IMG/VR virus record: IMGVR_UViG_3300045988_066757
Location: 1 to 11,589 of that record
From: a virus
Strand: one strand, 5' to 3'
Length of the DNA stretch: 11,589 nt
Shown: positions 1 through 11,589 of the stretch, one piece after another
Layout of the letters: each line of letters opens with the position of its first letter
Position numbering within the stretch: position 1 is the stretch's first letter
The notes under the pieces: generated by a model
The model's input: only the letters and a program-made list of their open reading frames with translations
Databases searched by the model: none
Told to the model about the DNA's origin: nothing
Made by a program: the position numbers and the translations under genes

Positions 1-62
1 AAATATGCATAGCGACCTCTTTTTTAACATTTCCCAACACAGATTTAACACTAGCCAACACA

Positions 63-199
63 CTTTGGCACGCTTTTTGGTAGGTGCAATGCCACTCGAA
101 AGGCACGGCAGAAAAAATCTCTCTCGCCAACTTTGGCACGCTATTTGCATACCTCAAATGTTTTTGAAACTCGCCTTATTTGGCACGCTTTTTGCATAA
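63..199 (+). promoter_or_regulatory. Three direct copies of TTTGGCACGCTnTTTG(C/G); sigma-54 -24/-12-like elements or origin iterons (left ITR)
   Basis: TGGCAC-N5-TTGG at 66-80. TGGCAC-N5-TTGCA at 134-149 and at 181-196. Copies 2 and 3 extend to a 29-nt unit CTCGCC-N3-TTTGGCACGCTnTTTGCATA (123-151 and 170-198, 25/29 identical). All copies point inward, toward the 97-aa gene. Confidence 0.5.
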
Positions 200-242
200 A
201 GAAAAAAGATTTTTTATTTTAAGATTTATTAGTACAAAAAAA

Positions 243-274
243 TTTGCTATCACTCGTAAAAGTGTCTATCTTTG
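243..274 (+). promoter_or_regulatory. Bacteroidota-type housekeeping promoter (-33 TTTG / -7 TAnnTTTG) for the ITR gene
   Basis: TTTG at 243-246, a 20-nt spacer, then TATCTTTG at 267-274. This lies about 40 nt upstream of the ATG at 314, followed by an A-rich leader with no Shine-Dalgarno sequence. Confidence 0.6.
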
Positions 275-313
275 CACTATCAAATTAAAACAACAATTTA
301 AACAACAAACAAA

Positions 314-607
314 ATGAAGAAATCTTTTTTACGCGAAACGTCAAGATTACTAGCACAAACAAATGATAATCTAAGTTACGCGATTTCAGAGTTACGTGGT
401 AATGATACGTCTTTGCTTAAAGATATTCACGAAACATTAGAAAACATCGATGTTCTACTGCGATGTGAAGCAGATGGACGTGAAGCCCTAGAAATCGCTC
501 ACAAAAAAGAAATGTGGTTAAAAAATCAAGCATATTTTTTCATTCTTGACAGCGGTAATCTAGACGCTTTTCGAGAATATATTAAAGAGAACCCGAAAGA
601 ATTTTAA
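314..607 (+). CDS. Hypothetical 97-aa protein encoded inside the ITR (left copy); predicted mostly helical, function unknown
   Basis: ATG-initiated ORF with its own promoter and a downstream terminator. An identical copy lies at 10983-11276 (-). I recognise no motif. Confidence 0.8.
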   Translation: MKKSFLRETSRLLAQTNDNLSYAISELRGNDTSLLKDIHETLENIDVLLRCEADGREALEIAHKKEMWLKNQAYFFILDSGNLDAFREYIKENPKEF

Positions 608-613
608 TAAAAT

Positions 614-650
614 AACCGAAACGTAAAATTTTACGCTTCGGTTTTATTTT
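614..650. terminator. Bidirectional rho-independent terminator between convergent genes
   Basis: Stem AACCGAAACGTA (614-625) pairs with TACGCTTCGGTT (632-643) with one mismatch. It is followed by TTTTATTTT on the plus strand and by a T-rich run on the minus strand. It sits between the stop of the 97-aa gene (607) and the stop of the amidase gene (649). Confidence 0.7.
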
Positions 651-1053
651 AATTCAGTGGTAACAAACAAATTTTATTGAATGCTTCAATATCTTTTGCC
701 TTAAAGTTTGGGCAACTTTTATATTTGTTATAAGTGCAATGCCTTGTAACTTTTTTAATATCATATTGAGATATTAAGAAGTTACACACGTGCGCCAAAG
801 ATTCAATAACTTTTGCGGTCGGTTCTCTGCCGATGTAGGCAATACCTATGCTATTAGCGTTATGTCCTTTGCAGTGAGCACCTATTTCTATAATATTGCG
901 CCCTTTGTACCACTTGCCGTTAATATCAACTAAGAAGTGGTAGCCTATATCTCGCCACTTATTTACATTTACGTGGCACTTTCGTATTGCTTGCACGGTC
1001 GTGTTTGTCGGTGTATCGGTGCAATGTAAAATAATTTCGTTTATTTTTCGCAT
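649..1053 (-). CDS. N-acetylmuramoyl-L-alanine amidase endolysin (Amidase_2 / T7 lysozyme / PGRP fold)
   Basis: Blocks IILHCTDT, IGYHFLVD, GAHCKGHNANSIGIAYIG and RHC...KSCPNF match the zinc-ligand and catalytic blocks of T7-lysozyme-type amidases (His, His, Cys). It is the last gene of the late module. Confidence 0.9.
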   Translation of the reverse strand: MRKINEIILHCTDTPTNTTVQAIRKCHVNVNKWRDIGYHFLVDINGKWYKGRNIIEIGAHCKGHNANSIGIAYIGREPTAKVIESLAHVCNFLISQYDIKKVTRHCTYNKYKSCPNFKAKDIEAFNKICLLPLN

Positions 1054-1064
1054 AGTTTTAAAAT

Positions 1065-2657
1065 TTAAATTACATAAACACCACTATTAAGCAAATTATA
1101 AATTTGTTTTTGTTCTTCCTCAAGCATATTATGGGTGCTAATAATATCTACTGCATCAACCGAAACAAAACCCTTCAAATCGCCTAATACGCTGCGTTTG
1201 CTTTCATTGTTTCTAATATCGGATTTGCTTACATAAGAAGTAGCGTATAAATAAGGCTCTATTCCGTATAATGCGAAATCGTTCCAACTATCGCTACCTA
1301 CCTGCCTAATATCTTGTGATAGAGTTCTGTATATAACGTCTAAAGACGGTGTTATCTGCTCTACTTGGAAGACACTTCCATCACACGATAATTTTGCAAC
1401 TCCTTTACCTGTTATTATATTCACAACGTATTGTAGGTTTATTTCCTTGCCAACATATTCTTCGCTTAAAGAAACAAAACCTTTGAACGGTAGGAATATT
1501 TTAAAGTCGCTGGCATAGTCGGTTATATCCTTGTTTGGTGCCGGTACGGTAATACTACCATAGTCAAGCGTTATATTTTCAACCCCCGGAGTTTTTACAT
1601 TTATACCAGTATTATAGTTCCCTAATGATAGGGTACTTTCGCCGCTTTCGGTTATATCCGTGTATATCCTTTTAATGCTGCTTACATATTCGCCTATATC
1701 GATTGCCGTTCCCGTGCTTTGTATAAATCTTTGTTTCGCTAATTTGTCTAACGCAGCATCATTTACTATATAGACATTGATAGACCCGTATTTACCACCA
1801 ACGGGCGGCGTTGTGTCAGGCTTTGCACTTCCTGTAAGGTAATAATTACCTGAATTAGGGTCATTCACACCCTCATTCATTAACCACGAAAATACAGCCT
1901 TTTTATTTCCGTCCTGTAATGTGCTTTCAACTTCGTAATTGTCAAATGAAGATTCAAACGTAATTTTAGGTTTGCTTTCATTGTCGAATATATATTCAGT
2001 ATTAGCCGTTAGTGATATTGTTACTGGTTCTTTATCCTTGTAACGCTCTTTCAAGTTTTCAACGATACAATTTTCCGTTTGATTTTTTATTTTATACGAA
2101 CGTTCATAAGTTCCCGTTAACGTGATAGGGTAATCAAAATCAGCGTCATTTATAGTTATTTTAGCGTAGTGAGGTTGTGTCCCACTTATAACCATATTTA
2201 CAGATTTATCTAAATTGCCCTTATCTTTATAAGTCGCTTTAGCGTCAAAAAACCAATAGCCCACATTATCACCCGTAACGGTAATCTCTACTTGACTATC
2301 ATTTATAGTGTGTGATTCTGTCGTATCGGCAATTTCATTGTTTACCGTAACTTTCGGTACGGGTGTTCCCTCCTCGCTTTCGCCGTTTATAACTATATCG
2401 GGATAATCTTCGGGTGATAATTCAAGCCACGAAGAAACAGCCGTGTTTCCGTCTTCTGAAATTGTTAAATTATCTGTTTTTTCGTCACCCCATGTATAGT
2501 CATTATATACTAACGTGGGTTGCGGTTCTTTCTTTATAACCGTTCCTGTATTTGCTTTTACGGTAAATTGGTATTTACTTAAAAAACTACCCCCTTTCTT
2601 TTCTTCAAAAGTTACGGTTGTGTTAGGAATGTTATTTGTAAATTTAAAGTTTGCCAT
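1065..2657 (-). CDS. Tail structural protein, 530 aa; putative tail knob / receptor-binding protein
   Basis: Large beta-rich ORF downstream of the capsid gene. The start overlaps the upstream stop (TAATG at 2655-2659). The N-terminal half contains an internal duplication (DGNTAVSSWLEL versus DGNKKAVFSWLMN with similar flanks). The C-terminal half (FLPFKGFVSLSEEYVGKEINLQY ... FVSVDAVDII...EEQKQIYNLLNSGVYVI) reminds me of the C-terminal parts of phi29 gp9-type tail knob proteins; this is from memory and unverified. Confidence 0.8.
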   Translation of the reverse strand: MANFKFTNNIPNTTVTFEEKKGGSFLSKYQFTVKANTGTVIKKEPQPTLVYNDYTWGDEKTDNLTISEDGNTAVSSWLELSPEDYPDIVINGESEEGTPVPKVTVNNEIADTTESHTINDSQVEITVTGDNVGYWFFDAKATYKDKGNLDKSVNMVISGTQPHYAKITINDADFDYPITLTGTYERSYKIKNQTENCIVENLKERYKDKEPVTISLTANTEYIFDNESKPKITFESSFDNYEVESTLQDGNKKAVFSWLMNEGVNDPNSGNYYLTGSAKPDTTPPVGGKYGSINVYIVNDAALDKLAKQRFIQSTGTAIDIGEYVSSIKRIYTDITESGESTLSLGNYNTGINVKTPGVENITLDYGSITVPAPNKDITDYASDFKIFLPFKGFVSLSEEYVGKEINLQYVVNIITGKGVAKLSCDGSVFQVEQITPSLDVIYRTLSQDIRQVGSDSWNDFALYGIEPYLYATSYVSKSDIRNNESKRSVLGDLKGFVSVDAVDIISTHNMLEEEQKQIYNLLNSGVYVI

Positions 2658-3142
2658 TACTTATTACCTTTTATAGTTATCATTATCATTGTGCCTGTAT
2701 CATTCAATAGACCCATATTCGGAAACGGTACTTTTTCAAAGTGCGGCGTTCTTGAATATATGCTTTGCCTTGTGGATATGTATTTATCGGGGTCGTCAGA
2801 CAACACAACATGTCCCGTGGTCCTCAATATATCAGTTTCATACGTTTTTAGCACGTCCACAGATAGAAAAATTTCATAAGTAGAATTCCCTATAAATTTA
2901 ACGCTATCCACGAAATAAAAGCGTTGTAAACTATCTATTTTGCAGTAGTTGAATGTTGGTGCTGCTTGTAGTCTGACAAGCAAAACGGGGTGTAAAACGT
3001 CAAATGTTTTCCATAAAGTACAATCTAAATCAGTTGGCGAAGAAAGATTTTTATTTATTACTTTAGAATCTCCGTTATAGTTGTAAAAATGTATTGTTTC
3101 CATATCTGTATAAAATTTAAAGGGTAGGTAGTTATTAACCAC
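2657..3142 (-). CDS. Tail structural protein, 161 aa or shorter; possible tail-knob N-terminal-domain homolog
   Basis: ORF directly after the capsid gene and translationally coupled to the 530-aa gene. The segment RFYFVDSVKFIGNSTYEIFLSVDVLKTYETDI resembles the N-terminal signature of gp9-type tail knob proteins as I remember it. The listed start at 3142 is GTG and lies inside a hairpin. The first ATG is at 3103 (METIHF...), so the start is uncertain. Confidence 0.7.
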   Translation of the reverse strand: MVNNYLPFKFYTDMETIHFYNYNGDSKVINKNLSSPTDLDCTLWKTFDVLHPVLLVRLQAAPTFNYCKIDSLQRFYFVDSVKFIGNSTYEIFLSVDVLKTYETDILRTTGHVVLSDDPDKYISTRQSIYSRTPHFEKVPFPNMGLLNDTGTMIMITIKGNK

Positions 3143-3148
3143 CTACCC
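3122..3148 (-). terminator. Candidate attenuator/terminator hairpin after the capsid gene
   Basis: GGGTAGGT (3122-3129) pairs with ACCTACCC (3141-3148) around an 11-nt loop. In minus-strand sense it is followed by TTTAAATTTTAT. It lies 33 nt downstream of the capsid stop and overlaps the GTG at 3142. Confidence 0.3.
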
Positions 3149-3180
3149 ATTCACAAAACAACAATTTTAATAACCCAAAT

Positions 3181-4353
3181 TTAGGCTACAAAGAACACAA
3201 CAAAGTTTTCGTTGGTGTCGTTAAAATAACCTGCGTCAAACTTATAGTAATTATTGAAAAACTCTGCTTTTGCATTGTAGTTCGTTGTTACTCTTCGGTC
3301 GATGTTGCACACCCCGAGAGCGTCGCGGTCAAACATCACACCAAGAACGCCACTAATATCTACGTTTTGCCCGCTCGTCTCCTTGATGTTAATGTGTGCC
3401 GTACTTGCGAACTCGTAGTTTTTACCGCTACCTTGCCAAAACGGAATTGTTTCTGCATTCGGCAAGAGTACTTGGTCTTTGTTGTAGCTATCCGCGTATA
3501 GGTAAGTTCTTGCGGCTTTCTCGAAGTCAGACAAAAGAACAACGTGCAAATTGTCTTTAGGTGTGAAACGTGGCTTACCTCCTACGTTAAACGCACTTGA
3601 AATTGACGCCAAACGGTCGCTATACAAACCGATTGTATATGAAGCGAATTTAATGAAATCGGGGTCGGTTAGTGCTTTGTCAGCGGTAATAGTTGCGCCC
3701 TTTTGGTCGTTGTACAACTTTAGTAGGTTCACACAACGAGCGGTAGACCCTTTAGTATAATCCGTACCCTTGGCACCAGCAAAAGCGGCAGAATCTGCAA
3801 TGAGAGTTTCAGCAATCATGTTGTTGATGGTTCGCATAATTAACGCGTCTGTCTTAATTGTGATAGACTTTTCTACCGCATTATAAATCATTGAGTAGAA
3901 AGCGTTAAGTTGTTCAGAGTTACTGAAAGATTCTTTCACCTGTCGTTCTGTAATAGAAACGGCTACTTCAAAAGTAACTTTTGAATTAAAGAATTTTGCA
4001 GTAACAACGGGCTTATGGAATACATCCTGCGAATATGTTTGCCCGTCTGTCAATTCCCAACTTTTGTTTTCTTCGGCTTCGGGAATATCGGCATTTATCT
4101 TTTCGAGAACGCTGCCGAACTCCCAACTATCCATGAGAACGGAAGGAATTTTACCACTATAAGGGCGGTTAACAAATACCACTTTGCCGATGTGGTTAAC
4201 CAAAGATTTAACGTAATTGTCTACCGCATTTTGGTTAAACACTTCTTTACCCAAATCGACCAAACCAGTTAAATCTTCGGTTACAAGGTCTGTGTTACCT
4301 AGAACTTCTTTAGTTACGCTGTTAAGTAGTTCGTAAATTTGATTTACTTGCAT
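3181..4353 (-). CDS. Major capsid protein (HK97-fold type, phi29 gp8-like core without an Ig-like C-terminal domain)
   Basis: A 390-aa ORF in the canonical portal - scaffold - capsid position with its own strong promoter. Blocks such as DNYVKSLVNHIGKVVFVNR and QLNAFYSMIYNAVEKSI are reminiscent of podoviral capsid proteins (from memory). Confidence 0.75.
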   Translation of the reverse strand: MQVNQIYELLNSVTKEVLGNTDLVTEDLTGLVDLGKEVFNQNAVDNYVKSLVNHIGKVVFVNRPYSGKIPSVLMDSWEFGSVLEKINADIPEAEENKSWELTDGQTYSQDVFHKPVVTAKFFNSKVTFEVAVSITERQVKESFSNSEQLNAFYSMIYNAVEKSITIKTDALIMRTINNMIAETLIADSAAFAGAKGTDYTKGSTARCVNLLKLYNDQKGATITADKALTDPDFIKFASYTIGLYSDRLASISSAFNVGGKPRFTPKDNLHVVLLSDFEKAARTYLYADSYNKDQVLLPNAETIPFWQGSGKNYEFASTAHINIKETSGQNVDISGVLGVMFDRDALGVCNIDRRVTTNYNAKAEFFNNYYKFDAGYFNDTNENFVVFFVA

Positions 4354-4364
4354 AATATAATATT

Positions 4365-4934
4365 TTAGTAAATTGATTTTGTTATCTCATTTATAATTGC
4401 AAAGATAATATTTTCGCGCCAGTTTTTCAAACTAAATTGAATTTCTTTTTGTAGTTCGTCCGTGGCTGATTTTCCATTTAACCCCGTCACTACTTCGGTT
4501 ACTTCGGTTTTGTTCGTTCGCGTTTTGTCGCTTGTGTTATTGTCTTTGTCGTATTCCTCAAAAGTCGTAGTATTAAACGGCTTATTTGATGATACGTTTG
4601 TGTTAATGTTGTTCTCGCTCTCTGTAGCGTTATTTGTTTTTGTAGTGGTTTTATTCGTAGGTTTTAGCACGTTATACGTGGTATTGTACGCATCAGCCAC
4701 TTTTACCCAATTCGGGAGCATTAAGGCAATAACATTTTTAGCGTAGTTGTTTGCGTTTTCGCTTGTTATGGTGTTTAATACTTCTTTTTCTCCGTATTTC
4801 AAAAGTACTAAAGTATCAAGCCCTACACTATCCAATTCACCGAAAATTTTTGTGTATTGGTCGGGGTAATTCGCTTTGAATACCTTTGTAAATAACCCGT
4901 TTTGTGGGTCGGGGTATAACTCAATTATTTTCAT
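4365..4934 (-). CDS. Hypothetical 189-aa protein in the scaffold / head-tail adaptor position
   Basis: ATG ORF between the portal and capsid genes that overlaps the portal stop by 14 nt. It has a central N/T/K-rich low-complexity linker and helical ends. The function is inferred from position only. Confidence 0.75.
   Translation of the reverse strand: MKIIELYPDPQNGLFTKVFKANYPDQYTKIFGELDSVGLDTLVLLKYGEKEVLNTITSENANNYAKNVIALMLPNWVKVADAYNTTYNVLKPTNKTTTKTNNATESENNINTNVSSNKPFNTTTFEEYDKDNNTSDKTRTNKTEVTEVVTGLNGKSATDELQKEIQFSLKNWRENIIFAIINEITKSIY
4400..4431 (-). promoter_or_regulatory. Bacteroidota-type promoter for the capsid gene, embedded in the 3' end of the upstream gene
   Basis: Minus-strand sense: TTTG (4431-4428), a 20-nt spacer, TATCTTTG (4407-4400), then about 45 nt to the capsid ATG at 4353. 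The octamer and spacing are the same as in the ITR promoter. Confidence 0.6.
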
Positions 4935-5958
4935 TTTCTTTTCTTTTTTCTTCGTTCTTTTCTTCGTCTGTTTCTGTTTCTGTTTCTGTTTCCGTTTCTG
5001 TTTCTGTTTCTGTTTCTGTTTCCGTTTCTGTTTCCGTTTCTGTTTCCGTTTCGGTGTCGTTTACTTCTTTTTCTTGTTCACTAGCATTTTGTTCGTTTTC
5101 TGTTTCTGTTTCGTTTTTACGTATTGCCCAACTGCTACCCAATTCAACGCTAATTTCAGTACCAAACATTTCGTTTATTTTGTCTACTGCCTTTTTACGT
5201 TCTTGTAGCATATTATCTACGTATGGGTTCAAAGCGTCTACGTTCATTTGCACCTCGGATGTGTTAAGCCGTTCGCGCTTTAAATTGTAGTTTGCATTTA
5301 AGCCTATTTCATTAAACGCGCTAGCTTTGAAATACTGCAAAAGTTCTATTAACTGCCCTATTTGGTTTGCGCTTTGTGTGTTAATGCTTTGCAGATTTAC
5401 ACCCTTAAAAAATGCGTTTTCGCCAATTACGGAGAAATCCCCGTTTAAAATACGCGTTATAAATTCGTCCGCGCTTTGCTTTGTTTTATCATCGCTCGCA
5501 CTGATTAGCATTGTAATACGAGAGAGCACCGAGCACGTATTTAACGATAAAAGCGTATCAGAGCACAAAACCCCATATTTGCCGAAAATCGGTAAAAGAC
5601 TATTTGCGCCACTATCATTTTTTATAAGAATGCCATCTATACCTATTTTGTAGGTTTTATTTAAATTTAAATAGGGATTCGCCACTACGTATTCGGTTGG
5701 GTTGTTGTACACATCAGGAGTGCCACCCAAACCGCCCGTAAAAGCATACATTTTGCCGTCTACCTCTGTTACAAAAACGTTGCCGTTTGTCTGTAAAAGT
5801 CTTTCAAGTTCGTTTTGTGGCAAAGTATCGGGCAAACCTTTGTACACAAACATTGCTTGAGTTATAGCCAACATTTTGCGAATGTAGCTATTTACGCTTT
5901 TATCTTTGCCTTTTATTTCTTCTTGATATTTTAGGTAATAATTATCCTTCTTTGCCAT
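4921..5958 (-). CDS. Head-tail connector / portal protein (phi29 gp10 upper-collar type) with a long acidic repeat tail
   Basis: A 345-aa ORF. Blocks LPDTLPQNELERLL, GGTPDVYNNPTEYVVANP, NYNLKRERLNTSEV and RKKAVDKINEMFG line up with my memory of gp10-type connectors. It is located upstream of the scaffold-position and capsid genes. The C-terminal ~70 aa are acidic low complexity. Confidence 0.8.
   Translation of the reverse strand: MAKKDNYYLKYQEEIKGKDKSVNSYIRKMLAITQAMFVYKGLPDTLPQNELERLLQTNGNVFVTEVDGKMYAFTGGLGGTPDVYNNPTEYVVANPYLNLNKTYKIGIDGILIKNDSGANSLLPIFGKYGVLCSDTLLSLNTCSVLSRITMLISASDDKTKQSADEFITRILNGDFSVIGENAFFKGVNLQSINTQSANQIGQLIELLQYFKASAFNEIGLNANYNLKRERLNTSEVQMNVDALNPYVDNMLQERKKAVDKINEMFGTEISVELGSSWAIRKNETETENEQNASEQEKEVNDTETETETETETETETETETETETETETETDEEKNEEKRKENENN
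4969..5055. repeat. Hexanucleotide tandem repeat (YGTTTC)x14.5 encoding (TE)14T in the portal C-terminus
   Basis: Fourteen and a half consecutive TGTTTC/CGTTTC units on the plus strand. They are in frame on the minus strand as alternating Thr (ACA/ACG) and Glu (GAA). A shorter ETETE stretch is encoded at about 5098-5115. Confidence 0.95.
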
Positions 5959-6145
5959 AGATGTTTTTTATTAAATTTGTTAACTCTGAAAGTACCTTTG
6001 TATTTTCTTCTAAGGTACCCCGTAAATGTTCCGTTTCTTCTGCGTGCTTTGTGTCTTGCTTTGCCATGTAATAGAAAACAAGTAAACACATACCAATTGG
6101 AAAACCTACGTTTGAAATAAGTTGGGTTAATTCTGTAATATCCAT
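5942..6145 (-). CDS. Small single-pass membrane protein, YvrJ-like; possible holin
   Basis: MDITELTQLISNVGFPIGMCLLVFYYMAKQD followed by a charged helical tail. The NxGFPI motif plus a hydrophobic helix resembles the YvrJ family (from memory). The track starts the ORF at a GTG (6172), but the predicted -7 box ends at 6175, so the ATG at 6145 is the more likely start. It overlaps the portal start by 17 nt. Confidence 0.6.
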   Translation of the reverse strand: MDITELTQLISNVGFPIGMCLLVFYYMAKQDTKHAEETEHLRGTLEENTKVLSELTNLIKNIYGKEG

Positions 6146-6174
6146 ATTTGGAAATTTAAAAGTTAATAACACTA

Positions 6175-6206
6175 CAAAGATAACGTATTTATTTCACACT
6201 CACAAT
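6175..6206 (-). promoter_or_regulatory. Bacteroidota-type promoter upstream of the small membrane protein and portal genes
   Basis: Minus-strand sense: ATTG (6206-6203), a 20-nt spacer, then TATCTTTG (6182-6175). The -7 octamer and spacing match the ITR and capsid promoters; the -33 box is one mismatch from TTTG. Confidence 0.5.
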
Positions 6207-7301
6207 GTTAGAACGTGCTGAAGTCATTAAATAATTTCGTACAATTTCCCCAACTTCGTTATTTTGATAAAATACCTTGTCAGTGGCGAAATATCTTGTT
6301 ACTTGTGACTCAATGTAAGTAGCTGTACTTATTAGTTTTCGCTTGTAGTTCGGTTTTCCGTTCATTTCTAGCGAATATATTAAAGCGTTATCGTCTTTTA
6401 TTGGTGTGGTTTTGATGTGGATGTATGTAAAATTTTCGTTTCCTTTTTGTATGATGTTTCCTTGTAAAATTACTTCGTTAAACACAATGTAATAGACAAA
6501 TAAAACATCTTTAGGGGTGTATTTTGTTGGCAAATGTGGATAGGCAGCCAATTCCCATTTACCGCCCGTAATCATCTGTAAATTTTGATTATCGAAACAG
6601 AAATATTTATTACTTGCTTTCTGCTTTACAATCGTACTACAATATTCGACCGCTACCACCGCGCCACCTTGACCGAACTTGTAAATGTCTATCGTTCCTT
6701 GCTCCATGTTGGTTACTTGCTTTAGACCCATTTCGGAAAAGTAGGGGCAATATTTATTTATAGTATTACCGAGCATAAACACCTTTACATTATCCCTTTG
6801 TCGTATTATGGTGCTAAGTAAGTTCATAAATAACATAAATTCATCGGGTAAATAGTACCTACGTGTGAGAAATTCGTCAAAGATTATTGTAGTAACATTC
6901 GGATAACTGCTACTTTTTTCGTGCTCTTGTTCTGACAGACAAAAACCATAACAAAACGGGGTAGTTTGTGGGTAATACTTTTTCTTTTCTGAATCGTACT
7001 TAGCAAGATACCATTTTCCCGAAATGTAAAAGATTGTGTTAAATTCTCCGTTCGTTAACTTTGTTATTTCATCATTCGCAACATGATTTGCAAAAAGGTT
7101 TTCGGCTCTCTTACCGCGTAAATCTTCGCGCCACCTACGGATATATGCCATTTGTTCACCCGTTGAGACATACCTCTTTAAACCATACAAAAGGGCTGCA
7201 TAGGTTTTGCCGTTGGAACGCTCTCCAAATATAATATTATAGTCTGCTTTTTTATTTAGTATCTTTGTGAGCGAATAAAATTTATTTTTTTCTTGTTTCA
7301 T
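6189..7301 (-). CDS. DNA encapsidation (packaging) ATPase, phi29 gp16 type
   Basis: Walker A is FGERSNGKTYA and the Walker B-like block is YPNVTTIIFDEF. Blocks GEQMAYIRRWREDL and RDNVKVFMLGNTINKYCPYF follow the order I remember for gp16-family ATPases. There is no separate small terminase. Confidence 0.9.
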   Translation of the reverse strand: MKQEKNKFYSLTKILNKKADYNIIFGERSNGKTYAALLYGLKRYVSTGEQMAYIRRWREDLRGKRAENLFANHVANDEITKLTNGEFNTIFYISGKWYLAKYDSEKKKYYPQTTPFCYGFCLSEQEHEKSSSYPNVTTIIFDEFLTRRYYLPDEFMLFMNLLSTIIRQRDNVKVFMLGNTINKYCPYFSEMGLKQVTNMEQGTIDIYKFGQGGAVVAVEYCSTIVKQKASNKYFCFDNQNLQMITGGKWELAAYPHLPTKYTPKDVLFVYYIVFNEVILQGNIIQKGNENFTYIHIKTTPIKDDNALIYSLEMNGKPNYKRKLISTATYIESQVTRYFATDKVFYQNNEVGEIVRNYLMTSARSNIVSVK

Positions 7302-7305
7302 TTCT

Positions 7306-7339
7306 GTTTTGTTTTAAGTGTTCCACGTGGAACGGGTTA
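7306..7339 (-). promoter_or_regulatory. Conserved upstream element, copy 1, containing the perfect palindrome GTTCCACGTGGAAC (7320-7333)
   Basis: Minus-strand sense: TAACCCGTTCCACG-TG-GAACACTTAAAACAAAAC, ending 4 nt before the ATPase ATG. It shares two identical 14-nt blocks with 10943-10977. Confidence 0.5.
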
Positions 7340-7341
7340 AT

Positions 7342-9528
7342 TTAATCTTTTAATTTTATACCTCTCAAATAGTTTAAATACATAATACTTAGTGATAGGT
7401 TGTAATTCGTTGGCTCGAGATGAACACCGCTATTTTCAACAAAGTTACTTTTATTTCCTAAATAGTCGGTAATTACTCCTTGTATTTTATAATCTATGTA
7501 TGTGTGTATGTTTTTGCCCGTGGCTTCGTTTGGAATTTCTAGGTAATTAGTGAAAGCGTTAAAAATGTCGTCCCCGTACTTTTTAACTAGGTAGGGAATG
7601 GCGGTTTTTTTATTTACCCCACTAATTGTAAGGCTATATTTATAACTTTGCCCGTCTACCTTTAGTGCGTTTTCTTCTTCTACCATGTAGCGTTTTGCTC
7701 CCAATGTTTTAAAGTGTGTGTAAACACCCTCAAAATCCCACACACCGAGCACCTTTGTAACTCCTTTAATAGTTTCGGGTTCGCACTTTTCAAAAGAAAT
7801 ATTGTGATATTTACATGCTGCTTTCAATTTGTTATATACTACATTGTTGTATGTGTCAAAATACTTTTTGTGCTTATCAGCGTTTTTTAGTTTTATGCTA
7901 TCCGTATCGCTGTAAATGTAATCATCTTTCGCTTCATAAATAGCGGTGAATAAATTTCTCCTAGCGTAAGCCGTAACGAAAACCCCCCACGGATAGAACA
8001 AAAATCGGTTTTTGCTATCATTGTATTTTTGTAACATTTCCGCTTTTTCTCTATCGGTTAACGTGTTAGTATCCCATTTGCCGTTATATGTAAATTCGTC
8101 ACGGAGTGGGTTTGTAACACACATTCCATAGCAAGAATTAAGCATTTCTTTACTATTCAAATATTCTACTTCTTTCCCTTGCACGCCCTTTAATTTGGTT
8201 TTGCTTTCGTATAGGTCTAGAATGGTATTTATAAATTCGGTGGGCAAATAATCTGCTTTGTAAATGTACATTGTGCCAATTCTGATTTTACCCCACTTGT
8301 AGAACATTTTTATAACGTTGTAATCTATATTTGTTAAGGTGGTGCAAATCTTTTCAGCACACACCACACGCCCGTTGTTTTCTACTACTTCTTTTTTCAA
8401 AAAGCACTTACTTACGCTTATTGGATTATCTTGCAATTCACTTGCAAAAATATCGGTAAATTCTACGTCAAAAATGCAAAGGTAGTTTTTTATATAGTAC
8501 TCAAATTCTCGCATATTTCGGGGGTTTACTTTTACGCCCTTACTCATTGGGAATTTTTCAGATATCATAACATATGGGTAGCTGCTTGTAAAATCGTAGC
8601 TAGATATGTTTGTACAAATTTTGTCCACGTGGTTTGCATTCGCATGTGTGAACCCACCACTAAAAGCACGTTGCAACATGTTAAATTCATGTAGCCCGTT
8701 TATGTTTAGAGAGTGAATTAAATTTATACATTCCCAATTACGAATACTTTTGCCGTTTATATTCTTTTGGAGCATATTTTTACGGCAATGTTTACGTACA
8801 AAACCCGTTTTAGTGAGTGGTAGCCGTGTAATGAATTTGTATTGTTCTAGTTGTTCCTGTATGTAGTTCATAACCACGCGAATATCGTTCACACAGTACA
8901 TCAATTCTTTTGTGCTTAGTGGTGTTTTTGAGTGTCTTAAAAGTGTGTAGTCTAAATCTCCAACTAATTTAGCGCACTTGTACTTCTGTAGTTGTTCCCC
9001 CAATTTGGCAAGGTTGTAACCGCTTAACAAGTAACTACAACGAAACTCTATACCGTCTTTTGTTATTGCGTAAATGGGTTTTCTTAAATCAATACTAAAA
9101 ACTTTTTCCCACTCAAACAAAGTGCGTATAAATTGAAATTCGTATGATAAATTGTGAATGTAAATTATTATTCTTTTATCTTTATTTAGGCTTAATTTGC
9201 GGACTATTACAGAGCACATTTTTATAAACTCATCCCACGTACGACCTACAATTATATACCCGTTTATTCCGAATTGCCACACGTACATAGTACTACACTT
9301 TTCCAATTTTGTACCTAGTTTTGCGTATTGTTCGTAGTTGTACGTGCTGCCATCCTTACCACGATAAAAAGATGTTGTTTCAATATCGAATGCGCATGGG
9401 ATGTTATAGAATTTAGTTCCCTTGTTATTGCCTATTACATTTTTATCATTTACAGCATTATCTAGTACTTCTTCTATGTCTGTAGAATTGTAAATATTAT
9501 TTCGTTGTTCATATTGAATTTTTTTCAT
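7342..9528 (-). CDS. Protein-primed family-B DNA polymerase
   Basis: ExoI is AFDIETTS, ExoII is IHNLSYEFQF and ExoIII is YCVNDIRV. Motif A is SYDFTSSYP (Dx2SLYP), motif B is KEMLNSCYG (Kx3NSxYG), motif C is YSDTDS, and the KxY motif is GAKRY. At 728 aa there is room for TPR1/TPR2-type insertions. Confidence 0.95.
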   Translation of the reverse strand: MKKIQYEQRNNIYNSTDIEEVLDNAVNDKNVIGNNKGTKFYNIPCAFDIETTSFYRGKDGSTYNYEQYAKLGTKLEKCSTMYVWQFGINGYIIVGRTWDEFIKMCSVIVRKLSLNKDKRIIIYIHNLSYEFQFIRTLFEWEKVFSIDLRKPIYAITKDGIEFRCSYLLSGYNLAKLGEQLQKYKCAKLVGDLDYTLLRHSKTPLSTKELMYCVNDIRVVMNYIQEQLEQYKFITRLPLTKTGFVRKHCRKNMLQKNINGKSIRNWECINLIHSLNINGLHEFNMLQRAFSGGFTHANANHVDKICTNISSYDFTSSYPYVMISEKFPMSKGVKVNPRNMREFEYYIKNYLCIFDVEFTDIFASELQDNPISVSKCFLKKEVVENNGRVVCAEKICTTLTNIDYNVIKMFYKWGKIRIGTMYIYKADYLPTEFINTILDLYESKTKLKGVQGKEVEYLNSKEMLNSCYGMCVTNPLRDEFTYNGKWDTNTLTDREKAEMLQKYNDSKNRFLFYPWGVFVTAYARRNLFTAIYEAKDDYIYSDTDSIKLKNADKHKKYFDTYNNVVYNKLKAACKYHNISFEKCEPETIKGVTKVLGVWDFEGVYTHFKTLGAKRYMVEEENALKVDGQSYKYSLTISGVNKKTAIPYLVKKYGDDIFNAFTNYLEIPNEATGKNIHTYIDYKIQGVITDYLGNKSNFVENSGVHLEPTNYNLSLSIMYLNYLRGIKLKD

Positions 9529-10172
9529 AAGCCGAATTTACCTAACGCACTTAGTAGGTCATTTACTAGTCCTTTTATTTCGTTTTCTGCTTTGTTAACT
9601 GTTTCGTTAGCCTTGTTTTCTATATCCCGTTGTAACGCGTTTTCAAGGCTTACCGCATCGCTTTCTATTTGGCTACTAACATCTGCCGCTTCGCTCTCTA
9701 ATTCACCGGTAAAATCTTTGTAGCGCATTAAATACTTTTCTACAAAATCGCTATCGGAAATACTTTGCAACTTGTCGTTAATCTTATCCGACATCAAATT
9801 AAATTCTTCGTCGGTAAGCTCGTACGCTCTTTTTATATGTTCATTATATTGCAGAGTGCCTCTAGCAGTGCTTGTTGGTTGCCTTAAAAAGGCTATTGCT
9901 TTCGCGTATTCACGTTTTAATTCTTCCCAAGATAATTCACCTACTGCAAACTTACTGAATCCATCTATATTGCCTCTATTTAATGCCTTAACCGCGGGGC
10001 TTAAAAGTCCTGCGCTTTCTATGTTTTCTATTCGTCTGTTTGCTTGATGAAAAACCCTCCTTATTTCTTTACGTAGTTCGGGGTTACTTTCAGTGGCTGA
10101 AATAATTTCTTTTTTTAGTTTTTCCCTTTCTGTGGATGAGAAAACAGATTTAGTGAATGCAATTTTTGGCAT
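9525..10172 (-). CDS. Candidate terminal protein (priming protein), 215 aa
   Basis: Lies immediately upstream of the protein-primed polymerase and overlaps it (ATGA at 9525-9528), as TP genes do in phi29-like phages. It has a basic helical N-terminal part and a Ser/Asp/Glu-rich C-terminal part. The function is inferred from position and composition only. Confidence 0.75.
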   Translation of the reverse strand: MPKIAFTKSVFSSTEREKLKKEIISATESNPELRKEIRRVFHQANRRIENIESAGLLSPAVKALNRGNIDGFSKFAVGELSWEELKREYAKAIAFLRQPTSTARGTLQYNEHIKRAYELTDEEFNLMSDKINDKLQSISDSDFVEKYLMRYKDFTGELESEAADVSSQIESDAVSLENALQRDIENKANETVNKAENEIKGLVNDLLSALGKFGL

Positions 10173-10178
10173 AGTATT

Positions 10179-10210
10179 AAAATTAAAAGGGAGGGAGAAA
10201 ACCCCCTCCC
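10179..10210 (-). terminator. Rho-independent terminator (minus strand) after the 117-aa gene
   Basis: Minus-strand sense: GGGAGGG (10210-10204), loop GGTTTTCT, CCCTCCC (10195-10189), then TTTTAATTTT. The GC-only stem stands out in an AT-rich genome, and there is no T-run on the plus strand. Confidence 0.7.
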
Positions 10211-10218
10211 GATGTTAT

Positions 10219-10572
10219 TTACTTATCTTTGAAAGTGATTGTGTAACAATCTTTACCGTGGCTCTCGTACTTTCGTACGATAAAACCTACTTTAGACATA
10301 CGGATAGCTTCTACGGCTTCCGCGTCTTTTACAATGTCGTTAAATACCTTTGTAAGGTTTAAAGGCATGTCTACGCGCTTTTTAAAGGACTTCATTACAA
10401 CTACCACCTTAACGCCAAATTTACCGCGCGTAAAGTAAAAGCCATCTAAAGAATGTACCTTATTTCCGTCTTGGTTGTACAACTCTTTAAGAGTGGTAAA
10501 GGTGTATCCGTCAAAATTGAAAATGAATGGGTTCTCGTTTCCCGGGTTGTACTTTTGTGAAAAACTTGTCAT
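10219..10572 (-). CDS. Hypothetical 117-aa early protein; candidate single-stranded DNA-binding protein
   Basis: ATG ORF in the replication module, upstream of the TP and polymerase genes and followed by a strong terminator. Its beta-rich pattern and size are reminiscent of phi29 p5-type SSBs (weak, from memory). Confidence 0.8.
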   Translation of the reverse strand: MTSFSQKYNPGNENPFIFNFDGYTFTTLKELYNQDGNKVHSLDGFYFTRGKFGVKVVVVMKSFKKRVDMPLNLTKVFNDIVKDAEAVEAIRMSKVGFIVRKYESHGKDCYTITFKDK

Positions 10573-10583
10573 AACTTAAATTT

Positions 10584-10757
10584 TTATTTAATATTGGTGA
10601 TGTGTTCATTACCTAGTGAAATAAGGTAATTTCTAAACTTAGAGATTTTAAGAAGTGTGCGAGTATTCGCACTTACTTCGGGGGTAGTCATAAGTTGACC
10701 GAGTGACGCGCAAGCGGTAAAAATTGCGTCATCAAATTGGTTTTGTTCGTTGTTCAT
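10584..10757 (-). CDS. Small hypothetical protein, 57 aa (absent from the supplied ORF track)
   Basis: Hand translation: MNNEQNQFDDAIFTACASLGQLMTTPEVSANTRTLLKISKFRNYLISLGNEHITNIK, stop TAA at 10584-10586. Its ATG overlaps the TGA of the upstream 61-aa gene (ATGA at 10754-10757). It fills an otherwise empty 180-nt gap in a tightly packed genome. Confidence 0.5.
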   Translation of the reverse strand: MNNEQNQFDDAIFTACASLGQLMTTPEVSANTRTLLKISKFRNYLISLGNEHITNIK

Positions 10758-10939
10758 TTCTTAGGGTATTTGAATAAATTAGTGTGTTTAATAAAAGTGG
10801 TGTCTGTTGTTACTATGGTCGCTTTGCCGTTTATTTCTGTATCGTGATACATCTTGCACGAAGTTACACAAAACAAAGCACACAAAAGACAAAAGTACAA
10901 AATAGTACCTGCTAAGCACTTTAAAAATGTTTTTTTCAT
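10754..10939 (-). CDS. Small predicted lipoprotein / secreted membrane-anchored peptide, 61 aa
   Basis: N-terminus MKKTFLKCLAGTILYFCLLCALFCVTSC has a basic start, a hydrophobic core and a Ser-Cys lipobox-like end. The mature part would be about 33 aa. It is the first gene after the right ITR. Confidence 0.7.
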   Translation of the reverse strand: MKKTFLKCLAGTILYFCLLCALFCVTSCKMYHDTEINGKATIVTTDTTFIKHTNLFKYPKK

Positions 10940-10942
10940 TAC

Positions 10943-10977
10943 GTTTTGTTTTAAGTATTCAAACGTGGAACGGGTTA
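10943..10977 (-). promoter_or_regulatory. Conserved upstream element, copy 2, straddling the inner ITR boundary
   Basis: Minus-strand sense: TAACCCGTTCCACG-TTT-GAATACTTAAAACAAAAC, ending 3 nt before the ATG at 10939. The 14-nt blocks GTTTTGTTTTAAGT and CGTGGAACGGGTTA (plus strand) are identical to those in copy 1. Confidence 0.5.
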
Positions 10978-10982
10978 TTTTA

Positions 10983-11276
10983 TTAAAATTCTTTCGGGTT
11001 CTCTTTAATATATTCTCGAAAAGCGTCTAGATTACCGCTGTCAAGAATGAAAAAATATGCTTGATTTTTTAACCACATTTCTTTTTTGTGAGCGATTTCT
11101 AGGGCTTCACGTCCATCTGCTTCACATCGCAGTAGAACATCGATGTTTTCTAATGTTTCGTGAATATCTTTAAGCAAAGACGTATCATTACCACGTAACT
11201 CTGAAATCGCGTAACTTAGATTATCATTTGTTTGTGCTAGTAATCTTGACGTTTCGCGTAAAAAAGATTTCTTCAT
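10983..11276 (-). CDS. Hypothetical 97-aa protein encoded inside the ITR (right copy)
   Basis: Identical translation to 314-607 (+). Unlike the left copy, no terminator follows it before the downstream genes. Confidence 0.8.
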   Translation of the reverse strand: MKKSFLRETSRLLAQTNDNLSYAISELRGNDTSLLKDIHETLENIDVLLRCEADGREALEIAHKKEMWLKNQAYFFILDSGNLDAFREYIKENPKEF

Positions 11277-11315
11277 TTTGTTTGTTGTTTAAATTGTTGT
11301 TTTAATTTGATAGTG

Positions 11316-11347
11316 CAAAGATAGACACTTTTACGAGTGATAGCAAA
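11316..11347 (-). promoter_or_regulatory. Bacteroidota-type promoter (right ITR copy); likely the main rightmost promoter of the minus-strand gene array
   Basis: Mirror image of 243-274 (TTTG, 20 nt, TATCTTTG). Confidence 0.6.
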
Positions 11348-11390
11348 TTTTTTTGTACTAATAAATCTTAAAATAAAAAATCTTTTTTCT

Positions 11391-11527
11391 TTATGCAAAA
11401 AGCGTGCCAAATAAGGCGAGTTTCAAAAACATTTGAGGTATGCAAATAGCGTGCCAAAGTTGGCGAGAGAGATTTTTTCTGCCGTGCCTTTCGAGTGGCA
11501 TTGCACCTACCAAAAAGCGTGCCAAAG
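11391..11527 (-). promoter_or_regulatory. Three sigma-54 -24/-12-like / iteron motif copies (right ITR)
   Basis: Mirror image of 63-199. The individual elements lie at 11510-11524, 11441-11456 and 11394-11409, all pointing inward (leftward). Confidence 0.5.
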
Positions 11528-11589
11528 TGTGTTGGCTAGTGTTAAATCTGTGTTGGGAAATGTTAAAAAAGAGGTCGCTATGCATATTT

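Follow-up and report, generated by a model that had tools for sequence, protein, structure and literature searches.

The window, by which is meant the whole stretch of 11,589 nucleotides analysed here, is an 11.6-kb genome (35.8% GC) from a human gut metagenome, and it poses the question of which phage group a genome of this size belongs to and for which bacterial host it is equipped. Read jointly, the results make it quite likely that the window holds, in full, the linear genome of a virulent podovirus of the phi29 type: an Astrithrvirus-like new species, adapted to Bacteroidota, replicated by protein priming and carrying an expanded, gene-containing inverted terminal repeat (ITR).

The closest isolates to the window, and fully syntenic with it, are Astrithrvirus and its relatives: phages astrithr, Astrid and assan of Salmonella, DU_PP_III of Pectobacterium, Phanie of Acinetobacter, K58 g2 of Vibrio and Entb_47 of Enterobacter (hosts of the group: Salmonella, Pectobacterium, Acinetobacter, Vibrio, Enterobacter and Shigella). 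The 14 distinct genes of the window (15 with the ITR copy; coding density 92%; stop codons TAA in 11 and TGA in three) and the elements between them were placed as follows:

314-607, plus strand (second copy at 10983-11276, minus strand): ITR ORF, 97 aa, predicted helical hairpin.
609-648: palindromic hairpin, bidirectional terminator-like, separating the left ITR ORF from the amidase gene.
649-1053, minus strand: endolysin, N-acetylmuramoyl-L-alanine amidase of the T7-lysozyme type (Amidase_2, E 1e-16).
1065-2657, minus strand: tail protein, 530 aa, counterpart of Astrid ORF010, tail-knob C-part (24-27% identity to Astrid/Phanie; synteny; text of PMC11476376).
2657-3103, minus strand: N-part of the tail knob, 148 aa when started at the ATG at 3103 (Astrid ORF009, 32% identity; Phanie annotation; gene call).
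3181-4353, minus strand: major capsid protein, MCP (Phi29_MCP, E 2.5e-52).
4365-4934, minus strand: 189-aa protein in the lower-collar position, putative counterpart of Astrid ORF007 by synteny.
4921-5958, minus strand: upper collar or connector (Phage_connector gp10, E 3e-16).
5942-6145, minus strand: holin-like membrane protein of 67 aa, counted from the ATG at 6145 (phrog_4898 and gene call).
6189-7301, minus strand: gp16-type DNA packaging ATPase (Podovirus_Gp16, E 2e-22).
7302-7341, minus strand: leader element, palindrome GTTCCACGTGGAAC then ACTTAAAACAAAAC, with a diverged copy upstream of p61 (10940-10982).
7342-9528, minus strand: protein-primed family B DNA polymerase, pPolB (DNA_pol_B_2, PF03175, E 2e-11; phrog_1907, E 5e-74).
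9525-10172, minus strand: terminal protein (TP) candidate by position, 215 aa, all-alpha, overlapping the polymerase start.
10189-10210, minus strand: terminator-like element between the TP gene and p117, a GC-rich hairpin with a T run behind it.
10219-10939, minus strand: three small early genes, p117, p57 and p61, the last with a signal peptide and a lipobox-like sequence.

The sequence-only reading had credited the window with the full protein-primed podovirus toolkit in about 15 genes. Most of that toolkit was matched (pPolB, gp16 ATPase, gp10 connector, capsid, tail, holin and amidase), with every score of the gp16 ATPase (PF05894), connector (PF05352) and MCP (PF25622) above the gathering score; the TP was placed by position. 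Exo I-III, motifs A, B and C and YxDTDS were legible in the polymerase translation, and the connector ends in an acidic (TE)n tail that arises from a hexanucleotide repeat at 4967-5052. The TP candidate was named from its position and its homology to the same-position ORF of Astrid: identity with the same-position ORFs of Astrid, Phanie and K58 was 33-40% over part of the length. It had no family match, and its AF2 model, all-alpha (pLDDT 73), had no PDB match by Foldseek. The AF2 model of the ITR ORF was helical and gave no significant Foldseek match against the PDB; a weak match to CT398, a sigma-54-binding coiled-coil protein, had a Foldseek probability of 0.12 and was treated as noise. In relatives, homologs of the ITR ORF occupy the first or second gene position from one end.

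Judged from this gene set and from phi29, replication would most likely start from both ends by protein priming with TP and pPolB, and the terminal AAA would be compatible with sliding-back. Packaging would be driven by the gp16-type ATPase, moving DNA through the gp10 connector into the Phi29_MCP capsid. A search of the entire window for pRNA yielded nothing in Rfam at E <= 1, and a tRNA scan was likewise empty. A pRNA-like transcript from the sigma-54-type boxes described below was also considered and was dropped, because folding of the ITR RNA was not significant in either orientation (z -1.1 and -1.7).

The expression signals were assessed together with uncultured gut relatives, the IMG/VR UViGs L001-L080 (probably also GenBank OP07xxxx 'Bacteriophage sp.' from faeces), which form one clade with the window and share its expression signals and terminal sigma-54-type boxes. 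Bacteroidota-type signals, with A-rich leaders and no Shine-Dalgarno (SD) sequence before any gene, had been proposed from the window, and the relatives strengthened that case far beyond the window alone. An SD core (GGAG, GAGG or AGGA) was found in the 15 nt before the start of 0/14 genes, and the leaders contain 49% A and 7% G. Across the window and L001-L086, SD sequences precede 0-4% of genes, against 38-77% in the isolates Astrid, DU_PP_III, Phanie, K58 and AD70P2 and 45-67% in the low-GC relatives (L087-92 and the Amedibacillus phage). In rough NJ trees, the window fell inside a monophyletic SD-less clade that adjoins proteobacterial and low-GC lineages.

The second signal is the -7 element TAnnTTTG, which is reportedly specific to the Bacteroidota primary sigma factor. 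The full motif TTTG-N18-22-TAnnTTTG occurs five times in the window (0.9 expected), and three coding-strand copies precede genes, namely both copies of the ITR ORF and the MCP gene. Additional -7 boxes were found upstream of the holin gene and, weakly, of the knob-N gene. The promoters were mapped as follows:

243-274, plus strand (mirror copy at 11316-11347, minus strand): Bacteroidota-type promoter of the ITR ORF, TTTG-N20-TATCTTTG, with the same layout at the ends of relatives.
4400-4431, minus strand: Bacteroidota-type promoter upstream of the MCP gene, retained in 15/15 close-clade members, the window among them, and in 65/68 of the ~44% GC clade.
6175-6182, minus strand: -7 box TATCTTTG, holin or late promoter, shared by 15/15 close-clade members, by 57/68 members of the 44% GC clade and by 3/3 among L084-86.

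Upstream of knob-N, the TAAATTTG box lies across the stop codon of the MCP gene, with a terminator-like hairpin after it; it was rated weak as a promoter because it is conserved in only 2/14 close relatives. The total of TAnnTTTG sites in the window (40 against 18.6 expected) was not used alone as evidence, since the excess is present on both strands, and a generic sigma-70 scan of the window gave a chance-level result (40 against 38.5 expected). The position of the boxes was more informative: they stand 30-70 nt upstream of the starts of the same genes in about 85 relatives, and 383 of them form a clade-wide peak from -70 to -31, against about five per 10-nt bin elsewhere. Between -65 and -20, TAnnTTTG was present for 15-37% of clade genes and for none in the same five isolates and L087-92; in the more distant MT836125 it was found 0.07 times per gene.

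Host sigma-A would be expected to recognise TTTG/TAnnTTTG promoters at both genome ends, ahead of the holin-connector block and ahead of the capsid gene, and translation would start on A-rich leaders that lack SD sequences. On the other side, no TAnnTTTG box was found in the window before the TP, polymerase and ATPase genes, and their transcription would be explained only by read-through from the right-ITR promoter across the hairpin at 10189-10210.

From these expression signals, Bacteroidota are the probable host, and the subclade may have been rewired for them. No published Bacteroidota host for this particular clade was found in the literature. The MCP search of the genome collection returned only whole-phage contigs, in metagenome-assembled genomes (MAGs) of Prevotella, Scatosoma, Gastranaerophilales and Staphylococcaceae; since these are whole phage genomes in bins from at least five unrelated taxa, binning is uninformative on the host, and MAG titles were rejected as host evidence. 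We consider it unlikely that the same phage lives in another gut host with few SD sequences, for example Gastranaerophilales (Melainabacteria). That reading draws on two contigs, L084 and L085, which were recovered from two separate Gastranaerophilales/Melainabacteria MAGs and have a GC content of about 37%, close to that of the window; they are, however, whole-phage contigs in bins, and other clade members were binned with Prevotella, Scatosoma and Staphylococcaceae. The holin-gene box, of a type said to be confined to the Bacteroidota sigma factor, is also present in all three of L084-86.

A Firmicute or Actinobacterium as host is less likely still. Such hosts were given for the more than 200 phi29-like gut vOTUs of the expanded Salasmaviridae (Shah et al., 2023), and phi29-like isolates come mostly from Gram-positive bacteria. 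The nearest isolates to the window, however, have Gram-negative hosts, and the window genes all lack the SD sequences that precede 45-67% of genes in L087-92 and the Amedibacillus phage. The endolysin, a T7-lysozyme-like amidase of a single domain, lacks a cell-wall-binding domain; amidases of this type are often found in phages with Gram-negative hosts, those of Bacteroides and Flavobacterium among them. Its best homologs are other small phage contigs; the named cellular matches at about 42% identity included both Muribaculaceae and Mariprofundaceae, and the phage matches at about 40% ranged over phages of Idiomarina, Bacteroides, Flavobacterium, Helicobacter and Microcystis. These homologs do not single out a host.

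The ends of the window consist of the following repeats:

1-617, plus strand: left ITR, beginning at the physical terminus (AAATATGCAT...), with 21-nt phased repeats at 23-62.
10973-11589, minus strand: right ITR, 100% identical to the left ITR.

The claim that the window is a complete phi29-type genome bounded exactly by ITRs was borne out by these arms, a perfect inverted match over 617 bp, and by the gene set. The ends were checked in other data. In the relative L010, an Illumina adapter is fused directly to AAATATGCAC, the same terminus as nucleotide 1 of the window, which marks the start as a physical DNA end. Logan contigs of run SRR3993060 matched the window with 100% identity at 588-4996 and 5023-11002, and both inner ITR junctions were recovered in this independent assembly. 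The two contigs end exactly 30 nt within the ITR, one on each side, one less than the Logan word length, which we take to be 31 bases; such a stop would fit a true repeat. ITRs among the relatives are mostly 45-350 bp long, with up to 1038 bp in L024, and L024 excepted, the ITR of the window is the longest that carries a gene; in L006, the ITR already takes in the promoter of the ITR ORF together with 16 of its codons. The 617-bp ITR may thus be an expanded form of the 45-350-bp ITRs, in which expansion would have engulfed the first early gene with its promoter and left the gene in two copies. That the 617-bp ITR and exact completeness are instead an assembly artefact, with a shorter true ITR and a single-copy ITR ORF, as the short ITRs of most relatives and the one-ended ORF of L103, L104 and L004 might suggest, is hardly credible given the inner junctions in the independent assembly of the same run, the contig stops 30 nt into the repeat, and the highly variable ITR length of the clade, from the long ITR of L024 to the partly extended one of L006. 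No contig longer than 11.6 kb is listed in the best 120 of 2113 TP clusters, and there is consequently no sign of a prophage.

The termini also carry a second kind of promoter-like element:

66-195, plus strand (mirror copies at 11395-11524, minus strand): three sigma-54-type boxes, all directed inward, TGGCACG-N4-TTGC.

The boxes at 134-148 and 181-195 match perfectly, that at 66-80 with a single mismatch; the six sites of the window compare with 0.49 expected. TGGCACG-N4-TTGCW boxes are conserved clade-wide at about 65 and 125 nt from both termini, with 172 perfect copies in 918 kb of clade sequence and none in 124 kb of outgroup sequence. Of 74 unique contexts, 73 have G at position 7 and 72 have W after TTGC, and eight spacer variants were seen; the clade has a -24/-12 consensus, TGGCACG-N4-TTGCW, with fixed spacing. 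In the ~44% GC clade, further boxes lie in a hairpin loop after the ATPase gene. Certain inner copies have TTGT or TTGG at -12, no more than about 65 nt separate the first box from the end of the DNA, a promoter of the sigma-A type comes next, ahead of the first gene, and no candidate for an enhancer-binding (AAA+) activator was seen among the 14 phage genes. Tentatively, and with some doubt, the terminal and ATPase-hairpin boxes could be real sites of the host sigma-54 RNA polymerase holoenzyme, the enzyme being a host factor at the genome ends. Possible roles would be conditional early transcription, a roadblock or insulator, or an aid to origin opening in protein-primed replication; for the last, adenovirus ITRs with their host factors NFI and Oct-1 offer an analogy. 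We know of no phage with such a sigma-54 arrangement at its termini, and the boxes are a previously unreported feature. They constitute a clade-conserved, putative regulatory or replication feature that is directly testable with a Bacteroides rpoN mutant.

To our knowledge, no phi29-type phage has been isolated on a Bacteroidota host. The clade is abundant in human gut data and, at only about 11 kb, would offer Bacteroides or Prevotella the smallest chassis of any tailed phage. It would also be a clean case of one minimal genome plan in three bacterial phyla with the expression signals swapped, and the comparison of relatives yields a concrete, testable promoter map.

Among known systems, phi29 (Salasmaviridae) has in common with the window the pPolB, gp16 ATPase, gp10 connector and Phi29_MCP families and a linear genome with terminal AAA, for which protein priming is inferred. 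It differs in its 19.3-kb genome, 6-bp ITR, pRNA dependence and Gram-positive host; identity between the window polymerase and that of one phi29-like Bacillus phage is only about 24%, and pRNA, a Salasmaviridae-only feature, was not detected in the window. A Bacteroidales host has been suggested for the phi29-like metagenomic genome Bacteriophage sp. isolate 2692_55609 (PMC11476376, a 2024 review). With 12,148 bp and 42.5% GC it is, like the window, a small phi29-like faecal genome with a two-gene tail knob. Its description in PMC11476376 sets it apart: it forms the separate singleton MCP cluster 30, and its MCP and polymerase are related to those of Amedibacillus phage AD70P2, whereas the window MCP is 31% identical to that of AD70P2 and 59% to that of Astrid.

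With the Astrithrvirus-type phages, the window shares a genome of 10.4-11.9 kb, ITRs and one gene order, in which the small early genes are followed by TP, pPolB, gp16 ATPase, a small membrane protein, the connector, a ~185-aa protein, MCP, knob-N, knob-C and the lysin. Identities are 56-59% for the MCP, 40-46% for the polymerase and 51-53% for the ATPase, and pRNA was found in neither. Contrary to the sequence-only reading, phi29-like phages of such a size are thus familiar and classified. By ICTV convention, a genus is delimited at about 70% nucleotide similarity over the genome. The window agrees with the genus Astrithrvirus in gene order and size and departs from it in nucleotide similarity: none was detected with the Astrithrvirus-type phages, and when the full window was compared by megablast with 50,697 phage records, nothing matched. 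Unlike the window, the isolates have gene-free ITRs of 74-208 bp, no sigma-54-type boxes and no CACGTG palindromes; their hosts are Gammaproteobacteria, and their genes come with SD sequences and sigma-70-type promoters and without TAnnTTTG boxes.

On sequence comparison, the window is a new species in a large Astrithrvirus-like cluster of 10-12-kb phages. The suggestion that its lineage may be undescribed was overturned by at least 269 matching IMG/VR contigs, by TP protein clusters (90% identity) numbering 2113, and by about 200 human-faeces genomes of 10.7-14.5 kb in Astrid's MCP cluster (Table S1, PMC11476376); Astrithrvirus-type phages are MCP cluster 23 in that review. L006, L002 and L005 show 86-87% (polymerase) and 87-89% (MCP) protein identity to the window and ~79% DNA identity over 76-88% of it. 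A separate amidase gene like that of the window was present in 0/98 fetched relatives, and other small contigs have one. L100, a contig from another sample, is 96.7% identical to the window and therefore belongs to the same species, and the same strain and species are present in runs SRR3993060 and SRR3993031, which, going by the record name LIUW16, probably come from the Prevotella-dominated Mongolian gut cohort PRJNA328899. Taken as a genome, the window adds one species to a cluster that had been catalogued before, that of Salmonella phage Astrid and its kin.

The genome is bounded by perfect inverted terminal repeats (ITRs), and all of its genes except the left ITR ORF copy are carried by the minus strand. 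Protein domains were assigned with Pfam and PHROGs, and the following features were located (+ or -, strand):

1-617 and 10973-11589: perfect ITRs, 617 bp
23-62: tandem 21-nt units (TTTAACA...CCCAACAC) beside the terminus, keeping phase with the first sigma-54-type box
66-80, 134-148 and 181-195, +: inward-facing sigma-54-type boxes TGGCACG-N4-TTGC, mirrored at 11395-11524, -
314-607 and 10983-11276: ITR ORF, of a family also found in L004, L008, L017, L034, L084 and L103
649-1053, -: Amidase_2 endolysin
3181-4353, -: major capsid protein (MCP; Phi29_MCP)
4921-5958, -: gp10 connector
4967-5052: C-terminal acidic (TE)n tail of the connector, encoded by a hexanucleotide repeat (14 copies)
5942-6145, -: holin-like protein
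6189-7301, -: Podovirus_Gp16 ATPase
7342-9528, -: family B protein-primed polymerase
10754-10939, -: p61 gene (signal peptide, then lipobox-like ...VTSC)

The window holds 14 distinct genes at 92% coding density, all with ATG starts and with TAA (11) or TGA (three) as stops. Exo I-III and motifs A, B and C were readable in the polymerase translation. A tRNA scan of the window found none, and an Rfam search gave no match and hence no pRNA. The p61 homologs of the 44% GC clade (79 aa) retain a lipobox-like ...LQGC sequence and the motif GKATIVTTDTT; p61 may be a small early lipoprotein, perhaps with a role in superinfection exclusion.

The sequence-only reading of a complete, ITR-bounded phi29-type genome proved correct. 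Besides the perfect repeats, AAATATGCAC, identical to the terminus at window nt 1, is fused directly to Illumina adapter at both ends of the relative L010. This adapter (L010 1-49 and the other end) was left in the IMG/VR record and is contamination, yet it marks the physical end. Both inner ITR junctions are independently supported by Logan contigs of SRR3993060, which match window 588-4996 and 5023-11002 at 100%, stop exactly 30 nt into each ITR and show a further break in the hexanucleotide repeat. The Logan assembly word length is presumably 31 bases, and a stop at one base less would fit a true repeat. The connector repeat may be variable in length, since independent assemblies break there and the alignment with L100 (another sample of the same project, 96.7% identical to the window) is interrupted beside it, at window 4955-4967. 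In the best 120 of 2113 terminal protein (TP) clusters no listed contig was longer than 11.6 kb, so integration into a host genome left no sign.

The expression signals had been read as Bacteroidota-style, and this held. The absence of Shine-Dalgarno (SD) sequences, A-rich leaders and TAnnTTTG boxes are hallmarks of Bacteroidota gene expression. The 15 nt upstream of each gene start in the window contain no SD core, and the leaders contain 49% A and 7% G (37% and 19% for that strand overall). The full motif TTTG-N18-22-TAnnTTTG was found five times against 0.9 expected; three of the five lie upstream of coding-strand genes (the two ITR ORF copies and the MCP gene), and the holin gene has the -7 box with ATTG at -33. 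For these sequence signals, comparison with relatives is decisive. SD-bearing genes make up 0-4% in the window and its gut clade (L001-L086) versus 38-77% in the Amedibacillus phage and the gammaproteobacterial isolates Astrid, DU_PP_III, Phanie plus K58. Of the clade genes, 15-37% carry TAnnTTTG at -65 to -20, versus none in these five isolates and the low-GC lineages L087-L092; the value for MT836125, a more distant gut genome, is 0.07 per gene. The distribution of the box over 1022 gene starts has a sharp maximum at -70 to -31 (383 boxes, against about five per 10-nt bin elsewhere). The box precedes the holin gene in 15/15, 57/68 and 3/3 genomes and the MCP gene in 15/15 and 65/68, and it is kept before the TP gene in 55 of 57 genomes of the ~44% GC clade; gene-matched boxes were absent from every outgroup tested.

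The MAG bins that hold clade contigs contradict one another on host. The ~11-kb whole-phage contigs L081-L092 were placed in MAGs named Prevotella, Ca. Scatosoma, Gastranaerophilales, Melainabacteria, Staphylococcaceae, Tissierella and others; they are likely mis-binned, as was seen for Methanobrevibacter bins (PMC11476376). The amidase was considered as a host indicator and was uninformative. The run is assigned, by our assumption, to a Mongolian cohort. That cohort has been described as Prevotella-dominated (PMC9387673), and the sample appears to originate from it.

A separate amidase gene was missing from all 98 relatives fetched, and other small contigs encode amidases 53-95% identical to that of the window. 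Many fetched relatives carry instead a tail protein of greater length (617-739 aa), with no recognisable endolysin gene; L084 carries an opposite-strand 141-aa ORF, a candidate M15-type peptidase (observations from window 649-1053, L004, L008, L010, L017, L034 and L084).

The ITRs of relatives measure ~45-350 bp, with 1038 bp in L024, and that of L006 (353 bp) extends over the ITR ORF promoter and 16 codons of that ORF. Homologs of this ORF share the motif KNQAY-F; in the close clade of 15 genomes they occupy the TP-side end, but in the 44% GC clade and L084 they are found reversed at the lysin-side end. These opposite positions, with ITR lengths of ~45-1038 bp, imply frequent exchange between the two genome ends; in the window the whole gene is copied to both. 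A helical hairpin is predicted for the protein, with no informative structural match.

TGGCACG-N4-TTGCW is the textbook sigma-54 -24/-12 consensus. The window has six sites against 0.49 expected, and in a survey of both ends of L001-L084 the box was conserved, inward-facing, at distances of ~65 and 125 nt from each terminus throughout the clade without SD. Perfect boxes number 172 in 918 kb; of these, 154 face inward within 300 nt of an end, with typical distances to the terminus of ~62-66 and 120-135 nt. Among 74 unique contexts, 73 have G at position 7 and 72 have W after TTGC; the 4-nt spacer has eight variants. In L007 and L013 (ITR ~90 bp) the second box lies beyond the repeat on both sides with differing flanks, so the box itself is maintained. 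No box was found in 124 kb of outgroup sequence, and L087-L098, which comprise proteobacterial isolates, low-GC lineages, the Amedibacillus phage and MT836125, lack it. The 18 further boxes belong to the 44% GC clade, where they occupy, in either orientation, the loop of a hairpin that lies after the ATPase stop and before the holin promoter; this loop box, TGGCACGAAATTTGCA, lies at ~5100-5350 in L015, L022, L028, L033, L040 and L081, usually antisense and inverted in L033.

The boxes match a promoter consensus, but simple promoters are disfavoured: a sigma-A-type promoter stands between each box set and the first gene, no candidate sigma-54 activator was seen in the phage gene set, some inner copies have TTGT or TTGG at -12, and internal copies are mostly antisense to genes. 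The 21-nt phased repeats at the terminus run on into the boxes, and the combined series would fit binding by an origin protein. The segment TTTTTAACNTTTCCCAACRC is conserved from clade to clade, whereas the extreme termini differ (AAATATGCA versus AAAGGTACGC).

From these signals, the right ITR promoter (11347-11316) would transcribe the ITR ORF and, as the right side has no terminator, would read through into p61, p57 and p117. Upstream of the TP, polymerase and ATPase genes, none of which has its own TAnnTTTG box in the window, lies a GC-rich hairpin with a T run (10210-10189). Transcription of the holin, connector and lower collar genes would start from the holin promoter (-7 box 6182-6175), and that of the capsid gene from the MCP promoter (4431-4400); a hairpin (3148-3122) comes after the capsid gene. 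Knob, tail and amidase transcription would end at a bidirectional hairpin (609-648) that opposes the left ITR ORF copy. The ATPase and p61 genes share a ~35-nt leader segment, AACCCGTTCCACGTggaacACTTAAAACAAAAC (7302-7341 and 10940-10982, -). The palindrome TTCCACGTGGAA recurs in relatives, where each terminal region of the 44% GC clade has two copies, but none of the outgroups checked contains it; it may be the operator of a phage regulator.

The proposed uniqueness of the lineage did not survive. A nucleotide search against 50,697 phage records gave no match, and the closest IMG/VR relatives (L002, L005 and L006) show ~79% DNA identity across 76-88% of the window. At the protein level, Astrithrvirus-type isolates of 10.4-11.9 kb matched the MCP (56-59% identity) and polymerase (40-46%). 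Related MCPs occur on at least 269 IMG/VR contigs, and ~200 faecal genomes share MCP cluster 23 with Astrid (PMC11476376, Table S1). Rough NJ trees of MCP and polymerase placed the window inside a monophyletic gut clade that adjoins the proteobacterial isolates and some low-GC lineages having SD. The window is a new species within a known, heavily sampled cluster. In the literature searched, neither a Bacteroidota host for this clade nor the sigma-54-type terminal boxes were described; a Bacteroidales host has been proposed for another phi29-like genome (PMC11476376), and the expanded Salasmaviridae were given Firmicutes and Actinobacteria hosts (Shah et al., 2023).

The 189-aa, 148-aa and 530-aa proteins were named lower collar and two-gene tail knob after PMC11476376. 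The knob proteins (148 and 530 aa) are 24-32% identical to their Astrid counterparts; the 189-aa protein had no match in Astrid and was assigned by position and size only. Read on the minus strand, the window has the gene order of Astrid, and at the place equivalent to the terminal boxes Astrid has only a sigma-70-like promoter.

Follow-up and report, generated by a model that had tools for sequence, protein, structure and literature searches.

We describe a small linear phage genome in which both inverted terminal repeats (ITRs) contain a complete promoter followed by a complete gene, which is thereby rendered diploid. The window, the whole stretch of 11,589 nucleotides that was analysed (IMG/VR record IMGVR_UViG_3300045988_066757, positions 1 to 11,589), is a complete genome, belonging to a small protein-primed podophage that is phi29-like and related to Astrithrvirus. 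Exact alignment of bases 1-617 with the reverse complement of bases 10973-11589 gives 100% identity, bearing out the perfect 617-bp ITR of the original prediction, and the likeness ends sharply at base 618. Together the two arms account for 1234 of 11589 bases, the predicted 10.6% of the genome. An ORF of 97 aa with its stop codon, here called p97, lies inside each arm (314-607 on the plus strand, 10983-11276 on the minus strand) behind a complete promoter (243-274 in the left arm), and the two translations are identical, again as had been claimed. A promoter within the ITR is common in this group of phages; an entire gene within the ITR is found only in this genome among those compared. We consider it likely, taking the reading as a whole, that the early-end 617 bp were recently copied to the late end, that the two p97 cassettes would now differ in their output, and that p97 would be an accessory protein acting on the host.

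Genome organization and the extent of the terminal repeats

All genes except the left copy of p97 lie on the minus strand. They include an Amidase_2 lysin, or endolysin (649-1053; Pfam E 1e-16), the major capsid protein (3181-4353; PF25622, E 2.5e-52), the connector (4921-5958; PF05352, E 3e-16), a small holin-like protein (5942-6172), the gp16 packaging ATPase (6189-7301; PF05894, E 2e-22) and a B-family DNA polymerase of the protein-primed type (7342-9528; PF03175, E 2e-11). Directly upstream of the polymerase gene, a 215-aa ORF that matches no family is, by its position, a candidate for the terminal protein. The next early gene after the right copy of p97 encodes a 61-aa predicted lipoprotein (10754-10939, minus strand), recognizable by a signal-peptide and cysteine pattern in its sequence and conserved in clade A of the relatives described below. 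Astrithrvirus polymerases, from the nearest cultured phages, are 42-46% identical to that of the window, while megablast of the entire window against the INPHARED phages gave no match. An Rfam scan of the window found no pRNA or other RNA at E <= 1, and none is annotated for the cultured relatives. The host most likely belongs to the Bacteroidales, as suggested by the type of promoter, by A-rich leaders free of Shine-Dalgarno sequences, and by the 36 genomic relatives of the amidase, most of which are Bacteroidales MAGs. Several relatives of the phage come from human gut and wastewater assemblies.

Each ITR begins with an origin core (1-80, plus strand; mirrored at 11510-11589) that comprises the AAA terminus, TTTAACATTTCCCAAC, TTTTAACA and the box TTTGGCACGCTTTTTG (also given as TTTGGCACGnTTTTTG) at a fixed distance from the end. 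The core is almost invariant across clades A and B of the relatives, despite a polymerase identity between them of 67%. Three boxes follow one another along the plus strand of the left arm. Box 1 (62-80, mirrored at 11510-11528), with the motif TTTGGCACGCT(T/A)TTTG, keeps a fixed distance from both ends and begins ~44-108 nt into the contig of each relative, some of these contigs retaining residual adapter. Box 2 (130-151, mirrored at 11439-11460) is less well conserved in relatives, and box 3 (177-198, mirrored at 11392-11413) is limited to the subclade of the window itself. Boxes 2 and 3 match the sigma-54 -24/-12 consensus, TGGCACG-N4-TTGCA, perfectly and box 1 does so with one mismatch, for a total of six matches where 0.16 would be expected by chance. 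The final base of box 1 is, however, C, T or G across genomes while its spacer is conserved, and hence the -12 GC dinucleotide is not conserved; box 2 is degraded in several relatives, and only ~60 nt lie upstream of box 1. We regard it as unlikely that these fixed-position TGGCACG-N4-TTGC boxes would recruit host sigma-54 RNA polymerase to the ends of the genome. A likeness of TTGGC and ATTTGCAT to the NFI and Oct-1 sites of adenovirus was dismissed as coincidence.

Inward of the boxes stands a Bacteroidota-type -33/-7 promoter, TTTG-N20-TATCTTTG (243-274, plus strand; mirrored at 11316-11347). Its TTTG at 243-246, its 20-nt spacer and its TATCTTTG at 267-274 fit the Bacteroidota sigma-A consensus of TTTG, 19-21 nt and TAnnTTTG, and both promoter boxes are invariant in an alignment with 10 clade-A relatives. 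In most clade-A genomes the promoter lies outside the ITR and at the early end only. A scan of bases 1-1200 for the sigma-70 consensus, which is uninformative for a host of this type, returned three sites as compared with 4.8 in shuffled sequence. Two further ORFs in the ITR, 5-199 and 180-317, were rejected as spurious; the former starts 5 nt from the end of the DNA, and its seeming conservation tracks that of the origin DNA beneath it.

At both ends p97 is the first gene downstream of the terminal promoter, in accordance with the early position that had been proposed for it. What follows the gene differs between the left (late) end and the right (early, polymerase) end. On the right, p97 heads a leftward gene train that runs the length of the genome, with the next gene 44 nt on, and the order of ITR, promoter, p97 and early genes here is that of all clade-A relatives. 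The left copy stands by itself and is followed by a strong hairpin (615-644), a bidirectional terminator common to the left p97 and the amidase gene, at the foot of which lies the ITR boundary. This hairpin is predicted at -14.6 kcal/mol (z -4.0) on the plus strand and -18.9 kcal/mol (z -6.2) on the minus strand, as opposed to -4.6 kcal/mol (z -0.8), and thus no stable hairpin, downstream of the right copy. The two identical genes would consequently be read in unlike transcripts: a monocistronic, terminated one on the left, and one leading the early operon on the right.

The terminal duplication is unlikely to be an assembly artefact, an eventuality that the original prediction had itself raised, as two other assemblies support both repeat boundaries. 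The ENA megahit contig k141_160263 of ERZ27272201, present in two samples, is exactly 617 bp long and identical to bases 1-617 of the window; such a contig is what a collapsed terminal repeat should yield in a de Bruijn assembly, bounded by the genome terminus and, at its opposite edge, by a branch point. The Logan contig SRR3993060_49875 corresponds to bases 588-4996. It spans the left junction, between the amidase terminator and the 3' end of p97, and stops 30 nt inside the repeat, which is the overlap to be expected at a repeat edge if that assembly used a k of 31. At the right junction, the arrangement matches every clade-A relative. Furthermore, Illumina adapter is fused straight onto AAATATGCA at both ends of one relative (L004) and onto AAAGGTACA at both ends of three others (L019, L038 and L043). 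The window begins AAATATGCAT, with the ITR running from base 1 and its AAA, and the identical, adapter-fused termini of the relatives indicate that base 1 is the physical end of the DNA. The exact 32-mer that spans the left junction was absent from IMG/VR. That the true ITR measures ~200 bp and was lengthened when an assembler erroneously placed a mirror copy of the early end at the late end is very improbable: inverted duplications can arise in metagenome assemblers and the full-length arrangement is present on one contig only, yet the sequence common to the join is 9 nt, far under any assembler k-mer size, and the independent 617-bp contig, the second contig that passes the left junction before it halts in the repeat, and the adapter-fused ends of the relatives all speak against such an error.

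Relatives and the origin of the long repeat

Relatives were gathered by polymerase patterns (53 loci), by p97 homologues and by a conserved 23-mer of the ITR, yielding 100 unique genomes or near-genomes, of which 35 have both termini verified. In these 35, ITR lengths run from 155 to 383 bp. The median is 198 bp for the perfect ITR and 328 bp for the extended one, and the maximum is 383 bp for both. The ITRs of the cultured relatives measure 84, 171 and 219 bp, and those of the phi29-like phages of Bacillus 6-16 bp (PMC11476376, PMC6266182); measured against all of these, the ITR of the window is unusually long, as was first suspected. The norm for the group is a conserved origin of ~80 nt plus a few repeated boxes, to which one clade adds operator-like palindromes and an inward promoter. 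In relatives the outer 100-380 nt of the ITR are perfect and the inner parts decayed. The closest relative, L054 (~85% nucleotide identity), has an ITR of ~200 bp that terminates just within box 3, directly after the terminator of the tail gene, and carries a single copy of p97 and no amidase. An intermediate state is seen in L003, where a perfect ITR of 361 bp takes in the promoter together with the initial 40-50 nt of the p97 gene. In clade B, with polymerases ~67% identical to that of the window, the first early start codon marks the approximate limit of the ITR, and each end carries an inward promoter. The original prediction had looked to related genomes for conservation of both the gene and the ITR boundary. 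The p97 family is indeed kept, but the boundary varies and the gene is single-copy in every relative examined, with two p97-family genes in none of the 100.

The left junction offers a possible explanation for the position of the boundary. The last 9 nt of the ITR, AAAATAACC (609-617, plus strand), belong both to the 3'UTR of p97 and to the A-tract of the amidase terminator, a microhomology at which the crossover may have taken place; A-rich runs like it also follow the p97 gene in L054, L058 and L062. At the other arm, a degenerate copy of the near-palindrome TTCCACGTGGAA (10960-10972) abuts the inner edge of the repeat, and an intact copy is found at 7320-7333. The amidase gene occurs in this genome alone, being missing from all 63 related loci compared. 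Its nearest relatives on viral contigs are at most 47% identical and reside in unrelated large phages, and no donor was identified among viral contigs. Other parts of the genome likewise differ in their affinities: relative to L058, dS is 0.07-0.35 in the early 1.4 kb and 0.4-1.0 in the remainder, while the tail gene is 84% identical in amino acids to that of L003 and 33% identical to that of L058. Taken together, the mosaic of dS values, the identities of the tail gene and the unique amidase show that recombination is frequent in this group.

We propose that the early-end 617 bp, comprising the origin, the boxes, the promoter and p97, were copied in inverted orientation onto the late end and replaced the old terminus there. 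The join would have fallen within AAAATAACC, shared by the 3'UTR of p97 and the terminator A-tract of a horizontally acquired amidase gene, either because a nascent strand whose synthesis was primed at the early end switched template or because the two ends underwent illegitimate recombination. As an outcome, the right p97 would remain the first cistron of the early operon, and the left p97 would have become an independent unit, running towards the late and lysis genes and shielded from them by the bidirectional terminator. That this happened recently is suggested by the perfect identity of the arms and its abrupt edge, which contrast with the perfect outer and decayed inner ITRs of the relatives. 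The latter pattern fits a homogenisation working inward from the ends, and the perfect identity seen here would reflect recency in addition to the end-homogenisation that is usual in protein-primed replicons. The identity of the arms had originally been thought to imply active homogenisation or strong selection; neither is required, since 617 identical nucleotides with an abrupt edge are most simply the product of a recent event. The gain of the amidase and the extension of the ITR could have been one event or two. No relative has the amidase, so the late end as it was before the event has no reference state. The arrangement is seen in one genome and may be a transient, neutral variant.

Selection could instead have kept the long ITR because p97 at both ends is of benefit, providing either a double dose of the protein or its expression whichever end enters first. 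The DNA of phi29 enters by its right end, where early genes lie, which lends this explanation some appeal, as do the intact promoter and ORF of both copies, the terminator that serves the left copy, and the placement of the family, which in every case occupies a terminal cassette that points inward, whichever end that may be. We nevertheless regard selected diploidy as rather unlikely. None of the 100 relatives has two copies, and the perfect identity with its abrupt edge suits a recent event equally well.

The p97 protein

The p97 gene family is real. It comprises 185 clustered proteins, all without names and all from contigs of at most ~11.8 kb. In clade A its members are located at the polymerase end of the genome and in clade B at the opposite end, facing inward in either case; the 82-aa proteins of clade B are homologous to clade-A p97 (hhalign probability 96%, E 3e-9). 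Sequence and structure comparisons failed to connect the family to any protein of known function: no informative match was obtained in Pfam, PHROGs, NCBIfam, the PDB sequences, or by Foldseek against the PDB and BFVD, the matches among the PDB sequences being designed coiled coils and every Foldseek E-value ~1 or worse. An HMM search of the cultured Astrithrvirus genomes found nothing, and a metagenome scan with a narrower p97 alignment produced no confirmed relative.

Somewhat more was learned from the C-terminal ~40 residues, which carry the motif E-x3-KN-x-AY-x-FI-x3-G-x2-D-x-F-x2-Y. A profile search of 1.84 billion representatives widened the family through this C-terminal module only, which also occurs alone in many proteins of 60-77 aa. 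Three such stand-alone modules were traced, to a Flavobacterium integrative island, to an integrase-primase island, and to a phage early region beside pRha. The same search returned long matches consisting of multiple stretches, which look like coiled-coil or repeat noise and were set aside; a Pfam scan of ten of them found no significant domain.

An AlphaFold2 model of p97 (pLDDT 91) predicts helices at residues 3-26, 33-80 and 83-92. The protein is acidic, with a pI of 5.2, and has no signal peptide or transmembrane segment. Its gene evolves faster than any other in the genome, with omega at 0.44-1.06 against close relatives and 0.40 over longer distances; the polymerase, ATPase and capsid genes have values of 0.01-0.2. 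Values near 1 against the closest relatives could represent relaxed constraint instead of an arms race. On the strength of the model and these properties, p97 is probably an accessory, acidic three-helix protein that acts on the host rather than on phage DNA. Of the functions initially suggested for it, host takeover or anti-defence is a plausible candidate.

Two other roles deserve consideration. The first is that p97 is a lysis-associated factor, a partner or regulator of the endolysin, instead of an early host-takeover protein. The clade-B homologue is always found 2-4 nt downstream of the gene for an M15 peptidase (endolysin), as in the cassette of L014, where the order is lipoprotein, M15 and p97-like gene, and in the window the right p97 copy has the lipoprotein gene as its neighbour, the left copy pointing towards the amidase. 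Most clade-A genomes, however, carry p97 without a separate adjoining endolysin gene, the protein lacks the signal peptide or transmembrane segment, and the stand-alone homologues of its C-terminal module are found in integrative islands that have no lysis genes. A lysis role seems to us unlikely.

The second, which we judge less likely still, is that p97 binds the origin or the ITR, in the manner of phi29 p6 or of a repressor, at the TTTGGCACG boxes or the TTCCACGTGGAA palindromes, and is carried next to its sites. The gene does adjoin repeated boxes and palindromes, its product is small, helical and, according to the model, possibly dimeric, and in other phages the C-terminal module neighbours regulators such as pRha. 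Origin binding, also among the roles first put forward, is nonetheless disfavoured by the variability and acidity of p97 beside an invariant origin: the most variable protein of the genome, with a pI of 5.2, would have to recognize a core and boxes that barely change. Moreover, the clade-B homologue lies at a distance from the early-end sites and is coupled to the endolysin gene, and no DNA-binding fold was matched. An accessory function directed at the host remains the reading that we prefer.

Comparison with known systems and significance

The closest known counterparts of the window are the phages of the Astrithrvirus group (Salmonella phage Astrid/astrithr, Acinetobacter phage Phanie and Pectobacterium phage DU_PP_III), which share with it a size of 11-12 kb, the possession of ITRs, and a gene order of small early genes, putative terminal protein, DNA polymerase, ATPase, small membrane protein, connector, capsid, tail knob and lysin. 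Unlike the window, these phages have non-coding ITRs (84, 171 and 219 bp), hosts among the Proteobacteria, and no p97 homologue detectable by HMM. Phanie has been reported to need the tail of a helper phage (PMC11476376). The window resembles phi29 itself in its protein-primed replication module, in a reiterated AAA terminus that permits sliding-back, and in the homology of its capsid, connector and ATPase. In phi29, early operons face inward from both ends. Phi29 and its relatives nevertheless differ from the window in having no gene or promoter inside the ITR, and the window has no detected pRNA.

Longer ITRs are not in themselves foreign to protein priming. Streptococcus phage Cp-1, the Mycoplasma phage P1, PRD1 and the haloarchaeal virus His2 have ITRs of hundreds of bp that serve as origins at both ends; to our knowledge these are non-coding, whereas the window duplicates a complete promoter-gene unit. 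The layout of the repeat is reminiscent of adenovirus, in which auxiliary protein-binding boxes, set at fixed distances from the end, come after a terminal core origin, and in which the ITRs are repaired and homogenised between the ends in the course of strand-displacement replication. Adenovirus is, of course, a eukaryotic virus with unrelated factors (NFI, Oct-1), and its ITRs contain no genes.

Genes that are diploid by virtue of terminal repeats are well known elsewhere. Whole genes, often with early or host-interaction functions, are duplicated in this way in poxviruses, in the linear replicons of Streptomyces and in phages T5 and SPO1, and the repeat boundaries expand and contract via recombination between the ends. 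All of these replicons are much larger than the window; the repeats of T5 and SPO1 are direct, and the ends of poxviruses are hairpins that are not protein-primed. A complete promoter-gene unit in the ITR is not known to us from any protein-primed tailed phage, phi29-like or otherwise, and none is described in the papers that were searched. Terminal-repeat gene diploidy and moving repeat boundaries are thus already known; what is new is such a case in a phi29-like phage, in one genome.

The ITRs of protein-primed phages are usually viewed as short, non-coding origins. Here, the boundary has moved to engulf a promoter and a whole gene, and in so doing, in one of the smallest tailed phages, has duplicated that gene and made a putative new transcription unit at the far end of the genome. 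The case also provides a worked example for completeness calls that depend on terminal repeats, illustrating how a genuine ITR is broken up in de Bruijn assemblies. Furthermore, it flags p97 as a candidate early host-interaction protein that is widespread, fast-evolving and unannotated, and that has a module in common with small proteins encoded by Bacteroidota phages and by integrative elements.

A broader, and tentative, idea is that expansion and contraction of the ITR shuttles accessory cassettes between the ends of these mini-phages, the window being a captured two-copy intermediate. Expansion would copy an end-proximal promoter-gene unit across to the other terminus, and later decay or loss of one of the copies would leave the gene relocated. 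If true, this would account for why p97 occupies the polymerase end in clade A but the far end in clade B, and, for as long as two copies persisted, a fast-evolving protein of host interaction could be produced from whichever terminus was first into the cell. Considered alongside the swapped position of p97 in the two clades, the moved boundary of the window suggests a testable route by which accessory genes may move within linear protein-primed genomes.

Mosaic composition of the genome and its lysis genes

The genome is a mosaic. Measured against the related genome L058, synonymous divergence across the early-end 1.4 kb is much lower (0.07-0.35) than in the remaining genome, where it is 0.4-1.0; the low-divergence segment occupies positions 10219-11276 (314-1371 in reverse orientation). 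The tail gene (1065-2657) shares 84% amino acid identity with its counterpart in L003 and 33% identity with that in L058.

The Amidase_2 endolysin gene at 649-1053 on the minus strand was not found in any related genome examined; its relatives reside in Bacteroidales metagenome-assembled genomes and, at identities no higher than 47%, in large, unrelated phages. No separate endolysin gene was seen in most relatives belonging to clade A, the window's own clade, in which the 97-aa protein of the ITR arms (p97) is encoded at the polymerase end. Clade B, with a polymerase approximately 67% identical and its p97 homologue at the opposite end, carries at its late ends (L014-L053) an inward-facing cassette encoding a 64-67-aa protein, an M15 peptidase and then the p97 homologue, as exemplified by L043 (10381-11253, minus strand). 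The cassette is driven by the promoter in the ITR, and the gap between the M15 peptidase gene and the p97 homologue is always 2-4 nt. The leading gene of the L014 cassette codes for a small lipoprotein resembling the 61-aa protein beside p97 in the window.

The C-terminal module of p97

Residues ~57-95 of p97 constitute a C-terminal module, KN-x-AY-x-FI...G..D.F..Y, which defines an unannotated family of 60-77-aa proteins (P0136-P0277; L184-L189). For three members of this family the genomic setting was traced: one lies in a Flavobacterium integrative island, one in an integrase-primase island and one in the early region of a phage. Certain database ORFs bearing the module run upstream over a conserved non-coding element.

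Repeated elements in and beside the ITRs

Inward-pointing copies of the box TTTGGCACGCT(T/A)TTTGCA are found at 62-80 (box 1), 130-151 and 177-198, and are mirrored at 11392-11528. These boxes fit the sigma-54 -24/-12 consensus TGGCACG-N4-TTGC, with six matches against 0.16 expected by chance. The last C of the -12 GC in box 1, however, varies between C, T and G among genomes, and it is therefore at least as likely that the box is an auxiliary protein-binding site of the replication origin as that it is a sigma-54 promoter. In relatives, the box is located about 44-108 nt from both genome ends, its distance from the termini being fixed in clades A and B alike.

A second recurring element, the near-palindrome TT(C/T)CACGTGGAA, occurs at 7320-7333, and a degenerate copy (10960-10972) directly adjoins the right ITR boundary. 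It lies ~157-290 nt from both ends in L018-L046 and at positions 642 and 665 in L003. Clade B genomes contain one to three tandem copies within the ITR, with the promoter downstream of them. Clade A genomes have one or two between p97 and the following early gene, and some of these genomes carry a copy in the polymerase/ATPase intergenic region. The element looks like an operator for some regulator.

Packaging and the physical genome ends

Packaging of the phi29 type normally requires a pRNA. An Rfam scan of the whole window gave no hit, either to pRNA or to another family, and the records of cultured Astrithrvirus relatives contain no pRNA annotation. Separately, the connector protein carries a long acidic (TE)n tail, encoded by a TTTCTG/TTTCCG tandem repeat in the C-terminal part of its ORF (4929-5066, minus strand).

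The terminal AAATATGCA contains the ATG start of a 64-aa ORF (5-199, plus strand; 11391-11585, minus strand), and L001 and L004 have ORFs resembling it. This ORF starts 5 nt from the DNA end, where a promoter would not fit, and is probably not a gene but a side effect of the conservation of the origin DNA. Illumina adapter sequence is fused to the genome termini of several IMG/VR contigs, at both ends in L004, L019, L038 and L043 and at one end in L035. These remnants represent contamination of public records, yet they mark the true physical ends of the DNA.

Follow-up and report, generated by a model that had tools for sequence, protein, structure and literature searches.

Sigma-54-like boxes in the inverted terminal repeats of a phi29-like podovirus as candidate inward-facing promoters

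Each inverted terminal repeat (ITR) of the phage genome analyzed here (the window, the whole stretch of 11,589 bp) carries three boxes that resemble the -24/-12 core of sigma-54 promoters. We assign a probability of roughly 0.5 to the reading that boxes 2 and 3 are inward-facing sigma-54-type promoters and that box 1 is a sigma-54-like element within a terminal module, probably the replication origin. The comparisons behind this reading concern sequence identity, conservation, position, and orientation. A sigma-54 promoter ordinarily stays inactive unless a dedicated ATPase activator opens it, and its use by a lytic phage without an activator gene of its own would be unexpected. Full-text literature searches pairing sigma-54 or RpoN with phages turned up no lytic phage described as relying on such promoters.

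Genome termini, gene content, and probable host

The window represents a complete, linear phi29-like podovirus genome with an ITR at each end. The repeat is a perfect 617-nt inverted repeat, the two arms being 100% complementary. In related IMG/VR contigs, Illumina adapter sequence was joined straight onto AAATATGCA or AAAGGTAC, indicating that position 1 of the window is the physical end of the linear genome. Pfam matches (DNA_pol_B_2, Podovirus_Gp16, Phage_connector, and Phi29_MCP) identified a type B polymerase of the protein-primed kind, a gp16-type packaging ATPase, and a connector and major capsid protein of the phi29 type. The genes for these proteins, together with those for an amidase and a holin, all lie on the minus strand. 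The features of phi29-like protein-primed podoviruses (polymerase, gp16 ATPase, connector, capsid, and a linear genome with ITRs) were thus all present, and we conclude that the genome replicates by protein priming and is that of a phi29-like podovirus. No profile match to a terminal protein was found among the window ORFs, and no packaging RNA or other noncoding RNA was detected in the ITR by Rfam (E ≤ 1). Neither the whole genome (megablast) nor its first 700 nt (blastn) matched any of 50,697 deposited phage genomes; relatives among these were found at the protein level only. The terminal features are as follows.

1 to 617, plus strand: left ITR (repeat search); position 1 is the physical genome end
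10973 to 11589, minus strand: right ITR (repeat search)
314 to 607, plus strand: 97-aa ORF, left copy (ORF calling); encoded in both ITRs
10983 to 11276, minus strand: 97-aa ORF, right copy; first gene of a genome-long minus-strand array
609 to 648, no strand assigned: palindromic terminator, probably bidirectional, between the 97-aa ORF (plus strand) and the amidase gene (minus strand)
243 to 274, plus strand: Bacteroidota-type primary-sigma promoter, with -33 TTTG at 243-246, a gap of 20 nt, and -7 TATCTTTG at 267-274
11316 to 11347, minus strand: primary-sigma promoter, right copy (pattern search)

The 97-aa ORF is the sole gene downstream of the left-end boxes. It matched no Pfam or PHROG family, and the only match to its protein in public assemblies was a 617-bp contig equal to the ITR. 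The palindrome behind it straddles the left ITR boundary (nt 617) and contains a 13-bp stem at 643-614 on the minus strand. A 64-aa ORF running across the boxes (5-199) was rejected as a gene: no family matched it, and in relatives the region contains indels and stretches that do not align.

Bacteroidota is the probable host group, a placement suggested by two sequence features and one published precedent. The Bacteroidota promoter pattern TTTG-N17-23-TAnnTTTG (primary-sigma consensus from PMC9723704) matched the window 8 times, compared to 1.3 matches expected; a Shine-Dalgarno core was found at 0 of 15 genes; and a review assigned a similar faecal phi29-like genome of 11 to 14 kb to Bacteroidales (PMC11476376). 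Sigma-54 is present in Bacteroidota (PMC9723704, PMC12316311). The primary-sigma promoter at 243-274 lies upstream of the ITR gene, and in relatives the first early gene has the same arrangement upstream.

The closest cultivated relatives belong to Astrithrvirus (Salmonella phage Astrid/astrithr, Acinetobacter phage Phanie, and Pectobacterium phage DU_PP_III). These phages resemble the window in genome size (11 to 12 kb), gene order, polymerase (42 to 46% identical), and homologous packaging genes, and their ITRs of 83 to 219 bp have inward-facing promoters near each end. Inward promoters beside the termini are an architecture that the window shares with Astrithrvirus. However, Astrithrvirus has gammaproteobacterial hosts, unrelated terminal sequences, and promoters of the sigma-70 type (TTGACA/TATAAT), and no sigma-54-like box was found in the ITRs of Astrid, Phanie, or DU_PP_III. 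Given that these phages carry the same replication genes without the boxes, replication of this kind probably does not require the boxes in general. phi29 itself is likewise small and protein primed, with the same core genes and with early promoters near its ends (C2, A1, and A2; PMC11476376). In contrast to the window, with its 617-bp ITR, putative sigma-54-type promoter class, and no packaging RNA detected by Rfam, phi29 has 6-bp ITRs, primary-sigma promoters regulated by p4 and p6, and a packaging RNA.

The three boxes and their conservation in the phage family

A preliminary description of the window reported two perfect matches and one near match to TGGCAC-N5-TTGC in each ITR. The perfect matches are at 134-148 and 181-195, each followed by A, so that the spans 134-149 and 181-196 given for the longer form are right. 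TGGCAC-N5-TTGG at 66-80 carries a single mismatch (G for the -12 C), and the second set is present in the other ITR as mirror copies on the minus strand (11510-11524, 11442-11456, and 11395-11409). The boxes and the repeats that precede them are listed below.

66 to 80, plus strand: box 1, TGGCACGCTTTTTGG; -24 element perfect, -12 element nonconsensus (GG for GC)
134 to 149, plus strand: box 2, 15-mer TGGCACGCTATTTGC (134-148) and 16-mer TGGCACGCTATTTGCA, within the 20-mer TTTGGCACGCTATTTGCATA (131-150); predicted start near 160
181 to 196, plus strand: box 3, 15-mer TGGCACGCTTTTTGC (181-195) and 16-mer TGGCACGCTTTTTGCA, within TTTGGCACGCTTTTTGCATA (178-197); predicted start near 207
11510 to 11524, minus strand: box 1, right copy (pattern search)
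11441 to 11456, minus strand: box 2, right copy; predicted start near 11430; faces the 97-aa ORF and the long co-oriented operon
11394 to 11409, minus strand: box 3, right copy; predicted start near 11383
24-30, 34-40, 45-51, and 55-61, plus strand: four YYAACAY repeats, spaced 10, 11, and 10 nt apart

The rarity claimed for these matches was borne out. Allowing at most one mismatch, the window contains 6 matches (0.49 expected), a number reached in 0 of 200 shuffles, and chance alone would give about 0.02 exact matches to a 10-nt pattern in 2 × 11.6 kb. Because the ITR is perfectly duplicated, the six sites are not independent events, and three remain. Boxes 2 and 3 do lie in a 29-nt direct repeat (123-151 and 170-198; 86% identical). 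The GG and GC doublets are exactly 10 nt apart in boxes 2 and 3, and box 1 has GG at the place of GC. Successive boxes are 68 and 47 nt apart, and the 47-nt distance between boxes 2 and 3 is common to three relatives (L001, L002, and L003). All boxes are co-oriented with the 97-aa ORF and, at the right end, with the entire operon that follows it. The 16 nt after the box (approximately -11 to +5) have a GC content of 50% at box 1, 25% at box 2, and 12% at box 3, compared to 29% at the bacterial sites and 28% at the large-phage promoters described below and 49 to 50% at the boxes of clades 2 and 3 of the phage family.

One alternative is that the boxes are hairpin arms, belonging either to an intrinsic terminator or to a cruciform or single-strand structure formed during strand-displacement replication. 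The GCCAA..TTGGC arms reported earlier are indeed present (54-58/65-69 and 126-130/133-137), but they are not conserved, since relatives have GCTAA or GTTAA; moreover, GCCAAC is the fourth member of the phased YYAACAY repeat. This 5-bp stem was the sole hairpin found at the window boxes. Neither RNA folding of 88-313 (z = -0.79) nor single-stranded DNA folding at the terminus (z = +0.54) gave a significant structure. An inverted partner is absent for boxes 2 and 3, and that of box 1 is degenerate in the window and missing in several relatives. Arms of this kind do occur elsewhere: in clade 1b, the long operon has a 15-bp terminator stem whose 5' arm is the right-end box 2, and box 1 has a downstream partner, CGTGCCAAA. 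Among the large-phage promoters, 9 of 48 have an inverted GTGCCA upstream, forming a hairpin that is followed by a T-rich spacer. Nevertheless, most large-phage and bacterial sites are partnerless, and taken together these data make a hairpin function very improbable. Nor is an inverted GTGCCA partner typical of sigma-54 promoters at large, being present at only 4 of 93 bacterial sites.

Relatives of the window numbered 53 by polymerase search and at least 574 in IMG/VR by profile search. We surveyed boxes in 125 genomes from three clades (65 to 87% polymerase identity) and counted box positions and bases at 64 unique ends with a recognizable terminus. Across the 125 genomes, the boxes (strict or relaxed) are confined to roughly the outermost 300 nt and point inward, with two exceptions. 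The first is the palindromic partner of box 1, which accounted for all reverse-oriented matches in a 54-genome subset. The second is a few conserved box-like sequences inside genes, which were seen in clade 3 only and not in the window's own clade. The counts for each box are as follows.

Box 1: start 65 to 66 nt from the end (64 ends); base at the -12 C position, C 47, T 16, G 1
Box 2: start 123 to 139 nt from the end (40 ends); base at the -12 C position, C 22, T 18
Box 3: start 171 to 190 nt from the end (18 ends); base at the -12 C position, C 5, T 13

The sigma-54 interpretation had been made to depend on conservation of TGGCAC and TTGC in homologous ITRs. This conservation held for TGGCACG, the T-rich spacer, and TTG (94 to 100%) and was weaker for the -12 C, at about 64%: family-wide, the 124 boxes had C at this place in 74 cases, T in 47, G in 1, and A in 1. 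Such a frequency is far under that in bacterial sigma-54 promoters, 96% of which have the -12 C (PMC4551910), and counts against a sigma-54 function, although the C/T degeneracy of the large-phage sites offers a partial answer. The spacer G[CG]T[TA]TT hardly varies across the family, a constraint that sigma-54 recognition does not need and that likewise speaks against this function.

Box copy number ranges from 1 to 4, the spacings in clade 3 are 58 and 48 nt, and boxes 2 and 3 vary in position and sometimes lie outside the ITR. Since the sequence between boxes is unalignable across clades, the boxes themselves are what is retained. Clade 1b has an ITR of only about 101 nt, which always includes box 1; box 2 is found at both ends, outside the ITR and amid unrelated flanking sequence. 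At the right end of genomes in this clade no gene reads inward, and the boxes there run into the 3' end of a convergent operon. Both this arrangement and the GC content of about 50% after the boxes of clades 2 and 3 count against promoter function. Boxes were found in all three metagenomic clades, in contrast to the more distant Astrithrvirus with its unrelated termini.

Box 1 differs from boxes 2 and 3 in its setting. Its start at nt 65-66 from the physical end was observed in 64 of 64 unique ends from all three clades. The terminal block of about 60 nt that precedes it aligns without gaps and is conserved throughout the family: TTTAAC.TTTCCCAAC and TTTAACA showed ungapped conservation in all clades, with TTTCCCAAC at nt 30 in 45 of 45 ends. 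The YYAACAY repeats within this block are helically phased and run in phase into box 1. Judged from these sequence comparisons, box 1 looks like a sigma-54-like element fixed in a terminal module, and this module is probably the origin. The YYAACAY repeats (24-61) are candidates for origin iterons, and better ones than the sigma-54-like boxes.

The main rival to the promoter reading is that all boxes are iterons of a terminal origin or nucleoprotein complex, bound by a phage protein or by a host protein other than sigma-54, their likeness to sigma-54 promoters being incidental. The fixed place of box 1 in a gapless block and in phase with the repeats at 24, 34, 45, and 55 is what such a complex would lead one to expect, as is the inclusion of box 1 in even the minimal ITR of clade 1b. 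The near-invariance of the spacer beside a less conserved -12 C, the GC-rich segment after the box in clades 2 and 3 and at box 1 of the window, and the retention of boxes at right ends without an inward gene point the same way. However, the boxes are spaced out of helical phase, and boxes 2 and 3 vary in copy number and position. Given this unphased spacing and a copy number of 1 to 4, independent promoters fit better than a cooperative iteron array. Astrithrvirus, moreover, has a homologous polymerase and homologous packaging genes but no boxes. The iteron function offered in the preliminary description as one of two possibilities thus retains support at box 1 and loses it at boxes 2 and 3; as an account of all the boxes, we consider it unlikely, also in view of the occurrence of the motif outside this phage family.

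The same motif in bacteria and in a large-phage lineage

We searched 185,579 genomes, one per species, for the 20-mer TTTGGCACGCTnTTTGCATA (19 fixed bases). It occurred in 96 bacterial genome stretches, compared to approximately 4 expected. At 77 of 97 sites an ORF started within 300 nt, most commonly at a distance of 36 to 50 nt. The Pfam families encoded downstream included P-II, PspA, a flagellar rod protein, and phosphate butyryltransferase (Ptb), all known members of sigma-54 regulons. In Prevotella/Xylanibacter, Bacteroidaceae, and Paludibacteraceae, the downstream families were HSP90/HtpG, GrpE, ClpB, HSP20, and an FtsX-type permease. Boxes 2 and 3 thus match, at every fixed base, sigma-54 promoters of the likely host group. 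Consistent with this, chaperone genes are under sigma-54 control in Bacteroidota (PMC12316311), and the -24/-12 motif is found at mapped start sites in Flavobacterium (PMC9723704).

The phage boxes resemble bacterial sigma-54 promoters in the TGGCACG-N4-TTGCA core, in its flanks, and in the AT-rich segment that follows boxes 2 and 3. Placement in tandem with a primary-sigma promoter, as in the ITR, is known from the remFG-sprCDBF operon of Flavobacterium (PMC9723704). Unlike bacterial sigma-54 promoters, the phage boxes lie in the ITRs of a lytic phage, three in tandem, with longer predicted leaders and a near-invariant spacer, and the phage has no activator gene or recognizable upstream activator site. 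No motif that could represent an activator site was seen to be shared between the regions upstream of Bacteroidales hsp promoters and the ITR. Several Prevotella htpG boxes directly adjoin the terminator of the upstream gene, leaving little room for a nearby activator site.

The 20-mer also matched large IMG/VR contigs (14 to 361 kb, among them 3300028888_000074, 3300031992_000009, and 3300028833_000001) that are unrelated to the podovirus. The extended form TTGGCAC(G)nTnnTTG(C/T)ATATAG was present at 46 unique sites in these contigs, nearly all of them co-oriented with an ATG-initiated ORF starting 34 to 78 nt downstream. The sites of the large phages and of the podovirus have flanks in common (TT upstream, T at spacer position 2, and TTGCATA). 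When sites were chosen by TTGGCA and TTG alone, the next base in the large phages was C at 43, T at 12, and A at 2, the same degeneracy at the -12 C as in the podovirus family. The genes downstream of the motif almost all lacked a known family, one encoding a sigma-70-family protein; among 63 ORFs in segments from a small part of these contigs, there were one Sigma70_r2 match and two unrelated families but no sigma-54 or activator gene. Because the extended 22-mer was confined to about ten contigs, it marks one phage lineage and is not a general feature of viral contigs. The large phages had no match among deposited phage genomes. They resemble the podovirus in the extended motif, the -12 degeneracy, and an occasional overlap with terminator hairpins but differ in their large genomes, in having the motif before dozens of small genes, and in encoding at least one sigma-70-family protein. 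Beyond the motif, no sequence similarity between podovirus and large phages was found.

These results bear directly on the iteron alternative. A likeness by chance to TGGCACG-N4-TTG and to both flanks of real promoters would be very unlikely, and in unrelated phages the same motif has the position of a gene-proximal promoter.

Proposed action of the boxes and implications

Of the two functions proposed in the preliminary description, that of promoters recruiting host sigma-54 is favored for boxes 2 and 3 by their match to the 20-mer, the AT-rich segment after them, their co-orientation with the downstream genes, and the use of the motif in the large phages. It is weakened by the lack of an encoded activator: no enhancer-binding protein or AAA+ activator (Sigma54_activat) was found among the window ORFs, and a host activator is possible. 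Sigma-54 binding, activator dependence, start sites, and timing are predictions from these comparisons.

If the promoter reading is correct, each ITR would act as an expression cassette consisting of the block of about 60 nt, the three boxes, the primary-sigma promoter, and the 97-aa gene, which at the left end is followed at once by the terminator. Host RNA polymerase carrying sigma-54 would bind boxes 2 and 3 as a closed complex, to be opened by a host enhancer-binding ATPase. The most plausible opener would be the activator of the Bacteroidales sigma-54 heat-shock regulon, responding to the stress of infection. Transcripts would start approximately 12 nt past the GC doublet, near 160 and 207 at the left end and near 11430 and 11383 at the right, and would run inward, adding to the output of the primary-sigma promoter. 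Those from the right end would read across the 97-aa gene and continue into the genome-long array; those from the left end would cover the 97-aa gene only. At box 1, the same factor would probably bind but fire weakly or serve the terminal (origin) module, as suggested by the nonconsensus -12 element and the GC-rich downstream segment in this genome.

The boxes are separated from the gene by a complete primary-sigma promoter, and their leaders would be about 107 to 155 nt long, compared to the 36 to 50 nt typical of the bacterial sites. With this promoter already present, the boxes are not needed to explain expression of the 97-aa gene. Nonconsensus bases at -12 are reported to raise activator-independent basal transcription in sigma-54 promoters (PMC4551910), a property of possible use to a phage without an activator.

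Ranking next after the iteron alternative is the idea that sigma-54 or its holoenzyme binds the boxes but that transcription is not their main role, the boxes serving instead as a multicopy decoy that would titrate sigma-54 from the host stress regulon during genome replication, or holding a stable closed complex that would be an auxiliary origin factor. All the evidence for authentic sigma-54 sites would fit this idea equally, as would the missing activator gene, the primary-sigma promoter that already serves the 97-aa gene, and the fixed distance of box 1 from the end. At promoters, the sigma-54 holoenzyme can remain bound as an inactive closed complex, and at some sites it acts as a repressor (PMC4551910). 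However, the idea is purely inferential, the AT-rich melting region and promoter-like flanks of boxes 2 and 3 would be superfluous for mere binding, and the large-phage motif is placed as a working promoter. We regard it as improbable. A combined arrangement, in which a closed complex of the holoenzyme on box 1 would be an auxiliary origin factor and boxes 2 and 3 would fire as promoters, is similarly doubtful in our analysis.

In the adenovirus ITR, sites for host transcription factors (NFI and Oct-1) form an auxiliary origin of a linear genome replicated by protein priming. The likeness lies in a recognition site at a fixed short distance from the terminus within the ITR, comparable to box 1 at nt 66; the differences are that the factor here would be a sigma factor or holoenzyme and that boxes 2 and 3 vary in position. 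If an auxiliary-origin role were true, box 1 would be a bacterial counterpart of the adenovirus NFI and Oct-1 sites, and family members with TTGT at -12 might fire boxes 2 and 3 without an enhancer-binding activator.

Should the boxes work as promoters, an abundant family of 11- to 12-kb gut phages, with its at least 574 relatives in IMG/VR, and a lineage of large phages would both be linked to the sigma-54 stress regulon of Bacteroidales, and phage development would be coupled to the heat-shock response of the host. C-to-T variants at -12, which are frequent, would then be natural test cases for activator-independent initiation by sigma-54. The boxes may also provide a marker for assigning uncultivated phages to hosts that bear sigma-54.

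Physical termini and the inverted terminal repeats

At the contig ends of the relatives L004, L018, L019, L038, L042, and L168, remnants of Illumina adapters (...GTGTGCTCTTCCGATCT) were fused straight onto AAATATGCA or AAAGGTAC. Because these remnants abut the terminal sequence, they mark the true physical termini of the genomes. The terminal AAA is compatible with the sliding-back mode of protein-primed initiation.

ITR length was highly variable in the podovirus family, ranging from ~101 nt to 1,050 nt (L001 to L237; maximum in L197). The window ITR (1 to 617) is expanded to take in a whole gene and its promoters, and the left end therefore carries an inward-facing gene that is absent in clade 1b. 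In ENA assembly ERZ27272201, the same 617-bp ITR also appears on its own, as a collapsed contig (L166). Close to the terminus, the ITR holds a short repeat array:

Window 24-61, mirrored at 11529-11566: four YYAACAY repeats (TTAACAT, CCAACAC, TTAACAC, CCAACAC)

The repeats start at positions 24, 34, 45, and 55 (10 to 11 nt apart) and are kept gap-free in all three clades; in clades 2 and 3, additional TTTAACAC copies follow box 1, the first of the inward-facing sigma-54-type motifs. The YYAACAY repeats are probably bound by the terminal replication complex.

Terminators, a candidate operator, and box-like sites in the podoviruses

The following features were located along the gene array of the window:

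Window 3122-3148, minus strand: strong terminator-like hairpin after the capsid gene
Window 10189-10210, minus strand: strong terminator-like hairpin after the 117-aa ORF
Window 7320-7333: palindrome, inside one copy of repeat D3 (7293-7344)
Window 10959-10971: half-site, inside the other copy of D3 (10931-10982)

Both hairpins sit within the long minus-strand gene array, suggesting attenuated read-through from one block (early, replication, or structural) to another. The perfect palindrome, GTTCCACGTGGAAC, is flanked by the polymerase and ATPase genes, and the 61-aa ORF is preceded by the half-site, AAACGTGGAACGGGTTA. In the ITRs of clades 2 and 3 (L014 to L053 and L167 to L237), TGTTTCACGTGGAACA occurs two or three times in the stretch separating the boxes from the early promoter. 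Together, the palindrome, half-site, and TGTTTCACGTGGAACA copies make up a putative operator that a phage regulator would recognize. Elsewhere in the array, a tandem 6-nt and 12-nt GTTTCT/GTTTCC repeat (4929-5066) codes for an acidic (Thr-Glu)n tail at the C terminus of the connector protein (...ETETETETETETETETETETETETDEEK...).

In clade 1b, the terminator of the genome-long operon consists of a 15-bp stem followed by a T-run (L012, 11129-11162, with corresponding right ends across L005 to L013), and the 5' arm of this stem, read in reverse complement, is an inward-facing sigma-54-like box (AAATAGCGTGCCAAA / TTTGGTACGCTATTT). Box-like sites were also found in clade 3:

Approximately nt 1,420-2,520, mostly 1,500-1,740, plus strand: box-like TGGCAAGGAACTTGC (L167 to L237)
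Approximately 5.3-6.3 kb inward of the right end in most of 13 carriers, minus strand: antisense strict box

The first is conserved and precedes the polymerase gene by ~260 nt; the second reads TGGCACGAAATTTGC in 12 of its 13 genomes and TGGCACGTAATTTGC in the remaining one. All of these clade 3 sites fall within genes, and no such intragenic box-like site was found in the window's own clade.

Sigma-54-type promoters in large phages and upstream of Prevotellaceae htpG

The motif TTGGCAC(G)nTnnTTG(C/T)ATATAG precedes dozens of small co-oriented genes by 34 to 78 nt in an uncultivated large-phage lineage (L057 to L069 and L241 to L246; contigs of up to 361 kb, including IMG/VR 3300028888_000074, 3300031992_000009, 3300028833_000001, 3300032030_000285, 3300028888_003249, and 3300028591_000072, among others). 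It is a sigma-54-type promoter class in use across the whole of those genome segments. The downstream genes are of unknown function, except that one encodes a sigma-70-family protein, and Shine-Dalgarno sequences were absent from the leaders behind these promoters. An inverted AGCGTGCCA was found 13 to 16 nt upstream of TGGCACGCT in 9 of 48 large-phage promoters, including these:

L062, approximately 2120-2180, 5010-5066, 6390-6445, and 12720-12775, with equivalents in L066 and L069: promoters with an inverted upstream partner

These hairpins were judged by eye, since their loops exceed the length permitted by the terminator scanner. In each of the nine, the 3' arm is the -24 element and the T-run is the T-rich spacer. 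The arrangement resembles a terminator that overlaps the promoter following it.

The htpG sigma-54 box starts 1 to 2 nt past the terminator T-run of the preceding gene in several Prevotellaceae genomes (upstream regions L099, L108, L125, L143, and L155; Prevotella/Xylanibacter). This leaves zero intergenic space for a nearby enhancer site. The regulon's activator may work from inside the neighboring gene or without a specific site.
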